Shown: positions 1-64,000 of the stretch, one piece after another
How positions within the stretch are numbered: position 1 is the stretch's first letter
How the letters are laid out: each line of letters opens with the position of its first letter
Sequence record: PP400788
Origin: Escherichia phage FL33
Strand: one strand, 5' to 3'
DNA: 64,000 nucleotides
Program-made: the position numbers and the translations under genes
The notes under the pieces: generated by a model
Database searches by the model: none
Told to the model about the DNA's origin: nothing
The model's input: the letters and a program-made list of their open reading frames with translations, nothing else

Positions 1-125
1 GTGCAACCCACCACGCACAAGCAATAAGTACAGAATTCAAAATTTTCATAATAACCTCATTACAAAAGTAAATGTTAAACAAATTACTGGAATACTAATT
101 AACCAAACAAAACACCACAGTGAAC

Positions 126-389
126 TCATAGTTCAATCTCAGCGATTTTCATTTCATTACTATTAATAGCCGCTTTAAGACTATCTGAAAGAATTACATT
201 CCAATGGTCATTCATATGACCACTAACTAAGCGTGTAATTTCTTCGGGAGTTGAAAAATAAGGCGTATCAGACTCCCAATGTGATAGTCCCAAACGAGTA
301 TAAATCATACCTTCATCATCGCTAGAATATTCAACTGACACAAACTCATCAGTTATTTTATGTTTAGCGTAATAAAATTTAAATTTCAT
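126..389 (-). CDS. hypothetical protein, 87 aa
   Basis: Complete ORF downstream of early promoter 417-447; GGAG RBS before ATG. Confidence 0.5.
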   Translation of the reverse strand: MKFKFYYAKHKITDEFVSVEYSSDDEGMIYTRLGLSHWESDTPYFSTPEEITRLVSGHMNDHWNVILSDSLKAAINSNEMKIAEIEL

Positions 390-416
390 TTTTACTCCTC
401 CGTAGCTGATAGTTGT

Positions 417-447
417 ATAGTACCACGGTCCTTGTGGTATGTAAACC
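417..447 (-). promoter_or_regulatory. T4-type early promoter (-35 GTTTAC, 18-nt spacer, -10 TACTAT)
   Basis: Minus-sense GTTTAC at 442-447 and TATAAT-like hexamer at 417-422; same architecture repeated across window. Confidence 0.55.
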
Positions 448-462
448 GTTTTGTGAAAATTT

Positions 463-1020
463 TTAAATGGAAAGATACCATCCGTTGTAGTTGCTTTTTC
501 TTACAACCTTACGAAGGTCTTCTCTATCACCGATGAACTTCGGAGTGTACTGGATGACACCTGGATGAATTTCTTTAGTGTTGAATATAATTATACAGTC
601 AGCGACCTGATGATTCAGAATGGGCCCTAGATTTATTCCAGAACCGTATGGATACTCTCCGCTGCATCCGGTTGTTACTGAAATCCAACGTGAGTCAGTT
701 TGATGTGTTTTGACTTCTACACGAAGCCCGCAGTATTTTGGATGCGCTAATACATCCCATGCGTACGTATATGGGTCATTAACATCCTCTTGACCTTTAT
801 TAACATACCCGCTCAGCCAATCGGCTACAAAAAACTCTGCATACACAGCGATACGACATCTTTCAATAACTTCTGCTTTATCCTGATTAGGATTTTGTTT
901 TAAAGAGTATCTTGCTGTATCAGCAATTTTGACCTTCATTTCACTAGTCAAATCATTGTTCGATAGGGTAAATGTTGGAATCTGAAATAGTCTCTGTAAA
1001 CCCGGATTCGTTTTCTGCAT
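463..1020 (-). CDS. denB: probable endonuclease IV (DenB-like), 185 aa
   Basis: Length equals T4 DenB as recalled; position just downstream of rIIB as in T4. Confidence 0.45.
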   Translation of the reverse strand: MQKTNPGLQRLFQIPTFTLSNNDLTSEMKVKIADTARYSLKQNPNQDKAEVIERCRIAVYAEFFVADWLSGYVNKGQEDVNDPYTYAWDVLAHPKYCGLRVEVKTHQTDSRWISVTTGCSGEYPYGSGINLGPILNHQVADCIIIFNTKEIHPGVIQYTPKFIGDREDLRKVVRKSNYNGWYLSI

Positions 1021-1086
1021 TAAACTTTCCTTTCACGTCGGAATCACTGATATTCATATAATAAATCATAGTTTCTCTTAAAACAA

Positions 1087-1102
1087 AAGGGCCGAAGCCC
1101 TT
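1087..1102 (-). terminator. intrinsic terminator-like hairpin (AAGGGC-UUCG-GCCCUU) followed by U-tract
   Basis: 6-bp GC stem with UUCG loop in minus sense, then UUUUGUUUU. Confidence 0.55.
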
Positions 1103-1106
1103 TATT

Positions 1107-1301
1107 TTATTTGAATTGTGCAATTCTTTTCTCTAAACAATCTGCATAAGATTTCATTGAGATAAACTGCGAAAGCAACAGTTCTTGCTCAACTGCATTA
1201 ACCGTTGAAAACTTTTCACTTTCTAAAAATTTGCTCAATGCATTAATTTTGAGCATTAATTGATCGTATTCTTCTTTTACTCGTGCTTGATAACCTAACA
1301 T
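1107..1301 (-). CDS. hypothetical protein, 64 aa
   Basis: ORF flanked by hairpins at 1087-1102 and 1316-1331. Confidence 0.45.
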   Translation of the reverse strand: MLGYQARVKEEYDQLMLKINALSKFLESEKFSTVNAVEQELLLSQFISMKSYADCLEKRIAQFK

Positions 1302-1315
1302 AATTTTCCTCAGTT

Positions 1316-1331
1316 AAGGGCCGAAGCCCTT
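1316..1331 (-). other. intercistronic RNA hairpin with UUCG tetraloop
   Basis: AAGGGC/GCCCTT stem overlapping rIIB stop codon; no U-tract. Confidence 0.45.
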
Positions 1332-2268
1332 ATTTAAATTGTTCAGTAACGTCTTCAACTACTTCGTATTGGCAGGTACGCATTTTAGCATCGTTGTAAT
1401 CAATTGGAATTGATACTACATCACGAGGATGCACTTTAACTTTTACAACTCGACTAGTTGAACTGCCAAAGTGACGAATATAAGATTTAGAACACACATG
1501 CAGACCACGAGAACAAGTTTGTGTATCATCGTCATTCACACGAGTGCGTGGCATTTTAACTACTTTACCAGGACTGTTATCAAAAGTATTTGAGTGACAG
1601 TCAAAGTAATTGCTGCGAACTACTTTCCAAGCATAGAAGTAGCCATCTTCTGTAATTTCAATATCGTTTGCTACCAAGAAATCAAAGAGTCGAGATACCG
1701 CTTTTTGGCTCGGGTTTTCCAACAGATTTTCCAAGAACGGAAAATAAAATTCAAAGTTTTCGCCTTTTTCCATCGAATCAAGAATACGATCAACTAAACC
1801 AGACCGCAATTCAATGTTTTGATAGAACAAGCTTCCACCTTCAATTCGAACATCACCGGAAATATATTTTTCAACAGCGCGACGAACGTTAATTTTTTGT
1901 GCTGCTTCTTCCAATTTATCTGCAACAAGCAGATTAAGAATTTCCTGGAAGTTTGAATGAGTATTAGGAGTTGCGTTATAAGTTACACCGTCAACAGTAA
2001 TTGAAATGAATTTTTTAGATGCATTCCAAATAATGTCAGATTTAGCAACTGGAGCAATAGCTACATCACTCTTAACTTCAACTGTAATGTCACCGCTAAT
2101 GGTAACTTTGGAGCGCTCAGCTTCTTCAGCATTTTTCAAAACACGACGGATGGTGTCAACCGATACACCTTGCCAATCAGCCAATTCCTGTTGGGTGTAA
2201 TTACCACTTGAATACAGTTTGACAATTTCAGCTTGTTCGTTTTTGGTCAGGCATTTAATATTGTACAT
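1330..2268 (-). CDS. rIIB: rIIB protein (membrane-associated lysis-inhibition/exclusion protein), 312 aa
   Basis: Length equals T4 rIIB as recalled; immediately downstream of rIIA. Confidence 0.85.
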   Translation of the reverse strand: MYNIKCLTKNEQAEIVKLYSSGNYTQQELADWQGVSVDTIRRVLKNAEEAERSKVTISGDITVEVKSDVAIAPVAKSDIIWNASKKFISITVDGVTYNATPNTHSNFQEILNLLVADKLEEAAQKINVRRAVEKYISGDVRIEGGSLFYQNIELRSGLVDRILDSMEKGENFEFYFPFLENLLENPSQKAVSRLFDFLVANDIEITEDGYFYAWKVVRSNYFDCHSNTFDNSPGKVVKMPRTRVNDDDTQTCSRGLHVCSKSYIRHFGSSTSRVVKVKVHPRDVVSIPIDYNDAKMRTCQYEVVEDVTEQFK

Positions 2269-2279
2269 AATTTTCCTTA

Positions 2280-4457
2280 TTAGGCCGCAAGGGCCTTCAT
2301 AGTTTTAGCGATTTGGGAAACTTCATCATCACTTAAAGAGTTGCGATAACCGATGAAGTCGGAAACAATACGGAATTTCTTGGTAAACTCAGCAACCATT
2401 TTATCACTGTTTTTTGAAGCATTATTTGATAATACATCAAAAAGATTAGTTACTGTCCAGATGTCATGACCGATGGTATCTTTTCCACCGTTGAAATATA
2501 CACCCTGTAATGAACTAACCATATTAGCGAGTCGTGTATATTCTTCAGAAACTTCATCTACACTGAAGTACTTCATCATAAAATCTAGTTCAGGATACTT
2601 AATAATTTTATCAATATATCGTTTAGCTGAACTTGAATAACCTACATACTTATCATAATCTACATCATCAAAAGCATCTACATATAAATCACGCAGAGTT
2701 TCAAAAATACATTGGCACTGACCAAGTTCTTTTACCTTTTTCTGCAAAAGCGGACGAATAACATAAAATTCATTAATGCCAATAAGATTAGCCATACGAG
2801 TCAAAATACTCGTAGATGGATGACAAAGCGATGTAGTACCATCCATAGAGAAAATATCAGAACGATGCATGTATGCTACATAACCAGTAATTTCATCTGC
2901 TTCTGACGTAAGTGTAAACAGTTCCTCTTTTTCCCAGCGCCCGTCTTTAATTTCAAACTTAAATGCAGTAACAGCTTTAGGACGAGGAGCTTTACTTTTA
3001 ACTGCCTTCGGAATATAACTTTTAACTAAATCTTCAATTTCTGACAAATAATGAATGTTAACTTCATCACTTTCAAACATTGCCATAATATCAGGAAGCA
3101 AATCAATCTGCGATTCTACTTCCGGATTAATAAACAGAAGACGCTCATTGTGATGAATATTTAAGGTGTTATTAAATTCATTATCATCTAACGCACGTGC
3201 TAATCCACGGACAATATTAACACGATTTTTAATATTATCAATGACGATATTAATTTTTGTTGTGTTAATACCAAACAGACGATAACTTGATGCAACGGCT
3301 GAAGTTTCATGGCTTTGCTTAATGCGTTTCAGTCGAGGGTCAAGATTTACTTCATACACAACCCCTGCATTGCATAACTTACTGTCAGGCTCAAACATGC
3401 TCTGCATCTTCTTATATGACAGATTTTTAGTCGTGAATTTGACCGAATTACTAATCATATAATCTCGAGCAGAATATCCCATCTTCATCAATTCACGGTA
3501 TGTATGACGAGGAGATGTAGATTCTTTAAATCGTTTTACATCTTCATTAAATGCCTTCTCACTAAGCTCTTTAACACGCTCAATAATATTTTTACGAGTA
3601 CGATCATCTAGTGAAAGAGCCTCACGCGATGGAGCAATATCAAGTGAACCCATTGGAAACTTAATGTAATTCACTTCATTGCGAATGCTTAACCAGTTAC
3701 GGTCTCTAATAACGCCATCAATAGGATAAACAATACCACCATAGATAGCATATAATCCACCACGATCTGGCCAGTATCTTTCTGGATTTACACCATAATA
3801 ATCATCAAAATCCGGAAAATAATCAATTTCACGGTCAAGACCGTTAATGATAGCTAAATCTTTGAATGGTCGCATGATATAAGAAACTTCATAAGCAAAG
3901 TTTTTAAAGTCTTTTTCTTCAACTGGAACTACGATTTCAATACCAGTTTTATCGTCTGGACCCATTTCCTTTACGAATGTAGGTTTAATCTGCGGACCGT
4001 CACCATCCATATAAGCTACATAACCGCGAATTTCACCTTTATGGTACGAAGTAATACTAAACGTATCAGTATAACTAAACGGAGATTTAGAACCTAAACC
4101 AAATCCACCAATGAAATCGTTAGATTCAGCCTTAGATGAACTAAAGTATGAATTATACAACCCAGGAGAATTATCATCACCTTGAATATCAAAATCACTC
4201 ATACCTGGACCAAAGTCTCGACAAACAAATCGTGGGTCTAATCGTCCTGGAACTTGAATGATAAATTTTTCAGGATTTCCATTAAGAGCATGGGCATCAA
4301 TCATGTTGGTAATCAATTCACGGACTACTGCGCGAATCTTGTTTGTATACAAATCAGATGATAGAATTTTAAATACTTTAGGAGATGCTGTGATGCTAAA
4401 TGCTTTTGATTTAGAACCATTACCAAGAATTGTTTCTTTTTCAGTGGTGATAATCAT
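2280..4457 (-). CDS. rIIA: rIIA protein, 725 aa
   Basis: Length equals T4 rIIA as recalled; N-terminal histidine-kinase-like ATPase region; synteny. Confidence 0.9.
2282..2296 (-). other. RNA hairpin at rIIA/rIIB junction
   Basis: AGGCC-GCAAG-GGCCT dyad overlapping rIIA stop. Confidence 0.35.
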
Positions 4458-4467
4458 AATTTCCTCA

Positions 4468-4671
4468 TTAATTCATATTGCGTTTAATAACTTCAGCAAC
4501 TTCTAGTAGTTCATCTTTAGTTGCGGTGTCGGATTGAATTTTATCTCTAATATCCTTAAAGCGGTTTTTAAACTCTTCGGCTTCTCCCATATCGAAAAAG
4601 CGTTGAATGATTCTATATTCTCGATGAACTGCTTTATCAAAAAGTTCTAAATTTACTCTATATGATTTCAT
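4468..4671 (-). CDS. hypothetical protein, 67 aa (rIIA.1 position)
   Basis: ORF between early promoter 4697-4726 and rIIA. Confidence 0.5.
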
Positions 4672-4696
4672 TTCAATATCCTCATTTGCCCAATTA

Positions 4697-4726
4697 ATTA
4701 TACCACATCCTTGTGGTAAAGTAAAC
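4697..4726 (-). promoter_or_regulatory. T4-type early promoter (GTTTAC ... TGGTATAAT)
   Basis: Minus-sense GTTTAC 4721-4726, extended -10 TGGTATAAT at 4697-4705. Confidence 0.6.
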
Positions 4727-6546
4727 TATTGGCTCATCCATTCTTTACGAAGGTCAGCATTATCTCCCATGAGCATTTCAAAAAGCTCTTTCCAGTTCTC
4801 AGGAAGTTTAACAACATCATATACTGGGTTTTGAATCATCTCACGATATTCAGATTTTTCCAAAGAGCCAAGTCCCTTAATATAACGGATGCTATGTTTA
4901 GGTAGAGCATCTTTAGCACTCTCATATTCAGCGACTGTATAAAACCATTCTTGTTTTTTACCGACCTGAGCGATGATTACAGGAGTTTTGACAAAGCGAA
5001 TTCTTCCTTGTTCAAACAGTTCTGGCCAATTACTAAAAAATCCGAGCAGAGAAGGATAAATGCTTCCTAGACCATCATGGTCAGCATCAGTCATAATAGC
5101 AATATTATGATAATTCAAGTTTTCGGCTTTTTCACCAAGAACTAATCCAGTGATTGCGCAAATATCAAACAGCTCTTTGTTTTTAAGCATATCAGCATAT
5201 GACATACCCCAGCTGTTAAGAACTTTACCACGCAATGGATAACCGCCATGAAGTTCTTTATCACGAACATCAATAAGATATCCGATAGCAGAATCACCCT
5301 CAGTCAAGAAAAGAGTAGTGTCAGCATCTTTACCGCAAAGATTCGCTTTAATATGTTTGTGAACCTTAGCTTTAGAGGCCTTTTTAGCTGCTTTAGTTTC
5401 TGCTGCTTTTTCTGCCGCCAATTTACGAGCTAATGCTGCTTCAACAATAGGCATAATCAAGGCTTCGTTTTTAAGAAGTGCCTGAGCAATTTTCTTAGCA
5501 TCTAATTGGATATGATTACGAATATCACCATACGTTGACGTTAAACGTTCTTTAGTCTGAGAATCAAAACGCATGTTGCTCATGTCTCTAATAAACATCA
5601 ACATTGTGAGACATTCTTTAACACGAGCTTTAGTGACTTCAATACCCTTATATTTCTTTTTAATACCAGGCAAAAGATGTTCACAGATATCATCCATTAC
5701 ACATTCAACATGATGACCACCATTTTTAGTATGGATGTTATTCACATAAGTTAAATGACGGAAGCCATCTGGTGATGTTGTGAATGCTATAGAGACTTTA
5801 TCATTTTCTTGAATGATGTTATCTTCGCCAAATTGTTTAGCAAATCGTTTAAAATTACCATCAACCTTTTTACCATTAAATGTGAACTTGATATCAGGAT
5901 AAACGACTGCCAATGTTTGAAGTCGGTCTAAAGTAATATCTAAATAAATTTGAGATAAATTATGCTCTTCAAATGAAGAGAAATCAGGAGTGAAGATTAC
6001 TTTAGTGCCTTTACCTTTAGATTTCTTAGAAGACCATGATTTGTTTTCCATTCCGTTTGAACAGTTAACAGTGATTTCGTTTTCGCCATCTGACGTGATG
6101 CCTGTAAACAACGTAGAGAAGATATTAGTTAAACTACTCCCGACGCCGTTCATACCACCAGTCTTGCGTTCAGAGTCATCACCAAAGTTACCACCGGCCT
6201 TTGGAATAGTCCAGGCTGCTACAGGCCCAGGAATTTGTTCACCCGTTTGGTCGGTAACTAAACCTTGAGGAATACCACGTCCGTTATCTTCCACCGAAAC
6301 TTGATTATTTTTAATTTGCACATCAATTTTATTTGCAAACTTAAATGATGTACGAATAGCTTCATCAACCGAGTTGTCAATAATCTCATCGATTAATTTA
6401 ACCAGGCCAGGAACATATTCAACTTGTTGATATTTACCAAACAAAAAACGCTCGTGGGCTTCTTTAGCCGAAGAACCAATATACATACCACTACGTTTCT
6501 TAATATGTTCTACATCTGACAATACCTTAATTTCATTTTTAATCAT
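4726..6546 (-). CDS. 39: DNA topoisomerase II large (GyrB-like ATPase) subunit gp39, unsplit 606-aa form including the region T4 encodes as gene 60
   Basis: GyrB-like N-terminus; 606 aa is close to the recalled sum of T4 gp39 and gp60; single uninterrupted ORF. Confidence 0.9.
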   Translation of the reverse strand: MIKNEIKVLSDVEHIKKRSGMYIGSSAKEAHERFLFGKYQQVEYVPGLVKLIDEIIDNSVDEAIRTSFKFANKIDVQIKNNQVSVEDNGRGIPQGLVTDQTGEQIPGPVAAWTIPKAGGNFGDDSERKTGGMNGVGSSLTNIFSTLFTGITSDGENEITVNCSNGMENKSWSSKKSKGKGTKVIFTPDFSSFEEHNLSQIYLDITLDRLQTLAVVYPDIKFTFNGKKVDGNFKRFAKQFGEDNIIQENDKVSIAFTTSPDGFRHLTYVNNIHTKNGGHHVECVMDDICEHLLPGIKKKYKGIEVTKARVKECLTMLMFIRDMSNMRFDSQTKERLTSTYGDIRNHIQLDAKKIAQALLKNEALIMPIVEAALARKLAAEKAAETKAAKKASKAKVHKHIKANLCGKDADTTLFLTEGDSAIGYLIDVRDKELHGGYPLRGKVLNSWGMSYADMLKNKELFDICAITGLVLGEKAENLNYHNIAIMTDADHDGLGSIYPSLLGFFSNWPELFEQGRIRFVKTPVIIAQVGKKQEWFYTVAEYESAKDALPKHSIRYIKGLGSLEKSEYREMIQNPVYDVVKLPENWKELFEMLMGDNADLRKEWMSQ

Positions 6547-6595
6547 GTTGTCTCCTCGTTATGAAGGTATTCTATCATCCTAAATCTAAAGCAAA

Positions 6596-6611
6596 AAGGG
6601 CCGAAGCCCTT
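6596..6611 (-). terminator. UUCG-loop hairpin with downstream U-tract between 39.1-like ORF and gene 39
   Basis: AAGGGC-UUCG-GCCCUU then UUUUUGC in minus sense. Confidence 0.4.
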
Positions 6612-7032
6612 ATTTAAATTTAATTTTCTGAAGTGCATCAATTGCAGCCAAACGCCCTTGTTCACTTTTAACTGTAATGACCACATCGCCTGATACAATC
6701 ACAGAACCATCAACAAATTCTATAGAGCCTTTTTTGAAATCGACAGCTGTATCTGGTTCCGGAACTTCTTCAAAGAATTTAAATTCTGCACCATAAAGCA
6801 GAATATCACCTTGCATACTAATGATTGTACGTCCAGGTCCATCGGTTTCAGCGGCAATCATTGAAACACCATAACCAATCATCTCTTCTACAATAAAATC
6901 TCTTGATAATAAAACTGTATGCAGAGTAGTGTTAAGACGTTTACCAGTCGTATTAAGAATTCTCAAGAAATTATCTTCCTGTCCTTTGATAATACGATAT
7001 TTCTTACCAACTTCAAAACCTTTAAAAGCCAT
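6610..7032 (-). CDS. hypothetical protein, 140 aa
   Basis: ORF; start 2 nt after stop of upstream zinc-ribbon ORF. Confidence 0.55.
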   Translation of the reverse strand: MAFKGFEVGKKYRIIKGQEDNFLRILNTTGKRLNTTLHTVLLSRDFIVEEMIGYGVSMIAAETDGPGRTIISMQGDILLYGAEFKFFEEVPEPDTAVDFKKGSIEFVDGSVIVSGDVVITVKSEQGRLAAIDALQKIKFK

Positions 7033-7034
7033 AA

Positions 7035-7214
7035 TTAACCCTTCTTAAGTAAGTCGTAAAATCCACCATTCACATGCTTAGGAGCAGAAGGCCGACGAGT
7101 AGACAAACGATGACATTTAGGGCAAACATCATTTTCTCGTTCAGAAATCTTTTTAATTTTTTCATATTCATGCCCGCAATCTTCGGATTGGCATTTATAA
7201 TCATACATTGGCAT
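7035..7214 (-). CDS. small zinc-ribbon protein, 59 aa (CxxC-x17-CPxC)
   Basis: Hand translation MPMYDYKCQSEDCGHEY...CPKCHRL; below the ORF-track size cutoff. Confidence 0.45.
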   Translation of the reverse strand: MPMYDYKCQSEDCGHEYEKIKKISERENDVCPKCHRLSTRRPSAPKHVNGGFYDLLKKG

Positions 7215-7216
7215 AA

Positions 7217-7636
7217 TTATTCCTTAAAGTGCGCTTTCAGCATCTGATACAAGGACCATGCTTGTTCGTTATTTTCAATAGTAACTTTCATTACCGGGAA
7301 TTCTGTGAAATCTTCTATTTGTTCTTGCTCTTCCTGCTCTTGTTCTTCAGCTGCCTGGTATGGATTTTCAACTTCATCAAAGAACCCAGCTTCACTTTTT
7401 GAAAGCCAAATAAAGTCTTCATCCAAAACATCTTTATCAGGAGATAGTACTAAATTTCCAGTAGATGACAAAATTTTAATAGGACGCCCAAGAGCGTCCA
7501 CATCTAAAATTTTAAAAGGATACATACCTAAACGGCGCGCATAAATTCCGTTATTAATATGGTCTTTAATAAAATTTTCTTGAGCTTGTTTATTTTTAAA
7601 TTGATACCATTTATTAACTTCAAATCTAATAGCCAT
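7217..7636 (-). CDS. hypothetical protein, 139 aa, acidic EQ-rich middle
   Basis: ORF; stop overlaps downstream start. Confidence 0.55.
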
Positions 7637-7851
7637 TAATAAATTTCCTTCCAGTAAGTTGTGCCATCTTCAGTAATTTCACGAAATACGCCGTAAATTG
7701 GCTGTTTATCACCAACCTTTTCATAAACATAAACCGAAGTCAAGTGAGTAAACTTAATGGTGTGTTCCTTTTGAACCACTACCAAATCTGGATCGAATAA
7801 TACATCTTCAAATTCGTCATTAGTGCATTTCTGAACAGTTTTACGTTTCAT
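7636..7851 (-). CDS. hypothetical protein, 71 aa
   Basis: ORF abutting next gene start. Confidence 0.5.
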
Positions 7852-7950
7852 TACAATTTCCTCATTAATTGAACAGTGGAGCGATGCGTTTCAGAAGAGT
7901 AGCAGCACCTTTGGCAAATTTTCCATTTTATTCTCCAAGTTGTTTTCTGT

Positions 7951-7993
7951 ATCAGTAGTTGATATTGATATAGTACCATAATCAACTACTGAT
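7951..7993. repeat. perfect 13-bp inverted repeat (ATCAGTAGTTGAT / ATCAACTACTGAT) with 17-nt spacer
   Basis: Read directly in the 270-bp non-coding gap 7852-8122. Confidence 0.8.
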
Positions 7994-8122
7994 GTATATA
8001 GTTTTATGAAAAAAATTTTAAACTTTATGCATAGAGAGCTTTGCTATAATGTTTAATCCAACTTTCAGGAATGACTTTGTATGTTCCTAAAAATACCACG
8101 TTATACAACTTAACACCGTCTT

Positions 8123-8512
8123 CTACCCACTGATGGTAATGTATCCACACATAGCACGAGTATAAACAGCCTTTCCATCATCTGGGATGAATTTAAATTC
8201 ACAAGGAGCAATGAACTTAATAGATTGACCGAGTTTCCACTTAAAGTCTACACCTACATGCGAAGTATCAATCGTTTCAATTCCTTTAGCGGGAACAGCT
8301 TTCAAAAACGCAGATTCAAGAAATTTCGCACGAACATAGCCAAACTGAGGTTTAGACTTTCCATCTTTAGGAATGATACGCACTTTTACTTCAGAATCTT
8401 CATCTTTAACACCATGCTTAAGCTGAATGCTTACAATTTCGACCAATTTTCCTGCTGCTTTAGAACGGGATTTATCAGATACACGAGCAATTTCACCAAT
8501 ATTAATAATCAT
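8123..8512 (-). CDS. hypothetical protein, 129 aa
   Basis: ORF downstream of early promoter 8557-8586. Confidence 0.55.
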   Translation of the reverse strand: MIINIGEIARVSDKSRSKAAGKLVEIVSIQLKHGVKDEDSEVKVRIIPKDGKSKPQFGYVRAKFLESAFLKAVPAKGIETIDTSHVGVDFKWKLGQSIKFIAPCEFKFIPDDGKAVYTRAMCGYITISG

Positions 8513-8556
8513 AGTTATCTCTCACTTGTTAAAAAGATTTTATACTCCACAGGACC

Positions 8557-8586
8557 ATTATACTCTGGTCCCAAGAGTTTGTAAAC
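8557..8586 (-). promoter_or_regulatory. T4-type early promoter
   Basis: GTTTAC 8581-8586, 18-nt spacer, TATAAT 8557-8562 in minus sense. Confidence 0.55.
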
Positions 8587-8588
8587 TA

Positions 8589-9122
8589 TTAATTTAAAAT
8601 AGCTACCACCGCACTACGAGGTACTACGCTAAAATCACCTGCATGAACAACGTTCAGAAGTTCAACGCCATCTTCAATCCACTGGTCTGTTACCCAACCA
8701 CAGACCGAAATAAATGGAGTCTTGATAGCTACCGCATGAGTTAGAAGGTCAGTAGGATCGCATTCTTGAAAGAGGATGAACTCTGCTTCATAAACCAGGT
8801 TTTTCTCTATTTTGTTATTGTCTAAACGACGACCGTGGACAATATAAGATTTAGTAAACCATTTACTTTTTTCAAAATCTTCAACAATAAATTCACCTTC
8901 GCCAAAAACATCAGTCAGAATTTTATGGCCGGAAATCAAGGCATTAGTTTTAATTTCAGGTTCAACCAATTTGTAGGTTTTGCCGATTTCAATAGCGGTA
9001 GTCATAGTAGTTTCCTTAATTTCCAGTGGTTTAACAGGGCATACATAAGTGCTTACAACATCAAAATCAATCAGTTTAGTTACCGGATTTGGTATGTATT
9101 CAGGATTATAATTAAATTTCAT
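8589..9122 (-). CDS. hypothetical protein, 177 aa
   Basis: ORF. Confidence 0.55.
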   Translation of the reverse strand: MKFNYNPEYIPNPVTKLIDFDVVSTYVCPVKPLEIKETTMTTAIEIGKTYKLVEPEIKTNALISGHKILTDVFGEGEFIVEDFEKSKWFTKSYIVHGRRLDNNKIEKNLVYEAEFILFQECDPTDLLTHAVAIKTPFISVCGWVTDQWIEDGVELLNVVHAGDFSVVPRSAVVAILN

Positions 9123-9124
9123 AA

Positions 9125-9622
9125 TTATCTCATTTCAATAAAATCTACGAGTTCAGCATGCGATTTGCGGAACATTACTTGATGCCCACCAATGATAACT
9201 TCATCTTCAGGAACTTCGTATACAGCAAGATAAAATCCTTTAGAAGATAATTCTTCACGCTCTTCTCGTGTGAACCATCTCATCATATCATATTCACTAG
9301 CGAAAGCAAAATGATAAAGAGCTATAAACCATCCTGGAATATGATATTCTACTCCAACATAATCTTTCTTGAACTTAGTATTAATTACTATATTAGCGTT
9401 TTTAACTAATAGTTTATCTTCGTGCGGTAAAGGAATTCTTTTATTATCGCTATGATGCATAAAATTAGGTCTGTCATAACCTACGTGTAATAGCCACTCT
9501 TCGCTCCATGAATCTATTATACTCCTGTACGGCGTTATTTGAACACAAAGATTTCGACGTATTGTTATAGCATCTTCATAATCAAGAATACTAAACGATG
9601 ATTCAACACGATAAATTTTCAT
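9125..9622 (-). CDS. hypothetical protein, 165 aa
   Basis: ORF downstream of early promoter 9648-9679. Confidence 0.55.
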   Translation of the reverse strand: MKIYRVESSFSILDYEDAITIRRNLCVQITPYRSIIDSWSEEWLLHVGYDRPNFMHHSDNKRIPLPHEDKLLVKNANIVINTKFKKDYVGVEYHIPGWFIALYHFAFASEYDMMRWFTREEREELSSKGFYLAVYEVPEDEVIIGGHQVMFRKSHAELVDFIEMR

Positions 9623-9647
9623 TTTATTATCCTCAGTAGCTATGGTG

Positions 9648-9679
9648 TTATAATACCATAACTAACCGAGGAAGTAAAC
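9648..9679 (-). promoter_or_regulatory. T4-type early promoter
   Basis: GTTTAC 9674-9679 with TGGTATTATAA -10 region in minus sense. Confidence 0.5.
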
Positions 9680-9685
9680 AACTTT

Positions 9686-10369
9686 TTATCGTTTAGTTGG
9701 AAGAGATAGAGGATCGCATTCTTCCTCTGATGGAGCGTCTTCAAGACCCATAGCATATCGCAAAGCATACTTCATCATCAGGATGTCTTTCGCACAGTCA
9801 TGAATAGAATCATGTGCAACGAATCCATCTAAAGTTCCCTTTGGAAGAGGACACGTGGTCATATCACGAACAAGCAGAAGTGCTTCAATTCTGGTACGAA
9901 TATCACGCTGATTCCAGAATTTACATGGTTCTAATTTAAATGTGTCAAGTTCATTCTCAGAAACGCCATTAAGACGTTGAATATCGCGAATGAGATCGAC
10001 TAAAATTGGAAAATCAAACGACATTCCACGGCACCAGCCTTGAGATTTCCAAGGATCGATATTATGCGCATTGATATAATCATTAAATTTTGCAATACCA
10101 TCGATAGTGCTTACATCTTCATCTGATGGTGCAATATTTTTTCGAGCTTCAGGAGACTGATTTTTCCACCATTCGATAGTGCTTTTAGTAAAAAGACGAT
10201 GTCCTTTTTGGCTTTTTAAATCAAATTTGATTTTAATGCCACGTGAAACTAATTCATCAAATGTTTCAACCACTTCTGGGTTAGGGTCAAAGGCAATAAC
10301 AGCCAAATCAATAACAGCTGCTTTTTCACCACTTCCCATTGTTTCAAAATCTATAATAAAATCAAACAT
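9686..10369 (-). CDS. dexA: exonuclease A (DEDDh 3'-5' exonuclease), 227 aa
   Basis: Length equals T4 DexA as recalled; N-terminal FDFIIDFET exonuclease motif; position next to dda. Confidence 0.8.
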   Translation of the reverse strand: MFDFIIDFETMGSGEKAAVIDLAVIAFDPNPEVVETFDELVSRGIKIKFDLKSQKGHRLFTKSTIEWWKNQSPEARKNIAPSDEDVSTIDGIAKFNDYINAHNIDPWKSQGWCRGMSFDFPILVDLIRDIQRLNGVSENELDTFKLEPCKFWNQRDIRTRIEALLLVRDMTTCPLPKGTLDGFVAHDSIHDCAKDILMMKYALRYAMGLEDAPSEEECDPLSLPTKR

Positions 10370-10644
10370 TAAATTTTCCTTGCTAAATCGCGAATTTGAC
10401 CTATAGTATAGTCTTGAATATAAACTTTATTAATAGGTTCATCAATAAATTTTGCCATAGATTCAATATCTTTTTGCATCTCTTCAAGACTGTATATTAT
10501 CTTTAAAGCTTTTTCGCGAATGGTAATATTTTCAGGACCAGAATTTTTCTCAATGACGGCTTTAACATTTGTCATAAGAGATTTAAACTGACGCCAACTT
10601 AATTCAATCATTAATAACCGCCTTATAAAGATGGCTAATTTCAC
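10369..10644 (-). CDS. hypothetical protein, 91 aa
   Basis: ORF; real start may be internal. Confidence 0.4.
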   Translation of the reverse strand: MKLAIFIRRLLMIELSWRQFKSLMTNVKAVIEKNSGPENITIREKALKIIYSLEEMQKDIESMAKFIDEPINKVYIQDYTIGQIRDLARKI

Positions 10645-10864
10645 CTAAAATGTAATCACTGATTGTAACAGTTTTTACTTCACCACAAAAGAATTCTAAC
10701 GCAATCAAATCTCGTTCAATTTCTTCTAGTTGAAGCATTAACTTGCCTGATTTAATTTTTACATTTGTACGATTTTTACTATAAGCTATTTCATAAATTT
10801 CGCTTACTTTATCTTGAAGTAAATAAAACTGGTCTTTAGTTATTTCCACGAATAGCTTCCTCAA
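10604..10864 (-). CDS. hypothetical protein, 86 aa
   Basis: ORF directly downstream of dda. Confidence 0.5.
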   Translation of the reverse strand: MRKLFVEITKDQFYLLQDKVSEIYEIAYSKNRTNVKIKSGKLMLQLEEIERDLIALEFFCGEVKTVTISDYILGEISHLYKAVIND

Positions 10865-10870
10865 ATTTAA

Positions 10871-12190
10871 TCATACATAAAACACATCATAACGACCACG
10901 TGTTACACCAACATAAAGAAGCTGCTGAGCTAGTTCAGCATCTGCATAATGAATACAAGGCGTATAGATGAAAGCACGATCTACAGACATGCCCTGAGCT
11001 TTATGGAATGTTGACGCAGGAAGTGCTTTCACTTTACTAAACTGTGATTTAGCATCCCAAAAATCACTCCATGGAGCCTTTCCGCCTTTATTCCAATTTT
11101 TGTAAGTTTCTGCAGTTTTACCTAAAAATAAGTTAAACTTATACAGCTCTTCATCAGATGAAATTATTTTAATCTTTTCACGATAATATTCATCATCGCC
11201 GTAAGTTTCTACTGTTAAATCCCAATAACGAATTAGATATTCTCCAGGAACACCACGAGCTTTAACAAATGTTGATGTATACTCTGCTTCTATAATACGA
11301 ACTAATTGTCCGTTATTAAAAATAATTTCTGACACAGGCTTTCCATCAATTTTATATGTTTTAATTAACGGTTCCTGCATTACAATAATTTCACCGACAA
11401 TAAAATCTTTATCAGTTTCAAAAATCTTTTTACGAATAATGCTATTTAACTTATCAACAGATTTATTCGTAAATGCCATTACACGATTTTCAAACAAATC
11501 ATCTAGCGATTTGACGATTGAAAAATAATTTACCATAAAATCGCGTAAAGCGGTATCACCGGTAAATCCACGTACTCCATGCCCATCAATAATTTTATCA
11601 TAAATCCACTTACCGTTACGAACATCAGTAGCTACATCAATAATAGGAGCATTACTGCGTTTAACTTCAGTGAGTTCACACTGATAAAAATCTTTGTGTG
11701 TAAAGAATGGACTGATATAAGCAGTGTTTTCTCCTGGGTCAACAGGTCTAATTTGCTTATTATCGCCTATTCCAATTATAGTACACCAAGGTGGAATAGT
11801 TGAAAGCAGAATTTTAAATAGCTTTCTATCATACATTGATACTTCGTCGCAGATTAATACTCTGCATTTAGCTAAATCCGGTACTTCTTTTTGTTCAAAA
11901 AGAACGTTTTCTTCGTATGTTACTGGGTTAATTTTAAGAATACTGTGAATAGTACTCGCTTCTTTCCCTGATAGTTTTGAAAGAATCTTTTTAGCTGCAT
12001 GAGTAGGAGCTGCTAAAATAATGCCAGTTTCGCCCGTAGATATTAAGGCTTCAATGATGAACTTAGTAAGAGTAGTCTTACCGGTACCAGCAGGTCCATT
12101 AATAGTTACATGATGTTTCTTTTCTTTGATAGCCCTCATAACGATGTTAAAGGCATTTTTCTGGCCTTCTGTCAAATCATCAAATGTCAT
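10871..12190 (-). CDS. dda: Dda DNA helicase (SF1B), 439 aa
   Basis: Walker A GPAGTGKTT; length equals T4 Dda as recalled. Confidence 0.9.
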   Translation of the reverse strand: MTFDDLTEGQKNAFNIVMRAIKEKKHHVTINGPAGTGKTTLTKFIIEALISTGETGIILAAPTHAAKKILSKLSGKEASTIHSILKINPVTYEENVLFEQKEVPDLAKCRVLICDEVSMYDRKLFKILLSTIPPWCTIIGIGDNKQIRPVDPGENTAYISPFFTHKDFYQCELTEVKRSNAPIIDVATDVRNGKWIYDKIIDGHGVRGFTGDTALRDFMVNYFSIVKSLDDLFENRVMAFTNKSVDKLNSIIRKKIFETDKDFIVGEIIVMQEPLIKTYKIDGKPVSEIIFNNGQLVRIIEAEYTSTFVKARGVPGEYLIRYWDLTVETYGDDEYYREKIKIISSDEELYKFNLFLGKTAETYKNWNKGGKAPWSDFWDAKSQFSKVKALPASTFHKAQGMSVDRAFIYTPCIHYADAELAQQLLYVGVTRGRYDVFYV

Positions 12191-12498
12191 CGTAAATTCC
12201 CTGCAATTGGTATACTAACAATACGCCCAGTATCTAAAATTCGCCGATATAATCTTTGTGTGTCTACATCAGGCTTAACGTGTTTAACTTCTATTTTATT
12301 AAACCAAAACTTACGTGGAGTCTCAACTAATCTCGGAATTCCCATACCTAAAGCTAGTTGATACTGCTCTTTAAGAGTTGTAAATACTTTATCAGCAATC
12401 TCCCTTTCAAAAAATACAGCAGGGCGATGTTCATCAAGAGGAACAGGCACCGCAAATCCATCTTTATCTCTATACACTATCGCGTATACATAAAACAT
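12187..12498 (-). CDS. hypothetical protein, 103 aa
   Basis: ORF; stop overlaps dda start. Confidence 0.5.
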   Translation of the reverse strand: MFYVYAIVYRDKDGFAVPVPLDEHRPAVFFEREIADKVFTTLKEQYQLALGMGIPRLVETPRKFWFNKIEVKHVKPDVDTQRLYRRILDTGRIVSIPIAGNLR

Positions 12499-12499
12499 A

Positions 12500-13246
12500 T
12501 TATCCTCGGATAAGTTTAAAAATTGAACAATTTAGCGGGTATCCTCTTTTCAGTTTAAATTTATCAATAAAAGACAAGTTTTGATACCGCTCTACACCTT
12601 GAATAATTTTATCACACATATCATATTGCATTTCTGCTTCTGACAACTTTTTCACAGTTTTCCAATCCGAGCCTTTAAGAAGAACGTTCAATTTAACAAC
12701 TTCAGCGCCTTCTGCTATACGAGAACTATCAATACGAGCTTTAAGTGCTATAATCGTTAGCTTAACGTCAGAAGTTTGTTTTGATTTAGAAAGCTGAGAA
12801 ATGTGCTCAATTCGGTTTTCACGTTTTTTCTGTATAGCTTTAATTTGATTATAAGTCTTTTTGATTTTAGCCCATTTCTTTTCATCTAAATTTAGTTTAT
12901 GAACTTTTTTCGCAGATGAACGACCAATTCGCAAAGCAAATAAATCACGCTTTTCAATCAACTCTTCTAAAGTATAATCAGAACGAAATGTATTATACTT
13001 TTTCTTTACTGCAATAACATTCCCTTTAATGTATCCAACGTTATTATCAAAACGTTCTAATGATAATTTCTCTCCTTCAATACGATTATCAAAAGGTTCT
13101 CCCGAGTAAGCACAAACTTTCTGATCTAAAATGTTCTTAATGTAATTGAAGTCTAAGTTAAAATCTTTAGAACGTCTTTTTGCAGATGCCTGAGTATGCT
13201 CTAGACGACGTTTAATTTTACGAATTTGGTTATTAGACAGCTTCAT
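12500..13246 (-). CDS. hypothetical basic protein, 248 aa (position of T4 srd)
   Basis: ORF downstream of early promoter 13283-13312; Lys/Arg-rich. Confidence 0.55.
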   Translation of the reverse strand: MKLSNNQIRKIKRRLEHTQASAKRRSKDFNLDFNYIKNILDQKVCAYSGEPFDNRIEGEKLSLERFDNNVGYIKGNVIAVKKKYNTFRSDYTLEELIEKRDLFALRIGRSSAKKVHKLNLDEKKWAKIKKTYNQIKAIQKKRENRIEHISQLSKSKQTSDVKLTIIALKARIDSSRIAEGAEVVKLNVLLKGSDWKTVKKLSEAEMQYDMCDKIIQGVERYQNLSFIDKFKLKRGYPLNCSIFKLIRG

Positions 13247-13282
13247 ATTTTTCTCACATCTTACGGACGGTTAACTACTTAT

Positions 13283-13312
13283 ACTATAACATTTTTACTT
13301 TAACTTGTAAAC
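13283..13312 (-). promoter_or_regulatory. T4-type early promoter
   Basis: GTTTAC 13307-13312, 18-nt spacer, TATAGT 13283-13288 in minus sense. Confidence 0.5.
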
Positions 13313-13368
13313 AACTTTATGAAAAATGCTTTAAAACTTTCATGGTATAATGAATCTAAGTCCTTCCA

Positions 13369-13971
13369 TTATAGATTAAATCCTTCAAAATCAAGAGTAT
13401 AGATAGTGTATGTTGAATACTTTTTATACTCATATCTATCTGCAATTCTAAATACACTTCCAGCTGGTATCATTACTTCTTGTTCATCTGAAACTAATTC
13501 CATATTACGATAGCGATGGCTATCCGGAAACTTAAAGTTTGGATTGTATTCTTTACAGCGTAGAGCTTTTATGGCATACTCCTGGAAATTGAATACCATA
13601 GGAGCTTTGAATTCAAAAATAACTTGTGTGTTGTATTCTAATCCAGAAGCAAAATGTAGAGCTATATTTTTATCATATGAAGCTGATACTACTTTATCAA
13701 ATGTAATAATATCAATTCCTTGATTTAACACTTGCTTAGTCTCAACTGGAACACCTCTCCAAAGAGGTTTATCGTTTGGTTCCAAACGAGATTTGATTAT
13801 TTCATTTAACCAAGAGTGGTCGTCTGGCTTATTAGTAATACAATGAATTAAAAGTTCAATTTCGGATAAATTAAATCCTTCAGAAAGTAATTCTTCACGA
13901 ATAGAAGCACGCACCGATGCATCCATTGATTTGATTTTAAAATCTTTTAATTGCATTGCTGAATATTTCAT
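13369..13971 (-). CDS. modA: ADP-ribosyltransferase ModA, 200 aa
   Basis: R / S-x-S / EQE ART motifs (WRG, SAS, EQEVMIP); length equals T4 ModA as recalled. Confidence 0.75.
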   Translation of the reverse strand: MKYSAMQLKDFKIKSMDASVRASIREELLSEGFNLSEIELLIHCITNKPDDHSWLNEIIKSRLEPNDKPLWRGVPVETKQVLNQGIDIITFDKVVSASYDKNIALHFASGLEYNTQVIFEFKAPMVFNFQEYAIKALRCKEYNPNFKFPDSHRYRNMELVSDEQEVMIPAGSVFRIADRYEYKKYSTYTIYTLDFEGFNL

Positions 13972-14603
13972 TCAACTACCTCAATATCATACACTTTAAA
14001 TGTTCCAAATGAATCGTGTAATTTTTCTTTTGAAATAGAAGTTATTTTATACTTTCCAATTGGAATCATCCATTCTTGTTCACGCACAATCATCATTAAG
14101 TTATCAGTACGTTCTGAATCTAATCCATCAGTATCTTCATATGTATACTTAAACTCAGTATTAGGAGAAGAAAGTATAATATCGCTGATATGGTCAGAGT
14201 AATTAAAAGCTTTATCAGTTTTTAAGCGAAGTACTATTTCAGTGAAATATTCAGCATAAGAAAAAGAACACGCTGTATGCAAACTAGTAGTAAATGAATC
14301 TACTCTGTTCGTTGAAAACACTTCTCCAACTTGTAAATCTTTAATGAGTTCTTTTGTCGATTTTGATATACCACGATATAGCTGATAAGGCGATTTAGTT
14401 AAATGCTTTTTAATGATTTTATTCAACTGCCGATGAAGAGCTTCATTCTTTTTGGCTTCCATACATTGCCAAAGAACTGACTGTTCAAAGTCAGTAAATT
14501 TTTCACAGACCTTTTTATACATATCATATTGAAAATCAACACTTTCAGCTTTTATAGATAACTGTTCAACATCTGCAAGATTAATAATCATGATAGCCTC
14601 CAT
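13968..14603 (-). CDS. modB: ADP-ribosyltransferase ModB, 211 aa
   Basis: YRG, STN, EQEWMIP motifs; overlapping stop/start with modA. Confidence 0.7.
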   Translation of the reverse strand: MEAIMIINLADVEQLSIKAESVDFQYDMYKKVCEKFTDFEQSVLWQCMEAKKNEALHRQLNKIIKKHLTKSPYQLYRGISKSTKELIKDLQVGEVFSTNRVDSFTTSLHTACSFSYAEYFTEIVLRLKTDKAFNYSDHISDIILSSPNTEFKYTYEDTDGLDSERTDNLMMIVREQEWMIPIGKYKITSISKEKLHDSFGTFKVYDIEVVE

Positions 14604-14617
14604 ATACTTCAGAAGCT

Positions 14618-14647
14618 ATCATATCATTGTTAGGAAGGAAAGTAAAC
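14618..14647 (-). promoter_or_regulatory. T4-type early promoter (weaker -10 TATGAT)
   Basis: GTTTAC 14642-14647 with 18-nt spacer. Confidence 0.4.
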
Positions 14648-14658
14648 AACTTTTTGAA

Positions 14659-14841
14659 TTATTTTGCCCAGGGAGCCCAGGGCGGAGGGTCAAGATGGTA
14701 TGAAGCTAGTTCTTCTAGAAGAGCATCTGGGGCTTCAATTCCATAATTCTGTAATACTATACGGTATTCTTTCTTATAATCACTAGAATCATTCTGGATA
14801 TTCGTAGAATGATTATCTTCTAACATCTCAAATAAATCCAT
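14659..14841 (-). CDS. hypothetical protein, 60 aa
   Basis: ORF. Confidence 0.45.
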   Translation of the reverse strand: MDLFEMLEDNHSTNIQNDSSDYKKEYRIVLQNYGIEAPDALLEELASYHLDPPPWAPWAK

Positions 14842-14849
14842 ATTAATTC

Positions 14850-15320
14850 CTAGCGATAAAAACCAAAGTGACGATTAGCTTCAATGATCTTTCTTTCTTC
14901 TTCGGACATTCTCCAGCGTAGTCCAACATCAAAATGAGCCCAGACCATCCTAACAAATGCATTTATATCTTTAATATCTTCAATAATGAATGTTTTACTT
15001 TTAGAAGGTTGACTCGCTAATTTAACTTTATCGTCTTCAAACATGTCAAAAAGACCATATTCATGAGCTCTTTTATAGCCTTTAATAGTTAAAGCTTCAG
15101 AAGAAGAAAACGGTGAATCAGTATTCTGCAAAATATCTTCAGTATGCTTTATAATTAGAATAACATTTTCTGGATATTTTCTTTCTTTTATATCTTTAAT
15201 TAAAATATCCGGATTTTCTGCTAAAGGAATAATCAATGAGCAATTTTTATCAAGCGTATTTACTGATTTACCTTCTTTAGACATAAATTCTATTGAATAA
15301 TGTTTTGCTACTTCAATCAT
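14850..15320 (-). CDS. hypothetical protein, 156 aa
   Basis: ORF. Confidence 0.55.
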
Positions 15321-15477
15321 GTGATTTCCTTTTGCCTACTAATGGACCGTCAGGAATTTTGTTTTCCTGAATGTATTTCTCATTTTCTTCCATCATTTTA
15401 CTGCCAATTTTAAGAAGCAAATCCATTGCTTCATTTGCTTTTGCTTTAGCCTCTTCTAACGTCATATCTTTGTTCAT
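15313..15477 (-). CDS. small hypothetical protein, 54 aa
   Basis: Hand translation [21 protein letters not shown]...; stop overlaps next start; not in ORF track. Confidence 0.35.
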
Positions 15478-15677
15478 GATTTATCACCATAGATGTCTCT
15501 CATCAATTTAAGCGCTGAGCGTTCTAATTTCTTTTCTTTCTCAGCACTAATCATTGATTTCATCCATTCTTCCGATTCGTTCTGAATTTCTTTATTTGCT
15601 TGTTCAACCCAACCATCATCAATATACATTGAGTTTGGTCTACTAAACCATTCAAGAATCTTCTTGAGAACTTTCAT
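15474..15677 (-). CDS. hypothetical protein, 67 aa
   Basis: ORF. Confidence 0.45.
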
Positions 15678-16149
15678 TTGTTTTACCTAAAACAATAGTA
15701 GGAGAATCGTCAAATTCATGAATTTTTAGCAATTTTGGATTTAAATTATTCCATACATAATAAATAAAGTATGATAAAGCATCTTCACTCGCAATTATAA
15801 ATTTATTTCCTTTATCTATTTTCCAGTCATATACTGAATCGTACGAATAAAAAGATAAAGGGTTATCATTATATTGTTCTGCGCTAACATTAATGTATTC
15901 GGATTTAGTAAATGCTTCAATTGCTCTAAACGGACTATTTGACACAGTTTCAATAATTCCGATCTTTTTAAGTTTTATTTCAGCATCTTCTGGAACTGGC
16001 ATTGAAACGAAATTTTCTACGAGATACATAGGGTTACGATAACCCTTATCAATCATTACGGCTACAGTAATTGGAACATCTTTAGCAAACGACATGCTAT
16101 TACTGCTAATATACATTTCAAACAAAATCGCTTCCATAATTTTCCTCAA
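15652..16149 (-). CDS. hypothetical protein, 165 aa
   Basis: ORF. Confidence 0.5.
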
Positions 16150-16490
16150 TCACAAGATGTAGATGAACAACTAGAATCACAAGAACTTCCACATGAATCG
16201 CCCGTCCATACATGAACAGGAACATTAGTATCATATGAATCAGAACTAGACTGTGTATTCTGTGTGTTAGATGATGTAGTAGGTACTGACCAGCGCCAAG
16301 GATTTTTATAATATTCTTGGGCTTCTTCATAAGTCATAGTAACTGCTTCTATTGTTCCATCTCCCATATAAACATACTCAACTACAGTTAAAGGAAGGTA
16401 GTCATTTGAAATAGGAACTACACCTTCCCCAGGAGTTGTAGAGAAAAAATCCGTAAAGAAACTTTTAAACCAATTAAAGATAAACATCAC
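16146..16490 (-). CDS. hypothetical protein, 114 aa, hydrophobic N-terminus and Ser/Cys-rich C-terminal tail
   Basis: ORF ending ...[17 protein letters not shown]. Confidence 0.5.
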
Positions 16491-16699
16491 AAAAATCCTC
16501 TTTGAAATTCGACTCTTTGAAATCCACCCCAGTCAGTATATCGCATTTCAGCATTGAACTCGACTGAACCATCTGCATGCATCATGAATGAATGCGTGAC
16601 GACATCACAATCCCAGCTTTTCATACCCCATTTATCAGCGATAGCTTTATCAAGAACCTTCTGGAGGTCTTCATTTGGTTTAATCCAACGATTTAACAT
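16487..16699 (-). CDS. hypothetical protein, 70 aa
   Basis: ORF downstream of early promoter 16726-16755. Confidence 0.5.
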   Translation of the reverse strand: MLNRWIKPNEDLQKVLDKAIADKWGMKSWDCDVVTHSFMMHADGSVEFNAEMRYTDWGGFQRVEFQRGFL

Positions 16700-16725
16700 A
16701 GTGTTCTCCTATATAAGATATTTTT

Positions 16726-16755
16726 ATTATACCACACTCATTTTGACATGTAAAC
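16726..16755 (-). promoter_or_regulatory. T4-type early promoter (GTTTAC ... TGGTATAAT)
   Basis: Near-consensus: GTTTAC 16750-16755, TATAAT 16726-16731. Confidence 0.6.
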
Positions 16756-16769
16756 CATAAAATGAAAAA

Positions 16770-16789
16770 AGGAATCCCGGAGGATTCCT
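16770..16789 (-). terminator. intrinsic terminator downstream of soc (8-bp stem, UCCG loop, U-tract)
   Basis: AGGAAUCC-UCCG-GGAUUCCU then UUUUUCAUUU in minus sense. Confidence 0.6.
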
Positions 16790-16797
16790 TAAATTAT

Positions 16798-17055
16798 TTA
16801 ACCACCGACACCTGGTGTCGGTGTAACAGTCCAAAGACCTTCATTAGCAGTGATCCATTCAGTACGCTGATTTTCTTCATATACTGTAGAATATGCTGCT
16901 TTTTCAGAAGGGAATGTCTGATAATGAGCACCAGAAATTTTGTGAACATCAGAATAAAGAGGGAAAGCTACAGAAATTTCTTTACCCTGAATTGTACCAC
17001 CATCAACTGCTTGGTCAAATGTTTTGATATTAACATAACCGCGAGTACTAGCCAT
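16798..17055 (-). CDS. soc: small outer capsid protein Soc, 85 aa
   Basis: Starts MASTRGYVNIKTF..., matching recalled T4 Soc; late promoter upstream. Confidence 0.85.
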   Translation of the reverse strand: MASTRGYVNIKTFDQAVDGGTIQGKEISVAFPLYSDVHKISGAHYQTFPSEKAAYSTVYEENQRTEWITANEGLWTVTPTPGVGG

Positions 17056-17085
17056 GTAATTCTCCTTTTATTTAAATTACATGAT

Positions 17086-17093
17086 TATTTATA
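17086..17093 (-). promoter_or_regulatory. T4 late promoter TATAAATA for soc
   Basis: Minus-sense TATAAATA about 30 nt upstream of soc ATG. Confidence 0.55.
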
Positions 17094-17123
17094 ATAAATT
17101 CTCGCGGCTTTTAAGACGAGCTG

Positions 17124-17642
17124 TTAATAACCTCGGTCTTGACGAGCGAAGTTTTCAGCATTTTTCAGATAATAAAGTTTAAAGATTTCTTCTGCTGTAA
17201 GACCAAGACCTTGGAACATGTTCAGAACGAAATGGAGAATATCAATCATTTCAAATTTAATTTCCAATTGGTCTTGTGGAGACAAATCAGTAATCAGAGT
17301 TTCACGGCGTTCACCATGCTGAGCTTTCCACGGCTTCCATACAGCAGATGCATCTTTTTCGCCATTGCTCATACCACCAAGAGAAGTCAGAAGTTCGCGG
17401 AATTCATCATCAATATAATCTTTCTGATTACGCAGCCAATCAACAACTTCACCTGCAGTAGCCAAATCATCAGGATGACGGTTATATTCAGGTTTATCTT
17501 TAGCTAAACGAATCTGCAGAGATTTCTGCATGTCAAGCATTACCTGCAGCGGGTCTTTTTCATCACCGAGAATATCCCAATATTCATTTTGAGCTTTATC
17601 AGCGCCTTCAATCAGTTGTGAACATTCGTTAAAGTAAGCCAT
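17124..17642 (-). CDS. 56: dCTPase/dUTPase gp56 (MazG-like), 172 aa
   Basis: MazG-like nucleotide pyrophosphohydrolase; start set at MAYFNE (17642) with AGGAAA RBS; track ORF extends to 17735. Confidence 0.8.
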   Translation of the reverse strand: MAYFNECSQLIEGADKAQNEYWDILGDEKDPLQVMLDMQKSLQIRLAKDKPEYNRHPDDLATAGEVVDWLRNQKDYIDDEFRELLTSLGGMSNGEKDASAVWKPWKAQHGERRETLITDLSPQDQLEIKFEMIDILHFVLNMFQGLGLTAEEIFKLYYLKNAENFARQDRGY

Positions 17643-17713
17643 TATTTTTCCTTTCAATTCATGGGTTAGTAGATTAATTATACAATAAATATATAAAGCA
17701 ATAAGGAGGACAT

Positions 17714-17914
17714 ATGGTACAAAAATTAATGGCACTTGTTAATGCCATCAAAGGTAATAAAAAACGTATAGCTTTTACTATTTCTGCTATGATAGGAATT
17801 TTACTTTGGAATTTTGTTTTATCACCAGTTGCTATTGCTCATGGCGTTAGTATTCCAGTAATTACTCTTGATACATTCGTGGATTTAGCATTTGCTTTAG
17901 TTGGGTTAATTTAA
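17714..17914 (+). CDS. hypothetical small membrane protein, 66 aa, on the opposite strand
   Basis: Strong SD AAGGAGGA 4 nt before ATG; two hydrophobic segments; fills the 56-61 gap. Confidence 0.4.
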   Translation: MVQKLMALVNAIKGNKKRIAFTISAMIGILLWNFVLSPVAIAHGVSIPVITLDTFVDLAFALVGLI

Positions 17915-18939
17915 ATCTTAGCATATTTAGATAGCCGCATTTTAGCCATCAACCCTTGGGCAATATTATTTTTCATATATTCCATAATTTGTTCAGGGGT
18001 TGCACCTTCCTTTCTAATCATATCATTGACGTCTTTTGATTTCCAGGGAGATTTATCCCAAAACATAACCCTTTCTCCTGCATCAACTAATTTAGTCATT
18101 CGTTTGATAGTGTCAGGGTGACGAGGTTCATTATCTAAAACCCACACTCGTCTATCTTTAAATGGAACAATTTCTAGGTCTAATTGACCGCCTGTAATAG
18201 CTATACCATTTTCAATAAAAAGCGAATCTATAGGTCCTTCTAGAACATATACATCGCCATCTTTAACCCGTTCGACACCGTAAATTTTTGTTGCCTCAGG
18301 ATAAGCTTTGATGGTAATATACTTTTGTGGAGCATCTTTCTTTAATGCACGCCCTTGAAACGACTCGGCTTTTCCATTAGCATTATAAATTGGAATAACA
18401 AGACGAGGCTCAGGTATTTCCTTTTTATATGTTCCCGGTGCTATGCTATTAACTAATTTAGGCCATTCAGTTGTAAACCAAAGATATTTCCATTTATCCT
18501 TTGGAATACAACGAGCTTTTACGTATTTTATAATTGGATGGTCTTCCGCCAGTTTATCTAATCTAATGCATGACGGAAGAGATTTAATTATTTTCTTCTC
18601 AGGTTGTTTAGGAAGTTCTTTAGGTTTTTCTACTGGACGACTTTTACCTTTTTCTTTTCTTATTTCAAAGATATACTCACGATATAAATCAGGTTCAAAC
18701 TCCTTTAAATATATTCCGATTGGTGCATGATAGTTACAGTTATAACAATGAATATTTCCTTCATTATTATCGCCATAATACCATCCACGAGCTTTATTCT
18801 GGTCGGTTTTTGAATCTCCACAAACAGGGCATCTAAACCGCAATTTAAAAGTTGAACTATTATTTACTTGTGTGAATTTAGGTAAATGAGCTAATGCACG
18901 GTATGCAAACTCATTATCAATCCAAGGTATTGATGACAT
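17911..18939 (-). CDS. 61: DNA primase gp61, 342 aa
   Basis: N-terminal Cys4 zinc ribbon (CPVCG...CYNC), TOPRIM-like core; length equals T4 gp61 as recalled. Confidence 0.9.
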   Translation of the reverse strand: MSSIPWIDNEFAYRALAHLPKFTQVNNSSTFKLRFRCPVCGDSKTDQNKARGWYYGDNNEGNIHCYNCNYHAPIGIYLKEFEPDLYREYIFEIRKEKGKSRPVEKPKELPKQPEKKIIKSLPSCIRLDKLAEDHPIIKYVKARCIPKDKWKYLWFTTEWPKLVNSIAPGTYKKEIPEPRLVIPIYNANGKAESFQGRALKKDAPQKYITIKAYPEATKIYGVERVKDGDVYVLEGPIDSLFIENGIAITGGQLDLEIVPFKDRRVWVLDNEPRHPDTIKRMTKLVDAGERVMFWDKSPWKSKDVNDMIRKEGATPEQIMEYMKNNIAQGLMAKMRLSKYAKI

Positions 18940-18941
18940 TT

Positions 18942-19106
18942 TTACTCTTCTTTTTCTTTAGATTCCTCTTTTTTCTTTTTAGGAATCTGTTCAGGACCTT
19001 TATTTACTACAGCGCCTGATGTTGTTCCAGTAGAGATATTTTCAGGATTACCACCTGAATCTCCAGCGACCATATCTTCTTTGATAAATTCTTTATATGT
19101 TTTCAT
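18942..19106 (-). CDS. small hypothetical protein, 54 aa, Lys/Glu-rich tail
   Basis: Hand translation MKTYKEFIKEDMVAG...; tightly packed between neighbours; not in ORF track. Confidence 0.35.
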   Translation of the reverse strand: MKTYKEFIKEDMVAGDSGGNPENISTGTTSGAVVNKGPEQIPKKKKEESKEKEE

Positions 19107-19107
19107 A

Positions 19108-19734
19108 TTAACCTCTATTCATAAAAGCATTAAAAATTTGGTCATCAATAGAAACATTTACTTTAGACTGTTTTTCAGATGGCAATTCATATCCACATAT
19201 TACAATTTTATGATCAATATCAAAATACACAGAAGCAATATGATTAATGATATTTTCAGTGAAGTCTAAATCAACATCAATGTCTTTTTGACCAAAACCC
19301 AAAGGATAAATAATGCGAGTAATTCGATTATCTTTAACAAAGATTCCACCGACATACTCTGTGCTGCGTTTAAAGTCTACACGCCGACGAAATGAAAAAT
19401 ATTCAGGCTCTTTATGAGCTCGGCTCATAGGGCACAACGAATAACTAGAATAAGAGATGTCAAATCCTACGCCTTCAATATGAACTAAATTGTCATGATT
19501 AAACCAATTATAATCATATGCCAAGTCCATTAGATTGTCATATGTGAAAGGCACCGGATTAACATCATTGGTCACAAGCATATAATTAGCAACTGCTATA
19601 ATTTCATTATTTTTAACGAAAACAAACCGTGATTGATGCGAATGACCTGGACCTGTGTTTTCACGATTAATGATATAACACTGGGCACCTTTATATTTGT
19701 ACGTGTCTTTACACTTGTGCATTTGATAAAGCAT
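19108..19734 (-). CDS. hypothetical protein, 208 aa
   Basis: ORF. Confidence 0.55.
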   Translation of the reverse strand: MLYQMHKCKDTYKYKGAQCYIINRENTGPGHSHQSRFVFVKNNEIIAVANYMLVTNDVNPVPFTYDNLMDLAYDYNWFNHDNLVHIEGVGFDISYSSYSLCPMSRAHKEPEYFSFRRRVDFKRSTEYVGGIFVKDNRITRIIYPLGFGQKDIDVDLDFTENIINHIASVYFDIDHKIVICGYELPSEKQSKVNVSIDDQIFNAFMNRG

Positions 19735-20027
19735 TATTCACCTACCACTTCAGCGATGATATTTTTATTATTAAAGTTTTTATCGCAATACAGAACATAA
19801 TTATACTGCATTACACCGCCAGACTTAAGTTGTTTTTGAACTTCGGCTTTCATTTCAGGACGATCACGCTCAACGATATTCATAATATCTGCTTCAATTT
19901 GAGTTTCAACCTCAGTCTGATCTGCAGTCATAGACCATTCGCACAAATCTTTATCATAACCTGCCATAGCAGGCTGAGCAGCACAAGAAGCTAAAGCAAA
20001 AATTGTGGCAAAGATAAATTTTTTCAT
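19734..20027 (-). CDS. sp: Spackle-like periplasmic protein, 97 aa
   Basis: Signal peptide MKKFIFATIFALASCAAQPAMA; 97 aa and position between 61 and 41 as recalled for T4 sp. Confidence 0.6.
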   Translation of the reverse strand: MKKFIFATIFALASCAAQPAMAGYDKDLCEWSMTADQTEVETQIEADIMNIVERDRPEMKAEVQKQLKSGGVMQYNYVLYCDKNFNNKNIIAEVVGE

Positions 20028-20087
20028 GATAATCTCCTCAGTAGTTTATGTTTATATAGTATCTCAATTTTCAACAAAAGTAAACAG

Positions 20088-20345
20088 TTATTTTAAAACT
20101 TCTGCGTAATCACATGTTACAAACTGTTTCTCTAACTTGACGATTTTACGAAAGTATCTTTTGCATTGGCGAATCTGCCGCTTCGTAGGGCGAACAGCAA
20201 ACTTAATAAATTCCACTCGACCAAATGGAGGACTTTCTTCTGCTGGAATATCTAACACCAATTCCCACGTATCTGCAATAAGTGCTTTGAATTGCGTATT
20301 TTTCCTGACGTTATACGGAGTGGGTTTAAATAAAACAATATGCAT
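20088..20345 (-). CDS. hypothetical protein, 85 aa
   Basis: ORF. Confidence 0.5.
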   Translation of the reverse strand: MHIVLFKPTPYNVRKNTQFKALIADTWELVLDIPAEESPPFGRVEFIKFAVRPTKRQIRQCKRYFRKIVKLEKQFVTCDYAEVLK

Positions 20346-20346
20346 A

Positions 20347-20529
20347 TTATCCTCGGCAATCTACTTCACATACTTTCTTGTCATCAATGAAAGCTTTAAC
20401 TAATGCTTTATTAACTTCAGCATATTGAGTAGTAGCCCATTGAACGTCATCTTTCATCATTGTGATTTCTTTAGTAAACATGCTTTCATTCTTAAACCAC
20501 CCCATAAAAACTACCTTTACCAATTCCAT
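20347..20529 (-). CDS. dmd: Dmd-like protein (antitoxin against host RnlA/LsoA), 60 aa
   Basis: 60-aa ORF immediately upstream-adjacent to gene 41, the recalled dmd position; own early promoter. Confidence 0.55.
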   Translation of the reverse strand: MELVKVVFMGWFKNESMFTKEITMMKDDVQWATTQYAEVNKALVKAFIDDKKVCEVDCRG

Positions 20530-20558
20530 AACAATCTCCTCATTTAACCAACAAGACT

Positions 20559-20588
20559 ACTATACCATAGTCTTGTCAGCTTGTAAAC
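20559..20588 (-). promoter_or_regulatory. T4-type early promoter with internal dyad
   Basis: GTTTAC 20583-20588, TGGTATAGT -10; dyad GACTACTAT/ATAGTCTTGTC. Confidence 0.55.
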
Positions 20589-22015
20589 TAAAATTTTAAT
20601 TCATTTGCCAAAGCATCTAACTGGGCTCGAGTGGATTCATTTCTTTGATAGCGATTCTGTTCAGCCTGAATCTGTTGTGAACCTGCTACTTCGTTCACTT
20701 CAGTTGGAGTAGAATCTTGTTCAATTTCTACCCATTTCTGATTTCCTTTTTGAACACCCATCAAAAACTTATTCCATTTATTCTTATCACCATATCGTGA
20801 TTTGATTTGCTTAATGAGTTGTTGTTCAGCAGCTGCCAACTCCTCGGTTTCAATGACCGCAAGCATAAAATCAGCTGTTGCTGGAAGACCAGCAGATTCT
20901 GCAATATCGCTCATGTTAACATCAGAAGAATCCCAAGCTTGTTTGCCGACCTGTGCTGCAGTCCAAAGAACAGTTTCGGTTTCAACAGCCAGAGCACGCA
21001 ATTCCTCTGCAATAGCTTTAACAGTTGTGTAACTATTTTCTGAATAAACTCTAATGCGGCAAGATTTACAAATACCCAGATAGTCTACAATAATGATTGT
21101 TGGAACAAAATTCTTCTTGAGCTTCAATTCATTCAAGAGAGACCTGAATGTGTTAGCATCTGCCCCACCAGTAGGATACTGTTTAACGATTAAACGGCCG
21201 AGAGTAGATTTCTCACGCCATTTTTCCATTTTTCCTTTATATTCAGCGTAAGAAATATGCCCATCATCAATGTCATCAAGAGAAACATCGAGCATATTAG
21301 CGTCAATACGTTTAGCACAGACTTCTTCTGCCATTTCCATGGAAATGTAAAGAACATTATGTCCGAGCTGTAAATAATCTGCTGCTAATGAACACAATCC
21401 TAATGACTTACCAACGTTAACGCCAGCCATTAAAACGTTCAGTGTTCCAGTCTCAGCTCCGCCTTTAGTAATTTTGTTTAGAATTCTGAGTTTAAATGGA
21501 ACCTTACGAGCTTTATTCATATAAGATAGCCAACGTGCTTCGTAGTCATCCATCCAATCATGACCAACGTAGCTATCAAATGAAATTGATAATGCTTGAC
21601 GCATAATGTCAGGAATAGCACCAACATCCGGCATTTTTTTATTTCGTTTTTCCGGAGGAAGCTCAGCATTAGTTTGAATTTCGATTATTTTAGACGTAGC
21701 ATTAAACATCGCCCTTTGCTGAACATATTTTTCTGTTTCTTTTACTAACCAACTGTGGTCTTCTGGAGAATCGGCTAGTTTTGAAATAAGTGTTTTTACA
21801 CCAGAATATTCTGTTTCAGTAAATGAACTATTTTCTAATGCAACATTTAACGCATTAATAGATGGAACGCTATGGTACTCATTAACATGAGATTTAATTA
21901 ATTTGAATGTATTTTTAGCTGGACCACTTTCAAAATATTCTGAATCCATATATGGCCAAACTTTTGAAAAATAAGCTTGATCAAATATGAGATGAGAAAG
22001 AATAATTTCTACCAC
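20588..22015 (-). CDS. 41: replicative DNA helicase gp41 (DnaB-like), 475 aa
   Basis: Length equals T4 gp41 as recalled; RecA-like core; position. Confidence 0.9.
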   Translation of the reverse strand: MVEIILSHLIFDQAYFSKVWPYMDSEYFESGPAKNTFKLIKSHVNEYHSVPSINALNVALENSSFTETEYSGVKTLISKLADSPEDHSWLVKETEKYVQQRAMFNATSKIIEIQTNAELPPEKRNKKMPDVGAIPDIMRQALSISFDSYVGHDWMDDYEARWLSYMNKARKVPFKLRILNKITKGGAETGTLNVLMAGVNVGKSLGLCSLAADYLQLGHNVLYISMEMAEEVCAKRIDANMLDVSLDDIDDGHISYAEYKGKMEKWREKSTLGRLIVKQYPTGGADANTFRSLLNELKLKKNFVPTIIIVDYLGICKSCRIRVYSENSYTTVKAIAEELRALAVETETVLWTAAQVGKQAWDSSDVNMSDIAESAGLPATADFMLAVIETEELAAAEQQLIKQIKSRYGDKNKWNKFLMGVQKGNQKWVEIEQDSTPTEVNEVAGSQQIQAEQNRYQRNESTRAQLDALANELKF

Positions 22016-22024
22016 ACTTACTCC

Positions 22025-22381
22025 TTAAAAGAATTTAAATTTTTTCTTTGACCTTTTATTAAATGCATCTTGTAGTTGCATTGTAATACATTTTTCTACA
22101 TGAGGAGCTAACTCAGCTTTTCTTTCTTGGTCAAGAACAGCAAAGTCCATTACGACTTTTCCATCAACCCAATCTAATTTTGTCACATACACAATGTGTG
22201 TAGAACCATCTTCTAGTTTAATGATAATCTCCTGGATAACATTTTCCATGGCAGATTTAATTATCTTAAGAGATTCATTAAAAAGACGTTCTTTTCTTTC
22301 TTCTTCCCCCTCCGAAGAGGGGGATTCGTCGATAATTTCTAAATCTAAATCATCTTTATTCATTAAATTCTTCCATATCAC
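22025..22381 (-). CDS. 40: gp40-like protein, 118 aa
   Basis: Position between 41 and uvsX; acidic N-terminus. Confidence 0.5.
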   Translation of the reverse strand: MIWKNLMNKDDLDLEIIDESPSSEGEEERKERLFNESLKIIKSAMENVIQEIIIKLEDGSTHIVYVTKLDWVDGKVVMDFAVLDQERKAELAPHVEKCITMQLQDAFNKRSKKKFKFF

Positions 22382-23537
22382 TTAACTGATCTAGGTCAGT
22401 TTCTAAATCAGCTGCTGATTTACTTTTACTTTCTGGAGATTTAAATTTTTCAACCTTTGAGTTAATTAATTCATCAACTTCGGCTTCAACAATTTCATTA
22501 CTATCAATAGCACCTAATTGATAAGCACGTTTAATAGCATCTCGGAATGGTTGATGCTTAAATAAAGGACCCCAGAATGTAGTGCAGTTGGTATCTTTTG
22601 CACGCCAAGATTTTTCTTCGCGAATCATCTCGCCTGTTTCTTCGTCAAGAAATTCACGAGCATACCAGCCATTTTTAGGTTTTACTACAAATCCTAATTC
22701 AAGAGCCATATCTAACAATCCAGAATAAGGATCGATACCACCGTCAAATTTAACATCAATAAAGAATTTACTTTTTTCTTTAACGGTACGAGATTTTTCT
22801 ACATTTAGAACAAATTGATACCCCTGAAGATCAGAACCATCTTTAATCTGGCGCTTACCGATAATGAATACAGTATCAGCCGAATACATTACGCCTGTAC
22901 CACCTGTCATCACGGTTTTACTAAACATTTCAATTGTTTCAATTGTATGGTTAACCGCAACGCATGGAATATTTTTAATACTAAAATAAGGAGTAACAAT
23001 ACGGAATAATGACTTCAGCGATTTAGCACGAGTCATATCTGCCACAGATTTTTCATTCAAGGCATCTTCCGTTTCTTTCTTAGAAGCCATATTACCGATT
23101 GAGTCGATGAATACAATAACCTTTTCACCACGCTCAATAGCTTCAAGCTGATTCACCATATCAATTTTCAGTTGTTCAACTGACTGAATTGGTGTATGAA
23201 TTACTCGTTCCGGGTCAACTCCCATGGATCGCAAATAAGCTGGAGTGATACCAAATTCGCTATCATAAAATAGACAAACTGCATCAGGATATTTGTTCAA
23301 ATACGCCGCAACCATAGTCAAAGACATATTTGATTTAAAGTGTTTAGAAGGACCTGCAAAAATGGTTAAACCAGACTGCATACCACCATCAATCGCACCG
23401 GAAATAGCAATATTAAGCATTGGGATTTTTGTACGGATTACATCCTTTTCATTAAAGAATTTAGATGTAGTCAGTTCAGCAGTCATTTTAGAAGTGGAAG
23501 CTTTAATCAAACGGGATTTTAAATCTGCAATAGACAT
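22356..23537 (-). CDS. uvsX: UvsX recombinase (RecA-like), 393 aa
   Basis: Near-identical to recalled T4 UvsX over most of its length. Confidence 0.95.
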   Translation of the reverse strand: MSIADLKSRLIKASTSKMTAELTTSKFFNEKDVIRTKIPMLNIAISGAIDGGMQSGLTIFAGPSKHFKSNMSLTMVAAYLNKYPDAVCLFYDSEFGITPAYLRSMGVDPERVIHTPIQSVEQLKIDMVNQLEAIERGEKVIVFIDSIGNMASKKETEDALNEKSVADMTRAKSLKSLFRIVTPYFSIKNIPCVAVNHTIETIEMFSKTVMTGGTGVMYSADTVFIIGKRQIKDGSDLQGYQFVLNVEKSRTVKEKSKFFIDVKFDGGIDPYSGLLDMALELGFVVKPKNGWYAREFLDEETGEMIREEKSWRAKDTNCTTFWGPLFKHQPFRDAIKRAYQLGAIDSNEIVEAEVDELINSKVEKFKSPESKSKSAADLETDLDQLSDMEEFNE

Positions 23538-23614
23538 TCATTTTTTCCATAGGCATCATTATATTTTCCTCACCGGTTAAAGATAGAGTAATTATAACAC
23601 AATAAATTTAGGCA

Positions 23615-24457
23615 TTAATCAACTACTATTGGATGAATAGCATTAAACTTATGAAACGCTTCTGATTTTTCTTTGCGCGAAACACACATGCGAAGAACCT
23701 TTAATGGCTCATCTTCTTCACCCAACGATTTTCTCTTTTCAATATTCGATGTTTTCCAACGAGCTTGCTCTGGAAATTCTCTATTGATTTGCTCAAGCGC
23801 TCTATTATGTTTAGAATTGCTACGAATTGAACTACATCCACCGGGGGCTTGTGCTTTTCCGGATACAACCAGATATTTGAACAAGGCCAAATGCGGATAA
23901 CCTTGATTAATTAAATTGAGAAATGCATACATATCTTCGCATAAATCAATTTTTCCATACCCAATTTGTTCTGTTGTAAGTTTTCCAAGGTCATACCATG
24001 TATTCGTGAATCCATATGAATTTTCACGATAATTACCCCAAGATGAAGTAATTTTAAAAATAGGTAGACGAGCATGGCCATGATAATACCCGCAATCCAT
24101 GGCATCTTCAACGTATTGAATCAATTCATAGAACTGTTCACGAGTTAATTGATTAATTTTATCTACGCAGCGACGATCATCTTTCTTTCGCATTGAACTC
24201 ATACGAATAGTAGTATCATCATCGATCATCCAAATTCGTTGACCTGCATACATATCAGTAATTGCTTTACGAGTACCGGCAATTCCATTAACATCATCAG
24301 GAATAGCTATAATTTTAGCTCTAGACCCATAAGCATCATAATAAGCTTTTTCTTCGTGTTCACGCACTACAATATGGGGTTCATAATCAGTCGGAAACAT
24401 ATTAAGGGCAGAAACTGCCCCGACACGCTGATAACTTGGAATTACGAATTGAATCAT
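23615..24457 (-). CDS. GT-A-fold glycosyltransferase, 280 aa; probable beta-glucosyl-HMC-alpha-glucosyltransferase (T2/T6 type)
   Basis: IPSYQR N-terminus and DDD motif; sits at the T4 beta-gt locus but is not T4 beta-gt. Confidence 0.5.
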   Translation of the reverse strand: MIQFVIPSYQRVGAVSALNMFPTDYEPHIVVREHEEKAYYDAYGSRAKIIAIPDDVNGIAGTRKAITDMYAGQRIWMIDDDTTIRMSSMRKKDDRRCVDKINQLTREQFYELIQYVEDAMDCGYYHGHARLPIFKITSSWGNYRENSYGFTNTWYDLGKLTTEQIGYGKIDLCEDMYAFLNLINQGYPHLALFKYLVVSGKAQAPGGCSSIRSNSKHNRALEQINREFPEQARWKTSNIEKRKSLGEEDEPLKVLRMCVSRKEKSEAFHKFNAIHPIVVD

Positions 24458-25095
24458 TTAAGTGCCTTACATTTGTCAAAATGGTATCTTGTCATATTTG
24501 GCCCACGTCCTTTTAGTCCGCAATGCGGACATATTTTTTCTATCAAATTATGAGGTTTTCCTTTACGATTTTTAGACATCGTTTCTTTAATTATTTTAGC
24601 TTTTTCTGCGCCAAAAATTTCTTCATAAGTTTTACCAGAATTTTCCTTTGCTCGATTTATAATTCCATATGCCTGCTCATTTTTACCATACATTGGATTA
24701 CCTTCGCCTTTCATTCTTTTAGAATGGTCAGGACGCTTAATTCCACGAAAGGCATTTCCACATTTATATCTTTCTTCTGGAGATAGTTTCTTACCGTACA
24801 TTCCATTTAATTTGCCCGGAAAACTTCCTCCCCATGCTTCATTCTTTAAATTATATGAATCTGGACAATTAGCAGCATCTAAACAAGTTAAAATAATTTC
24901 TTCAACCTGTCTAAACATTGGTCCTTCATATAATATTTCTTTATTAAAGGATTTTATTCCATATTTCTTTTTAGCATGTTGCCAAACTACACCCGAACCA
25001 TCATAATTCAGGTTGTGACCATCATGACTTCCTATATACCACTTTTTAGTTTTAGGATGTTTATACTTATAAACATGTGGCGCATTTACTTCCAT
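24454..25095 (-). mobile_element. Seg-like GIY-YIG homing endonuclease gene, 213 aa
   Basis: VYKYKHPKTKKWYIGSH GIY-YIG motif plus NUMOD-like repeats; both ends overlap flanking genes. Confidence 0.7.
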
Positions 25096-25826
25096 TTTCC
25101 AGTATAATCCTTTTTAGCAATATGGGTTTCACCGGTGTTCCACCAATGGTCAACCAAATAAAACTGATTTTCGTACACATGAAGACTTCCAACATTCCAT
25201 ATAATAGAACCTGCTTTATACTGTCGTGATGGGTCGCCTGCATTCAAATCAGATACTAATTTATCTAGTACGTATTTTTGCCACGCATAATCATTACGAT
25301 AGCCTGCCCAGCAGTCATTGCTTCTCATATTAACAACTGCATTGACTTTCTTATCACGAATTAAGTATTGTACTGTATTAGTACACATGAAATCTGACAT
25401 ACCATCTTTATTGTAGTCAAATTGCATGGATGGACGAGTATAAATCATGATACCACGTCGAGAATCAGGATTTTGACCAAGTTCAGCTAAACACATATCA
25501 TACTGGGCATAGTTATCTTCTGACCAGATAGCCCAACCATAATTCGAGTTAATTTCGCCTTTAGAAGATGCTACTTGCTGCCAAATCTTCGGTGTTTCAC
25601 CCGGAATATCTTTAACGAACAAGCTTTTAGATTTATACCATTCAAGTTCACGCTGAATGTATTCATCATTAAGAGCGCCAAAAATAAACGGTTCATCTGC
25701 TACAAATGATGCGCCAATAATTTCAATAGTTTTAACACCAGTTTTATCAACTACGAAATCTTTTTCTTTTAATGCAAGCCCCAAATGAAGACGGATTTCT
25801 TCAACTGTCATAGAGTCACTAATCAT
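25086..25826 (-). CDS. 42: dCMP hydroxymethylase gp42, 246 aa
   Basis: Thymidylate-synthase-like fold; length equals T4 gp42 as recalled. Confidence 0.9.
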   Translation of the reverse strand: MISDSMTVEEIRLHLGLALKEKDFVVDKTGVKTIEIIGASFVADEPFIFGALNDEYIQRELEWYKSKSLFVKDIPGETPKIWQQVASSKGEINSNYGWAIWSEDNYAQYDMCLAELGQNPDSRRGIMIYTRPSMQFDYNKDGMSDFMCTNTVQYLIRDKKVNAVVNMRSNDCWAGYRNDYAWQKYVLDKLVSDLNAGDPSRQYKAGSIIWNVGSLHVYENQFYLVDHWWNTGETHIAKKDYTGKWK

Positions 25827-25833
25827 TTAAACC

Positions 25834-25983
25834 TCAATTGATACATTCATATTTAACTTGTAACAGTAATAAACCCCAACCTAAAATAATAGTTGGAATC
25901 ATAAGAGGAACCGTTACACTATAGTATATACTTATTATAATCATCAAGATTAAAAGCAACACTGCTATAATTTTGCTTTTCAT
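25834..25983 (-). CDS. small hydrophobic membrane peptide, 49 aa
   Basis: Hand translation; ATGA start/stop overlap with imm; not in ORF track. Confidence 0.3.
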   Translation of the reverse strand: MKSKIIAVLLLILMIIISIYYSVTVPLMIPTIILGWGLLLLQVKYECIN

Positions 25984-26231
25984 TCCTTCTCTCTGATGAT
26001 AATTACCTGATTTGGTTGTGCAGACTTTTTGGTTTCACCCGCAATTGACCAAATAAATGTAATAAACCAACCAATAATTGACCAGTTAAACAGTAAAGAT
26101 GTGAAAAAGATTCCTACTGTCGATTTTGACCCACGCATCAAGGCGATGAACCATGGAAGCATGTATATAATAATAGCCAACACACCTGAAACTAAAACCA
26201 TAAAAATTGAACCTGCTACTAAAGTTTCCAT
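25980..26231 (-). CDS. imm: superinfection immunity protein Imm, 83 aa
   Basis: Two TM segments; length equals T4 Imm as recalled; position between 43 and 42. Confidence 0.8.
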   Translation of the reverse strand: METLVAGSIFMVLVSGVLAIIIYMLPWFIALMRGSKSTVGIFFTSLLFNWSIIGWFITFIWSIAGETKKSAQPNQVIIIREKE

Positions 26232-26238
26232 CTTTTCC

Positions 26239-26631
26239 TCACTTAGTCAAATTTTTTACGCATGAATTATAAGAATTCACTACATACTCCATCGGAGCAT
26301 TTTTACCAGTACGCCATTGGTAATTATTAGCCCAATTAGCCCAAATTTCGGCGCAGTAGTTTTCAATTTTTTCTTCGCGTGTAATTACATCTGAATTACG
26401 ATATGCTTGGGCAGATTCATCTGGACGAATAGCCTCATCAAAATTCGCCTGCATTTGTTCTACTGTCTGTTTTGGAGCTTCTTTATAACACTTGACATTA
26501 GGATTATAAAACTTGCTTGAACAGTTTACAATTTTTCCTACATCAGACTGATTTACTACCGGTCCTTGAGCTACACAACCAGTAAGACCTAATGCAATAA
26601 CCAAAATAGCGATTTTCATTTCATTCTCCAA
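26239..26631 (-). CDS. putative lipoprotein, 130 aa
   Basis: Signal peptide with lipobox LTGC. Confidence 0.55.
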   Translation of the reverse strand: MENEMKIAILVIALGLTGCVAQGPVVNQSDVGKIVNCSSKFYNPNVKCYKEAPKQTVEQMQANFDEAIRPDESAQAYRNSDVITREEKIENYCAEIWANWANNYQWRTGKNAPMEYVVNSYNSCVKNLTK

Positions 26632-26653
26632 ATCCGTATCAGTTGATAGTTGT

Positions 26654-26683
26654 ATAGTACCATGGAAGAACAGTCTTGTAAAC
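26654..26683 (-). promoter_or_regulatory. T4-type early promoter
   Basis: GTTTAC 26678-26683, TGGTACTAT -10. Confidence 0.55.
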
Positions 26684-26770
26684 AGTTTTGTGAAAAATTT
26701 TTCAATGAATTCAAAGGGTCCAGAATTATCTGTTTTTCATAAGTATAGATTTATATTACTTGTATGAAAA

Positions 26771-26788
26771 AGGGACCCGGAGGTCCCT
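26771..26788 (-). terminator. intrinsic terminator downstream of gene 43
   Basis: AGGGACC-UCCG-GGUCCCU hairpin then UUUUU in minus sense. Confidence 0.6.
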
Positions 26789-26800
26789 AGATTTATTCTA

Positions 26801-29497
26801 TCAGCCAAACAGGAAGTCTAACGAAGCTTTTTCTTCATAGTCCATACCAGCCGATTCACACATACCCGCAAGCGGTTTAACAAACGATTTTTGGAACAAA
26901 GTTGAGTAGTCAATCCAAGACAGTACGTCAGAACGAATTTCTTTTGGAAGTTCCGTACCCGATGGCCAAGCAATACACTTGTCACCAAATGGATTTCCCT
27001 CACGTAATGGAAGAACCATTACTTTATTTCCATCCAAAATTGGAGCTACACCTAAACCGCTAACAGCTCGACGATAAGTTAGCACCCCACGAATGTGGAA
27101 CGGGCATTTAAATCCTGGCCAACCTTTATCGTCATATTTCGCTATATCGTTTGCGGTTTTTACTTCAGCAATAACTTTATAGTCAAGTTGACGATATTCT
27201 TTCTCAAAGTTCTTATAGTATTCTTGGACAGACTCTTCACCTTCCTGAAGAATGCGACGAATACTTTCTTCGAGAGCTTCTTGTACTGCTTTTGGTGTTG
27301 AACTCTGCTGAGTTTCCATACCCATGATTTTTAGATGTGGTTCAGCAAATCGCTTATCTTCCATATCATAAACGTTTAGAGCATAACGTTTTTTCGCTTT
27401 CCAAAATCCACCAACACCCTTTGAACCAAGCGGAGGACAAGAAATAGCTTCACGGTCCATATGCATCAGATGCTCGCGGTTATTCATATAATCACATAAC
27501 TCACGATATGCAACATCAATCATAGGTTCCATCTTTTTCTTACCGAACTGATTCATGAATTCAACTAAATCATTTTGTTCTTTAAAGCGGTCAAGACCTA
27601 CTTTTTCAATTACTTTATCTACACAAACATATACCGAATCAGTATCACCTGCTGCGATGAAATCTTCACCATCAGTTCCACATACTTTATTCAGATATTC
27701 ATTAATTTTACGAGCAATCCACTGAATACCAACTTGACCAAAAATTGTGATAGCAGTAGCATTTCGCAAATCATAATAGCGGAAATGAATATTGCCAAGA
27801 GCACCATAAAGACTGTTAATAAGAATTTTACGGTTCAGCTGATTTGTGTTAGCAAGTGTAGCTGCTTTTTCACATTCTTCGATCAGACTATTAAGAACAG
27901 ATTCGGTGTAATTCGATAATTCATTTAAGAAATCATCATTGAACTTAACATATCGTTCAACTTCTGGTTTAGTTGAACAAGACCCTGCACCTTTCATAAT
28001 AATCTTTTTAATAGCTTCGGCATTCATTTCTTCAGCGAACATTTTCTTTTTCCAATCTTTACGCTGGAAAAATACTTTAGCGATTTCCTTTGGAATGATA
28101 CCTTCTTGATGCTTATCATACATCCATCCATTCGGAGAACATGAATACTCATCACTTGGCTTAGGAGCTGTTCCTGCGATATATTCATGAATTGGATGAA
28201 CTTTGAACTGTCCGCGAATAGTCTCAGGACTAATGTTAACCTGACGAATAATACTTGGATACAGAGACGTCAAGTCAAAACTCATAATGTATCGACGGGC
28301 AATCGCTTTAGGTTCAAACACAAATGCACCTGGAAAACTTTGTTTAACGTGCGAACCTTGTTGAGGAATAACCTTATGTTCACCTTTCAATGAGTTAAAA
28401 ATAATAGCATCCCAAGTTTTAATAGGACTCATTACACCAGAAAAAGGCATTTTAGCATAATAAGACATACTTAAAACTAGATCGATAAACCCACGAATTT
28501 TATCAATTGCTTGAACTGATTCTACGTCAATAATATTATAACTAATGTATCGTTGATGATTAGTCTCACGAAGTTTATTAATAGGACCATCATATGGTAA
28601 TTTACCTTTTTTGGTTTCATGTTGAGCAACTGATTCCAAAGAGAATGATGGCAAATTAGTAAATGCGAATTTCTTGTACAAATCTAAATAATCAAGAATA
28701 GATACGCCATCAATAGAATAAATTTCTTTGCTACCGTACATATTTTGAATTAGTTTAGATTTTACTCGACCGATTGGAGAGAAGCGTTTCATACTACGTT
28801 CACCGAGAACCATTTTAACACGATTCATGATATACGGAACGTCAAATCCCTCAATATTCCAACCGGTAAAAATAGCAGGTCGTTTCTGTTCCCAGAGATT
28901 AATATATTCCATGAGCATATCACGCTCATTATCAAATGGCATATAAATTACTCGGTCAAGAATTTCTTGAGGAACTTCATCACCACCTTCACAGTCAAGC
29001 TTAGCAGCTAACTTTGCATCCCATTTTGATACTGAACCGTACATTGAATTCAACAAATCAAAGACGTAAAAACGGTCGTCAATTGAATCATAATGAGTGA
29101 TAGCATCAATTTCATATTCTGCTTTCATTGGGTCAGGAAATTTATCGCCAGTAACCTCAATGTCACAGTTAGCTACACGAACAAATTTTCGGTCATAAAC
29201 AATTTCTGAACCATATGTATCACTGATATAAGCGAGTTTAAAATCGTTCATACCGAGAGCTTCGAGACCGATGTCTTCCATTCGTTTCATCCAATCTCGG
29301 GCATCTTTCATTGATGGAAATTTTTGAGGAGCGCAGTTTTTACCGTAAATGTCTTTGTATTTTGATTCTTCCTTACAATGTCTAAACATAGTCGGAAGAT
29401 ATTCTACTTCACGAGTACGTTCCTTTCCATTTTCATCAATATAACGTTCAACAATATTATTTCCGACTGTTTCGATAGAGATATAAAATTCTTTCAT
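26801..29497 (-). CDS. 43: DNA polymerase gp43 (family B), 898 aa
   Basis: Exo and pol motifs (DIE, YGDTDS); length equals T4 gp43 as recalled. Confidence 0.95.
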   Translation of the reverse strand: MKEFYISIETVGNNIVERYIDENGKERTREVEYLPTMFRHCKEESKYKDIYGKNCAPQKFPSMKDARDWMKRMEDIGLEALGMNDFKLAYISDTYGSEIVYDRKFVRVANCDIEVTGDKFPDPMKAEYEIDAITHYDSIDDRFYVFDLLNSMYGSVSKWDAKLAAKLDCEGGDEVPQEILDRVIYMPFDNERDMLMEYINLWEQKRPAIFTGWNIEGFDVPYIMNRVKMVLGERSMKRFSPIGRVKSKLIQNMYGSKEIYSIDGVSILDYLDLYKKFAFTNLPSFSLESVAQHETKKGKLPYDGPINKLRETNHQRYISYNIIDVESVQAIDKIRGFIDLVLSMSYYAKMPFSGVMSPIKTWDAIIFNSLKGEHKVIPQQGSHVKQSFPGAFVFEPKAIARRYIMSFDLTSLYPSIIRQVNISPETIRGQFKVHPIHEYIAGTAPKPSDEYSCSPNGWMYDKHQEGIIPKEIAKVFFQRKDWKKKMFAEEMNAEAIKKIIMKGAGSCSTKPEVERYVKFNDDFLNELSNYTESVLNSLIEECEKAATLANTNQLNRKILINSLYGALGNIHFRYYDLRNATAITIFGQVGIQWIARKINEYLNKVCGTDGEDFIAAGDTDSVYVCVDKVIEKVGLDRFKEQNDLVEFMNQFGKKKMEPMIDVAYRELCDYMNNREHLMHMDREAISCPPLGSKGVGGFWKAKKRYALNVYDMEDKRFAEPHLKIMGMETQQSSTPKAVQEALEESIRRILQEGEESVQEYYKNFEKEYRQLDYKVIAEVKTANDIAKYDDKGWPGFKCPFHIRGVLTYRRAVSGLGVAPILDGNKVMVLPLREGNPFGDKCIAWPSGTELPKEIRSDVLSWIDYSTLFQKSFVKPLAGMCESAGMDYEEKASLDFLFG

Positions 29498-29555
29498 AGA
29501 TATTCCTTAGTTTATAGCCCGAGTTATTAGGCTCTTGATATATTATACTCCAAAT

Positions 29556-29574
29556 AAGGGGCCGAAGCCCCCTT
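29556..29574 (-). other. intercistronic UUCG-loop hairpin between regA and gene 43
   Basis: AAGGGGC-UUCG-GCCCC stem. Confidence 0.45.
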
Positions 29575-29576
29575 GC

Positions 29577-29945
29577 TTAATTACCAATCGTATATTTAGG
29601 AACGAGTTTCCATTCATGTTTTTGCTTAAAAGAAATAACTCGGAAGTTATTAGTTAAATCTTTCATAAAAGTTCTTTGACCAGGAACGATTTCAATCAGT
29701 CCCCAATCTTCTAACAGCCATGCAATCGAATCACGACGAACTTCATCTTCTTCTGTCATTTCAACCTGGCGACCATCCATACGAAGCATTTCTTTAAAAT
29801 GAACGATATAGTATAGTCCTTTTTTCTGGAGAATATGACAGGATTGATACAGAACTTTATCTTTATTATTAGCAATTCCCATACGAGTCAGAGTTTCTTT
29901 AACTTTCAGAAAATCTTCAGGTTTTTTAAGAGTAATTTCAATCAT
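29577..29945 (-). CDS. regA: translational repressor RegA, 122 aa
   Basis: Length equals T4 RegA as recalled; position. Confidence 0.9.
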   Translation of the reverse strand: MIEITLKKPEDFLKVKETLTRMGIANNKDKVLYQSCHILQKKGLYYIVHFKEMLRMDGRQVEMTEEDEVRRDSIAWLLEDWGLIEIVPGQRTFMKDLTNNFRVISFKQKHEWKLVPKYTIGN

Positions 29946-29946
29946 T

Positions 29947-30510
29947 TTACCATTCCAATGCTAGTTTTTTGAGTTGTTTCTGTTCTTTTACGTTCTTAGT
30001 CACTTCTTTCAAAAAATCATCCGTGACTAAACCTTTTAGTTCCTTTAATACTAAAGGAAGTTTTCCATTTTTAGTAAGAATTGATTTATAGTTAATTGCA
30101 TCATTTGTATTAACTTGATACCGCTTAGCAAGTAACTTAATAATCAATACTTCAGTAGAATCTTCGACCAGTTTTGCCCATTTACCATATCTTTTACCAC
30201 GAGGAACAGCAGCCATCAGATAATTAAAATGGGCTTCATCGCTTAAACCTGATCCAATTAAATTCATAGCATATACAGCTGGCATGCACTCCGGAAATTG
30301 TGATAATGCATTCTCAACCATGTATTTTGAATAATCTTTTTGAGCAATAGAGCATTTAGTTTTATTATTGATAGCCCCAATTATTTCAAAAAATTCATTT
30401 TCAGCTTTTTCTTTAAAAGAATCAGCAGCAGATTGGACAGCTGTCCAATCTTTTGAATACCAAGCAACTTGATGCTCGTTTAATTGAATATCATCTTCAA
30501 ATAAGCTCAT
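29947..30510 (-). CDS. 62: clamp loader subunit gp62, 187 aa
   Basis: Length equals T4 gp62 as recalled; position. Confidence 0.9.
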
Positions 30511-30511
30511 A

Positions 30512-31471
30512 TCACTTCCACTGCATTTCGCATGCCAATTGAATGAAAAGATATGCTAAATGTAACTCAGTATTAGCCGCAATTCCATGATACTGATTAT
30601 TTTCACCAACAATTTCATACATACGAATAATACTTTGCGGAGTTACACGTGAATAAATTTCTTCGGCAAGTTTACCTACGAACCACGAATAATCAGCTGC
30701 ATATTTTGGTGCTAAAGCTCTGAGCTGTTTAACATCTTTATTTTTGAGAGATTCAAGAACATCATCAATAGCACCACGATCGTTAGTAACCAGTGATAAA
30801 ATACCAGCATCCAAAACACCTTTAGATGAATAACTATCGAGCTCGCCAATAGTTTTACGAAAATCAGGAAAATTCTTTTTAACCAAAGCTGCTACAACTT
30901 TCATATCAGCTATAGCAATTCCTTCACGCTTGCAGATTTCAGTCAATCGACGAATCATCTGCTTCATCATTTCAATTTTATCTTCATCGGTTGGTTGACC
31001 GAACGTAATAACTCGGCAGCGTGACTGAAGCGGTTTAATAATACCATCAATATTGTTAGCAGTAATAATAATACTACAGTTTGAACTATAAGCTTCCATA
31101 AAGGAACGAAGATGTCGCTGAGACTCTGCTAACCCTGAACGGTCAAATTCATCAATGACGATTACTTTTTGACGACCATCAAATGAAGCTGCACTAGCAA
31201 AATTGGTCAAAGGACCGCGAACGAAATCAATTTTACAATCTGACCCATTCACAAACATCATATCAGCATTTACGTCATGACACAATGCTTTTGCTACGGT
31301 TGTTTTACCTGTTCCTGGAGAAGGAGAATGAAGAATAATATGTGGAATCTTACCTTTACTTGTAATAGATTTAAAGGTTTCTTTATCAAAGGCGGGAAGA
31401 ATACATTCATCGATAGTAGATGGACGATATTTCTGTTCAAGAATGTGTTCTTTTTCATTTACAGTAATCAT
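30512..31471 (-). CDS. 44: clamp loader ATPase gp44 (RFC-like), 319 aa
   Basis: Walker A GTGKTT; start set at MITVNEKEH; track ORF extends 5 codons further to 31486. Confidence 0.9.
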
Positions 31472-31504
31472 AATTTCCTCATTCAAGTTTTAGTGTAAAT
31501 TATA

Positions 31505-31520
31505 AAGGGCCGAAGCCCTT
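31505..31520 (-). other. intercistronic UUCG-loop hairpin between genes 45 and 44
   Basis: AAGGGC-UUCG-GCCCUU. Confidence 0.5.
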
Positions 31521-31522
31521 TA

Positions 31523-32209
31523 TTAAAAATCGTGAGTAGAATCAGCTTCAAGAGCTACTACATAATTCGCATGTTCACCTTCAAATTTAGCAGCACCTTG
31601 TTTACCTTTTGCCCAGAGCAGAAGTTTATAATTTCCTGGTTGCATTTTCATATTTGCCATATTGATAATGAAATTAAATGTATTTTCACCATCATAATCA
31701 CCAAGAGTCAAAGAATATTTAACACGGGTCAAAGCAGAATCTTCTACTTTATTAAAACCGTTAATTACGATTTTACCTTCTTTTACTGTGATAGCAATTG
31801 TATCAATCTGCAGACCGCGAGATACACGCAACAGCTGTTGAAGGTCTTCAGCTTTAATTTCAGTAACAACAGATGCTACTGGGAATGGAATTGGTTTATT
31901 AGGAGCAACTACTGTACTCGGATCGGCTGCTGGCCAAAAAATTGTTGAACGGGCATCAGCAATTTTAATATTACCATCTTCTGACTGGGAAATTTCTGCA
32001 TCATCATTAACGAGAGACAGAATACCGAGAAAACCGTTCAAATCGTAAATTGCTACATCAAAATCAATAGTGTCAGAAATATTTGCTTCCGCATAAGTTG
32101 TACCATTAACCGCGCGAGTCATAATAAATTGACCGGATTTAAGCATAATACCAGAGTTAATAGTAGCGAAATTTTTAAGCAGAGCAGTAGTATCTTTAGA
32201 CAGTTTCAT
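31523..32209 (-). CDS. 45: sliding clamp gp45, 228 aa
   Basis: Length equals T4 gp45 as recalled; position. Confidence 0.95.
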   Translation of the reverse strand: MKLSKDTTALLKNFATINSGIMLKSGQFIMTRAVNGTTYAEANISDTIDFDVAIYDLNGFLGILSLVNDDAEISQSEDGNIKIADARSTIFWPAADPSTVVAPNKPIPFPVASVVTEIKAEDLQQLLRVSRGLQIDTIAITVKEGKIVINGFNKVEDSALTRVKYSLTLGDYDGENTFNFIINMANMKMQPGNYKLLLWAKGKQGAAKFEGEHANYVVALEADSTHDF

Positions 32210-32239
32210 GTAATTTCCTTCAATTCAAATGAGATTTAA

Positions 32240-32263
32240 TTTTATAACTAATTTAATAAAGCA
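32240..32263 (-). promoter_or_regulatory. candidate MotA-dependent middle promoter for gene 45
   Basis: Minus-sense TGCTTTA MotA box about 11 nt upstream of a TATAAA -10. Confidence 0.35.
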
Positions 32264-32264
32264 A

Positions 32265-32654
32265 TTAACGATTAAAATCAGCAGCAATTGTTTCCGCAAC
32301 AATTTGAGCAGCAACAATTAGACGTTCATCTGCATTACCGCAATAATCATCTTCAAGGCGTTCACCACATGAAGTCATAATAAATTTAGCACCAGCATTT
32401 AGAGATTCTGTCGTATGTTTGCGCATTAGTTCAATCCATTTATCACTCACTTCACGATCGATAGCTTCATAATACGCATGACGAGCAGGTGCAGATTTAA
32501 TTTTGTTCTGAATAACTTCCATTGCGTTATTAGAAAGAGACAAAACCCATGCTCGACGAATTTTATTTTGGTTTTGCGGATTTGATTCAGAACGCACGTG
32601 TTTTGGCTGAATATCTTTTACATCAACAGTATAATTCACAGTAATTTTAGTCAT
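32265..32654 (-). CDS. rpbA: RNA polymerase binding protein RpbA, 129 aa
   Basis: Length and position match recalled T4 rpbA. Confidence 0.75.
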
Positions 32655-32663
32655 AATACACCT

Positions 32664-32852
32664 TTAGTCATAATAATCAGTAACAGTCCAAGCTTCATTT
32701 CTGTTGGACATTATTTTCGTATATTCTGCTTTAAATGCATTCTTAAGCATAGATTCAGTAACTATATGCTCTTCATTAGAAAAATTATTTCTCAGAATAT
32801 ATCGTTTTATTTCAGGAATAGTTAATAGATGCTGTCCAGTTGAATATTCCAT
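32664..32852 (-). CDS. hypothetical protein, 62 aa
   Basis: ORF. Confidence 0.5.
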   Translation of the reverse strand: MEYSTGQHLLTIPEIKRYILRNNFSNEEHIVTESMLKNAFKAEYTKIMSNRNEAWTVTDYYD

Positions 32853-32907
32853 GTTTTTCCTCCATAGAGATTATACTCTAATAAATTAAAGCATAATCTC
32901 TTATAAA

Positions 32908-34590
32908 TTAAACCATTACAGTAAATCGACCAACTTTCTTCATTTGAAGATGCTGACCATATGCTTGTGGGTCATGGTCTCTATGTGAAATAACAAAAAC
33001 ATTAGTATTTTTTAAACTATCTAAAATAGTTGAAATAGCTTTTACGCCTTCAACATCAGTTGCTGAATCAAAAACTTCATCAAGAATTAGTGTGTTTATT
33101 TTAACACCTGAAACTTTTTCAGCAATATCACGCCAAGTAAATAAAAGAGCAATATCAATTCGTGCTTTTTCACCTTGGCTAAATGAAGCATAACTAAAAT
33201 CTTCACGACCACGGGATTTAATTGTCTCATTAAATTCTTCATCTAATGTAAACACATAATCCGCTTCCATTATTTTAAGATAATGGTTAATCTGCTTATT
33301 AAATAATGGAATGTACTTTTTAATAATAGCACCTTTAATACCAGAATCTTTGAGCATATCAGTCAAAATTCCTCTATGGTATTTTTCCATTACTAAATTA
33401 GTTTTTGTCTTAACAATTTTATCAAGTTCTTCTTGAAGCAGTGCTATTTCATCAGCGTGGTCAATAAACTCGGATGATGCTTTTTCTATAGCCGCTTTAA
33501 CTTTTTTAGCTTTATCTACCGTCGTGATTAGAGATTGCTTTTTATTGCGAATATCATTTGCCAACGTCTGCTGGGTTTTAATATTATCTCGGTATTCATC
33601 AACAAGAACTTTTAAATTATCACGGTGTGTTGAAAGCTGTTCAAACGAATGCGTGCATTCAGAAACTTTATCTTTAATTTTAGAAACAACTTTATCACCG
33701 GAACTTAATTGTGACAAACAGGTTGGACATAATCCACCTTCGTGATACATATTAATGACTTTATTATACGAGTCAATTTTTGATTTAATCAAAACTGCTT
33801 CTTGACCGATTTTATTAAATGCATCAGTCGGGTCTTCATCTAAAACAATATTAACTAATCTTTCATTAGCTTCTTCTATTTCCGATTTTAGCGTTCTAGC
33901 TTCCTTTGCCAAATCGTCATACATATTCTGTAGACGAGTAAGGTTGTCACCAGACAATTTTTTCTGTCGTTCAACATTATCGTTATATATTTTAATTTGT
34001 TGGATAATACTATCTTTTTTAACATCAAGCACTTGGTTTTGTGAATTTAATTCACGTATTAGTGCTTTATTAAGCTTATCCATTTCAGCTAATGTTCCTA
34101 CCTCGAGCAGGTCTTCGACAAGTTTTCTTCTTGCAGGAGTGGATAGGCCCATAAAAGGGGTATATCCAGCCGTGCCGAGTACGACGATCTGTTTGAAACT
34201 GGCGTATGACATTCCGATAAGCTGTTCAAATTCTGCTTGGAAATCTTTACTGCTGGCAGATTCATTAAGACGTGTACCGTTAACGGTGATTTCGAAAACA
34301 TTTGGTTTTTGTCCTCTTTTAATATAGTATTTTTTCTCATCATATTCCATCCACAATTCAACTAAAAGTTCTTTCTTATTTGTACTGTTTATTAATTGGC
34401 CTTTCTTTACATCACGAAATGGCTTGCCAAAAAGCCCAAATGTGATGGCTTCTAACATAGTAGACTTTCCACCGCCATTTCGTCCAGTAATAAGAGTTTT
34501 TTGAACCTTATCTAATTGAATGTCAATAGGATTTCCACCTACTGACATTATATTTTGATACCTAACTCGGTTTAGTTTAAAATTCTTCAC
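32908..34590 (-). CDS. 46: recombination endonuclease subunit gp46 (Rad50/SbcC-like ATPase), 560 aa
   Basis: Walker A GRNGGGKST, coiled-coil middle with CPTC zinc hook; length equals T4 gp46 as recalled. Confidence 0.9.
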   Translation of the reverse strand: MKNFKLNRVRYQNIMSVGGNPIDIQLDKVQKTLITGRNGGGKSTMLEAITFGLFGKPFRDVKKGQLINSTNKKELLVELWMEYDEKKYYIKRGQKPNVFEITVNGTRLNESASSKDFQAEFEQLIGMSYASFKQIVVLGTAGYTPFMGLSTPARRKLVEDLLEVGTLAEMDKLNKALIRELNSQNQVLDVKKDSIIQQIKIYNDNVERQKKLSGDNLTRLQNMYDDLAKEARTLKSEIEEANERLVNIVLDEDPTDAFNKIGQEAVLIKSKIDSYNKVINMYHEGGLCPTCLSQLSSGDKVVSKIKDKVSECTHSFEQLSTHRDNLKVLVDEYRDNIKTQQTLANDIRNKKQSLITTVDKAKKVKAAIEKASSEFIDHADEIALLQEELDKIVKTKTNLVMEKYHRGILTDMLKDSGIKGAIIKKYIPLFNKQINHYLKIMEADYVFTLDEEFNETIKSRGREDFSYASFSQGEKARIDIALLFTWRDIAEKVSGVKINTLILDEVFDSATDVEGVKAISTILDSLKNTNVFVISHRDHDPQAYGQHLQMKKVGRFTVMV

Positions 34591-34850
34591 AAAAGATTCC
34601 TTTTAATGTATCTTTTAGACCATTCTATCATATCATCATAATCTAAAAAGTATTCATCAAATTCAGCCATGCAAACAACACCCTGTGCTGCTTTTGATGT
34701 GATATAAATTATTCCAACATATCTAGAATCTTCTTCGGTGTAATCAATATTTGCTATGAATTCATCGTTAATGTCAAATGTCGAAAACTTCACAGTATGC
34801 ATCCTTAATACAAGATACAGCCATATCTTGTAATGATTTAGGTGTGTCAT
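34587..34850 (-). CDS. hypothetical protein, 87 aa
   Basis: ORF; start probably internal. Confidence 0.45.
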   Translation of the reverse strand: MTHLNHYKIWLYLVLRMHTVKFSTFDINDEFIANIDYTEEDSRYVGIIYITSKAAQGVVCMAEFDEYFLDYDDMIEWSKRYIKRNLL

Positions 34851-35037
34851 TATCTAAAATGTTGAAGTTAAAAGATACAGCCCAGTCAGTGCAGACCGTA
34901 ACCTTTTTAATACAATTATCTTCAACCTCTAGTGGTTCAAACCAGTATTCAATAATTTCTTTATGCCTAATATCATCTTTTACTTCGCATTCAAAATGCT
35001 GACTCATCATAACATTTTTAAATTCATCAAAAGTCAT
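34774..35037 (-). CDS. hypothetical protein, 87 aa
   Basis: ORF. Confidence 0.5.
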   Translation of the reverse strand: MTFDEFKNVMMSQHFECEVKDDIRHKEIIEYWFEPLEVEDNCIKKVTVCTDWAVSFNFNILDNDTPKSLQDMAVSCIKDAYCEVFDI

Positions 35038-36053
35038 TGTGTTGCCTCTACATATAACTGATTTGCATATTGAATAAGTGCTTCGCGATCAGAATCAGTG
35101 ATGTCTGGAATTGCATTAATGTATTCTTCCATCAACGTCTGAAGAGATTGAACTTCAACCTCTTCGCTATCATCTGACTCGACAGAGTTATCAATCTTTG
35201 ACACAACTCGTAATGAATGCACAACTTTTTCTAGTTCAGATTCGAACTTCGTCAGATTTTTGTCTACCTCAGTTACTATAACACGTACTGACAGATTTGT
35301 AAAATCTTTATAGTCAATTTTTCCCTTAAATGGATATTGAATTCGACGATGCCAGGTAGTGTTGTTTGGAATAAATTCCATTCGTTCTGTTTCTGTATCA
35401 AACATCCAGAACCCGCGAGGGTCATTCTCGTCACCTGCAGTTAGTGTCCATGGTGTCCCAATATATTTGACGTTAGCAGCCTCAGAGATAGTATGGAAGT
35501 GACCAGACCACACTTCTTTATAAGTCTTAAGGAAATCAGGTTCAAGACCGTGAGATTTCATTCCTTTATAAAAATAAAATCCATTCAGTTCCCAGTGACC
35601 AACACAAAAGGAAGCAGATGAAGTTTTAATATGTTCAAGAATTTCACCGGTATTTTCTTCACACATCCAAGGAATTAAATCAATCAAACATCCGTCAAAA
35701 TCTACTGTAGTAGGCTTATCATATACTTTAACATTAGGATATTTAGCCAAAAGCTCAGTAGAAGCATTTGGAGTTAAAGTATTTTTAAAGTGCATATCAT
35801 GGTTTCCTACAACAGTATGTAGGGTAATACCAGCATCATCAAGCATTTGAACTATTTCACGTGCGAACTCCATAGTTTTATGCGTGATTGCTTTTCGCAC
35901 ATCAAAAATATCACCGTATTGAATCCATGTAGTAATTCCATTTTTCTTAGAATATTCTATCGCCTGCTTAATTCCATCCAGCTGGATTGATTGAACCCAC
36001 TCATCATCGGCTTTAACGCCTAAATGCCAATCACCTAAATTTAAAATTTTCAT
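35034..36053 (-). CDS. 47: recombination endonuclease subunit gp47 (Mre11/SbcD-like phosphoesterase), 339 aa
   Basis: Metallophosphoesterase motifs (GDWH, GNHD); length equals T4 gp47 as recalled. Confidence 0.9.
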   Translation of the reverse strand: MKILNLGDWHLGVKADDEWVQSIQLDGIKQAIEYSKKNGITTWIQYGDIFDVRKAITHKTMEFAREIVQMLDDAGITLHTVVGNHDMHFKNTLTPNASTELLAKYPNVKVYDKPTTVDFDGCLIDLIPWMCEENTGEILEHIKTSSASFCVGHWELNGFYFYKGMKSHGLEPDFLKTYKEVWSGHFHTISEAANVKYIGTPWTLTAGDENDPRGFWMFDTETERMEFIPNNTTWHRRIQYPFKGKIDYKDFTNLSVRVIVTEVDKNLTKFESELEKVVHSLRVVSKIDNSVESDDSEEVEVQSLQTLMEEYINAIPDITDSDREALIQYANQLYVEATQ

Positions 36054-36190
36054 ATATCAAGAACCGTCATTGAAATGCAAAATAAAATTATTGAAATAAA
36101 TCCATCTGGAGTGCTAAAGAACCCAATCCAACATGCTCTAGTGAATAGATAAAATGCGAGAAAAAGTATCACATATCCAAGAAATATCAT
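36050..36190 (-). CDS. small hydrophobic membrane peptide, 46 aa
   Basis: Hand translation MIFLGYVILFLAFYLF...; ATGA overlap with gene 47 start; not in ORF track. Confidence 0.3.
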   Translation of the reverse strand: MIFLGYVILFLAFYLFTRACWIGFFSTPDGFISIILFCISMTVLDI

Positions 36191-36214
36191 TATATCAAAC
36201 TCCGTATAAAGCTA

Positions 36215-36230
36215 AAGGGCCGAAGCCCTT
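36215..36230 (-). other. UUCG-loop hairpin at 3' end of alpha-gt
   Basis: AAGGGC-UUCG-GCCCUU overlapping the stop codon. Confidence 0.45.
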
Positions 36231-37432
36231 TATTTTGTAATAATGTCAAACTGCTCTTTAAAGCAGAAGCTTGAATCTTGATGCTGATACAAAAATTCAT
36301 AAGCTTTTTCGCGTTCACGGTCATAAAGAGCTCGGTCAGATGACAGTTCTTTAATACGTTCAAATGTTGATTCCATGTCATTTTCATCAAACCAAACGAT
36401 ACCGCTATCGTGCGAAATTAATGGAGTATTATCAACACGGAATTTTAAATTTTCGCCAGTAGATTTCCAAAATACTGGAATTGTTCCACATGCACCAAGC
36501 TCGAGATGAGTATATTCTAAAGAACGCTGTAGATATTTTTTATCTAATTTACTCAGCTGATAACCAAATCCGGATTTACTCATGCGTTCAAGCATTTCGC
36601 TATTTACATAACGGTCGAGAATTTGCGTCGGCAAATTAGGAGCAATTTTAATTTGGTCTACTTGATGAAGACGATAATACTCGTATGGAATTCCTTTTTC
36701 TTTAATAGGAATGAACGCTGGAGAACGTTCCAGACCTTCCATAATAGTACTTAGTCCTGCAGGTTTAAGATGTTTTTCGTGAAAATCAAACATCTGATAA
36801 AAGCCTTTCCATGTAGTAGTACGACCAATCCAACGGTTGATATTCATGTTAATTTCAGAAACATCTTTCCAGTAAGTTGATCGAACCTTCGCAATATCCA
36901 TAGGAGGCTGAAAGTTATATACAGTCGGTGCTTCTTCAATATCATCAAACAGTGAAACAGTTTCTGGATACCATTCTTTCATTAAAACTTTATTAAAATC
37001 GCCATTATCAGAATGGCTAAAAATAACATCAGCTCGACGAACAGTTTCTTCTAATCCCAAATTTCGACGCAAAGAAAGAGAAGAATGGTCATGCTGATAA
37101 ACTACAACACGAACCGAAGGTTTAATGTTATCAATAATTTTTTTATAGTTATTAATCGTGTCTTCTTCAACTGAAGTAGCAGGAACTGAATTGATAACTA
37201 GAATATCACAATCATTTACCAACTTAAGTGTTTTATCGTATTCTTTTGCCAATAAAACCGGAATTGAAAATGATTTATAATCATGCGCGCAATTACGAGT
37301 AAATGATTTATCTTTAGCATAAACCAAAGTTACTTCATGACCATTTTTAATAAACCAATCACGCTGCTCAAGAGAAAATTTAGTTACACCGCAACCTTCA
37401 AGACCTCGAGCCATAAAAATGCATACTTTCAT
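36230..37432 (-). CDS. a-gt: DNA alpha-glucosyltransferase, 400 aa
   Basis: Close match to recalled T4 alpha-gt N-terminus and length. Confidence 0.9.
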   Translation of the reverse strand: MKVCIFMARGLEGCGVTKFSLEQRDWFIKNGHEVTLVYAKDKSFTRNCAHDYKSFSIPVLLAKEYDKTLKLVNDCDILVINSVPATSVEEDTINNYKKIIDNIKPSVRVVVYQHDHSSLSLRRNLGLEETVRRADVIFSHSDNGDFNKVLMKEWYPETVSLFDDIEEAPTVYNFQPPMDIAKVRSTYWKDVSEINMNINRWIGRTTTWKGFYQMFDFHEKHLKPAGLSTIMEGLERSPAFIPIKEKGIPYEYYRLHQVDQIKIAPNLPTQILDRYVNSEMLERMSKSGFGYQLSKLDKKYLQRSLEYTHLELGACGTIPVFWKSTGENLKFRVDNTPLISHDSGIVWFDENDMESTFERIKELSSDRALYDREREKAYEFLYQHQDSSFCFKEQFDIITK

Positions 37433-37446
37433 TTAATATCCTCGTT

Positions 37447-37470
37447 GTTTTGGTTTATTTTACCAAAAAT
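37447..37470 (-). promoter_or_regulatory. candidate MotA-dependent middle promoter for alpha-gt
   Basis: Minus-sense TGCTTTA MotA box, 11 nt, TAAAAT -10. Confidence 0.4.
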
Positions 37471-37472
37471 TT

Positions 37473-37492
37473 ATAAAGCAATATAGGAGCCG
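37473..37492 (-). terminator. stem-loop (8-bp stem) with U-rich tail
   Basis: ATAGGAGC/GCTCCTAT dyad. Confidence 0.35.
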
Positions 37493-37674
37493 AGGCTCCT
37501 ATCCGCATAATACGCCATACAGAGGCTCATTAGAGCTTCTAAATTTTATGCGCTTATATGTTATAGTTCCTTCTGCTTTAGCTTTATCATGAGACTCTTT
37601 AAAGCGTCTCATCATTTCTACTTTAGAGGAACGAATTTTATTAAATCTATTTCAGAAGTCTGGGTGTTCATCTT

Positions 37675-37881
37675 TCACAGTTGCCACCATTTTTTGACTT
37701 GATAAGAATCAACCCACACTTTCATATTAGGGTCTGCTCTTACAATAGGAGGATTAACTTCTTTAATTGAACTATCATGGTATTCTTTTTCAGAAATTTT
37801 CACACAAAGATGACCGTTCAAAGATTCAGTAAATCCTGCATTAATTTTAAGACGCTTGAATTTTACGTGTGTAAGCATCAA
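37675..37881 (-). CDS. hypothetical protein, 68 aa
   Basis: ORF; followed in-frame after a TGA by a further 17-codon ORF. Confidence 0.4.
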   Translation of the reverse strand: MMLTHVKFKRLKINAGFTESLNGHLCVKISEKEYHDSSIKEVNPPIVRADPNMKVWVDSYQVKKWWQL

Positions 37882-38164
37882 TCATATCCTCAATCTGCGA
37901 TCTAGTAGTCTTCCAAAGAATACTAATGAGTTCATCATTATATGGCTGTTTTAGAATATCCCGACTTTTCTTGATAGCATATTCGTATTGAGCAAAATTA
38001 TTGTTTTCAGCTGCAATTTGAGCGTGTTTATAAAGACGGTTCAGTTCGCGTTTGTTTTTAGACAATAACTTATTTGCTTTTCTTTCTGCTTCAAGACGGT
38101 TCTTTTCTTCAATAGAAGAAATAAGCTTTTCCACTTCATCATTAATTTCGGGTTTATCAGTCAT
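37847..38164 (-). CDS. hypothetical protein, 105 aa
   Basis: ORF. Confidence 0.5.
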   Translation of the reverse strand: MTDKPEINDEVEKLISSIEEKNRLEAERKANKLLSKNKRELNRLYKHAQIAAENNNFAQYEYAIKKSRDILKQPYNDELISILWKTTRSQIEDMIDAYTRKIQAS

Positions 38165-38165
38165 A

Positions 38166-38384
38166 TTATTTCTCTAATATAAAATAAAAATCATCATCTG
38201 TTAAATGATACCGATAGTTTAATTCTACACCATTAGATTTAAAAGCGGTATCATACGGATTTTCTGGATCAATATCAATGTCAAGAGCTAAAACTTCCCT
38301 GAGATACATTTTAAGTAAATAGGGAATAGCTTCAACTTCAGGTATTTCTTCCAAGAATCCGGAGAGGTTAATCGTTAGCCTCAT
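38166..38384 (-). CDS. hypothetical protein, 72 aa
   Basis: ORF. Confidence 0.5.
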
Positions 38385-38925
38385 ATAAAAAATCCAAACT
38401 AGGAGAATCGTCTACAACACTTTTCTTTTCAGCCCCCGGTGTTCTATAGGTTGATTCTTCGTAATGCGTCATTTTATCGTAGATGTCTTGAATAAAAGTT
38501 TCATCTACTAACGCAACCATATCGTCGTCACGACTGTCATAGACATTGTGAACGAAGTAACTATATTTCTTTGCAACTTCCTTACGTTCTTTTTTAATAC
38601 GTTGGACGAATGCATTAAAACAAGCTTGAGTTATATACGCATGTGGGTTTTTATATTTCGTTTCATCAAAATTATGAAGTCCCTTAATAGAAGCTTCTAT
38701 ACCATCTGCAATCATTTCTTGTTTCCAAGACTGGGTGTATCCTGAAAAGTTGAAACGTTTAGATAAGCCTTCTGCAATAAGCATAATGGCTAATCCGATA
38801 GTATCATTCTGACGAACTACTTTATTTGGGTCTTTATTATTTGCTAATTCTGTTTTCCAATCAATAATAGCTTGTAAAAGCTCTTTATTGTTTACGTAAT
38901 TATATTTAGGCTTAGTTTCTGACAT
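38368..38925 (-). CDS. 55: late sigma factor gp55, 185 aa
   Basis: Starts [17 protein letters not shown] as recalled for T4 gp55; track ORF extends 2 codons upstream. Confidence 0.9.
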
Positions 38926-39003
38926 TTTCACCTCTTAGCTCAATTCATAGATCTATTATATCATAATATTTGAAGATCTATCTTAAAGCATAGAGGATAT
39001 CAG

Positions 39004-39273
39004 TTATCTAAGTAAGCAGTATGCTTGGAATACTTTCTCCATCATCTTTTTAAATTCATGAATATCTATATAATGACTAGTTAAATCAGCATGATATAAA
39101 AAGTCTAAAAACTTTTCATGTGTGCTAACATATTCGCTTTCATTTAATTCAGAAACATGGCTTTCCCAATATCCAACACCAGTCTTATTTGGGAAAAATG
39201 AAATTTTCATATATTGGTCAACATAGAAAATTCCATAATTTTCAATAGTAATAGAAATATTAATAAATTTCAT
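39004..39273 (-). CDS. hypothetical protein, 89 aa
   Basis: ORF. Confidence 0.5.
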   Translation of the reverse strand: MKFINISITIENYGIFYVDQYMKISFFPNKTGVGYWESHVSELNESEYVSTHEKFLDFLYHADLTSHYIDIHEFKKMMEKVFQAYCLLR

Positions 39274-39485
39274 GCATTCATCAACTTAGCCGCTTCAAGA
39301 GCTGCATCTAGTGAATCAAATTGATCGACATATTCAATCAATTCGCCGTAATTAGCATATAACCACCATTGGCTAAATTCATACTCAAGGATAAATCCAT
39401 TTCCTTCAATTTGAGTTAAACCAATGCCATTTGTATTTACTTCATATCCGGCAAGACGCAAATCATTGATAAGAGATTCATTCAT
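39270..39485 (-). CDS. hypothetical protein, 71 aa
   Basis: ORF. Confidence 0.5.
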   Translation of the reverse strand: MNESLINDLRLAGYEVNTNGIGLTQIEGNGFILEYEFSQWWLYANYGELIEYVDQFDSLDAALEAAKLMNA

Positions 39486-39487
39486 AA

Positions 39488-39814
39488 TTATACCTTAGTA
39501 ATTTTCAGATCAGCAAATTTTTTCTTGCGTTGATTTTTCATACGACGAATAGTTTTATCAGAAATTTCATGCTTTTGATAAGCTTTAGATTCTACACCAA
39601 AAGCTTTAACATCAAATTCTGACAAGATATATTGAACCAACAATTCACGAATAGTATTTCGTCCAATTTTCTGATCATTCTGTTTCATCATCTGATGAAG
39701 CTCTTTTTCCCATTTATCCAAAATTTGAGGAGTTACAATATCGCCTTTTTCTAGCAGAGAAACTACTTTATCATATGCATAAGAATTGATGGCGTTTTTA
39801 ATTTGAATAGTCAT
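39488..39814 (-). CDS. hypothetical protein, 108 aa
   Basis: ORF. Confidence 0.5.
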   Translation of the reverse strand: MTIQIKNAINSYAYDKVVSLLEKGDIVTPQILDKWEKELHQMMKQNDQKIGRNTIRELLVQYILSEFDVKAFGVESKAYQKHEISDKTIRRMKNQRKKKFADLKITKV

Positions 39815-39852
39815 ACATTATCCTCAATTGCGTTAAAATTTTATTATCCAAA

Positions 39853-39868
39853 AAGGGCCGAAGCCCTT
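39853..39868 (-). other. UUCG-loop hairpin
   Basis: AAGGGC-UUCG-GCCCUU overlapping the stop of ORF 39867-40067. Confidence 0.45.
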
Positions 39869-40067
39869 AGCTAAACTGTTTGGCGCCCTTCCAGCCTTCG
39901 TACATCATTGCGGCTGATATTAATATTGCTCCTGCGCATTTTGAATATTTGTGATTCCAAAACCAGTTCAGAAAAACTTCGTCATCAATACCTTGGGCTA
40001 TCATATTTTCAAAGAACTGACGACGAGCTTCGGCAATTCGTTGCGATAATTTAGATTCAGGATTCAT
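39867..40067 (-). CDS. hypothetical protein, 66 aa
   Basis: ORF. Confidence 0.5.
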   Translation of the reverse strand: MNPESKLSQRIAEARRQFFENMIAQGIDDEVFLNWFWNHKYSKCAGAILISAAMMYEGWKGAKQFS

Positions 40068-40206
40068 TTAAATTTTCCAGTTACCATTTTCATCAATGAA
40101 TTTAATCCAGTCATTTACTGACCACTTGGTCGTATCGCCTTTTGGAGCAACATTTAAAGTGTATAATCCTTGTTTAAAAAGCATTCGTTTGATATTCATA
40201 TTTTCC

Positions 40207-40500
40207 TCAGCTGTAACGATAGCACTCGTTTGATTTGCGCTTAGCAACTCGTTGAGAAGTATTGTAATCAAAATCATCGTCAATGTAAACTGATTTTTTC
40301 AACTTTCTTACTTCACTACGTAATTGACGATTTAGCTCATCTTTAACTTCTGAATCAATGCCTTTCATTCTACGCCATTTATCAGAGCGAAAAATGTTTT
40401 CAACCATATCTTTATGACTTACACCATCAGGAGCTTTACGCTTTCCGAAATAGTCATAATCACGCACTTTTAAATCTTTACGACGATACGTTTTACCCAT
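40207..40500 (-). CDS. hypothetical basic protein, about 97 aa
   Basis: Start set at MGKTYRRKDL; track ORF extends to 40545. Confidence 0.45.
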   Translation of the reverse strand: MGKTYRRKDLKVRDYDYFGKRKAPDGVSHKDMVENIFRSDKWRRMKGIDSEVKDELNRQLRSEVRKLKKSVYIDDDFDYNTSQRVAKRKSNECYRYS

Positions 40501-40675
40501 GGAGTTTAATTTCCTTAGCAACTGAACTAAATACAGCACGATCACAAATCATCTGTTTATGTAACTTAAGTATAAGATAATAAACTTCAAAACCGTTTAC
40601 ATAAGTAACACGAACAACATTACCATTAATAAAATAATATTGTCCCTTTTTAATTTCTTTATCAACCACAACCAT
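40493..40675 (-). CDS. hypothetical protein, 60 aa
   Basis: ORF downstream of early promoter 40706-40735. Confidence 0.45.
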   Translation of the reverse strand: MVVVDKEIKKGQYYFINGNVVRVTYVNGFEVYYLILKLHKQMICDRAVFSSVAKEIKLHG

Positions 40676-40705
40676 ATCAAATCCTCAAAGGCAATTCATA
40701 TGTTA

Positions 40706-40735
40706 ATAATACCACAGTTTGAACTTCTTGTAAAC
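40706..40735 (-). promoter_or_regulatory. T4-type early promoter
   Basis: GTTTAC 40730-40735, TGTGGTATTAT -10 region. Confidence 0.5.
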
Positions 40736-40815
40736 AACTTTGTGAAAATTATTTTAGGGAATGATAAGAAGTGAATGATAGTTAGAATGGTAATATACAG
40801 AATGTGAGAAAGAAA

Positions 40816-40828
40816 GGCCCAGAGGGCC
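40816..40828 (-). terminator. short GC hairpin with U-rich tail downstream of nrdH
   Basis: GGCCC-AGA-GGGCC then UUUCUUUCU in minus sense. Confidence 0.4.
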
Positions 40829-40832
40829 CGTC

Positions 40833-41141
40833 TTAGTCTTCTATGATATCTCTATCATATCCAAGTGAAATGAGAGTTTCTTTGAAGTGTTTAATGTTCT
40901 TTTGTCTAGAATCATTAATGAAAATGACTGGATAACGAATGTTAAGAGATGTGAATCCAGCGCGTTTAGCAAGAGATACAATCAGCGGACGATCATACTC
41001 AATCTTACCATTATTTGTAAGAACTTTATAGAAAGTAAAAGGAGCATTGAGCTCCTTTAGAAGTTTTGTAACTGATTGACATCCAGGACAACGACCTACT
41101 TCATCTGGAATTCCATAGACTTCAATCTTATTTTGTTTCAC
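40833..41141 (-). CDS. nrdH: glutaredoxin-like protein NrdH, 102 aa
   Basis: CPGC redox motif; position upstream of nrdG/nrdD. Confidence 0.75.
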   Translation of the reverse strand: MKQNKIEVYGIPDEVGRCPGCQSVTKLLKELNAPFTFYKVLTNNGKIEYDRPLIVSLAKRAGFTSLNIRYPVIFINDSRQKNIKHFKETLISLGYDRDIIED

Positions 41142-41143
41142 AA

Positions 41144-41356
41144 CTATTCCTTACTAAGAGCAGCATTCAACTTGTTAGTAATTTTATCCAGACGCTCATT
41201 GAACTCGCTAGAAGATAAACCCTTTTCTGGAGAAATCAAACTAATCACGAAAAATATAGCAATAAAAGGAATAAGGAAAATAGCTCCAACTGCCATAAAC
41301 AGAAAGAATGTTACAGTTGTAAGAAAATCAGCTAAACCTTTACGAAATTTATACAT
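41144..41356 (-). CDS. small membrane protein, 70 aa
   Basis: ORF with one long hydrophobic segment. Confidence 0.5.
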   Translation of the reverse strand: MYKFRKGLADFLTTVTFFLFMAVGAIFLIPFIAIFFVISLISPEKGLSSSEFNERLDKITNKLNAALSKE

Positions 41357-41471
41357 ATTTTACCCTTAATTGATTAACCAAGCATTGATAAGCACTAAAC
41401 TATATTGGGAATAAAATTCTGGACCAAAATGAAAAATCATATCATTTATAGTATCCATAATGTAATTCAAT

Positions 41472-41942
41472 TTAATCATGTTTCCACACCCCATCGATAT
41501 TTGACCAAAGTCGCTGATTATCTGATCCTCGCCACAGCTTTTTAGTCGGAAGATTTTTCTCATACTTCCCATCAATAATAACATCAACATATTTAAGCAT
41601 TTCTAGTTGTTTAATATCTTCAAACTTATATCCTGTCCACAACCAAATGCTTTTATTGGGATAAAGATTTTTTACTGTTTGAACAATGCAATGAATAACA
41701 TCTCGATTGTCAGGATAGAGAGGGTCTCCTCCAGTTATAGTTAATCCTTCTATATAATCATTATTCAAACATTCAATTAATTGTTCTAGTGTTTCACCAG
41801 TGAATGGAATACCATTTCTAGCATTCCATGTTGATTTATTATAACACCCTTCACATTTATGCAAACAACCTGTAACGAAAAGAACGACCCTGCAACCAGG
41901 GCCATTCACAAAATCGCAAGGATAAAATCTATCATAATTCAT
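41472..41942 (-). CDS. nrdG: anaerobic ribonucleotide reductase activating protein NrdG (radical SAM), 156 aa
   Basis: Cys cluster GCLHKCEGCYN; length equals T4 NrdG as recalled. Confidence 0.9.
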   Translation of the reverse strand: MNYDRFYPCDFVNGPGCRVVLFVTGCLHKCEGCYNKSTWNARNGIPFTGETLEQLIECLNNDYIEGLTITGGDPLYPDNRDVIHCIVQTVKNLYPNKSIWLWTGYKFEDIKQLEMLKYVDVIIDGKYEKNLPTKKLWRGSDNQRLWSNIDGVWKHD

Positions 41943-43756
41943 TGGTGTTTAACCCTATGCATGATTTCTTTATTTTTACCGAGATTAAATCCGCGTTCGT
42001 TCGGATTTCCCAAATAACCACATGTTCTTCTTATTGTATTCATCTTTTTAGGATCAGTTTCTCCACAAATAGAACAAACAAATCCGTTTTCAGTAGGAGT
42101 CATTTCATGGGTACTTCCGCATGTAAAACATTTATCTACTGGCATATTAACACCAAAATAATCTAAATGTTGTGCAGCATAATCCCACACGGCCTCAAGA
42201 CCTTTTAAGTTATTTTTCATATCAGGAAGTTCAACATAAGAAATGTGACCACCTGTCGCAATGAAATGATATGGAGCTTCACGAGAAATCTTTTCAAACG
42301 GAGTAATATTTTCTTCTACTGAAACATGGAAACTGTTAGTGTACCAGCCTTTATCGGTAACATCTTTTACACTTCCATATTTCTCTGTATCAAGTTTACA
42401 GAAGCGATAACAAAGGTTTTCAGCAGGAGTCGAATATAAACTAAAAGCAAATCCGGTTCTTTCAGTCCACTGCTTAAGACGAGCATTCATTTTAGTTAAA
42501 ATTTCTTGTCCAATATCACGACCAACAAGAATATTCAATTCGTGAATACCGATGTATCCTAGAGACACTGAACTTCTGCCGTTTTTAAATAACTCAATTA
42601 TATCGTCATCAGGTTTAAGACGAACCCCAAATGCGCCTTCTTGGTAAAGAATAGGAGCAACAGTCGCTTTAACTCCTTTTAAGGAACTAATTCTACACAT
42701 CAAAGCTTCAAAACACAAATCCATTCGTTCATTGAATAATTCAACAAATTTCTGTTCATTGAATTGTGTTTCAATATAAGAATCTAACGCGATGCGAGGA
42801 AGATTCAGTGTTACAACACCAAGATTATTACGTCCATCAAGAATTTCATTACCAGTCGAATCTTTCCATACGCTCAAGAAACTACGGCAACCCATTGGAG
42901 AAACAGGAACAGATGAACCAGTGATAGCTTTATTGTTCTTAGCTGAAATAATATCAGGATACATCCTTTTGCTTGCACACTCTAGAGCAAGCTGCTTAAT
43001 ATCATAGTTCGGATCGTCTTTATAAAGATTAACACCTTCTTCAACGAACATAACAAGCTTAGGGAAAATAGGAGTTATCCCATCACGACCAAGACCTTTA
43101 ATACGATTTTTCAGAATTGCTTTCTGAATCATTCGTTCAGTCCAGTCAGTTCCCGTACCAAATGTAATTGTTACAAAAGGAGTCTGTCCATTTGAACTAA
43201 AGAGAGTATTTACTTCATATTCATAAGCTTGGAATGCATCGTATACGTCTTTTTCTGTTTTAGATTGAGCATAATTCAACGCATCAGCGATTTGCCATTT
43301 TTCTGCATCCTCAATATGTTTTGCATAGGTGCGTTTAACATAAGGAGAAAGTACTTTATCTACATTCGCAAAAGTCGTTCCGCCGTATTGGTGAGAAGCA
43401 ACCTGTGCAGTAATTTGTGCCATAATTGCAGTAGCAACGCCAATTGATTTAGGAGTTTCAATCTGCGCATTACCTAGCTTAAATCCATTTTCAAGCATTC
43501 CTTTTAAATCTACTAAACAGCAATTAGTAAATGGAAGAGCAGGGGAATAATCAATATCATGGAAATGAATAATTCCGCTTTCATGCGCTTTCATAATAAA
43601 AGACGGGACCATATTTTTGGCAATGTGTTTAGACACAATACCAGCCATAAGGTCCCGTTGAGTTGGAAAAACACGAGAATCTTTATTAGCATTCTCGTTT
43701 AAAAGGTCTTTATTAGTTTTATGAATTAATCCTTCAATTTCTTTTTCAATTGTCAT
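41939..43756 (-). CDS. nrdD: anaerobic ribonucleoside-triphosphate reductase NrdD, 605 aa, intron-less
   Basis: C-terminal Zn ribbon CFTCG...CSICG and glycyl radical region (RTCGY); continuous ORF. Confidence 0.9.
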   Translation of the reverse strand: MTIEKEIEGLIHKTNKDLLNENANKDSRVFPTQRDLMAGIVSKHIAKNMVPSFIMKAHESGIIHFHDIDYSPALPFTNCCLVDLKGMLENGFKLGNAQIETPKSIGVATAIMAQITAQVASHQYGGTTFANVDKVLSPYVKRTYAKHIEDAEKWQIADALNYAQSKTEKDVYDAFQAYEYEVNTLFSSNGQTPFVTITFGTGTDWTERMIQKAILKNRIKGLGRDGITPIFPKLVMFVEEGVNLYKDDPNYDIKQLALECASKRMYPDIISAKNNKAITGSSVPVSPMGCRSFLSVWKDSTGNEILDGRNNLGVVTLNLPRIALDSYIETQFNEQKFVELFNERMDLCFEALMCRISSLKGVKATVAPILYQEGAFGVRLKPDDDIIELFKNGRSSVSLGYIGIHELNILVGRDIGQEILTKMNARLKQWTERTGFAFSLYSTPAENLCYRFCKLDTEKYGSVKDVTDKGWYTNSFHVSVEENITPFEKISREAPYHFIATGGHISYVELPDMKNNLKGLEAVWDYAAQHLDYFGVNMPVDKCFTCGSTHEMTPTENGFVCSICGETDPKKMNTIRRTCGYLGNPNERGFNLGKNKEIMHRVKHQ

Positions 43757-44226
43757 TTTAAACTCTTTCTAAGCTGCTTCTTAAATGAAGCTATTAATTG
43801 TGTTTTAGTGTCAGATTCATTATATTCAAATCCTCTTTGAAGCATCTCAGCCATCATTTCCTCTTTTCCTAAACGGGAAAATTCCTTTGATTTATCTCCA
43901 ACAAAGTTAGGGTGAATATTATTTTGGGTGTAATCGGATTTTAAATAAGTAAGTAAATTTTCTAACCATTCAAGATAATCAACACCCTGTCCCTTTAAGC
44001 CAGAACGATTAAATTTATGCTTCATTTGACCTTCTGCGGCATTGCAGAGATTACAAAGCAATCCACGTACCTTTCCTGCTTTTGGTCCATTTAATTCATG
44101 GTCATGGTCGAGGTGATTAGCTTGAACGTCAGGATTTAGTTCTCGTTGGCAAATTAAGCATTTACCGTTTTGTGCATCATAAAATTTCTGTTTTTCTTCT
44201 TTATATAATTTGCCAGTCAATAACAT
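43753..44226 (-). CDS. 49: endonuclease VII (Holliday junction resolvase) gp49, 157 aa
   Basis: HLDHDHELNG H-N-H motif with CxxC zinc site; length equals T4 gp49 as recalled. Confidence 0.85.
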   Translation of the reverse strand: MLLTGKLYKEEKQKFYDAQNGKCLICQRELNPDVQANHLDHDHELNGPKAGKVRGLLCNLCNAAEGQMKHKFNRSGLKGQGVDYLEWLENLLTYLKSDYTQNNIHPNFVGDKSKEFSRLGKEEMMAEMLQRGFEYNESDTKTQLIASFKKQLRKSLK

Positions 44227-44267
44227 AATAAACCCTTACCTTAAATAGATAAGGGTATTTATTATTT

Positions 44268-44753
44268 TCAAGTATTGTAAAACATTTGATTCAATCGCTT
44301 ATATTGCCGAATCTTTTGGTCAGAAAAAGAAATTTGGGTTTCAAGCCATTCAATATATTCTGCCGCAGCTTGCATCAAATTTCCTTCATAGCCATCGTTA
44401 TTTTCTTGTGCAGCTAATTTAGCTAATGCGTATGAAATACGTTCACCCTGAAAATCGGCTTTAGGCTTCTGAACAACTTGATTAGTTCGCTCTACAACTT
44501 CTTCAATTTCGCCATTTTCGACTGATTCAGTATTCCACAAACACCAATACGTAATTGGCTTATCGTAGATGTTAATAATCTTTCCATCAGAAAGTTCAAT
44601 TTCAATAATTCCAGTATCAGGTTCTATATCATCTTCACATTCTTTTGCAAGTTCACGAACTTTAAAGACAGTACCTGCACTAAGTTCCGGCCAGTAATTA
44701 CACAGCCCTGTATCAGCACGATTAATTCTAAACCACTTATCTACTGTAATCAT
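44268..44753 (-). CDS. pin: Pin-like protease inhibitor, 161 aa
   Basis: Position after gene 49; start set at MITVDKW to give the recalled 161 aa; track ORF extends to 44771. Confidence 0.55.
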   Translation of the reverse strand: MITVDKWFRINRADTGLCNYWPELSAGTVFKVRELAKECEDDIEPDTGIIEIELSDGKIINIYDKPITYWCLWNTESVENGEIEEVVERTNQVVQKPKADFQGERISYALAKLAAQENNDGYEGNLMQAAAEYIEWLETQISFSDQKIRQYKRLNQMFYNT

Positions 44754-44876
44754 GTCCCATCTCCATATCAATTAAGTCATTTATCGTTGGTTCATTATAT
44801 ACTGTTTCTTCATCAGTGTAAACCGGTTCTTCCGGCTCTGGCTCTACAGTTTCCCATCTAGCCGCCCACCAAGGTT

Positions 44877-45197
44877 TTATAGCGTAATCCATTCTCTTAC
44901 TGTCTGAGTTACTACACGTTCTCGAAGCTCAACCAGTTCAACGGTAGGAACTGCATAATACCAGTCAGAATGGTAAGAACCTGAGCGAGATTCATTTACA
45001 GCCACATGTACATTATGTTTTGGACTAAAATAAACACACTGACGATATTGACATTTACCATCTTGCACCCAGTCTTCTATTTCGATAGGTTTAAGATAAT
45101 CGGAAAAATCGAAATCATAGTTTTCTGAAAATGCATCGTGGTCTTCGATGATTTCGCTCAGAACTGCATCAACATCTAATTTATTTTCAATAGTCAT
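44877..45197 (-). CDS. hypothetical protein, 106 aa
   Basis: ORF. Confidence 0.5.
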   Translation of the reverse strand: MTIENKLDVDAVLSEIIEDHDAFSENYDFDFSDYLKPIEIEDWVQDGKCQYRQCVYFSPKHNVHVAVNESRSGSYHSDWYYAVPTVELVELRERVVTQTVREWITL

Positions 45198-45207
45198 TTT
45201 TCACCAA

Positions 45208-45417
45208 TTAATTTCGCAATTTATTAAGTTCTTCATAATCAATCCAGGATTCTAATCCTGATGGCAAATCAGATTCAATTTCCCAAAGAAGTTCTTCAAT
45301 TTTATGAAGACGATCTAATTCTTCAGCTGGAATAGTAACCATTGATGGAGTTCTTGATACACTAATATCGTAAATCATATTTACCCCAGTTTGACCATAC
45401 AATCGCCGTATTTCCAC
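45208..45417 (-). CDS. hypothetical protein, 69 aa
   Basis: ORF. Confidence 0.45.
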   Translation of the reverse strand: MEIRRLYGQTGVNMIYDISVSRTPSMVTIPAEELDRLHKIEELLWEIESDLPSGLESWIDYEELNKLRN

Positions 45418-45596
45418 TTAGAAATAGACTTTTCGCCGTTAGAATAATAAACTTCGAGTTTAGCACGATTATTTTTAATTTGAATAACCTTGGCTGTCAT
45501 CAAAGTTCCATACCCGTAGTAAACTGCAACTTCATCACCTACATATACCGCGCTTCCGCGGTAATCATGGATATAATCAGTTCCTTCGAGAATCAT
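45381..45596 (-). CDS. hypothetical protein, 71 aa
   Basis: ORF. Confidence 0.45.
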   Translation of the reverse strand: MILEGTDYIHDYRGSAVYVGDEVAVYYGYGTLMTAKVIQIKNNRAKLEVYYSNGEKSISKWKYGDCMVKLG

Positions 45597-45856
45597 TTAA
45601 AGTATTCCCGCAATTGGTCAAATCCACCAATATGACTTCCATCAGGAGCAAATACCTGAGGCATTGTTAAGCCGATTTGAGTATCACGACCTAGTTTAGT
45701 CAGAAGCTCAGCGATTTTCTCATCATCAAAAACACCTTTTTCCGGCATAATGTTGATAAATTCAAACGGCTGTTTCTTCACGGTCAAAAGACGTTTTGCA
45801 TTATCGCAGTACACACATTTGTGGATGTTGCTATCATAACCATATACTTTAAACAT
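45593..45856 (-). CDS. nrdC: thioredoxin/glutaredoxin NrdC, 87 aa
   Basis: CVYC redox motif; length equals T4 NrdC as recalled. Confidence 0.85.
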   Translation of the reverse strand: MFKVYGYDSNIHKCVYCDNAKRLLTVKKQPFEFINIMPEKGVFDDEKIAELLTKLGRDTQIGLTMPQVFAPDGSHIGGFDQLREYFK

Positions 45857-45857
45857 A

Positions 45858-46115
45858 TTATTCCTTAATTCCTAGTACTTGTTTAAAAGTCTCGTCGTAA
45901 TCAAGACTTTGGCCCGTTTGTTCTTTATGTTTGTATATAATATCACTTACTTCTGATAGCATATTTTTATATGAACGAGTTAAAGCAGATTTAAGCACGC
46001 TATATCTATCAGGAAATTTACCATGTTCATTATAATAAGCTATTGCTAATTCACGGACTGCTTTTTCAGCAATCTCCATATATTCTTTACGCTTTGTCAT
46101 TTTCTTCTCGGTCAA
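45858..46115 (-). CDS. hypothetical protein, 85 aa
   Basis: ORF. Confidence 0.5.
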
Positions 46116-46401
46116 ATCGGTGTTTACAATGGCGGCATTTATAACGAAGATTACTAGTCTGCCAATGAACTAATTGTACCTGTTCAGTACCGCATTCAGG
46201 ACAATTAGGAACGTTTTTAGAAGCACGTTCGCGGCGTTCAACCATGACCATTACAGAATCCCAATTAACAGGAGGGCTATAATCATCACAACCATAAATC
46301 TTTCCACGCATTTCCAGATCGTCTTCTTCACCAGCCATAATAATTTTAATTAGACTAGAATTACTTGAAGCTGCAATGTCTTCTAATAGACGCTTTTTCA
46401 T
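46087..46401 (-). CDS. zinc-ribbon protein, 104 aa
   Basis: CPECG...CRHCKHRF motif. Confidence 0.5.
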
Positions 46402-47327
46402 TTCAATACCTCAATAGCATTACGTAAACCATTTGCTTTTGCATTAAGAGCTTTTAACAATTTGGTGTGTTCTGCAATTTGGGCTTCAACTTCAATCAAA
46501 CGAGCATTGAGATATTCACGTTCTTCGCTCAAGTTATCAACCTTTTCTACTTTAGGTTCTTTTACAACTGGCTTATACGTATTAGGATTCTTCAGTTTAA
46601 TTAGAATGCGTGAACTGTATAACATTGAACCATTATCTTCGGTTTCATCATACATTTCTACTACGTCCATGATTTTTAACATCATGCGAAGTTTATAAGA
46701 CAACGAACGAATAGTTTTGTTGTGCTTATTAATTTCTTTAGCTGTCATGGTGCCGAGATTACGTGAGTAATAATAAGGAACCTGGATATTAATTAACACT
46801 GATGAACCACCTGGCTTGTGTGTTACTTCATCAGCAATAACCCAGTCCTTAACATGAACTGTATTTGTACGGTCATCGCCCATGGTAAACAGTTTGCGAG
46901 CATGCTTAAAAAGCATATTCACTTGAGTATTGAATTGACAAGCAAATTTATCAGCAAATTTAGTTTCAGGAATGGTAGATAACCAATCAGCCAAATGGGT
47001 CTTTTTAACATCGTTAATAATAGTAAATTCAACCAAATCGGTTATAGATGTCGCAGATTTAATGAAGCTCGGCTTCATAAAGTTTTTAATGTTATCACGA
47101 GCTACAGTAGAAGATAACATACGAGAACGTTTAAACCATTCAAGCAAATTGCCTAACGAATGAGAATAAGCGTTTTGAGTATCTTTACAGATATGATTTT
47201 CCTGGCCAACATATTGAAGGAAATCACGAAGAATATTATTGATTACTGCTCTGTGTCCGATCTGATAATTACGGTGTTTAGTAATAAGACTGTCAAAATA
47301 ATCAATATAATGTTTACGAGTTTTCAT
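46398..47327 (-). CDS. coiled-coil paralog family member A, 309 aa
   Basis: C-terminal heptad-like leucine-rich tail; shares middle motif with next three ORFs. Confidence 0.6.
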   Translation of the reverse strand: MKTRKHYIDYFDSLITKHRNYQIGHRAVINNILRDFLQYVGQENHICKDTQNAYSHSLGNLLEWFKRSRMLSSTVARDNIKNFMKPSFIKSATSITDLVEFTIINDVKKTHLADWLSTIPETKFADKFACQFNTQVNMLFKHARKLFTMGDDRTNTVHVKDWVIADEVTHKPGGSSVLINIQVPYYYSRNLGTMTAKEINKHNKTIRSLSYKLRMMLKIMDVVEMYDETEDNGSMLYSSRILIKLKNPNTYKPVVKEPKVEKVDNLSEEREYLNARLIEVEAQIAEHTKLLKALNAKANGLRNAIEVLK

Positions 47328-47378
47328 GTTCTTCTCACTTATTAATGATTTATACTCCGAGCCATCCTTGGCTTTAAA

Positions 47379-48380
47379 TTACTTAATTAACTGTAAAGCT
47401 TGTTCAAGACGATCCAAGCGATTAACAGATTCTTCCCAAATCCTTTTAGCCTGCTCATATTCTTTCTGCGCTTTATTAGAAATTTCTAGAACTTCTTTAT
47501 AAGCTTTTTCTAGTGCAATAACTTCTGGACGAATTTCTACCGATTCACCTGAATCGTCAAGACATTCCATTAGTTCCTCAAGGGTAGTTTCTTCTTTAGG
47601 AGTATTCACAATTTCATCACATTTTTGTTGGTAAATTTCTTTATCAGTAGGTGAGTACGCACACTTTACTTCACGAAGACTAATTACGAGTTTATATCCT
47701 TCCCAGCCGCATATATTCTTAAAAGGATATGTATGAATATTTTCTACTGTTTCCATACAAAGTAATGCGGTCTCTAATTGACGAGTTATAGTGCTAGCAA
47801 TTGAGAAAAATTTATTAATATTCTTTTGGTTAGTTTCTGGTGTAAAAAATCCATAATTCACAAAAATAGCTACTTTATTTTTATCAAGTTCATATTCTTT
47901 TATGATAATCATATCAGAAGCCAAAGGATGAATTTGACGATAATCGCCATAACATAATTTAGAAGCTGATTTTAGAATTTGCTTCTTAAAAAGTCTGAAA
48001 TTACTAATCCAACGACGAGTAAAAATATTCTCAGGGTCTTCTTTGACAGTAAGATGATAAGAATTAACATCACCGAACCAATTATATCCTACTACATCTT
48101 TGGTTCGTTTAATTTCTTTCCCAAAATTACCAAGAATATCCCGATTAACCAAATATGAAAGAAGACGAGACTCTTTAAAGGTTTTCTTGATAACATCTTT
48201 ATCTACACGGCTAGAAATTTTACGAATTTCATGAATAAATTTAGTAGAAGAAACAATACTTGCATCAACACTATTGAGCCATTGATTGATAATAGAAAGA
48301 ACGCTATTTTGGCCAAACACTGGTATAGCTTTATCATCAATAACACTATTGAATGATTTGATATATTCGTTACGAGTCAT
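47379..48380 (-). CDS. coiled-coil paralog family member B, about 333 aa
   Basis: Start moved to MTRNEY because promoter -10 overlaps the track ATG at 48410; W..F..LF.KQILKSASKL motif. Confidence 0.55.
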   Translation of the reverse strand: MTRNEYIKSFNSVIDDKAIPVFGQNSVLSIINQWLNSVDASIVSSTKFIHEIRKISSRVDKDVIKKTFKESRLLSYLVNRDILGNFGKEIKRTKDVVGYNWFGDVNSYHLTVKEDPENIFTRRWISNFRLFKKQILKSASKLCYGDYRQIHPLASDMIIIKEYELDKNKVAIFVNYGFFTPETNQKNINKFFSIASTITRQLETALLCMETVENIHTYPFKNICGWEGYKLVISLREVKCAYSPTDKEIYQQKCDEIVNTPKEETTLEELMECLDDSGESVEIRPEVIALEKAYKEVLEISNKAQKEYEQAKRIWEESVNRLDRLEQALQLIK

Positions 48381-48408
48381 ATTAATCTCCTCAGTAGAAA
48401 GTAAGAAC

Positions 48409-48438
48409 ATTATACCACATCCGTGTGGTAAAGTAAAC
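48409..48438 (-). promoter_or_regulatory. T4-type early promoter
   Basis: GTTTAC 48433-48438, TGTGGTATAAT -10. Confidence 0.55.
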
Positions 48439-49466
48439 TAGTTCAGTGCATTTAGTGCATTGTTCAGTTTAGAACGTTGCTTCGTGAGATTTTTGACTTT
48501 TTCTTGAGCTTTTTCTAGCATCTTTTCAGCTTCTAACACTTCATTAGTTGCTTTAACGAGTTCATCATCTACTGCTTTAAGAGACTCCTCAATCGCATCT
48601 GCATGCCATTTTTCAACAGGTTTAAGACTCGGATTTTCAATAGGAAGAAAATTCACTTTATTGAATTTCCATGCATCTTTATTACCTGAACTATACATCC
48701 AAAATTTAGGATCGTTTGATGAGTAATTGGATAAATTTAAATTTAAGTTATCTTGCACTTCCTGCTTTTTCTCTTGCGTGACTTCGTCCTTTCTTAAAAA
48801 ATCGTATTTAAATGAAACGATCATATCAAGTTCATATGTTGTTGTGTCTAATTTAAATCGTTCGAAATGCTTTGAAATCTTAGACTGAACACCAGCAACA
48901 ACATCCATATACTTAAATGCTTCTGTCAACTGTGATTTAAGGCATTCACAAATTGAAAGAGAATTTTTTGTATTAGGTTTAAAGCTAATTCGTGCGGTTC
49001 TATTATTTTCTTTTAATGGTCTTACTTCCATCTGAAGAGTATAACCATCAAATTTCAGATTCTTTAAGTTAATTTCAGAACCTTTTAATCGACTCGCAGT
49101 TGATAAAATTTGCTTTAATTGTCTACGGAACAGAGCAATAAATCTCCATTCAATACGATAATGATTTGGATTGAAAAATCCAGATGATAAATTGACCTTA
49201 CTTTGACCAACGCCTTGAACAAATAGAGGATTTTTATAATCAATAGTTTTACAGAAATCGGTGAGCTGCTCACGAGCAGTCATTTGCGTAATATACCCTG
49301 CTTTACTAAAATTACGCACCCATTCACTGCTATTCAGATATTTAAAGTGATGAATAGCACGATTAACTTTATCAAAGTCTAAATTATTTTCACACAAAAA
49401 TGTCATAACATCACGAGTATCGCTAGCGTTACGAACCATATCTTCAATTTGAGAACGAGTTTTCAT
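48438..49466 (-). CDS. coiled-coil paralog family member C, 342 aa
   Basis: W..F..LFRRQLKQILSTASRL motif; C-terminal coiled coil. Confidence 0.6.
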   Translation of the reverse strand: MKTRSQIEDMVRNASDTRDVMTFLCENNLDFDKVNRAIHHFKYLNSSEWVRNFSKAGYITQMTAREQLTDFCKTIDYKNPLFVQGVGQSKVNLSSGFFNPNHYRIEWRFIALFRRQLKQILSTASRLKGSEINLKNLKFDGYTLQMEVRPLKENNRTARISFKPNTKNSLSICECLKSQLTEAFKYMDVVAGVQSKISKHFERFKLDTTTYELDMIVSFKYDFLRKDEVTQEKKQEVQDNLNLNLSNYSSNDPKFWMYSSGNKDAWKFNKVNFLPIENPSLKPVEKWHADAIEESLKAVDDELVKATNEVLEAEKMLEKAQEKVKNLTKQRSKLNNALNALN

Positions 49467-49474
49467 AGTGTTCC

Positions 49475-50401
49475 TTAAGATTTAAGTAAATCAACAATTT
49501 TAATTAACTTTTCACGCTCAGATTTAGCTTTACTACTCAATCCAGATAGTCTGAAAATTTCATCGTCATATTGTTGAATAGAAATATTCAGCTCTTCAAT
49601 CTGTTTATTAAAATAATCAATTTGTTCAGAATGTTTTTCGTTACTACGAACTGGTACAGGTTTCGTAGGCAATTTAGTTGAACTGGATTCATCCGGGCGA
49701 TAAATTAAAATACAACTTGAACCAATAGGGCATTTTGCACCAGATGAATATTCTAATGTTCCAGCTTCTTTTAAAACTTCAAAAGCCAAACAGAGATGAT
49801 GCCCCATATTAACATAATCTGTAGAGCGAGCTCTGATGTAATAATCATCTCCACGAATACTAAATTTAAAGCATTTAAGGTCTTCTGTATTATTGGTCTT
49901 AAAAATCATTTGTTTATCTAGACCTTTAGCTAATCGAGCGCCTAATGCTAATAATCGTCGTTGATTTTCCCACAAATCCGCTATCATTTGATCGAATGAT
50001 AATTTCGGCATTAGTCGACCATAAAGGTCATATCCTTTATTATAATTACGAAGGATTTCACTCGCATTAATACGAGACAACGCTCCAATTTTATTAAGGG
50101 CTTTCATAATGCGATTAGATAAACTCATTCCAGACCCATTTGTTCGCTGTAAATGTTTTTCTAATCCAAAGCCAATATCAACTTTAAACTTATCTAAAAT
50201 TTCGGCATGAACATCTCTGTCAATAACATTCAAATCCAAAGTTGGGTTAAATCTATGAAAAAATTTATCTGGCTCTCCACGACGAAATACAGTCCATTCA
50301 TTCATCATTTTTTTATTAACTAAAGATTTAATTACTGCATTGACATTATTAATTACGACTGACATATTTTCCTCACTCAATTTCAATTTTACTAAATACA
50401 C
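49475..50401 (-). CDS. coiled-coil paralog family member D, 308 aa
   Basis: LWENQRRLLALGARLAKGL motif; C-terminal coiled coil; start may be internal. Confidence 0.55.
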   Translation of the reverse strand: MYLVKLKLSEENMSVVINNVNAVIKSLVNKKMMNEWTVFRRGEPDKFFHRFNPTLDLNVIDRDVHAEILDKFKVDIGFGLEKHLQRTNGSGMSLSNRIMKALNKIGALSRINASEILRNYNKGYDLYGRLMPKLSFDQMIADLWENQRRLLALGARLAKGLDKQMIFKTNNTEDLKCFKFSIRGDDYYIRARSTDYVNMGHHLCLAFEVLKEAGTLEYSSGAKCPIGSSCILIYRPDESSSTKLPTKPVPVRSNEKHSEQIDYFNKQIEELNISIQQYDDEIFRLSGLSSKAKSEREKLIKIVDLLKS

Positions 50402-50780
50402 AGAATATGATTGAACAGACTACATAAGCACCGCACACAGATTGAACTAATACCATTCCAAAGAACCAAACAATATTATCAAACAGTGTCTGTTTTACGT
50501 CGAAAGGACGTAAACTTACAGTAATATTATCACCTTTTTCTATTGAAGAATACATCTCTGGGGAAATATATTCACTAAATCTATAACCGTCTTTAAGTTC
50601 ATATACGGCAATAAACGATAAACTAGACCCCTTTCCTTGTGTTCCTGTAATGGTATTAACTACAGTAACATCATAATCTTTATAGTGCATATAATCATTA
50701 ATAGCATAATAACCGTATGCAACTACTACACATAAACAACATATCAATAAATTCAATCTTTTAATTATCAACTGTTTCAT
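50373..50780 (-). CDS. membrane protein, 135 aa
   Basis: Two hydrophobic segments at the ends. Confidence 0.5.
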   Translation of the reverse strand: MKQLIIKRLNLLICCLCVVVAYGYYAINDYMHYKDYDVTVVNTITGTQGKGSSLSFIAVYELKDGYRFSEYISPEMYSSIEKGDNITVSLRPFDVKQTLFDNIVWFFGMVLVQSVCGAYVVCSIIFCVFSKIEIE

Positions 50781-50809
50781 AATAATCTCAATTAAAAGGG
50801 CTTAGAACC

Positions 50810-50839
50810 ATTATACCATCCTTGGTATAAAGCGGTTAT
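50810..50839 (-). promoter_or_regulatory. early-promoter-like element (TGGTATAAT -10, weak -35)
   Basis: Extended -10 in minus sense; -35 is CTTTAT. Confidence 0.35.
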
Positions 50840-51363
50840 GCGAGTACCGTCTTTAACCGTTCTTCAAACTTCCGAAGAGTATTTTGGCGTTCAGCTCTTT
50901 GCTTTTTGTAAGTTTCAATACGCTCTGAAATGAGAGAGTATCGTTCATTTACTGATTCTTTCATAAAATCAGGAATTTCACGAGAAGCTTTAATCTCATC
51001 AAATTTATCAATAACAGCTTGCTCTTCAGCAATTAAGTTATCATACATTAAAATATCTTTCTTGATGAACTCAATATCTTCTTGAGTTACACGAGATAAT
51101 TTAGATACTTTATCCTTTTTGTACTGTTCGTTAGTATCACGAGACCAGTGCAATGTACGATTTTTATTCGTATTCTTGTAAATTTCTACAATACCAATCT
51201 CATCGATAATAACGATCCAATTCCAACGGGATTTGTAAATTTGTCCTCCATCAACAGTGATTTCACCTCCGATTGAGATGTCATTAAAGAACTTACTTTG
51301 TGCTTCAGATTTAAATTTACCATCGTTGTAATTTACCAAGTTGAAAATATCTTTAGCGTTCAT
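50836..51363 (-). CDS. hypothetical protein, 175 aa, C-terminal coiled coil
   Basis: ORF downstream of early promoter 51392-51421. Confidence 0.55.
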   Translation of the reverse strand: MNAKDIFNLVNYNDGKFKSEAQSKFFNDISIGGEITVDGGQIYKSRWNWIVIIDEIGIVEIYKNTNKNRTLHWSRDTNEQYKKDKVSKLSRVTQEDIEFIKKDILMYDNLIAEEQAVIDKFDEIKASREIPDFMKESVNERYSLISERIETYKKQRAERQNTLRKFEERLKTVLA

Positions 51364-51391
51364 TTTGTGTTCCTCCGTAGTTGATAGTTGT

Positions 51392-51421
51392 ATAGTACCA
51401 CAGAGGAACAGTCTTGTAAAC
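51392..51421 (-). promoter_or_regulatory. T4-type early promoter
   Basis: GTTTAC 51416-51421, TGGTACTAT -10. Confidence 0.55.
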
Positions 51422-51423
51422 CA

Positions 51424-51738
51424 CTAAAAGAAACTTCTTTCACAATTTTTTCCACTGAACCATGCGCTTACCGCTTTCTTAGTCTCAGGAGCAGTGTTAT
51501 CCATAAACCATTCAAAGGCAGCCTTTTTATGATTCTGGAGGGCTTCTCGGGCTTTAATCTGCTCACGGTCTATTAACACTAACATATGAGCCTTTCTTGT
51601 CACCATGGGCTTCTTATGATTTTTTGAATACTCCCAGTCATTTGTCCATCGCATTGTCGTTGCAAATTGAAATACAGCTTCTTTAATCTTAGTTTCGTAA
51701 ATTTCACGAGCCTTTGAGTATAACATCACTACCTCCAT
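51424..51738 (-). CDS. hypothetical protein, 104 aa
   Basis: ORF. Confidence 0.5.
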   Translation of the reverse strand: MEVVMLYSKAREIYETKIKEAVFQFATTMRWTNDWEYSKNHKKPMVTRKAHMLVLIDREQIKAREALQNHKKAAFEWFMDNTAPETKKAVSAWFSGKNCERSFF

Positions 51739-51808
51739 TTACCAGTTTAATTCTAGTCATCTTTTTAATGGCAGTCCATATAATCTATTTCTGAACTGCC
51801 TTTTTGTC

Positions 51809-52528
51809 TTAGGATTCTTCTAAATGTCTTTTCTGAAAAGTTGATACCATACTACGATACGGTTCATTTGGATATCCATGTTTTATAGCTTCCTTTGTAA
51901 ATTTTCTCCATCCACATTTAGTTTCTTTCCAAAGCTCGAATAATTCATCTTCATACTGCCATATAGTTAAATGAGAACGCTTTGCAGCTTTAATTCCATT
52001 AATATGCTTTTCTTTTACTACAGGATTGCTTAGTTTCTTTTTAATAATATTACTAACTTTTCTAACAAAAACTGGGTCCTTATATCGTTGCGAAGTTTTT
52101 ATTGAAGTGTTTAATTTAGCTTCCGGCGTGGATGTGACCTCTTTCATCTTTTTCTTCATATGCTGTATATGATTAGGATTTTTCCATAAATTTATAGAAT
52201 GCTTTTTGCATTTTATCCTAGTTTCATCTGCAACCTTTCCTCCTTCACCCCCGTATGACAGGTTAACGCAGTTTTTTCCATATTTCAATTTACCTGCCAT
52301 GATATATAATATTTCGGCTTGTACCATTTTATCATAATTATCAAAAACTTCTAAAACCGTTTTTGATAATATATGGTCATTTGACACTTTTACACGTTCT
52401 ATATAATTTCCACTACCAACATACGAATCATTGATGTTATTAGTTATATGTCGACCATAATAGTATTTCTTAATACCTGTCTTTAAATTTAATATTTCAG
52501 TTTTATAGATAGTAAAATATTTTTTCAT
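51809..52528 (-). mobile_element. Seg-like GIY-YIG homing endonuclease gene, 239 aa
   Basis: TIYKTEILNLKTGIKKYYYGRH ... YVGSG motif arrangement as in T4 Seg proteins; stop overlaps neighbour start. Confidence 0.55.
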
Positions 52529-53505
52529 TTTAATAATACCGTTTCAGCAATTTCTTCCCAACCGTTTTTGTCGGTCATAATAAAGTCAGCAAGATAAAGA
52601 GCAGTACGCAGTGAAACATTGCGTAAACGATTAACATTAACTTTCATCCATGATAATGCTTTATAAGTTTCTTCATCAGAAAGACCGCGCTTTTGCATCA
52701 TGTCAGTTGAAAGAATAACATCTTCAACCCTGACCATAATTTCTTCATTGGTGTGAACACCCAAATCCAAATAAACTGAGCGGGACACTAATGCTTGTAA
52801 GTGTGGGGCAAGTTTAGTACCACGGTCTAATTCGCGGTCAATATCAACGTTTGTGATAAAAACAATCGTTCCTTTAAATTCAAACTCACGGTCAATGCCT
52901 TTTTCTTCTAAGTAAGAAGATGCAGTGCTCCAGCAGACTTTACGGGTCTCTCCAGTGTCCAGAGCGGCTTTTAGAAGATTAAGAATATCCATATCAGAGA
53001 AAACATCCACATCATCAATCAAAAGGACAGAATTCTCTTCACGATTATTCCAAAGCTGCTCATAAAGACCAATACCAGAGATTTTACCATTAATGCTTTT
53101 ATATTCAATGTATCCAATATCATTTGCTTTATTTAAAGCTTTATCTAAAGAATACGTTTTACCAATACCTGCTGCGCCAGAGATAATTAATGAACGAATA
53201 TTTCCATTAATAATACCATTCGTCATCATTCCCATAACATTAAATCTTTTATTAATGCGGGTTTTCATATCTTCATATGATTCTTTAACTTCTTCAACTT
53301 TTACACCATCATATGAAATATCTGATTTGTAAACCCAAACACCACGACGTTTACCGTCAATTTCAACAAAAACTTTACCATCTCCTTGTGCATCTACCGG
53401 AGCATTATCTGGGAACCATTCGCCTAAGAGCTCAAAAGTTCCAGAGATTTCTTTACCGAAGTAGATACCCTTATTGATAGTTACAGTTTTCATTTTATTC
53501 TCCAA
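52525..53505 (-). CDS. P-loop ATPase (AAA-like), 326 aa
   Basis: Walker A GAAGIGKTY, Walker B VLLIDDVD. Confidence 0.6.
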   Translation of the reverse strand: MENKMKTVTINKGIYFGKEISGTFELLGEWFPDNAPVDAQGDGKVFVEIDGKRRGVWVYKSDISYDGVKVEEVKESYEDMKTRINKRFNVMGMMTNGIINGNIRSLIISGAAGIGKTYSLDKALNKANDIGYIEYKSINGKISGIGLYEQLWNNREENSVLLIDDVDVFSDMDILNLLKAALDTGETRKVCWSTASSYLEEKGIDREFEFKGTIVFITNVDIDRELDRGTKLAPHLQALVSRSVYLDLGVHTNEEIMVRVEDVILSTDMMQKRGLSDEETYKALSWMKVNVNRLRNVSLRTALYLADFIMTDKNGWEEIAETVLLK

Positions 53506-53527
53506 ATCCGTATCAGTTGATAGTTGT

Positions 53528-53557
53528 ATAGTACCATAAAGCTTTATGCTTGTAAAC
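53528..53557 (-). promoter_or_regulatory. T4-type early promoter
   Basis: GTTTAC 53552-53557, TGGTACTAT -10. Confidence 0.55.
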
Positions 53558-53588
53558 AGTTTTGTGAAAAATTTTTGAAATAAAAAAA

Positions 53589-53608
53589 AGGGAGCCCGAA
53601 GGCTCCCT
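53589..53608 (-). terminator. strong intrinsic terminator after the nucleotidyltransferase gene
   Basis: GGGAGCC-UUCG-GGCUCCC then UUUUUUUU in minus sense. Confidence 0.7.
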
Positions 53609-53610
53609 TA

Positions 53611-54624
53611 TCATTTATAATAACTTCGGTGGTTTTCAAGATAAACCCTCTCAAGGAAGTCATCCCAGAAACTCATGTCTACTTTTTGCTGCATACCGTT
53701 CTTAGAAGCTTCAATGGATGCTGCTTCTACTTGATCGACCACATCTTCCAAAAACTCTTGGACAGTTTTAAATGGATGTTTACCCAACTTCACGTCGAGA
53801 ATAAATGGAGCATCTTGGAGTGGATAAACCAAATCACCAGTTTTGTAAATTTCCAATAGTTGGAGTCCACCACGGCAAGCATGACTAAGAGCTTTCCAGT
53901 CAATGCCCTCATTCGCTTCAGCCTTACGAGCACGTTCGCCGTATTCAGCATCTAATTTGTTCAGTGACTGCTTAAGCTCAATAAGAGAAAGCGTTGTCTG
54001 ATATTTACGACCCAACACAGTATAGAACGTTTGCGGGCCTGTTTTCTCGTGATTATGGAACACCCATTCACAGAACTCGTTCTCTGGAAGACGATGCTTA
54101 ATATCTTCAACTTTAGTGCGACGCTGCTTAATGGAACCGTCTTCTTGATAATCAACCCACTGATCGGGGATTTGATTAACTACTTTCAATACATCACGCA
54201 ATGCGGCCAAACGAGAACCCTTAACACCATATTTAGAAGCTTGCTTGCGAACATATCCTAAATAGGATTTCATGTTAGTTGTATAAAAACGAGAACGATT
54301 GTCTTGAATAAACTTCCATACATCAGGCAAATCTGATTTAACTACCAGTTCAGGTGGAGTATGGAGCATATCCAATGCTACGGTTTCACCATCTGCTGCT
54401 AATTTAAAGAAATATTTAAGACTGTATAGTTCATGGTCAATATCATCTTTAGTGTTTTTAGATGATGTGTTGTTAGTGTTTTTACTCATATGCTCTTTAA
54501 CATTTCCGATAAGAATATCGCGAGCAGGAGGAACAAAGATTTCTTTAAAATCTACATCAGATTCTGGAGTAGAAGTTCCATAAAGATGACTACCAAAATA
54601 GCTTTTCATTACTGTTTTCATCAT
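53611..54624 (-). CDS. pol-beta-superfamily nucleotidyltransferase, 337 aa
   Basis: N-terminal GS-x10-DVD motif (YFGSHLYGTSTPESDVDF) and downstream LDML acidic strand. Confidence 0.55.
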   Translation of the reverse strand: MMKTVMKSYFGSHLYGTSTPESDVDFKEIFVPPARDILIGNVKEHMSKNTNNTSSKNTKDDIDHELYSLKYFFKLAADGETVALDMLHTPPELVVKSDLPDVWKFIQDNRSRFYTTNMKSYLGYVRKQASKYGVKGSRLAALRDVLKVVNQIPDQWVDYQEDGSIKQRRTKVEDIKHRLPENEFCEWVFHNHEKTGPQTFYTVLGRKYQTTLSLIELKQSLNKLDAEYGERARKAEANEGIDWKALSHACRGGLQLLEIYKTGDLVYPLQDAPFILDVKLGKHPFKTVQEFLEDVVDQVEAASIEASKNGMQQKVDMSFWDDFLERVYLENHRSYYK

Positions 54625-55082
54625 TCAGCCTTATATTCAATAACAGGACATACTTTAGCTTTACGAGCTTTTAAAAATTCGACGATAATAGATTTCTTGG
54701 GTTGAATAGGAGGTAAACCTTTATACGCCCTATCAATATTTTCTACATGTAAAGCATAATCCTTTTTCCATTTATAATCTTTATATTTTTCATGCAGTTG
54801 TGCAGGAATAACACATGAACCGATAATAAGTAAAACAAGCAAAATAGCAAGTATAAATGCTGATGGAATAAGAGTCCATAAACTACCAAAAATAAGCCAT
54901 TTCTGTATGATTTCTGCACAGATGATAGTTAGACCTGCGAGTATAGTACATCCGAAAAAAGAAACGAAAAATGTAGGAATAACAATAGACCAAAAATACG
55001 CGCACAGTGTCTTAGGTCGTTTCCATTCATCATTAAACATTTTGAATAATTTATAATGCCAAGAGTTTTCATTAATAATCAT
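54621..55082 (-). CDS. membrane protein, 153 aa
   Basis: Three predicted TM segments. Confidence 0.55.
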   Translation of the reverse strand: MIINENSWHYKLFKMFNDEWKRPKTLCAYFWSIVIPTFFVSFFGCTILAGLTIICAEIIQKWLIFGSLWTLIPSAFILAILLVLLIIGSCVIPAQLHEKYKDYKWKKDYALHVENIDRAYKGLPPIQPKKSIIVEFLKARKAKVCPVIEYKAE

Positions 55083-55084
55083 AA

Positions 55085-55606
55085 TTATCCTTTCATTGAA
55101 GGTGTAACAGTTGTTAAATACTTAATCATAGCTTCAGCTTCTGATTTTGATAATGAAATTTCTCCATTGTTTTGACGAATAGAAATAAAATCCGGATGAC
55201 GGTCACCACCAGCTTTTAAAACACACATATAAGTATCAGTTTCATCTTCAATATTTGAAATGATTGAAGCAGTTCCACATGAATGTGGTTTTTGATAAAT
55301 CAATACAGCTTTTCTTCCACCGTTTGACTGTTCATAAACTTTTAACACATCAAACAAATCACTTCTTTTATCAATAGCTAAGATGTTGTTTTCATCTTCA
55401 ATGTTAAATCCTTCGGATACTTCATAAAGCGTTACCCATAAATCACCTATATCGATAGTAGCATTTTCCTTTCCATGACTTTCAAGAGCATGACAAATTT
55501 TCTTGATTTCATCATAACTCATTTTAATAATATCATCTCCTTGAATAAGGAAGATGTCATTTTTAAATTCAACACGAATTAAACCGCTTCCACTTGAAAT
55601 AAACAT
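55085..55606 (-). CDS. hypothetical protein, 173 aa; paralog of next ORF
   Basis: C-terminus SKSEAEAMIKYLTTVTPSM resembles TKDEAIALKTYLDSVIPTM of neighbour. Confidence 0.55.
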   Translation of the reverse strand: MFISSGSGLIRVEFKNDIFLIQGDDIIKMSYDEIKKICHALESHGKENATIDIGDLWVTLYEVSEGFNIEDENNILAIDKRSDLFDVLKVYEQSNGGRKAVLIYQKPHSCGTASIISNIEDETDTYMCVLKAGGDRHPDFISIRQNNGEISLSKSEAEAMIKYLTTVTPSMKG

Positions 55607-55612
55607 ATTTCC

Positions 55613-56179
55613 TCACTTTGAAATCATAGTTGGAATGACAGAATCAAGATAAGTCTTTAGCGCAATAGCTTCGTCTTTTGTAAATGTAACAATATGTGCT
55701 CGAAAATCGTCAATTTGGCGAATAGTTAAGACATCTCCTTCTTCATAACATTTTGATACATTTAAAACAGTTTCATCATTCTGATCGCACTGATCGCAAG
55801 CGTTAGTAATAATAGCATTGCAATTTTTGAGCCATTTTAAACTATGTTTTCTTTCATTAGAATAATAAAAATATTTAATCTTAGCTATAAAACTATCCCA
55901 ATGGATAACTGATAAACACATTGACTCACTTTTAATATTAAATCCTGGGCATGAAGAATAAAAATGAATTTTGTGCTCATCATTGATGCTTACTATTTTA
56001 TCAGTATAAGGATATTCAATTTGGATTAAATGAACGATTTCACTAGGCGTAAAATATAGCATATCGTCTTCTTGCGTCAAACGATACATGTTATTTACTT
56101 TTTCTATAGCCAATTCACCAAAAAGCGGACTAACTTCTAATACTAATCGTTTCATATTGATTCTCTTCGACTCACTCAC
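55613..56179 (-). CDS. hypothetical protein, 188 aa; paralog of previous ORF
   Basis: Shared C-terminal motif; tandem arrangement. Confidence 0.55.
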   Translation of the reverse strand: MSESKRINMKRLVLEVSPLFGELAIEKVNNMYRLTQEDDMLYFTPSEIVHLIQIEYPYTDKIVSINDEHKIHFYSSCPGFNIKSESMCLSVIHWDSFIAKIKYFYYSNERKHSLKWLKNCNAIITNACDQCDQNDETVLNVSKCYEEGDVLTIRQIDDFRAHIVTFTKDEAIALKTYLDSVIPTMISK

Positions 56180-56314
56180 AATTACATACTCCTTTGAATA
56201 ATATCAATAATGTTGTTCACCAGATTATAAGTAAACATTGGGTAATTATATTGAATCATCACATACACAACAAACAAAACTTTCATTCTCTTCTCCTTGA
56301 CCGTTGACAAGATT

Positions 56315-56344
56315 ACTATACCATAACCTTGTCAACTTGTAAAC
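56315..56344 (-). promoter_or_regulatory. T4-type early promoter with internal dyad
   Basis: GTTTAC 56339-56344, TGGTATAGT -10; dyad GACAAG/CTTGTC. Confidence 0.55.
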
Positions 56345-56346
56345 CA

Positions 56347-56520
56347 TTAAATGACGTTTTCAATAAAATTCTGAAGCTTTGTGTGAGCATCAACCATAAT
56401 TTTCATTTCTTCCTTTGCGAAAGCTGTACCTCTTTCCCGAGCAGAATACTCATAGTCAGAAACTGCATTAGCATATTCTTCAATTAGCTTCATTAAAAAC
56501 ATTTGCTTTTCAGTTTTCAT
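56347..56520 (-). CDS. small hypothetical protein, 57 aa
   Basis: Hand translation MKTEKQMFLMKLIEEYANAV...; not in ORF track. Confidence 0.3.
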   Translation of the reverse strand: MKTEKQMFLMKLIEEYANAVSDYEYSARERGTAFAKEEMKIMVDAHTKLQNFIENVI

Positions 56521-56740
56521 TATTCCACCTAATCATTTCAAGATATTGAACTAACTTAGCTTTGGATTTATCCAAATCCTTTTTAGCTGCTTCTATACCG
56601 TCGTATGAATATCCTTCACAGTGCTCAACTGCCAATTGATATGAATCTATTTCAATATCACGTGCTAATTTAATGATTTTTTCAAACTGTTCACGTGTTA
56701 GCATACTAAACTCTCGTATTATGATCAATAATTTCATCAA
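56510..56740 (-). CDS. hypothetical protein, 76 aa
   Basis: ORF. Confidence 0.45.
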   Translation of the reverse strand: MMKLLIIIREFSMLTREQFEKIIKLARDIEIDSYQLAVEHCEGYSYDGIEAAKKDLDKSKAKLVQYLEMIRWNNEN

Positions 56741-56924
56741 GAAACATATCTAACGCTTCTAAAGCATTATCAACTTTAGCTTCAAATTCTTCAATACCTG
56801 ATAAGGCAAAGTTAATGCGTTCCTCATCTGCTTTGCGAATTAAAGCTACCAATTCTTTAATTTTATCTGCTTGTTTGATACTAATCATTATTCCACCACA
56901 TATGAAAGAGAAAATATTGCACAC
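56706..56924 (-). CDS. hypothetical protein, 72 aa
   Basis: ORF. Confidence 0.45.
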
Positions 56925-57121
56925 GCCATATGAGTTGCAGCTTCATCACACATACTATAGCGTTTCTTAAGAAGTTCTACAAGTTCTTCACTAGTAACTT
57001 CATCCATGTTGACGAAAAAATCACCATTAATGATGACGTAGATATTTCCTTCTTGATTAAGTGCTTCAATTTTCATGATGTTCTCCTCTTTATCCGATGG
57101 TTGTATAGTATCACAGCTCAA
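56888..57121 (-). CDS. hypothetical protein, 77 aa
   Basis: ORF downstream of early promoter 57105-57134. Confidence 0.45.
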
Positions 57122-57134
57122 ATGGAAAGTAAAC
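57105..57134 (-). promoter_or_regulatory. T4-type early promoter
   Basis: GTTTAC 57129-57134, TACTAT -10. Confidence 0.5.
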
Positions 57135-57149
57135 CGGTAAAATGAAAAA

Positions 57150-57167
57150 AGTCTCCCGAAGGAGACT
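57150..57167 (-). terminator. intrinsic terminator (UUCG loop, U-tract)
   Basis: AGUCUCC-UUCG-GGAGACU then UUUUUCAUU in minus sense. Confidence 0.6.
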
Positions 57168-57171
57168 AATG

Positions 57172-57558
57172 TTATTCGAGGGAAAGAAGATACTTACTCT
57201 GGTAAAACATTCCAGTAATATCATCTATCGTGCTTTGAATGGCTGGAGGCATTTCTTTATAAATGCTGTTAGATTGGTCTAGTATGCGATCAATCATTTT
57301 AACTGTATCAATAGGAAGTTTACTGGCATCCGGAATTGCCGGCGTGTATTTTCTACCAGAATACCCCAAATACTGCTCACCAAATTTATCAATCAAATCT
57401 GGCAACTCAGAGAAAATAAAATCGTATGCTTTGTGTCTAGCATAACTTTTAGTTTCAAAATGCGCAGAATGAAAATAAGCTTGCGCAGCCATTAATAAAC
57501 CTAAATATTCATCTGCCTTTGAAGGTTTTCCACTTTGTGAAAAGTCGCTGAATTTCAT
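57172..57558 (-). CDS. hypothetical protein, 128 aa
   Basis: ORF immediately downstream of rI. Confidence 0.55.
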
Positions 57559-57848
57559 TCAGTCTCCAATTTAATGTTCATAATTCTAGCGTATGATTGT
57601 GCCATCTCCGCGCCTCGTTCTATACATTCAAAATCGGAAGAGCACGGGTCATTTTTATAGGTCGTTCGCATGAAACTATAGAACTGTTCAGATGATTCTA
57701 CGCTTTTATTTTCAAAAAGCATATAAACATGTCTAATACCAGATTCCATAAATTTATCAAAATGAGGATCAACATTCGCTTCAATCGGCGGAGATAAAAC
57801 AAACGCTAATCCTAGCATGGCGAATAATGCCGCTGCTTTTAAGGCCAT
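57555..57848 (-). CDS. rI: lysis inhibition regulator RI, 97 aa
   Basis: N-terminal membrane anchor then periplasmic domain; length equals T4 RI as recalled; adjacent to tk. Confidence 0.8.
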   Translation of the reverse strand: MALKAAALFAMLGLAFVLSPPIEANVDPHFDKFMESGIRHVYMLFENKSVESSEQFYSFMRTTYKNDPCSSDFECIERGAEMAQSYARIMNIKLETE

Positions 57849-57856
57849 AAAGGCCT
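57842..57856 (-). promoter_or_regulatory. hairpin placing the rI AUG in its loop, candidate translational control element
   Basis: AGGCC-UUUAU-GGCCU in minus sense; AUG in loop, GGAGG just 5' of stem. Confidence 0.35.
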
Positions 57857-57860
57857 CCTA

Positions 57861-58073
57861 TCATTTTTGTCCTGTATTTACTTTATGCCGATGCACGGCC
57901 TTAACTTTATCAAGGTATTTTTCAAAATTTCGCAATCTAGTATAGTCTGCCGGAGATTGGTTGAGTGATACTTCTCGACGCAAAGCTGAAATGATATTTC
58001 CAACTTCCCTACGAATTTCATCTAATTGAAGAACAGTAAGATTGCGAAGTTGCTTTTCAGTTAATTGTAGCAT
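57861..58073 (-). CDS. hypothetical protein, 70 aa
   Basis: ORF. Confidence 0.5.
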
Positions 58074-58115
58074 ATATACCCCTTTAGTTAGATAAACCTA
58101 TTTATAACTTTTGCA

Positions 58116-58697
58116 CTAACCGAGCTTTTTAGTTAATTCATTCCAATGTTTTCTACACAAAGAAACATAAATTTCATCACCAATACAGATTTGATTACCT
58201 TCTTTAACTGGTGTTCCATCTTCCATTAATCGAGCTGTCATAATCGCTTTTTTACCACAATGACAAACTGCCTTTAGTTCAATAAGTTTATCTGCAATCG
58301 CCAAAAGTTCTTTAGAACCTTCAAATAATTTTCCAGCGAAATCAGTCCTTAGTCCATAAGCCATAACAGGAACATTATATGTATCGACAATTCGGCTTAA
58401 TTGATGCACTTGTTCAGTTTTTAAAAACTGAGCTTCATCTACAAATACACAATGAATATCTTTTTGTGCTTCAGCCCATTTATAGAACTCAAAAATATCC
58501 ATATCATCCGTAATAATATTCGCTTCCTGCTTAATTCCAATGCGAGAAACGACTTCACAGACAGAATCGCGAGTATCAATAGCAGGCTTAAGAACTAATA
58601 CACTCATTCCACGTTCTTTATAATTATGCGCAGCAGTCAAAAGAGAAGCAGATTTTCCAGCATTCATTGCTGCATAAGTAAAAATTAAACTCGCCAT
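58116..58697 (-). CDS. tk: thymidine kinase, 193 aa
   Basis: P-loop AAMNAGKS and C-terminal Cys zinc site; length equals T4 Tk as recalled. Confidence 0.9.
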   Translation of the reverse strand: MASLIFTYAAMNAGKSASLLTAAHNYKERGMSVLVLKPAIDTRDSVCEVVSRIGIKQEANIITDDMDIFEFYKWAEAQKDIHCVFVDEAQFLKTEQVHQLSRIVDTYNVPVMAYGLRTDFAGKLFEGSKELLAIADKLIELKAVCHCGKKAIMTARLMEDGTPVKEGNQICIGDEIYVSLCRKHWNELTKKLG

Positions 58698-58706
58698 ATC
58701 ACCTTC

Positions 58707-58892
58707 TTAAAGCGTATTCACATAAGCTATTAATTCGTTTTCTTTCTTATCAAACCGATCAGCAAATTCTTCCTGGTGTTCGGGAGATAGCGGGCCGTAT
58801 TCATCATAAAAGGTGTTTGCTTCTGTATGCTCATCTAGAAGTTCATGGATAAGCTCAAACAATTTATCTTTTTGTTCTTTACTCAGACTCAT
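58707..58892 (-). CDS. hypothetical protein, 61 aa
   Basis: ORF. Confidence 0.5.
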   Translation of the reverse strand: MSLSKEQKDKLFELIHELLDEHTEANTFYDEYGPLSPEHQEEFADRFDKKENELIAYVNTL

Positions 58893-59062
58893 ATATTAAT
58901 TTCCAGAAGTTTTAAAATAATTCGCTTTTGCTTAAATATTTCCATAGTTAAATGATCAGTATCTTTTTGACCAATTCCGATGGCAAAACCTTTATTAACA
59001 GCGAGTTCAATTAAATTATCAAGCTCACGTAACACTTCATATTGTAACTCAGAACTATTCAT
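58889..59062 (-). CDS. small hypothetical protein, 57 aa
   Basis: Hand translation MNSSELQYEVLRELDNLIELA...; ATGA overlaps both neighbours; not in ORF track. Confidence 0.4.
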   Translation of the reverse strand: MNSSELQYEVLRELDNLIELAVNKGFAIGIGQKDTDHLTMEIFKQKRIILKLLEINI

Positions 59063-59265
59063 TTTGGTTTACCTTCTTTAACAAAATCGGGATAAGGATA
59101 AAATCCTGAATAAAATCCTTCACCTTTATGATTAATGCATCCTTTATTAGAGCAATAGCACCAATAATCGAAATCACAAGCCATTTCATCATTGCATAAA
59201 GCAAAAACAACTGGCCATTTACACTTTTCACAATGTGCATTTTTAAGAATGCTAATTTGGCTCAT
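59059..59265 (-). CDS. Cys-rich small protein, about 68 aa
   Basis: CEKC...CNDEMACD...CYCSNKGC; start set at the ATGA overlap; track ORF extends to 59286. Confidence 0.45.
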   Translation of the reverse strand: MSQISILKNAHCEKCKWPVVFALCNDEMACDFDYWCYCSNKGCINHKGEGFYSGFYPYPDFVKEGKPK

Positions 59266-59474
59266 AACCATGTAACCTTTAAGCAATATTCTTCTACATG
59301 CTGTTTACGACCTTTCTTATCAATAAAGGTATATTCAACGAATGTTCCAATATAGTCTTTATCTACATCATGTGGACTATTAATTGGGCATTTAGTACGG
59401 CAAATGCGTTCCCATTGACGAATAATTTCCACTTTGTTTTTAGGATCAAACGGATGCGGGTAATGTGCTTTCAT
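59262..59474 (-). CDS. hypothetical protein, 70 aa
   Basis: ORF. Confidence 0.5.
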   Translation of the reverse strand: MKAHYPHPFDPKNKVEIIRQWERICRTKCPINSPHDVDKDYIGTFVEYTFIDKKGRKQHVEEYCLKVTWL

Positions 59475-59516
59475 AATCCACCACTATTAAATCAATATCA
59501 GGAGTAAACATGTCGA

Positions 59517-59924
59517 TTAATTTAGAAACCTTATCCAATCACCGCCAGCAATACCACAACCTATGCGTGGAATGTAAATTACTGGTTTAAACAAAAGGGT
59601 TTCTGCCTGTAGATTTAATTCTATCATGCAGTTTACTAAAGCACCATAATCAAGATTAGGACCTGGTTCGTATTGTGTATACAGGTTATAGCATATACCA
59701 AATCCTGTAGGATTATGTTTAAAAACAATAGACATATCACCTAATTTATCACGAGAACCGTACTCAGTAGTGGTTTTATCTATTTCTAAAATTTTAGGAT
59801 AGGCCCTTGCTAATTGACCTGCTACACCTGAACCCATAGTATGAAAGCAGTTGCACCCATGCGCAATAATATTACCTTGAAGAAATAGGGCGACAATATC
59901 GCCCTTGATATATTTTACAATCAT
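59517..59924 (-). CDS. macro-domain-like protein, 135 aa
   Basis: GDI...NIIAHGCN...GSGVAGQLARA and IPRIGCGIAGG resemble macrodomain diphosphate-binding loops; by eye only. Confidence 0.4.
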   Translation of the reverse strand: MIVKYIKGDIVALFLQGNIIAHGCNCFHTMGSGVAGQLARAYPKILEIDKTTTEYGSRDKLGDMSIVFKHNPTGFGICYNLYTQYEPGPNLDYGALVNCMIELNLQAETLLFKPVIYIPRIGCGIAGGDWIRFLN

Positions 59925-60262
59925 CTAGTACTCAATCCTCGATTATAAGAATCTACCAAACGGTCAACCATTGAATGACAAGCGGCTTTATCTTTCTCCT
60001 CCGCAACTGAACATTCTAAGGTATTCCACTTTTTAGCATATCGTTTTAATAAAGTATCATTTTTGTATCTGCTTGATTTATCTCTTTCTCCGTCTTTATA
60101 TGCATATATTAATTTCTGCGCAAATTCAGCTTGGCATGCTTTATTTTTCCCGCAATAATCCGCGGCAGTACGGTTTACATACTCTCTAATTTCAGTATAT
60201 GATGTATTTGCTAACGCAGAAAATGAAATTAATCCTATACATAAAACCAAAATTTTAGTCAT
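59921..60262 (-). CDS. secreted protein, 113 aa
   Basis: N-terminal signal peptide (cleavage near ALA-NT). Confidence 0.5.
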   Translation of the reverse strand: MTKILVLCIGLISFSALANTSYTEIREYVNRTAADYCGKNKACQAEFAQKLIYAYKDGERDKSSRYKNDTLLKRYAKKWNTLECSVAEEKDKAACHSMVDRLVDSYNRGLSTR

Positions 60263-60800
60263 TTACTATTTCCAGTAGTTTATTATTTTTAAGGTAGTTA
60301 GCCTTTTCTAGGACTTCAGAAGCATATTTAGAACCTGCTTTAACATTCCATCCCGAATTATAAGAGGATATTGCCTTTCTTATATCACCCTTATGTATAT
60401 TTAACCAATAAGAAAGTTCAATGTACGCCCAGGAAGCTGAATTGGACCGTTTATTCAACATTCTTTTTATTTCAGCATCGGTCATATTATAACCAAGTTC
60501 CTTAACTCTTGCTCGCATTGTCGGCAAATAATTTTGGAACATTCCATAGGCATGATGCTTTGGTTTAGATTTTAAATTAACTCCGGCAGAGCTTTCTTGC
60601 CATAAAATAGCAGCCATTATATGACCTAATCCGCTCTTGTGGATATTTTTGTGTGTTTTATATTTTCCATCCTTAGAAAATTGTTCCCCGAATTGATACG
60701 CGTAACGCATGTTATCGAGTTGGACATTACTGAAAGTATGCTCGGAGCTATGTGCCATCATTGAAATGGCCAATAGACCAGCGAGTAGTGCTTTTCTCAT
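60255..60800 (-). CDS. secreted protein, 181 aa
   Basis: Signal peptide MRKALLAGLLAISMMAHS. Confidence 0.5.
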   Translation of the reverse strand: MRKALLAGLLAISMMAHSSEHTFSNVQLDNMRYAYQFGEQFSKDGKYKTHKNIHKSGLGHIMAAILWQESSAGVNLKSKPKHHAYGMFQNYLPTMRARVKELGYNMTDAEIKRMLNKRSNSASWAYIELSYWLNIHKGDIRKAISSYNSGWNVKAGSKYASEVLEKANYLKNNKLLEIVND

Positions 60801-60807
60801 GCTTACC

Positions 60808-61269
60808 TCATTGAGTTTTAATTACTGCTTTAGAAGCCTTTCCCGGTAAACGACGACTGTTGATAATTGCCATCCTGCACTGAAGTGACGGGTCTTTGAA
60901 CTTCTCGTTAGGTTTACAAACTGTAAATCCAAGCCAAAGATTTCCATCGGTGATTTCTAAACGCCCAGGACGATATTCAACCCCATCAATAAAATCCTCA
61001 TTAATGTCAGGACGCGGAGGCATACTTAGGAATTCATTAACTTCTAAAACATGGTCTTTTATTTTATGGAATAATTCAAAAACATATGTCTCATCAATCT
61101 CCCGTTGAATTGCACGATCAAGAAGATGTTGAGAATATTTTAGATGAAACGATGAGACCCCTGCTGCTTTTGATGCCTCACGAATCTCATTGTTAATTTG
61201 ACGAAACTCCGACTCAAAGTGACGACGGAGCTTATTTCGACGGATAAAAACTTCTGTGTTGATAGTCAT
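60808..61269 (-). CDS. regB: endoribonuclease RegB, 153 aa
   Basis: Length equals T4 RegB as recalled; basic N-terminus; early promoter upstream. Confidence 0.8.
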   Translation of the reverse strand: MTINTEVFIRRNKLRRHFESEFRQINNEIREASKAAGVSSFHLKYSQHLLDRAIQREIDETYVFELFHKIKDHVLEVNEFLSMPPRPDINEDFIDGVEYRPGRLEITDGNLWLGFTVCKPNEKFKDPSLQCRMAIINSRRLPGKASKAVIKTQ

Positions 61270-61296
61270 GTTATTCTCCTCTTAACTGATAGAAAA

Positions 61297-61326
61297 ATTA
61301 TACCACAGTCAAGAGGAAAAGTAAAC
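61297..61326 (-). promoter_or_regulatory. T4-type early promoter
   Basis: GTTTAC 61321-61326, TGTGGTATAAT -10. Confidence 0.55.
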
Positions 61327-61328
61327 AG

Positions 61329-61649
61329 TTATTCTTTAAATCTAATCAATTTATTCATAGACTTTGAAACTTCTGCACGAACCTCATGTAGGTTTTTAAG
61401 CTGTTCAAGACGCTGCTCATAGTAAGCAATTTCATCTTCTTCGAGACAGTCCTGTGAATCTTCTTTAAGATAACTCGCATAGTCCTGGAAAGCTTTACGA
61501 ACTACTTCCTGGAAGTCATCAAGACTTTGAATTTTCTTAGGAGCAACAGATACACGACGAGGGGCAGTATAATACTCATAACCAAACCCTGCGCTTAATT
61601 GAGCCATTAATATTTTTCCTCTGGTTGGAACACAGCACGACAAGCCCAC
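61329..61649 (-). CDS. hypothetical protein, 106 aa
   Basis: ORF. Confidence 0.5.
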
Positions 61650-61873
61650 ATACTGGCTTCTTTGAGTTTCGTTTTAGCAATAGTTAACTGATCGAGGCTT
61701 TCAGCATAATTCTTCGCGAATTCACAGTCTTCACAATTATCTAGTGCTTCCCAGAATTCATCATATAAAGCGTCAAAGATAAGTCCTAAACGAACTTCAG
61801 CATCTTTGATAGCATTCACTTTACCGATTTTCTCTTCAGTATGTGGCTTATAACCCTTAATATCTTCAATCAT
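61607..61873 (-). CDS. hypothetical protein, 88 aa
   Basis: ORF. Confidence 0.45.
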
Positions 61874-62087
61874 ATTTTACTTCCTCACCAGTACCCAAAT
61901 CATATTCAACTAAACGAATAGGTTCATGAATGCCATATCCCTGAACAGAAATTTCTGTCGTAGGATAAATTCCATTAATATCACCCATGTTCCACGCTTC
62001 ATTAAATTGCTGTTCGCCTGAATTACTAAACCACTCGGCGAAAGCATTTAGCACATCTTCAGAACCTTCAATAATTATCTTTGCCAT
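61866..62087 (-). CDS. hypothetical protein, 73 aa
   Basis: ORF. Confidence 0.5.
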   Translation of the reverse strand: MAKIIIEGSEDVLNAFAEWFSNSGEQQFNEAWNMGDINGIYPTTEISVQGYGIHEPIRLVEYDLGTGEEVKYD

Positions 62088-62449
62088 TACAGACTCTCAG
62101 TAAAGGTACGAGCGATAACGTCGCGCTGCTGTTCCGGAGTCAGAGAGTTAAAGCGAACTGCATAACCGGATACACGGATGGTCAGCTGCGGATATTTTTC
62201 CGGATGCTTAACTGCATCTTCCAGAGTTTCACGACGCAGAACGTTAACGTTCAGGTGTTGACCACCTTCAATTTTAACCGTAGGCTGTGGTTCAATTTCA
62301 ATTTCACGGGCATGCAAACCGTAGAAAATTTCCGGGTCTACAAAAGAGTCCTCTTTAAAGGTTTTAGAGACAATAATTCGTGCTTGAATACCATCTTCAA
62401 AATAAATAGTACCTTTATGTGTGCCTTCAAGAATTTGATATGCTTTCAT
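62087..62449 (-). CDS. autonomous glycyl radical cofactor (GrcA/YfiD-like), 120 aa
   Basis: C-terminal [25 protein letters not shown] glycyl-radical motif; GC-rich host-like codon usage. Confidence 0.8.
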
Positions 62450-62456
62450 ATAAACC

Positions 62457-62783
62457 TCAATTAGAAAATAAATTTATCCAAGATTGTTCTTTAATTAAAA
62501 ATGGCTCAGAATCATATGCCATTAAACTCTGTGTGATTAGTCCTTTAAAAGGTCCATCAATAAATTCCATGGTAAAATATGGAATTTTATTCATTAACTG
62601 TGCGTTAGGAGCAGTGCACAAAACTCTGCATCCTTTGAATACACCTTTTTGTAATTTGTATTGCTTGGGATAAAATTCGCTTAAAATGTTGTTATTTGCC
62701 AAAATTTCAAAATGATTTACCAATTTATTTTTAATAGTTTTTGGCGAAAAATAGAGATATTCGAAAAGTTGCGTATCTGTCAT
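62457..62783 (-). CDS. hypothetical protein, about 108 aa
   Basis: Start set at the stop/start overlap with upstream ORF; track ORF extends to 62837. Confidence 0.45.
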
Positions 62784-63352
62784 CATTGCATCCCAATTAC
62801 GAAAAACTGTGGACGAGTAATACCACCAATGCAACATTTACTATTGCAGCAGTAATGTACAGTGTCAATATGGACACTATAAATTTTATCCATATCTGGA
62901 GCTTTAACAGGCTCATCAATTATATACAAAATTCGCGAAAGCAATAAACCCCTGAACTTGCTTCCTTTATTGCCAATAAAACTGCGCACAGAATCAGTAA
63001 ATAAGCGGAATCGAATATCATCATTAGAATAACGCGAAAATTCTTTTTTAATGTGGCCCGCAGAAATTTTAGCGTAAGCTGAAGTATTAGAAAGAACAAT
63101 AACTGTTCCGCCATCATACAGCCAATTAGCAGCGAAGTTAGTCACAGCAGTTGATTTACCGGATTGACGTCCACCATCTAGTCGAAGTGTGCAATACTGT
63201 TTGAGTAAGTCTTCAAATGGTGGGGTATAATCGTTTTTACAAATTTCTTCTACTCTAGCATCAGAATGGTGTGTAAAAGCATTCATCAGGGATAGATAAG
63301 GACCAGTTAAAAATGTTTTCATTTTGTTATCTCTAAATTTGGGCCATTCCAT
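62783..63352 (-). CDS. P-loop NTPase-like protein, 189 aa
   Basis: Walker A-like GGRQSGKST. Confidence 0.5.
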   Translation of the reverse strand: MEWPKFRDNKMKTFLTGPYLSLMNAFTHHSDARVEEICKNDYTPPFEDLLKQYCTLRLDGGRQSGKSTAVTNFAANWLYDGGTVIVLSNTSAYAKISAGHIKKEFSRYSNDDIRFRLFTDSVRSFIGNKGSKFRGLLLSRILYIIDEPVKAPDMDKIYSVHIDTVHYCCNSKCCIGGITRPQFFVIGMQ

Positions 63353-63475
63353 GGCGCATGAATTGTCCGTTTCTGTATTTACCCATTACCGCACTTGGGC
63401 TCGACCTTATTACAGGTTGGCGGGAATCCCTCACAGAATCATGAGGCCCAGCTTGTTCCCATATTTCTTATTTGC

Positions 63476-63949
63476 TTATTTGAACGATTTAACGTACTGA
63501 ATAGAACCTTTACTATTCACGAAAGCGATTTTACCATTTTTATTATACATGGTAGCAGTACGTTGATAGCCATAAGTTTGTTTACCAGATTGATAACCAA
63601 CTAATGCAAAATTATCTTCACCCATTTTATTCTGTTTAGCGCGAATGCGTTCATGACCATGTGCCATAAGAACCTTAGCATCACCAGTTGCAATGGATCT
63701 ACGAGTTTTTTCATCTTCAACTGTATTAACAAAGTCGTCAAATGAATCAAATTTAGCATGAGATTTATTATACAGTTTTCCATCTACTGCATAATTATAT
63801 CCCTGTACATCCATCTCAACTTCTGTACCATCATCCAATACAGCAGTGATTTTTTGACCTTTTTTAAATTTCAAAAGATCAGTAAAAGATTCAGCAATAA
63901 TTTGAGAATTAATAGCTGCTTCAGTGATAAATTCTTGATATGTTTTCAT
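63476..63949 (-). CDS. hypothetical protein, 157 aa
   Basis: ORF. Confidence 0.5.
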   Translation of the reverse strand: MKTYQEFITEAAINSQIIAESFTDLLKFKKGQKITAVLDDGTEVEMDVQGYNYAVDGKLYNKSHAKFDSFDDFVNTVEDEKTRRSIATGDAKVLMAHGHERIRAKQNKMGEDNFALVGYQSGKQTYGYQRTATMYNKNGKIAFVNSKGSIQYVKSFK

Positions 63950-64000
63950 ATGTTTCCTTTAAATGTAAATATTTTTACCGTAATACTTATACCAATGTGG

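Follow-up and report, generated by a model that had tools for sequence, protein, structure and literature searches.

A hairpin-bearing early-promoter cassette at the motB-cef junction of a T4-type phage

The interval at 7852-8122 of the 64,000-nt stretch of Escherichia phage FL33 analysed here (the window) is the junction between motB and cef of a T4-type phage. It consists of the frameshifted tail of motB, an early-promoter cassette that carries a hairpin, and the stump of a small gene that preceded cef (Table 1). Our preferred reading, to which we give a probability of roughly 0.7, is that the cassette is of the promoter-early stem-loop (PeSL) type and that its hairpin acts on RNA read through from motB. 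The main value of the analysis lies in a correction: what looked like a large gap is not a new non-coding element.

Anatomy of the motB-cef junction

Comparisons with sequenced phages identify the window as Tequatrovirus (T4-like phage) DNA. Phage FL34 matches the 271-nt interval at 100% identity, and T4 strain wild (KJ477684) matches all 271 nt at 95.6% identity, with cef and motB on either side. Identities to the interval are 94.8-95.6% for T4 and 95.0% for T2, and among the 444 Tequatrovirus records containing 80% or more of it, most match over the full length at 93-98%. The genes of this region all lie on the minus strand, as do the functional parts of the interval. Their order is gp39 (fused, 606 aa), a 39.1-like gene, 39.2, goF, cef (7636-7851), the interval and motB, followed beyond motB by a MotB-like 177-aa ORF, a motB.2-like ORF and dexA. 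The large subunit of the topoisomerase (4726-6546) is a single 606-aa ORF, a T2-type fusion of gp39 and gp60, whereas T4 has split genes 39 and 60 with mobA and the gene 60 bypass.

The interval seems long because a 1-nt deletion has thrown the tail of motB out of frame. Positions 8025-8122 are the final 33 codons of motB, and the MotB profile is divided between two ORFs, one of 129 aa (8123-8512) matching profile positions 1-130 and one of 41 aa (8025-8150) matching positions 131-166. In an alignment that includes T4 MotB, the motB genes of T4 and T2 run on to a stop codon equivalent to window 8025-8027. The same split is present in FL34, where it is annotated as two CDS. The deletion site is not a homopolymer, so the change may be genuine and inactivating instead of an error of sequencing; motB is a non-essential, toxic gene. 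The true intergenic stretch is 7852-8024, or 173 nt, compared with 170 nt between cef and motB in T4. The long non-coding gap of 271 nt reported by the first-pass annotation is thus largely an artefact, made up in part of motB codons (8025-8122) and of an ORF stump (7891-7926).

The end of MotB (8025-8150) shares a C-terminal motif, QW(I/V)EDGV(E/K)L(L/Y)NVV...VVPR, with the neighbouring 177-aa ORF (8589-9122) and with genes upstream of cef in distant relatives (loci L013, L014 and L017). These sequence resemblances suggest that the MotB-like paralogues form a family with a common C-terminal domain.

On the other side of the cassette, an 89-aa ORF (phrog_3720) lies between motB and cef and is intact in T2, SA21RB, AR1 and many other phages. 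In T4 and the window, 208 nt of this ORF have been deleted at a microhomology, AAAA(Y)T. The length of the deletion is not a multiple of 3, and its junction falls at about 7914/7915. What is left at the 5' end differs in length in one relative (L009) and is therefore a remnant rather than a conserved peptide. The earlier suggestion that the interval is the scar of a lost mobile gene is right as to the loss, since the 208-nt deletion leaves 11 codons; nothing shows that the gene was mobile.

Table 1. Features of the motB-cef interval, in window positions
Feature	Position	Strand	Remarks
Out-of-frame 3' end of the deleted ORF	7852-7890	-	Carries the cef ribosome-binding site GAGG (7860-7863)
Remnant ORF, MENLPKVLLLF and stop	7891-7926	-	ATG, 10 codons and stop; from alignment with T2 and SA21RB
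Leader with SD and ATG of the former ORF	7924-7950	-	SD GGAG (7933-7936), ATG (7924-7926); polymorphic among relatives
Hairpin 3' arm, ATCAACTACTGAT	7951-7963	-	Starts ~7 nt past the -10, about +1 to +13; family-wide leader
Whole stem-loop	7951-7993	-	13 bp, 2x2 internal loop, 5 bp (one G-U), CUA loop
Extended -10, TGG and TACTAT	7970-7978	-	Hexamer 7970-7975; in the apical part of the hairpin
Hairpin 5' arm (sense), ATCAGTAGTTGAT	7981-7993	-	Occupies nt 1-13 of the spacer (18 nt) that separates ATATAC from TACTAT
Degenerate -35 hexamer, ATATAC	7994-7999	-	Changes at -36 and -34 relative to GTTTAC
A/T-rich UP-element-like region, AGTTTAAAATTTTTTTCATAAAAC	8001-8024	-	Aligns with sisters 53478-53590, 26604-26716 and 375-470 and with the RB69 e.8-upstream cassette
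3' part of motB	8025-8150	-	Last 36 residues and stop TAA (8025-8027); frame differs from that of the 129-aa ORF
1-nt deletion in motB	8134-8135	-	G in T4 and T2; from alignment

The early-promoter cassette and its hairpin

We searched the window with the interval by BLAST and aligned the same-strand copies. Copies of 7920-8022 occur at 53487-53580, 26613-26705, 399-467 and further places. The alignment shows that they share the UP region, the -35, TGGTACTATA, the leader, the SD and the ATG. The sister cassettes, on the minus strand, consist of an A/T-rich tract (AAAATTTTTCACAAAAC), GTTTAC, an 18-nt spacer and TGG-TACTAT, followed by a conserved leader (containing TATCAACTAC) and then by GGAG and ATG. 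Judged by these elements, the sister copies are T4 early promoters. The main point, which the first-pass annotation had missed, is that the inverted repeat forms part of a T4 early-promoter cassette on the minus strand, of which the window has further copies. T4 early promoters are reportedly listed by Miller et al. (2003).

The predicted promoter of the cassette before cef resembles a canonical T4 early promoter (UP element, GTTTAC, TGn, TAnnAT) in its UP-like tract, its 18-nt spacing, TGGTACTAT at the extended -10, which is common to five sister early promoters in the window, and its conserved leader (TTGGAGAATAAAATG, found also in the cassettes at 53.5 kb and 26.6 kb). It differs in the -35, where the T4 early consensus GTTTAC occupies positions -36 to -31 (PMC1524935, PMC4122927) and the cassette has ATATAC. 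The latter hexamer is invariant among the Tequatrovirus copies that we read. With a -35 off consensus at two positions, the promoter may be weak or dead; a generic scan of the gap for promoters and terminators called neither this promoter nor a terminator.

The cassette is not tied to cef. Upstream of e.8 in RB69 (L065, 395-510), a copy shares the UP tract, -35, -10, leader, SD and first four codons (ATGGA-AATT), matching from the UP tract through these codons, with an ordinary spacer and no repeat. The same cassette thus stands before e.8 in RB69 and before cef here, and therefore serves different genes in different genera. Since the RB69 copy lacks the repeat, the arm in the spacer is the derived part of the hairpin.

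The perfect 13-bp inverted repeat with its 17-nt spacer, as first annotated, is real, and as an imperfect repeat it reaches 20 nt, leaving a loop of 3 nt. The 64 kb contain no other perfect repeat of 13 bp or more with a loop of 3-40 nt, and first-order Markov simulations gave a mean of 0.1; this is unusual, but not overwhelmingly so for a scan of the whole window. The 5' arm, ATCAGTAGTTGAT, is the exact reverse complement of the leader sequence ATCAACTACTGAT, with TGGTACTAT between the arms, and the spacer sequence that bears it is unique to this cassette. With the start site placed from its spacing to the -10, the 5' arm spans about -31 to -19, ahead of the predicted start.

As sense RNA, the 111 nt at 7920-8030 fold with -23.6 kcal/mol (z -4.2). 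In a 60-nt promoter context the 18-bp hairpin reaches -20.1 kcal/mol in the sense orientation versus -16.6 kcal/mol in the antisense, and as single-stranded DNA it has -11.5 kcal/mol (z -5.1). The hairpin ends 14 nt before the SD (stem end 7951, GGAG at 7933-7936). The main stem leaves the SD free, and GGAG is touched only by a weak outer helix of A-U and G-U pairs in the 111-nt fold.

A stable intergenic hairpin shortly past a stop codon resembles an intrinsic terminator, and other annotators have labelled it as such: in SA21RB the label comes from WebGeSTer, and in SA20RB, too, the 43-nt match coincides with a terminator feature. It differs from one in that no U tract follows it (the tail is ACAGAAAACAAC) and only 4 pairs of the 13-bp stem are G-C. 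With no U tract and no terminator called in the gap, classical intrinsic termination is unlikely.

Conservation, sister hairpins and competing explanations

Conservation in relatives had been proposed as a check on the repeat, and the repeat is kept. The 43-nt hairpin is identical in 479 of the 497 Tequatrovirus records with full coverage, whereas for the 43 nt that follow downstream the figure is only 62 of 487. The 43 nt upstream are uninformative as a control, because the window carries a rare allele of T-run length there. Two lineages have three leader changes immediately past the stem and none within it. The hairpin variants that we read include loop changes in IME340 (TACTAT to TATTAT) and ECO07P2 (loop to the family consensus), and an A-to-G change in the 5' arm of SA21RB that gives a G-U pair in the sense RNA. 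No compensatory change was seen in the arms among the Tequatrovirus copies read, and an exact-pattern scan of IMG/VR for the loop returned mostly unrelated contigs and the same few Tequatrovirus contigs, with no new arm variants. The conservation of the hairpin is partly explained by the -10 and TGn elements and by the family-wide leader.

T4-like relatives whose Cef proteins are 51-68% identical also show a hairpin at the cef promoter; it surrounds the -10, and its arms are different (GGTGTAGGAG/CTCCTACACC, TGGTAGGAGC/GCTCCTACCA, AGGGCTAT/ATAGCCCT and ATAGGGTA/TACCCTAT). Across 12 distinct sequences aligned without gaps, changes on both sides affect 7 of the 11 pairs, giving 25 compensatory cells versus 10.6 ± 2.3 in shuffled alignments (0 of 500 reached this value) and 2-7 in slid-partner controls. 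The numbers of G-U and A-C pairs in this alignment are too few to separate a constraint on RNA from one on DNA. The helix of the distant relatives is in another register than that of Tequatrovirus, with the axis shifted by about 2.5 nt, so that the distant hairpin counts as an analogous structure at this locus rather than as an established homologue.

To place the hairpin among its neighbours, the spacer, -10 and leader were folded for 15 early promoters of the window. Six of them (-10 ends at 61297, 51392, 14618, 9650, 8557 and 7970) form hairpins with energies of -18 to -24 kcal/mol whose loop holds the -10; the other nine have no such repeats, and tend instead to have a G/C hairpin with a T run upstream or a small hairpin within the spacer. 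Among the six is the motB promoter (8533-8585, minus strand; TTTACA-17-TATAAT), where GGGACCA..TGGTCCT and an outer helix enclose the -10 at -22.1 kcal/mol. Four others (61297, 51392, 14618 and 9650, minus strand) have the 5' arm in the spacer and a 3' arm that pairs with the Shine-Dalgarno sequence of the next gene. The arm sequences of the six are unrelated to one another. Each native pair of spacer and leader folds better than all 28 combinations with swapped halves (permutation test of the mean, p < 1e-4), and in all six the sense RNA, with 1-3 G-U pairs each, is more stable than the antisense by 3.5-9 kcal/mol.

These observations bear on the possibility that the hairpin is a neutral by-product, in which the spacer of a decaying cassette was overwritten by an inverted copy of the leader (by template switching or quasi-palindrome correction) and the repeat is conserved only because Tequatroviruses are so similar. 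Such an origin would fit a 3' arm that is simply the family-wide leader and a novelty confined to the spacer arm, the sisters, including the one upstream of RB69 e.8, having unrelated spacers. It would also fit the degraded -35, the deletion of the downstream ORF and the lack of compensatory change seen within Tequatrovirus. We nonetheless regard it as unlikely: the hairpin has stayed identical in the great majority of records while the adjoining 43 nt are polymorphic, such variants as we read leave the stem intact or produce a G-U pair, five other early promoters of the window have the same arrangement with specific arms of their own, and distant relatives keep a hairpin at the cef promoter by covariation.

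A palindrome that works as DNA, either as the operator of a dimeric protein from phage or host or as a cruciform that hides the -10, is very improbable. The arms do bracket the -10 and the start site in the classic geometry of a repressor site, with centres 30 bp apart (about three helical turns); the single-stranded DNA fold is stable (z -5.1), and the shut-off of T4 early promoters is described in the literature as incompletely understood. However, the G-U pairs and the greater stability of the sense strand in six of six promoters favour RNA over duplex DNA, such repeats are missing from nine of the 15 early promoters, and the arms differ completely among the six promoters and the relatives, which leaves no common recognition sequence. 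The protein-binding site considered earlier is accordingly unlikely as a sequence-specific one, the sister promoters having equivalent hairpins with unrelated arms.

We give hardly any credence to an antisense or small-RNA promoter directed against motB from the plus-strand extended -10, TTGCTATAAT, with the inverted repeat as an associated signal. The element noted at first pass is present (plus strand, 8041-8050, with an exact TGnTATAAT at 8042-8050), and a short T-rich plus-strand stretch follows the hairpin; the promoter function proposed for it finds no such footing. TTGCTATAAT lies inside the motB codons K-S-Y-H, its TATAAT hexamer overlapping Ser-Tyr-His, and the hexamer varies synonymously, reading TATAGT in both T4 and T2 and, in a further relative (L006), TGTAGT. 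It has no -35 element. The repeat lies upstream of TTGCTATAAT, not downstream, and would therefore be absent from the antisense transcript. Matches to TGNTATAAT number 16 in the window versus 7.6 ± 3.0 expected, seven of them on the plus strand versus about 3.8 expected per strand; the site is not exceptional, such matches occurring at roughly chance frequency. An Rfam scan of 7600-8600 (E <= 10) returned only chance-level snoRNA and CRISPR matches, far below gathering scores, and ARAGORN found no tRNA or tmRNA.

Nothing supports the replication or packaging signal that had also been suggested. As for other classes of phage promoter, the late-promoter motif TATAAATA is absent from the gap, inspection by eye revealed no convincing MotA box with a correctly spaced -10 there, and the published table of T4 middle promoters has none between P39 (5349) and Pdex.2 (10058). 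In the whole window TATAAATA occurs twice versus 10.5 ± 3.3 expected copies, a scarcity consistent with avoidance in the early region.

Read-through RNA and PeSL cassettes

The preferred reading, a PeSL-type cassette whose hairpin acts on read-through RNA, starts from geometry. Because the 5' arm lies at about -31 to -19, an RNA started at the cassette promoter would lack it and could not form the hairpin. Read-through RNA from the strong motB promoter, whose -10 ends at 8557, would carry both arms and form the 18-bp hairpin, which starts 31 nt past the original motB stop codon. Most probably, then, the hairpin is confined to read-through RNA from motB. There it could act as an attenuator, as a barrier at a 3' end or as a processing signal, and would separate the motB message from that of cef, goF and 39.2, which the cassette promoter would re-initiate. 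We infer the attenuator role by analogy, from PeSL experiments in RB49 on G/C-rich stems. Our search of the literature returned no usable maps of T4 transcription starts or 3' ends that cover cef and motB.

PeSL cassettes of T4-like phages have been described by Arbiol et al. 2010 (PMC2839356) and Comeau et al. 2014 (PMC4122927), and the cassette before cef has their published architecture; the element is of a known kind, and its region has been studied very thoroughly. Like them, it is a roughly 100-bp repeat with an A/T-rich tract upstream, a predicted early promoter of the sigma70 type plus a stem-loop that overlaps the -10, and it recurs at several intergenic sites of the same genome, as the same-strand copies in the window show. 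The PeSL promoter consensus of PST and T4 is TTTACW-N17-TAYWAT, with an A/T-rich region and with an SD and start codon at the 3' extremity (PMC4122927). The cassette reads TATACA-N17-TACTAT, one mismatch from this consensus, with TGn and the A/T tract present, and has at its 3' end the SD and start codon of a small ORF (89 aa, phrog_3720), reduced here to a stump. The 43-nt hairpin is identical in phage PST (KF208315), whose genome was analysed in PMC4122927. It departs from the published elements in three respects: the stem is A/T-rich and lacks a U tract, while the RB49 and phi1 stems tested as terminators are polyG/polyC; PMC4122927 draws the stem-loops of PST and T4 "just upstream" of the promoter, while the present one straddles the -10; and its -35 is degenerate.

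PeSLs cluster at indels (PMC4122927), and this cassette too is sited in the hyperplastic early region, flanked by indels and gene replacements. In phages of the SA21RB/RB7/REP1 type (SA21RB: L005, 1591-2010), the match to the window breaks off at about 8031, where the cassette has its upstream edge, and a different MotB-like gene precedes the cassette. The cassette thus marks a gene-replacement breakpoint in these phages. As DNA, the cassette of about 100 bp would offer a repeated patch of homology at which T4-type genomes recombine.

By analogy, the closest mechanistic precedent would be the transcript-specific inhibitory hairpins of the T4 genes e, soc, 49 and I-TevI (reviewed in PMC3014915). 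In both cases a promoter lies inside the hairpin region, so that long RNAs have both arms and RNAs from the internal promoter, whose start is here predicted, lack the 5' arm. The precedents differ in being late promoters whose hairpins sequester the SD or AUG; the present promoter is early, and its SD is not in the stem. The four sister hairpins at 61297, 51392, 14618 and 9650 are closer to them, in that the SD is covered, and at these sites read-through RNA would be masked from translation and promoter-proximal RNA would not.

Relative to the published work on PeSLs, the statistics of the hairpins as a class and the covariation at the cef promoter in other T4-like genera are small additions. 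The pairing of each spacer with its own leader and the sense bias, in six of 15 early promoters, support a role at the RNA level for the stem-loop half of the PeSL. Such a role could be tested cheaply in T4, which has the identical 43-nt hairpin. A broader and more tentative possibility is that hairpins with an arm in the early-promoter spacer are a general, selected device of T4-type early regions that marks RNA by its origin. If so, a hairpin would be present in read-through RNA, with SD masking, a block to exonucleases or attenuation as its effect, and absent from promoter-proximal RNA. This would insulate every small early gene against transcription from upstream, and the hairpin before cef, maintained across genera by covariation, would be one conserved instance. 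The principle known from the late promoters of e, soc and 49 would then extend to early promoters, and the stem-loop of the PeSL would gain a function at the RNA level.

Follow-up and report, generated by a model that had tools for sequence, protein, structure and literature searches.

The T4 late genes soc, e, 49 and rI are embedded in otherwise early or middle regions, on the early strand, and each possesses its own promoter of the TATAAATA type, 20–30 nt before the start codon; TATAAATA, which occupies positions −13 to −6, is the consensus of T4 late promoters. Other T4 genes encode tiny proteins of the inner membrane that act on envelope processes and that laboratory growth does not require, namely Imm (83 aa, expressed early), RI (97 aa, a releasable anchor) and Ac. 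Class II holins and pinholins such as S21 and T7 gp17.5 combine a size of 60–70 aa, late expression and membrane helices with a charged tail and a location in a lysis cassette, and type I toxin-antitoxin systems place a membrane toxin under an overlapping antisense RNA. In the case of gene e, RNA structure prevents the translation of early read-through transcripts (PMC3014915), and position −13 is poorly conserved among the late promoters of T4-like phages (PMC1524935).

The gene examined here has already been catalogued, as dam.1 in T4 and as the protein family phrog_2024, and is functionally uncharacterised. T4T (HM137666) annotates it as dam.1 at 17724–17924 (+), between dam and gene 61, and its orthologues include RB32ORF030w, ar1_033 of AR1 and XAO17614.1 of Escherichia phage FL34. 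Our analysis concerns the copy carried by a stretch of 64,000 nt from Escherichia phage FL33 (record PP400788), hereafter called the window, of which a sequence-only reading was available.

In the window, gene 56 (dCTPase; 17124–17642, minus strand) is recognised by tblastn with T4 gp56 (74% identity, 172 aa, E 1e-84) and gene 61 (DNA primase; 17911–18939, minus strand) lies to its right. The gap between them, given as 268 bp in the sequence-only reading, indeed extends over 268 bp (17643–17910) and is occupied by an ORF of 66 aa with an ATG start on the plus strand (17714–17914, translated MVQKLMALVNAIKGNKKRIAFTISAMIGILLWNFVLSPVAIAHGVSIPVITLDTFVDLAFALVGLI). The ORF converges on gene 61, and the two stop codons share 4 nt (17911–17914) within the palindrome ATTTAAAT (17909–17916, no strand assigned); Ile-stop is the end of both the 66-aa protein and the gene 61 product. 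The same convergent geometry with gene 61 is found in T4T, G2469, ESCO47, ZX14, JS98 and phi1_146055, with an identical 4-nt stop overlap in T4T, G2469, JS98 and phi1_146055, and throughout the tblastn records the plus-strand ORF nearly always directly adjoins gene 61 at its 3′ end.

The DNA of the ORF is 100% identical to that of FL34, which matches the window exactly over the 1851-bp stretch compared (window 17100–17950). The annotation of FL34 places 87 of 88 CDS on the minus strand of the window over 50 kb and the 66-aa ORF is the sole CDS on the plus strand, which agrees with the earlier description of a lone antisense gene in a minus-strand region. Equally sound was the statement that dam and gene 69 are missing at the locus: tblastn finds no Dam homologue in the whole 64-kb window and no segF/69 orthologue at the 56–61 locus, and soc directly adjoins gene 56. 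About 34 kb from the soc-56 locus, a distant GIY-YIG homologue of T4 SegF (51929–52510, minus strand; 26% identity, E 4e-7) is probably a different homing endonuclease of the seg type.

The idea that the ORF sits there instead of the T4 oriA, 69 and dam, by contrast, has to be abandoned, for the ORF is present in T4 as well, where it is flanked by dam and gene 61. The window protein is 94% identical to T4T dam.1 (T4Tp032, ADJ39749.1), and the strand, the promoter-like motif, the Shine-Dalgarno sequence and the 4-nt overlap with the gene 61 stop are all shared. The two loci differ on their left side, where the dam gene (780 bp) parts dam.1 from gene 56 in T4, whereas the window ORF abuts the putative gene 56 promoter; they also differ at the first base of the late-promoter motif, A in the window and G in T4. 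In T4, dam alone stands between gene 56 and the dam.1 ORF. As for the other T4 features, the annotation puts oriA within gene 56, at its 5′ end, while gene 69, now called segF, is located between 56 and soc, on the opposite side of gene 56. Since T4 has dam.1 beside gene 61, the window is a locus without the optional dam insert, whereas the presence of the ORF next to 61 is constant.

Comparison with other genomes illustrates how variable this left side is. The left neighbour is gene 56 in the window, G2469 and JS98, dam in T4, dam and a 62-aa ORF in Bas37, dam and a 186-aa ORF in a T4-like contig (L013), a homing endonuclease in Klebsiella phage Roth19, and hypothetical genes in ZX14, phi1_146055 and the metagenomic contig L021. 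The 186-aa ORF of L013 (1841–2401, minus strand) lies immediately upstream of dam, end to end with 1 base shared, and gives a weak, sub-threshold match to the Pfam DpnII (GATC) restriction endonuclease family (E 0.0045, 16.8 bits for a cutoff of 23). It might be a nuclease partner of the GATC methylase, either divergent or surviving as a remnant.

An ORF of this size calls for some caution, because several plus-strand ORFs of 60–120 aa occur nearby by chance and its length alone is therefore not beyond chance. It could in principle be a fortuitous frame in an AT-rich spacer, conserved on account of minus-strand signals such as the gene 61 terminator or the promoter of 56 or dam; the same 270 bp do contain a putative gene 56 promoter and a terminator-like minus-strand hairpin of 11 bp followed by UUUUUGU, situated downstream of gene 61, within the 5′ part of the ORF (17751–17726; −14.5 kcal/mol, z −3.2 in the window, weaker in T4). 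Against this explanation, substitutions are codon-aware, protein similarity outlasts DNA similarity and the Shine-Dalgarno sequence is conserved. The ratio dN/dS lies between 0.07 and 0.2 in most pairwise Tequatrovirus comparisons, the few higher ratios resting on 1–3 substitutions, and the window and T4 ORFs are separated by 9 synonymous and 4–5 non-synonymous changes; judging from these substitutions, the ORF is under purifying selection. Given the Shine-Dalgarno sequence, the conservation and the dN/dS values, we hold it as virtually certain that the ORF is a real protein-coding gene, and the probability of a chance ORF as negligible. The hairpin was also considered as a conserved part of the module and rejected, being absent in the homologues from Mosig-, Dhaka-, Kanagawa- and Klebsiella-phages.

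The distribution of the family was established by several searches. By tblastn, the ORF is present in 695 phage records, with a coverage of at least 80% in 685 of them, and Tequatrovirus homologues (tblastn, phmmer) are 86–100% identical. A profile search yielded 87 clusters at 90% identity, almost all of 56–74 aa with a few shorter fragments; in every case with a named source genome or a long contig, the origin is T4-like. The window protein matches the phrog_2024 profile, annotated as of unknown function, with an E-value of 1.9e-30 (residues 2–66 against profile positions 1–65 of 65), and the divergent representatives of the ZX14, Roth19 and JS98 types all match this profile too. Orthologues that are about 50% identical, from Mosigvirus and a Yersinia phage, retain the frame and the length (65 aa). 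A second subfamily (MGTIFYQIWK...), with no more than 17–31% identity, takes this place in Dhakavirus JS98, Gelderlandvirus, Kanagawavirus and Klebsiella phage phi1_146055, as does a third type (MSEVK...) in Roth19 and L021; frame and length persist at 20–30% identity in the Dhaka-, Gelderland-, Kanagawa- and Klebsiella-phage lineages. ESCO47 carries tandem paralogues, one per subfamily (L004 2299–2502 and 2495–2692), which overlap at ATGCTTAA and have the motif NATAAATA and a strong Shine-Dalgarno sequence before the first gene only. Two family matches per genome were also observed in TH44, SP18 and TH57. The conservation of the ORF and its ribosome-binding site in T-even relatives, proposed as a check by the sequence-only reading, is thereby borne out, frame, length and a Shine-Dalgarno sequence of the GGAGG type being kept.

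No link with a characterised family emerged beyond this group. Sequence searches of Pfam, NCBIfam and PDB returned no family or structure, and Foldseek against viral structure models returned family members only. An HMM search of 1.8 billion representative proteins gave 7 hits, all belonging to the family except a marginal one in a long protein, and no tie to any characterised family. The names 'Holin', 'dCTP pyrophosphatase' and 'DNA packaging ATPase' that some members bear in the records are spurious and represent annotation noise.

The translation signal of the ORF is exceptional within the window. Its Shine-Dalgarno sequence TAAGGAGG (17702–17709, plus strand) is unique in the 64 kb and constitutes the strongest ribosome-binding site there. 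The strong signal 4 nt before the ATG announced by the sequence-only reading corresponds to AAGGAGG at 17703–17709, the spacing being 3 nt if the motif is read as AAGGAGGA; AAGGAGG has 2 copies on both strands of the window and only the one at 17703 precedes an ORF. A GGAGG, AGGAGG or AAGGAG(G) core is found at −10 to −13 in every orthologue that comes first in its operon. The predicted late leader, from about 17697, has no significant or translation-masking structure (z about 0).

The late-promoter-like sequence that had been noticed just upstream of the ORF is AATAAATA (17684–17691, plus strand), a late-promoter core of the gp55 type placed 22 nt before the ATG, from which a transcript start near 17697 can be predicted. 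It departs from the consensus at −13 only, and the T4 version, GATAAATA, has a G at this position. In 11 of 12 lineages the motif NATAAATA precedes the ATG by 12–33 nt, despite upstream neighbours that are not homologous, and is accompanied by a GGAGG-type Shine-Dalgarno sequence; across these 11 lineages, the first position (−13) takes all four bases and the remaining seven are invariant. The exception is CGG4-1, in which ATTAAATA replaces NATAAATA. In the three Tequatrovirus contexts represented by the window, T4 and L013, leftward homology stops just upstream of the motif. The background frequency of NATAAATA, over all loci compared, is 1.1e-4 per position and 0.004 per upstream window.

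The distribution of such octamers in the window points in the same direction. Only 2 copies of TATAAATA are observed for 10.5 expected in shuffled sequence, and 4 of AATAAATA for 14.7 expected, making both 4–5 times rarer in the window than in shuffled sequence. Minus-strand copies of the late-promoter octamers, at 17093, 44263 and 58106, precede by 25–30 nt soc, a 157-aa endonuclease that we take to be gene 49, and an ORF upstream of rI, all three being late-expressed loci in T4. The soc copy (17093, minus strand) is a TATAAATA only 600 bp from the ORF; the copy at 58106 (minus strand), also TATAAATA, stands before the ORF next to rI, which encodes 70 aa. The 66-aa ORF resembles the embedded late genes soc, e, 49 and rI by the possession and spacing of its own promoter motif and differs from them by its location on the opposite strand. 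No plus-strand sigma-70-like promoter is reported just upstream of the ORF. The literature searched yielded neither transcripts nor ribosome footprints nor protein data for the ORF, no paper on dam.1, and nothing relevant on T4 transcription starts, antisense RNA or ribosome profiling. From the conservation of the motif, a late gp55-dependent promoter appears probable.

The same bases may serve another signal. On the minus strand, a MotA box, TTGCTTTA (17701–17694), recognised by the T4 middle-promoter consensus, is separated by an 11-nt spacer from TATAAT (17682–17677), and this element (17677–17701) has the appearance of a gene 56 middle promoter, an equivalent of which lies upstream of 56 in T4. 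AATAAATA falls entirely within the spacer, with bases common to both signals, and could therefore be partly incidental in the window.

Related motifs were observed elsewhere in the region. A plus-strand GATAAATA lies inside gene 61.2 (window 19305–19312) and is conserved in T4 (L007 4330) and in L013 (4092); it is probably incidental to coding, because only a 34-aa ORF follows it, without spacing. Minus-strand copies of NATAAATA were found near gene 61.1 in JS98 (L016 3247), Klebsiella phages, a Yersinia phage and a metagenomic relative (L017 3256, L018 3237, L021 6133 and L006 4796 for these lineages), and the JS98 copy precedes the start of 61.1 by about 13 nt. Their position suggests a late promoter for 61.1 in the JS98, Klebsiella, Yersinia and metagenomic lineages; the window has no NATAAATA at gene 61.1.

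The convergence with gene 61 raises the question of whether the transcript matters more than the peptide. The late promoter would then fire into gene 61 and silence the primase mRNA by RNA pairing or polymerase collision, the ORF being secondary. As the stop codons of the ORF and gene 61 overlap, a terminator could not fit between the two, and on the plus strand no convincing intrinsic terminator was detected short of about 22.1 kb; a late transcript, if made, would thus have to continue into gene 61 in antisense orientation. However, the coding sequence is under purifying selection, as judged from its substitutions, and its near-perfect Shine-Dalgarno sequence is conserved. Other members of the family are also arranged differently: what separates the ORF from gene 61 is a GC-rich hairpin in Roth19, a homing-endonuclease gene in Yersinia phage P8, a 124-aa gene in L021 and a 2-nt gap in CGG4-1. 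Because of these cases, antisense coverage of 61 is not a conserved property of the module, and an antisense function as the primary one seems quite unlikely. We give still less credit to a dual module, in which one late promoter would produce both a peptide acting on the bilayer, possibly processed by signal peptidase to a 24-residue form on the periplasmic face, and a long antisense RNA over gene 61 that would help to stop lagging-strand priming at the switch to late recombination-driven replication and packaging. With type I toxin-antitoxin peptides, the known likeness of the ORF is limited to the convergent overlap with gene 61.

The preferred reading, a gene expressed late for its protein product, directs attention to the 66-aa protein itself. 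Its five K/R residues are all in residues 4–18, none occurring after residue 18, and residues 19–66 are hydrophobic except for D53 and D57, the only acidic residues; hydropathy peaks at 2.0 over residues 23–41 and the C-terminus is ...FALVGLI. An AlphaFold2 model (19-sequence alignment, pLDDT 79.8) contains three helices, an amphipathic basic one (2–12), one of membrane-spanning length (16–42) and a short acidic-hydrophobic one (52–63). The two hydrophobic helices announced from the sequence are thus roughly right, the first being of membrane-spanning length and the second short, next to an amphipathic basic helix. From hydropathy and this model, the product is very likely a small inner-membrane protein; a second span might alternatively be provided by the hydrophobic C-terminal stretch, which counts 18 aa with two Asp.

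Conservation within the family is concentrated in and around the predicted span. The 75 unique members all possess W32 and N33 (75/75), followed by P38 (74/75), G44 (73/75) and P48 (71/75), and the resulting W-N-x4-P-x5-G-x3-P core is complete in the window protein. Position 53 is acidic in 68 of the 75, and Asp28 occurs in half of the family. Asn residues within membrane helices are established drivers of association between helices. As W32, N33 and P38 are inside the membrane helix, the protein likely acts by specific intramembrane helix-helix contact.

The same region could also be read as an export signal, with the first 42 residues forming a long cleavable signal or releasable anchor and the C-terminal 24-residue peptide being the active product on the periplasmic face. 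A basic region precedes the hydrophobic core, and a pattern resembling a signal peptidase I site recurs in the family, with P38 at −5 in 74 of 75 members, A/L/T/V at −3 in 75 of 75 and A/T/S at −1 in 72 of 75, followed by H/Q-G; P38-V-A40-I-A42 / H43-G44 of the window protein obeys the −3/−1 rule. The core, however, has about 19 residues, the length of a signal anchor, above the 7–15 or so of typical cleaved signals, Thr, a poor residue for signal peptidase, is at −1 in 30 of 75 members, and an invariant W-N at mid-core, joined by Asp28 in half of the family, is unexpected in a disposable signal. Because the 19-residue core carries the invariant W-N, an uncleaved anchor is favoured, and we regard cleavage as very unlikely.

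A small membrane protein with a late-promoter motif and at least one membrane-spanning helix also evokes a holin, a pinholin or an antiholin-type lysis protein. 'Holin' is the UniRef/BFVD name of the OE5505 homologue, and the membrane helix has 8 of 20 residues alike with the signal-anchor-release domain of the RI antiholin of the window. The latter resemblance is weak and without statistical significance, and the former label is an unsupported automatic name that stands beside the two others cited above. The size, the membrane helices and the predicted late expression are shared with class II holins, but the ORF has neither their charged tail nor their lysis cassette: its basic residues are N-terminal and its C-terminus is hydrophobic, and its neighbours are replication genes rather than e, t, rI or spanin genes. 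T4 already possesses the T holin and the RI antiholin, and RI is also encoded in the window. Moreover, the positional orthologue of the ORF in phage Bas37 is non-essential and tolerates transposons, and therefore is not the essential holin. Taken as a whole, a holin-type function looks unlikely. The RI gene of the window (57558–57848, minus strand) is 97% identical to the T4 RI sequence.

The ORF product can also be compared with Imm, RI and Ac, as a predicted tiny inner-membrane protein that is probably dispensable in the laboratory and would act on the envelope. It has no detectable homology to them beyond the insignificant match to the RI anchor and, unlike them, is almost devoid of an extramembrane domain.

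The data on dispensability come from a transposon study of Bas37, in which bas37_0144 is a 201-nt plus-strand 'hypothetical protein' with a 4-nt overlap with the primase gene bas37_0145 (10.1101/2025.11.20.689424); we equate it with the window ORF by position, strand and length only. Transposons were recovered at 20 of its 24 TA sites and the gene was classified as 'Non-essential' by HIDEN-SEQ (10.1101/2025.11.20.689424, supplementary files 3 and 8), and it showed no significant change in the two screen comparisons examined, the adjusted p being 1 (10.1101/2025.11.20.689424). The HIDEN-SEQ gene table for T4 lists nothing between dam and gene 61 (10.1101/2025.11.20.689424), and the CRISPRi-ART paper, whose libraries were designed on annotated CDSs, is without data on the ORF. 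Omics and knock-down libraries of T4 that rely on the reference annotation miss the ORF because this annotation omits it: in NC_000866/AF158101, the ORF is intact and carries no annotation (NC_000866, our locus L007, 2739–2939). Its T4 coordinates are 17738–17938 on the plus strand. It is likewise intact and without annotation in JS98 (L016 1801–2001).

Taking these elements together, the ORF is the window copy of T4 dam.1, an accessory gene that stays attached to gene 61, at its 3′ end, across the Tevenvirinae genera sampled, and we consider it reasonably probable that it operates through the following late membrane mechanism. The gene opposes the surrounding early and middle unit, and would as a consequence escape read-through expression. 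Its transcription would depend solely on its own late promoter AATAAATA, requiring gp55, gp33 and gp45 and starting near 17697, and the short unstructured leader with a perfect Shine-Dalgarno sequence would ensure efficient translation. The opposite strand would insulate the ORF from early read-through and would therefore account economically for its orientation. The product is predicted to enter the inner membrane with its K/R-rich N-terminus in the cytoplasm and a single span at about residues 19–42, the G44...P48 turn and the C-terminal helix being at or in the periplasmic leaflet. Rather than a passive anchor, it would establish an intramembrane contact, through self-association or with a phage or host membrane partner. 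Its likeliest role, speculatively, would be to modulate, in a dispensable manner, some late event at the envelope, for example lysis timing or inhibition, or superinfection exclusion. No lysis or exclusion gene adjoins the ORF, and a role in lysis or exclusion in particular is put forward as a tentative suggestion that we consider rather doubtful.

This gene is conserved in at least six genera of T4-like phages, yet it is missing from the T4 reference annotation. Should the dual module hold true, an overlooked regulatory gene would exist in the best-studied phage, outside its reference annotation. If the ORF has an effect on exclusion or on the timing or inhibition of lysis, it would represent a new component of a classic system; if it has no such effect, it would be one more accessory gene.

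Follow-up and report, generated by a model that had tools for sequence, protein, structure and literature searches.

The window, a 64,000-nt stretch of DNA given by sequence record PP400788 (Escherichia phage FL33; the phage of the window is called FL34 in the comparisons below), carries on its minus strand an intact ORF of 213 aa plus stop at 24454..25095, present in the ORF listing and in the sequence, which encodes a predicted Seg-like GIY-YIG homing endonuclease (HEG). Directly upstream lies gene 42 (25086..25826, minus strand), the presumed target gene, which encodes dCMP hydroxymethylase; its product belongs to the Pfam family Thymidylat_synt and matches T4 dCH structures (1B49 and others) with E = 1e-160. 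The downstream neighbor (23615..24457, minus strand) encodes a 280-aa glucosyltransferase of the Pfam TAGT family, named beta-glucosyl-HMC-alpha-glucosyltransferase in RefSeq annotations, and shows no linkage to the HEG that would place it inside the mobile unit. The original prediction described a HEG between a glycosyltransferase and gene 42 that starts in the 3′ end of gene 42 and stops over the glycosyltransferase start, and the gene order and both overlaps are as described.

The HEG start codon (ATG, 25095-25093) falls within the last 10 nt of gene 42; in this overlap (25086..25095, minus strand), gene 42 ends in ...GGA AAA TGG AAG TAA and the HEG start is read in A-ATG-G. By comparison with the HEG-less phages T2, RB6, EO1, and BYEP01, the start codon is created by a gene 42 codon change from GAG to AAA (E to K), thus the border of the cassette lies inside gene 42. 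At the other end, the HEG TGA and the glycosyltransferase ATG share the four nucleotides ATGA (24454..24457, minus strand), which form the right-hand junction of the cassette, with no HEG-linked SNP beyond them; AAATGA is also found in HEG-less genomes, where it is the end of gene 42. The HEG is probably expressed weakly and by translational coupling to gene 42, because its ATG lies in the last gene 42 codons and no promoter or strong Shine-Dalgarno sequence is evident. A promoter and terminator scan around the HEG gave no enrichment (14 sites versus 12.6 expected) and no match to the late promoter TATAAATA near the gene, and the RNA fold of the HEG start region is ordinary (z = −0.89); with both results unremarkable, neither a promoter of its own nor an RBS-sequestering hairpin is claimed for the HEG. 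The whole 64-kb window holds no second member of the protein family and no second CCHC module.

The ORF product matches PHROG_314 (“homing endonuclease”; E = 5.6e-31) and has 69 homologous protein clusters. Its GIY-YIG catalytic domain, of the Seg type, is assigned to aa 6-90 (24826..25080, minus strand) from alignment with T4 SegA-G and I-TevI, a profile match, and Foldseek searches with an AF2 model. A GIY-x10-YIG-SH motif had been predicted: the spacing and the second half are right, with Y20-I-G22-S-H following H-V-Y9 after 10 residues, but “GIY” is degenerate as HVY, a position that reads G-[YH]-V-Y in relatives. The two motif tyrosines, which align with Y6 and Y17 of I-TevI, are present at the required spacing of 10–11 residues, and Y20 and G22 occur in all 35 relatives, with Y9 at least 90% conserved. 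The N-terminal 90 aa retain every position common to T4 SegA-G, namely Y9, Y20-x-G22, Y31-x-G-S-G35, K-Y-G46, E65/E66, N82, and G89. The Seg-specific elements Y31-D-G-S-G35 and K44-Y-G46 are present as well (S34 invariant and Y31, G35, K44, and G46 at least 90% conserved in 11 aligned sequences); E65/E66 align with the ERE segment of I-TevI, which includes the metal-binding E75, and N82 (in Y-N), invariant in the 35 relatives and in SegA-G, aligns with I-TevI N90.

The profile built from the family matches the I-TevI catalytic domain (1LN0/1MK0) with E ~0.006; I-TevI was reached only in this way, and a single-sequence PDB search returned nothing meaningful. The AF2 model has a pLDDT of 85.9, with values above 90 in the N-terminal domain, where the predicted elements (E7-12, E19-24, H36-45, E51-57, and H61-72) make up the alpha/beta GIY-YIG fold, a three-stranded sheet with helices on its flanks; the top three Foldseek hits for the model are the I-TevI catalytic domain (1MK0/1LN0; probability 1.0, target TM 0.63–0.68, rmsd 2.8–3.0 Å). 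The Pfam GIY-YIG models PF01541 and PF19835 gave no match to the ORF product itself at E ≤ 0.1 (6 of the 35 relatives match PF01541), TIGR01453 reached 24.5 bits against a cut-off of 56.05, and the NCBIfam scan contained no above-threshold GIY-YIG match; the class was therefore assigned from the family profile, the T4 SegA-G alignment, and the predicted fold. On these grounds, the proposed identity of the ORF product as a Seg-type GIY-YIG endonuclease is supported by sequence and predicted structure.

It is very improbable that the copy in the window is catalytically dead and persists as a DNA-binding protein or by linkage. Besides the lack of a direct PF01541 or PF19835 match, the arguments for such a loss are two substitutions private to the FL34 copy (V5A and P29L) and the catalytic Arg of I-TevI (R27, helix alpha-1), for which there is no aligned counterpart and in whose place the model has no helix. 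However, the R27-bearing stretch of I-TevI is an insertion relative to the HEG family, and T4 SegA-G, most of which are listed as active (PMC2988022, Table 1), have no R27 in the same alignment either; its absence thus characterizes the Seg subgroup rather than marking a loss in this one gene. The residues common to active Seg enzymes (Y9, Y20, G22, Y31, GSG, E65/66, and N82) are all intact, and conservation in the catalytic domain matches that in the remainder of the protein. With a pN/pS of 0.10 across eight HEG copies, the gene is, as judged from these sequences, under purifying selection with its function maintained.

Two NUMOD3-like repeats at aa ~94-140 (24676..24816, minus strand), presumed to be a minor-groove DNA-binding linker, correspond to the NUMOD-like repeats seen earlier. 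NUMOD3 (PF07460) scores 17.9 bits on the ORF product, under the gathering cut-off of 20.4; it is matched at E ≤ 0.01 by 22 of 35 family members (best E 4.5e-10), and the repeats contain the conserved motifs N-G-M-x-G-K and N-P-M-x-G-K. Near the C-terminus, a CxxC-x12-H-x3-C module (24469..24540, minus strand) presents C189, C192, H205, and C209, all invariant in the 35 relatives, on a beta-beta-alpha element predicted by the model (E186-188, E195-197, and H201-204). No curated family matches this C-terminal region; some relatives have two copies of the module, and T4 SegA-G have none. Its ligands and predicted fold qualify it as a putative zinc-finger DNA-binding element. I-TevI of the T4 td intron, the best structural match of the catalytic domain, is modular (PMC2988022): its catalytic domain is followed by an extended linker and by DNA-binding modules, among them a zinc finger and a NUMOD3-type element. 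A comparable plan is predicted here. The HEG differs from it in lying outside introns, in missing helix alpha-1 with R27, in having its CCHC motif at the extreme C-terminus whereas the Cys4 finger of I-TevI is in the linker, and in showing no detectable helix-turn-helix (NUMOD1).

Among the T4 enzymes, SegA (encoded between uvsX and beta-gt) and SegE share the Seg-type catalytic domain with the ORF product at 28–29% identity, and SegE is the namesake of PF19835 (SegE_GIY-YIG), which 11 of the 35 HEG relatives match; one GenBank record names the HEG “putative endonuclease segE.” The C-terminal domain differs from that of both enzymes, as do the targets, which are uvsX for SegA and uvsW for SegE (PMC2988022). 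T4 segA occupies a neighboring intergenic slot of the uvsX-to-42 region, but the slot is a different one and the HEG is not an orthologue of segA, FL34 having only 77 nt where T4 has segA. Literature searches found no paper on cleavage or homing by the ORF product or a close relative, and on the HEG itself they gave nothing beyond general comments that presumed homing endonuclease genes make the uvsX-42 region variable (PMC8056088).

The HEG was found in 87 records in all. It is missing from most Tequatrovirus records, with ~76 carrying it (at 95% identity or more) and ~430 without it. Of the two findings that would have told against the original prediction, universal presence in relatives and lost catalytic residues, neither is seen. 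Comparison at the T4 and T2 junction, which the original prediction had proposed, places both phages among those without the HEG; in T2 and ~400 other Tequatrovirus records, the TGA of gene 42 directly overlaps the ATG of the glucosyltransferase gene. The HEG is present in ~15 of ~142 records of Jiaodavirus (Klebsiella) and, among 80 diverse gene 42 loci from IMG/VR, a full copy lies directly 3′ of gene 42 in eight and a remnant in three. Tequatrovirus, Jiaodavirus, and environmental T4-like phages all have the HEG at one site, immediately after the 3′ end of gene 42, and environmental phages provide a clean pair of filled (L026/28/30/32) and empty (L029/31) sites, in keeping with the claim of insertion between conserved genes. 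Degraded copies also occur: a frameshifted HEG in Shinka, 638-nt copies, and remnants in L080-82. The DNA downstream of gene 42 varies among HEG-bearing lineages: some have ba-gt there, MHG19 has a b-gt of the T4 type, and metagenomic sequences have other genes. These comparisons show the ORF, by its sequence, to be a free-standing HEG that is sporadic at one site in three or more T4-like lineages. Some Jiaodavirus phages have an HNH endonuclease at the same junction; this protein was rejected as a relative of the HEG, having only a 28-aa NUMOD3-like stretch in common with it, and is an independent occupant.

What is new here is that in every HEG-bearing genome the gene 42 sequence is diverged at its 3′ end, and that the glucosyltransferase side shows no linkage to the HEG. 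The co-inherited tract (25086..25340, minus strand) consists of patches A (25299-25330), B (25224-25233), C (25163-25176), and D (25086-25137). Between HEG-bearing and HEG-less genomes, dxy is 0.16–0.21 in the tract and ~0.04 elsewhere, reaching background level at both edges. SNPs linked to the HEG are confined to 25086-25400, and fixed differences to 25086-25140. The glucosyltransferase side has none of either, so the linkage is one-sided, extending for ~250 nt in gene 42 and for 0 nt in the glucosyltransferase gene; HEG-bearing genomes have several adjacent glucosyltransferase haplotypes that are also present in HEG-less genomes.

The diverged tract belongs to one of two classes of gene 42, which represent alternative sequence solutions in the dCMP hydroxymethylase active-site motifs across T4-like phages: class 2 proteins read RSND-VVFG[FY]...H-V-Y-x-R-H and are thymidylate-synthase-like, and class 1 proteins read RSND-xWAGY...x-[NR]-Q. 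The class 1 tract is present at all nine sampled HEG-bearing loci, and all ~76 HEG-bearing Tequatrovirus records match it at 95% or more. In a set of 86 gp42 sequences, the 11 loci with a HEG and the three with a remnant all fall among the 36 of class 1, and none among the 50 of class 2 (Fisher p = 8e-7, relatedness ignored). A structural coupling that forces co-inheritance of patches A and C was considered and rejected, since pSe_SNUABM_01 combines a class 1 patch A with class 2 patches B and C. The left border of the tract recurs at the MRSND codons in three lineages (FL34 versus T2, L026 versus L052 in an environmental clade, and KP185 versus JD18 in Jiaodavirus). In L026, the last eight HEG codons (KYIQEHSL*) and the DNA beyond are identical to the class 2 gene 42 tail of L052, which indicates that the cassette took the place of the 3′ portion of a class 2 gene. 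By these sequence criteria, the locus bears the population-level footprint of co-conversion of flanking gene 42 markers with the HEG. The footprint lends indirect support to the suggestion that the junction is a site of marker exclusion in mixed infections, for the gene 42 side; the glucosyltransferase gene has no such tract.

It is quite unlikely that the HEG was formerly mobile and no longer homes, its patchiness being due to vertical inheritance, ordinary recombination, and deletion, and the gene being kept for another role such as interference with competing phages, local stimulation of recombination, or DNA-binding regulation. The divergence of the HEG tracks that of gp42 across lineages, with HEG/gp42 identities of 69.6/71.4, 64.7/74.9, 62.7/62.0, and 57.5/59.2%; recent long-range horizontal transfer, which predicts a HEG identity above that of gp42, is therefore unsupported, and the parallel values fit long co-residence, with no independent sign of such transfer. 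A pN/pS of 0.10 also represents strong purifying selection for a purely selfish gene, and recent papers deal with phage HEGs that have competitive or anti-defense roles (PMC11620839, PMC13096335). Nevertheless, the HEG and the gene 42 tail sit together on many otherwise unrelated, mosaic backgrounds, with differentiation at background level beyond both edges; the frameshifted copies and remnants suit the usual HEG life cycle; and the L026/L052 junction records the replacement of a class 2 gene tail.

Positioned at the gene 42 3′ end, the HEG is most likely a free-standing Seg-type homing endonuclease gene whose product cuts HEG-less gene 42, with co-conversion of the gene's tail. In a mixed infection, the HEG protein would bind as an extended monomer and introduce a double-strand break in HEG-less gene 42, the likeliest recipients being the common class 2 alleles. 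The predicted cut lies ~240 bp upstream of the HEG, around the M167-RSND-VVFGF codons (gene 42 nt ~497–528). In repair, a HEG-bearing genome would then serve as template for all the DNA between the break and the HEG end, so that a class 1 tail replaces that of the recipient and the HEG is inserted. The donor's class 1 tail would be cleavage-resistant and co-conversion obligatory, as for T4 SegF and SegG. The common left border could alternatively mark the best-conserved stretch for homeologous recombination, with the break located elsewhere.

T4 endonucleases of the free-standing type cut at a distance of hundreds of base pairs from the genes that encode them, with co-conversion of the DNA in between (PMC2988022). 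The closest parallel in geometry is T4 SegF, encoded between genes 56 and soc, which has a Seg-type GIY-YIG N-terminal domain, lies directly 3′ of a conserved nucleotide-metabolism gene with a start overlap of 11 nt with gene 56 (10 nt with gene 42 here), and has its cleavage site in the upstream gene (PMC2988022, Table 1), as the footprint implies for the HEG. The two proteins are only 25% identical, the target is gene 56 for SegF and gene 42 here, SegF has no CxxC...H...C module, and the activity of SegF is shown whereas that of the ORF product is predicted. The ~250-nt tract likewise fits the model for T4 SegG (between genes 32 and 59), as conveyed by a title in the reference list of PMC10448857 and a general statement in PMC2988022; SegG has 23% identity to the ORF product, a different C-terminal region, and a different locus.

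It is also conceivable, at a clearly lower probability, that the HEG recognizes the junction of the gene 42 end and the glucosyltransferase gene (the patch D region, 25086-25137, and its HEG-less counterpart) and cuts within ~25–50 bp of the insertion site like intron-encoded I-TevI, such that insertion itself gives immunity and patches A–C hitch-hike. Only patch D is fixed between all HEG-bearing and all HEG-less genomes, two genera contain class 1 alleles that lack the HEG and have the HEG-less form of patch D (BYEP01 and EO1; ValerieMcCarty02), and AAAAAAGATTATAA near the gene 42 end is common to the HEG-less alleles of T2 and L029. In the environmental clade, moreover, HEG-less and HEG-bearing alleles are both class 1 and gene 42 is nearly identical, filled and empty sites differing essentially by the insertion only; resistance of class 1 to cleavage requires that those empty sites be secondary losses. 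A cut at the junction would, however, be expected to leave short conversion tracts, which should often yield HEG-bearing genomes with class 2 patches A–C, and none of the ~76 HEG-bearing Tequatrovirus records is of this kind. The strongly one-sided linkage, the shared left border in three lineages, and the differing DNA downstream of gene 42 among HEG-bearing lineages also stand against a junction cut and leave cleavage within gene 42 as the preferred reading.

Cleavage within gene 42 may be extended, tentatively and with more doubt than conviction, to the class 1/class 2 split in the active-site motifs as a whole. The split would then be a product of the HEG family: class 2 would be the form cut at the MRSND/VVFGF codons, class 1 the immune cargo allele that the HEG installs in every genome it enters, and HEG-less class 1 genes, as in BYEP01, EO1, ValerieMcCarty02, L029, and many metagenomic phages, cured but immune survivors of earlier invasions. 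If this is true, a selfish gene has repeatedly remodeled part of an essential enzyme's active site, in no fewer than three phage lineages.

Seg endonucleases encoded by free-standing genes are a textbook feature of T4, and the HEG is an element of an ordinary kind for T4-like phages. It is found in neither T4 nor T2 nor in the classical literature, and it provides a sharply defined candidate for intronless homing, with an essential nucleotide-modification gene as the presumed target. The comparisons predict a cleavage window at gene 42 nt ~460–530, with sensitive alleles expected in T2, RB6, and JD18 and resistant alleles in FL34, EO1, and KP185. For phage genomics and for the design of phage-therapy cocktails, the junction is a spot where mixed infection should skew inheritance, and the 3′ third of gene 42 would be inherited apart from the rest of the gene, which matters for the use of gene 42 as a phylogenetic marker.

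The Seg-like homing endonuclease gene (HEG; 24454..25095, minus strand; 213 aa) lies in a region matching that of the Tequatrovirus Escherichia phage FL34 (PP400789.1) at 100% identity, where the minus-strand order is 41, 40, uvsX, a 280-aa glycosyltransferase gene, the Seg-like ORF, 42, 42.1, imm, imm.1, and 43. The glycosyltransferase (23615..24457, minus strand) matches Pfam TAGT and is a beta-glucosyl-HMC-alpha-glucosyltransferase in RefSeq; gene 42 (25086..25826, minus strand) matches Thymidylat_synt and the solved T4 dCMP hydroxymethylase. The HEG ATG falls within the last codons of gene 42 (...GGA AAA TGG AAG TAA), giving a 10-nt overlap, and the HEG TGA shares an ATGA with the glycosyltransferase start; the original prediction had the ORF position, overlaps and neighbors right in all details. 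The HEG start region showed no promoter of its own, no late-promoter box and no unusual RNA structure, thus expression is likely to be low-level and translationally coupled. At 24405..24421 (minus strand), ~35 nt into the glucosyltransferase ORF, there is a hairpin rich in G+C, GGGGCAGTTTCTGCCCT, with a T-rich stretch after it; it is terminator-like by a simple scan and is present in genomes with (HEG+) and without (HEG−) the endonuclease gene. Between gene 42 and imm, a hydrophobic 49-aa ORF (25834..25983, minus strand), which is 42.1 in the RB6 annotation, is annotated in RB6, G4498, and pSe_SNUABM_01; T2, HY03, and others have a ~150-nt unannotated gap there, which may reflect either annotation practice or a real difference.

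The protein belongs demonstrably to the Seg-like GIY-YIG class. The GIY...YIG motif first reported for it is present, but its "GIY" triplet actually reads H-V-Y. A Pfam scan returned only NUMOD3, below threshold (17.9 bits vs. 20.4), and TIGR01453 (group I intron endonuclease) scored 24.5 bits (cut-off 56); PHROG_314 (homing endonuclease) matched with E=5.6e-31. Homologs fell into 69 clusters (5.8 billion proteins searched), and an alignment of 35 of these (A1) has Y20, G22, G33, N82, G94, C189, C192, R203, H205, F206, and C209 invariant, with Y9, Y31, S34, G35, and G46 among the near-invariant positions; within A1, Pfam matches are NUMOD3 (22/35), PF19835 (SegE_GIY-YIG; 11/35), and PF01541 (6/35). 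The A1 profile matches the I-TevI catalytic domain in the PDB (1LN0/1MK0; E~0.006), and the AlphaFold2 model (mean pLDDT 85.9; N-terminal domain >90) has the same entries, 1MK0 and 1LN0, as its best matches (probability 1.0; target-normalized TM 0.63–0.68; rmsd 2.8–3.0 Å). Identity to T4 SegA–G is 23–33%, and every position common to the Seg proteins is kept in an alignment with them and I-TevI. No counterpart of the I-TevI R27 helix was found in the profile, Seg alignment or model; SegA–G also lack this helix in the same alignment, and most are listed as active (reviewed in PMC2988022), so its absence is a property of the Seg subgroup rather than a sign of decay. Two NUMOD3-like repeats (aa ~94–140) and then a helical segment follow the catalytic domain, and the protein ends in a zinc-finger-like C189-x2-C192...H205-x3-C209 module with these Cys and His residues invariant and a predicted beta-beta-alpha fold; some relatives have two copies of the module, and T4 SegA–G have none.

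Occupancy of the site is sporadic. Comparison of the junction with T4 and T2, proposed with the original prediction, found the HEG in neither: in T4, beta-gt lies 23 nt downstream of gene 42 with no ORF between, and in T2, in RB6, and in the majority of Tequatrovirus records the TGA of gene 42 directly overlaps the glucosyltransferase ATG. HEG DNA occurs in 87 GenBank phage records (at least 80% coverage), ~76 of them Tequatrovirus at 95% identity or more, the others being Klebsiella Jiaodavirus (~75% nt identity; HEG in about 15 of ~142 Jiaodavirus records) and Yersinia phage MHG19 (68%). Because MHG19 has a T4-type beta-gt downstream, the constant neighbor of the HEG is gene 42, not the glucosyltransferase gene. 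Among 80 diverse IMG/VR loci, selected solely for encoding gp42, eight have a complete member of the family directly 3′ of gene 42 and three a 77-aa remnant reduced to the zinc-finger end. These remnants (3659..3889 in L080 and the corresponding ORFs of L081 and L082), directly 3′ of gene 42, represent the C-terminal ~50 residues of the endonuclease, the catalytic domain being deleted. A distant relative of the family (246 aa, ~27% identity, CxxC...H..C end of its own) is found upstream rather than downstream of gene 42 in an environmental T4-like phage (L039, 1779..2516; L040, 257..994). Eight intact Tequatrovirus copies have pS 0.028 and pN 0.0028 (ratio 0.10), and the gene is under purifying selection; the Shinka copy is frameshifted and has lost the zinc finger, and two database records hold 638-nt copies. 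Conserved, broken and remnant copies together are what the homing-endonuclease life cycle predicts.

The HEG is completely linked to a one-sided tract in gene 42. When nine HEG+ and 12 HEG− Tequatrovirus loci were aligned over 22400–26900, HEG-associated SNPs were restricted to 25086–25400 and fixed differences to 25086–25140, and no SNP on the glucosyltransferase side was associated with the HEG. Divergence between the groups (dxy) is 0.16–0.21 in the gene 42 tail (25086–25340), 0.055 on the glucosyltransferase side (24300–24457), where it equals within-group diversity, and about 0.04 elsewhere. Four patches make up the tract: A (25299–25330; RSND-CWAGY vs. RSND-VVFGF), between the RSND motif and D179; B (25224–25233); C (25163–25176; H-V-Y-ENQ vs. 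H-V-Y-SRH), in the H-V-Y motif; and D (25086–25137), the last gene 42 codons. The RSND and H-V-Y regions are conserved throughout the thymidylate synthase family. The HEG ATG itself arises from a GAG→AAA change in gene 42, so the cassette (HEG plus gene 42 tail) has its left border inside that gene. Several glucosyltransferase haplotypes adjoin the HEG stop, and the same haplotypes occur in HEG-less genomes; HEG and tail are therefore a unit on many backgrounds. Database-wide, the HEG start plus tract has a match of 95% or more in every one of the ~76 HEG+ Tequatrovirus records, and the HEG-less records have a class 1-like (FL34-type) tract in about nine cases and a class 2 (T2-type) tract in about 418. 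Among HEG-less phages, BYEP01 and EO1 are class 1 at patches A, B, and C and HEG-less type at D, and pSe_SNUABM_01 is class 1 at A only; such intermediates make up a nested series whose anchor is the HEG site.

The association recurs in other lineages. Among 86 gp42 sequences (36 class 1, 50 class 2), class 1 accompanies all 11 HEG+ loci and all three remnant loci, and neither HEG nor remnant occurs in the 50 class 2 sequences (Fisher p=8e-7, not corrected for relatedness). The N-terminal parts to which class 1 tails are joined have class 2 sequences as their nearest relatives: the gp42 N-terminus of FL34 is identical to that of T4, and that of the environmental locus L026 (HEG+) is 98% identical to that of L052 (HEG−, class 2). 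Nucleotide identity between L026 and L052 ends ~35 nt before the MRSND codons, KP185 (HEG+) begins to diverge from the until then nearly identical JD18 (HEG−, class 2) at the R168 codon, and FL34 diverges from T2 from gene 42 nt ~497; thus the same left border is found in three lineages. ValerieMcCarty02, with a class 1, HEG-less tail, is the Jiaodavirus counterpart of EO1. The insertion signature sought for the original prediction was found at the L026/L052 junction, where the final eight HEG codons (K-Y-I-Q-E-H-S-L-stop) and the DNA beyond are nt-identical to the end of the L052 class 2 gene; the 3′ portion of a class 2 gene has therefore been exchanged there for a cassette of class 1 tail, leader with TATAAATA, and HEG, so that the HEG ORF reads on into the end of the former gene. 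The ~30-nt leader (L026, about 3739..3767) has TATAAATA, which is the consensus of T4 late promoters, within a few bases upstream of the ATG; the FL34 HEG, whose start is embedded in gene 42, has no such box.

We infer that the enzyme would cut HEG-less gene 42 and that repair off a HEG+ genome would copy all DNA between the break and the far end of the HEG. The free-standing endonucleases of T4 cleave at distances of hundreds or thousands of bp from the genes that encode them, and resection has to extend to homology beyond the endonuclease gene (PMC2988022), which accounts for a conversion tract that is obligatory and confined to one side. Because the left border recurs, the break may lie near gene 42 nt ~460–530, at the class 2 RSND-VVFGF codons, with class 1 as the resistant allele, a placement we offer tentatively at somewhat under even odds. 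Recognition at the gene 42 stop codon region, the main rival, would agree with patch D alone separating every HEG+ genome from every HEG− genome, and with class 1 gene 42 at both filled and empty environmental sites (the clean pair L026/28/30/32 vs. L029/31); we regard it as unlikely.

Other endonuclease genes occur nearby. Klebsiella phage KpnM6E1 has an unrelated 174-aa HNH endonuclease (L106, 1391..1915) at the exact gene 42/glucosyltransferase junction, its GTG start overlapping the gene 42 stop; such genes are found in some Jiaodavirus phages with class 2 gene 42 (Shark_ER15 and Hyena_ER38 are also listed), and the protein shares with the Seg-like protein a 28-aa NUMOD3-like stretch and nothing more, having its own C-terminal CxxC...H...C motif. 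Several relatives in Tequatrovirus have uvsX annotated as two parts flanking a 240-aa ORF (286..1008 in BYEP01, likewise in HY03 and pSe_SNUABM_01), which matches NUMOD3 (E=3e-10) and, weakly, NUMOD1 and is probably an additional endonuclease gene, or an intron, inside uvsX; FL34 lacks it, and its uvsX (22356..23537) is intact. The next slot, between uvsX and beta-gt, holds segA in T4 (L001, 2571..3236) and a bare 77-nt spacer in FL34 (23538..23614), so the uvsX-to-42 region houses different endonuclease genes across T-even phages.

T4 SegF with gene 56 is the closest analog in layout (start overlap 11 nt) and inferred behavior, as SegF cuts the upstream gene (PMC2988022), and SegG provides the precedent for co-conversion starting at a remote site. 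By sequence, the closest named relatives are SegA and SegE, which are not orthologs, and I-TevI is the structural reference. Labels given to the HEG in several GenBank records are "homing endonuclease," "site-specific intron-like DNA endonuclease," or "putative endonuclease segE," with a note citing the CDD domain GIY-YIG_SegABCDEFG. Variation of the region by presumed HEGs was remarked in one paper (PMC8056088), and our literature search found no experimental or dedicated description of this one. The HEG is an uncharacterized member of a well-known kind, ordinary for a T4-like phage; new here are a sharp co-conversion footprint in an essential gene, open to test, and the tie of that footprint to two alternative active-site sequence classes of dCMP hydroxymethylase.

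Follow-up and report, generated by a model that had tools for sequence, protein, structure and literature searches.

Which glucosyltransferase lies between uvsX and gene 42 in this phage, and what modification of its DNA would that enzyme predict? The reference point is T4 beta-glucosyltransferase (beta-gt), which uses UDP-glucose and joins the sugar to modified phage DNA by a beta-glycosidic bond. An earlier note had proposed that beta-gt is replaced here by a GT-A-like glycosyltransferase in combination with an intact alpha-gt, as in phages T2 and T6, and that the DNA should consequently differ from that of T4 in its glucosylation and restriction sensitivity. The window, by which we mean the whole 64-kb stretch of DNA that was analysed, corresponds exactly, as reverse complement, to positions 96391-160390 of Escherichia phage FL34 (PP400789.1), and a 25-kb stretch is likewise 100% identical. 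The record gives pig faeces from Denmark as the origin of FL34. The features that matter for the argument are these:

17127..17642, minus strand: gene 56, dCTPase/dUTPase, found by tblastn with T4 gp56 (74% identity, full length)
22356..23537, minus strand: uvsX, downstream of ba-gt
23615..24457, minus strand: ba-gt (also ggt or TAGT), beta-glucosyl-HMC-alpha-glucosyltransferase, 280 aa, 843 nt, GT-A fold
23933..23938, minus strand: E174-D175 acidic pair of ba-gt, invariant in alignment A4, candidate catalytic base
24215-24223, minus strand: DDD of ba-gt, D79-D81, within WMIDDDT; coding strand GATGATGAT
24425-24442, minus strand: IPSYQR motif of ba-gt, residues 6-11, read from the sequence; end of strand beta-1 in the nucleotide-sugar-binding domain
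24454..25095, minus strand: Seg-like GIY-YIG homing endonuclease gene, 213 aa, between gene 42 and ba-gt
25086..25826, minus strand: gene 42, dCMP hydroxymethylase, 246 aa, Pfam thymidylate synthase family, 94% identical to T4 gp42
36230..37432, minus strand: a-gt, DNA alpha-glucosyltransferase, 400 aa, intact ORF matching Pfam PF11440 (AGT) over its full length (5e-236)

The translation of 23615..24457 agrees with the earlier description of a 280-aa protein with an N-terminal IPSYQR and a DDD motif, and its N-terminus reads MIQFVIPSYQRVGA. The ORF is a real gene and not a chance reading frame, because a 100% nucleotide-identical copy occurs in FL34, megablast retrieves it from 476 phage records (Escherichia, Shigella, Yersinia, Salmonella and Citrobacter phages), a homologue search with the protein reaches E = 3e-187, and the product matches two protein families. 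These are PHROG 842, 'beta-glucosyl-HMC-alpha-glucosyltransferase' (1.8e-88), and Pfam PF20691, the TET-associated glycosyltransferases (TAGT), with a score of 40.3 bits (cut-off 27.5) and a match spanning profile positions 2-205 of 205. Many of the 476 records are already annotated as beta-glucosyl-HMC-alpha-glucosyltransferase; no NCBIfam model matches either ba-gt or a-gt. Two plus-strand ORFs overlap the gene (23673-23900, 75 aa; 24239-24553, 104 aa), and they were treated as antisense chance ORFs since hundreds of phages preserve the minus-strand frame.

Over 280 aa the protein shares 97.5% of its residues with T2 ba-gt; its identity to T6 ba-gt is 97%. It occupies the same position between uvsX and gene 42 as in those two phages. 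It is not the T4 enzyme, just as the earlier note had held: BLASTP against T4 beta-gt finds no similarity (best E 3.4), and a Pfam scan of the protein finds no match to PF09198, the T4 beta-gt family. Two large protein searches yielded only 10 and 15 cluster representatives in turn, the most distant of them 27% identical, and the family looks narrow at the sensitivity of these searches. In a 14-sequence alignment of homologues (A4), positions I6, P7, S8, Y9 and R11 are invariant columns, as are D79, D80 and D81. IPSY, R11, DDD and E174-D175 are among the residues that stay unchanged down to the most distant homologues. We consider it very probable that the gene is the orthologue of T2/T6 ba-gt in a T2-like Tequatrovirus and that its product works as a second-step DNA glucosyltransferase.

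The predicted fold fits this assignment. A PDB sequence search with ba-gt returned no related entry, its sole match being a chance one (E 0.77), and a single-sequence AlphaFold run gave an unusable model (pLDDT 38.8). The prediction was redone with alignment A4, and the resulting AF2 model has a pLDDT of 88.1 and a pTM of 0.87. Its N-terminal part alternates strands and helices (strands at 3-7, 28-32, 48-52 and 74-77), with the DDD at 79-81 placed directly after the fourth strand, beta-4. The model consists of a single Rossmann-like alpha/beta/alpha domain that is structurally similar to solved GT-A enzymes, and the acidic motif after beta-4 is of the DxD type found in that class. It does not have the two-domain GT-B fold of T4 beta-gt (PDB 1JG7). 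From the GT-A match, the DDD is a putative DxD-type metal and UDP-sugar binding motif. E174-D175 might supply the catalytic base of an inverting GT-A enzyme, and the loop at 203-209, which is modelled with low confidence, might be a mobile lid. TAGT proteins have previously been modelled as GT-A enzymes that are sister to GT2 (PMC13216743).

The rest of the modification pathway is also present. The alpha-gt gene is intact, as had been claimed, and its 400-aa product shares 99% identity with its T2 counterpart and 91% with the T4 and T6 proteins. A tblastn search with T4 beta-gt over the whole 167-kb FL34 genome found no homologue (best E 5), which rules out a beta-gt hidden elsewhere in the genome, and a-gt and ba-gt are each single-copy in FL34. 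Since a-gt, gp42 and gp56 are found and the beta-gt search is empty, the substrate-producing steps are intact and the genome holds no beta-glucosylating GT-B enzyme. Here ba-gt thus co-occurs with alpha-gt, gp42 and gp56 where beta-gt is absent, and its pairing with alpha-gt is the T2/T6-type combination that the earlier note had recognized.

The wording that ba-gt "replaces" T4 beta-gt holds only in part. The gene is syntenic with beta-gt and unrelated to it, but the phrase takes T4 as the norm, and it is the ba-gt arrangement that is the common state of T4-like coliphages. T4 is the exception, because ba-gt occurs in 476 phage records and T4 beta-gt DNA in only 29, essentially T4 and its closest kin. 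These counts agree with the published finding that T4 is unique among RefSeq phages in pairing an alpha-GT with a beta-GT (PMC13216743).

The locus itself holds more than was first described. The earlier note had placed a single gene between uvsX and gene 42; ba-gt is indeed there, but so is a second gene, the 213-aa homing endonuclease. Its product matches PHROG 314, 'homing endonuclease' (5.6e-31), and is 37% identical to the N-terminus of T4 SegA (E 1.4e-9), while its matches to NUMOD3 and TIGR01453 both fall below the cut-offs. This same element occupies the gene 42/ba-gt site in 77 phage records and is absent from the site in T2, T6 and T4. T4 also has two genes between uvsX and gene 42, segA and beta-gt, but segA lies on the other flank of beta-gt than the FL34-type endonuclease does relative to ba-gt. 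This endonuclease is a neighbour of ba-gt and stands outside the modification pathway. It could help to spread neighbouring ba-gt alleles by co-conversion of its flanks in mixed infections. A second Seg-like homing endonuclease gene is present at 51833-52510 on the minus strand, with 25-26% identity to T4 SegA (E 5e-10) and SegF (E 1e-6); it corresponds to the FL34 CDS at 107863-108582, which is annotated 'homing endonuclease'.

Despite the insertion, ba-gt still lies tightly packed, head-to-tail, behind the genes upstream, just as T2 ba-gt does behind gene 42, because the endonuclease gene begins within the last 10 nt of gene 42 and its stop codon shares an ATGA with the start codon of ba-gt. 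That ba-gt is expressed is suggested only by these overlapping start and stop codons. A promoter and terminator scan of 23000-27000 found 17 promoter-like sites where 17.0 are expected from shuffling, which is chance level, and we therefore make no claim about a dedicated ba-gt promoter.

If the chemistry established for T2, T6 and their close relatives carries over to the FL34-type enzyme, then the pathway would run as follows. Gp42 would supply hydroxymethyl-dCMP and gp56 would remove dCTP, such that hydroxymethyl-dCTP replaces dCTP and 5-hmC takes the place of C in the DNA. After replication, alpha-gt, a GT-B enzyme, would transfer an alpha-linked glucose from UDP-glucose to approximately three quarters of the 5-hmC. 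The N-terminal Rossmann-like domain of ba-gt (IPSYxR, DDD) would bind UDP-sugar and metal, and the enzyme would add a second glucose from UDP-glucose to the first in a beta-1,6 linkage, with inversion, to form gentiobiosyl-hmC. By analogy with its close relatives this allele is probably active, and the predicted DNA would contain unglucosylated 5-hmC (about 25-33%), alpha-glucosyl-hmC and gentiobiosyl-hmC. No beta-glucosyl-hmC is expected because the genome has no beta-gt.

Published measurements on relatives describe just such DNA. Alpha-GT glucosylates about 75% of 5-hmC, and ba-gt/TAGT adds a beta-1,6 glucose to the product; T2 DNA carries about 70% alpha-glucosyl, about 5% gentiobiosyl and about 25% naked 5-hmC, and T6 DNA about 3%, about 72% and about 25%, respectively (bioRxiv 10.64898/2026.02.25.707755; PMC13216743). 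In ten natural Tequatrovirus isolates with an alpha-GT and a TAGT gene syntenic with T4 beta-GT, LC-MS detected 5-hmdC, alpha-glc-mdC and alpha-gentiobiosyl-mdC, at roughly 1:2:2 or, in a second group, roughly 1:0:2, and found no beta-glc-mdC (PMC13390438). Deletion of ba-gt from T6 leaves only alpha-glucosyl-hmC and makes the phage more sensitive to Brig1, an alpha-glucosyl-hmC glycosylase (PMC11078745). BapA releases no glucose from T6 DNA, and its authors take this to mean that BapA cannot remove glucose from gentiobiosyl-hmC. Owing to their naked 5-hmC, T2, T6 and eleven T-even BASEL phages (Bas35-Bas45) are sensitive to Brig3 (bioRxiv 10.64898/2026.02.25.707755), and GmrSD-type enzymes cut all of these modified forms (PMC13216743). 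A glucosylation and restriction pattern unlike that of T4 is thus already documented for this gene set in relatives (PMC13390438, PMC11078745, PMC13216743), and by analogy it would apply to this phage.

How many bases become di-glucosylated is not settled by the presence of ba-gt, and the ratio runs from 1:2:2 to about 1:0:2 among phages of the Durham Collection. Close alleles go with widely different gentiobiosyl fractions, about 5% in T2, about 40% in group iii of the Durham phages and about 67-72% in Durham group iv and T6, and for this reason the quantitative pattern cannot be read from sequence. We compared the window allele with those of Durham phages that have LC-MS data, three from each modification group (Solly, TB37 and CP; Geo, EL and BGP). 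The high-gentiobiosyl phages Solly, TB37 and CP share a consensus allele. The window protein departs from this consensus by five private, conservative substitutions (N19, A51, K92, I101 and V278), all at variable columns of the family, and it keeps R11, the DDD, E174-D175 and every other family-invariant residue of A4. The intermediate phages Geo, EL and BGP have an allele of their own (V50, I89, K95, R97, I101, S202 and H203). T2 differs from the consensus only by R11H and P251S.

The R11H change in T2 is a CGT to CAT substitution in codon 11 (T2 record LC348380) at an arginine that is invariant in A4; the corresponding window codon is at 24425-24427. Over the first 70 nt of ba-gt, only the seven T2 records and SV76 are identical to T2; the other 435 matching records differ, RB32 and Bas44 by exactly the R11H base. 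The public T6 records have their own peculiarities. In MH550421, codon 10 of ba-gt is an amber codon (CAG to TAG), and the annotation starts at M20, giving 261 aa. In AP018814, a 3-nt deletion in a GAT repeat turns the invariant DDD into DD and leaves 279 aa. These lesions may be stock mutations or sequencing errors, and whichever their cause, they are odd for the textbook gentiobiosyl phage.

A tblastn search of FL34 with T4 and T2 Dam found no Dam methyltransferase at E<1e-3, including in the interval 17643-17910 between gene 56 and gene 61. The dam gene is absent from T6 and the high-gentiobiosyl Durham phages and present in T2, T4 and the intermediate-ratio Durham phages, a pattern that probably reflects phylogeny and not causation. 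Because the window allele keeps R11 where T2 has H11 and the genome has no dam, as in T6 and the high-gentiobiosyl Durham phages, we lean with low certainty toward gentiobiosyl-rich, T6-like DNA in this phage, on the strength of a correlation in a handful of phages. A broader proposal is that small allelic differences set the di-glucosylated share. R11H would then explain the 5% of T2 versus the 72% of T6, the seven-residue allele would explain the intermediate ratio of Geo, EL and BGP, the R11 allele would give T6-like DNA here despite a T2-type alpha-gt, and the endonuclease could spread such alleles. We put this forward tentatively, and taken as a whole it is rather doubtful.

The orthologue could instead be weakly active or inactive, in which case the DNA would be T2-like, with alpha-glucosyl-hmC, naked 5-hmC and 5% or less gentiobiosyl-hmC. 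T2 itself provides the precedent, having an intact-looking ba-gt and yet only about 5% gentiobiosyl-hmC, and the window resembles T2 in its alpha-gt (99% identity) and carries five substitutions in ba-gt. The gene also appears to acquire lesions readily, judging from the amber codon at position 10 and the DDD to DD change in the T6 records. However, those five substitutions sit at variable columns, the private R11H of T2 is absent, R11, DDD, E174-D175 and all other invariant residues are retained, and alleles that are 98% identical (Solly, TB37) go with DNA that is about two-thirds gentiobiosyl. A weak or inactive enzyme is therefore improbable.

That ba-gt acts like T4 beta-gt and places a single beta-glucose directly on 5-hmC left free by alpha-gt is very improbable: the shared synteny and the beta linkage that both enzymes would form speak for it, as does the occurrence of TAGT homologues in many phages without an alpha-GT or beta-GT, which leaves the acceptor specificity of the wider family unsettled (PMC13216743), but ba-gt has no sequence or fold kinship to the T4 enzyme (GT-A versus GT-B), phages with this gene set lack beta-glc-mdC and retain naked 5-hmC at about 25-33%, and deletion of T6 ba-gt turns gentiobiosyl-hmC into alpha-glucosyl-hmC (PMC11078745).

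With second-step glucosylation as the preferred reading, the locus carries little weight as a discovery. The gene, its product, the GT-A fold, the synteny with T4 beta-gt and the defence effects are already known; the ba-gt gene set is the majority state in sequenced T4-like coliphages, and how it affects Brig1, BapA/Brig3 and GmrSD-type defences has been published. What is new is confined to three side findings: R11H, private to T2; the ba-gt lesions of the two public T6 genomes; and the insertion of the homing endonuclease gene. R11H is a candidate, cheaply testable explanation of why T2 and T6 differ, as has long been known, in glucose content. A prediction of 5-hmC, alpha-glucosyl-hmC and gentiobiosyl-hmC with no beta-glucosyl-hmC bears on the choice of restriction enzymes, sequencing chemistry and hosts.

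The practical value lies in annotation of the FL34 record, where ba-gt goes under the bare name 'glucosyl transferase', and gene 42 and the adjacent endonuclease gene each appear as 'hypothetical protein'. The same record labels a long run of unrelated genes 'thioredoxin' (for example, at 105770-114533) and others 'molybdenum ABC transporter'. Several of its genes, including thymidylate synthase (record positions 15492-17368) and nrdA (17926-21094), are apparently split around homing endonuclease genes.

Four sets of known enzymes place this gene. One comprises cellular GT-A (GT2-like) inverting enzymes such as WrtF (9omh), AvpGT (9jma), TarP (6h1j) and GlfT2 (4fix), which are 8-16% identical to ba-gt; ba-gt differs from them in having a sugar on duplex DNA as its acceptor and an extra C-terminal region of ~70 residues. 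T4 beta-gt (PF09198) shares with ba-gt a syntenic position next to gene 42 and an adjacent Seg-type endonuclease gene (segA), but it is a GT-B enzyme of 351 aa whereas ba-gt is a GT-A enzyme of 280 aa (PMC13216743 for the fold). The acceptors differ as well: T4 beta-gt acts on 5-hmC itself, and the literature on the T2/T6 enzymes assigns ba-gt the glucose of alpha-glucosyl-hmC (PMC11078745, PMC13216743).

The T2 and T6 ba-gt enzymes agree with the window gene in their 280-aa length, their locus between uvsX and gene 42, their partners alpha-gt, gene 42 and gene 56, and their conserved motifs. The window protein lacks the T6-specific residues N40, G55 and H106 and has R11 where T2 has H11, and an endonuclease gene separates ba-gt from gene 42 in the window but not in T2 or T6. 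The Durham phages form the remaining set. Their nucleoside profiles come from LC-MS, and the group iii allele, which goes with the 1:2:2 ratio, differs from the window allele at V50, I89, K95, R97, S202 and H203. Like FL34, the Durham Tequatrovirus genomes have an alpha-GT and no beta-GT, and their TAGT genes (Solly, TB37 and CP; Geo, EL and BGP) lie at the same locus and are 96.4-98.2% identical to the window gene over 280 aa.
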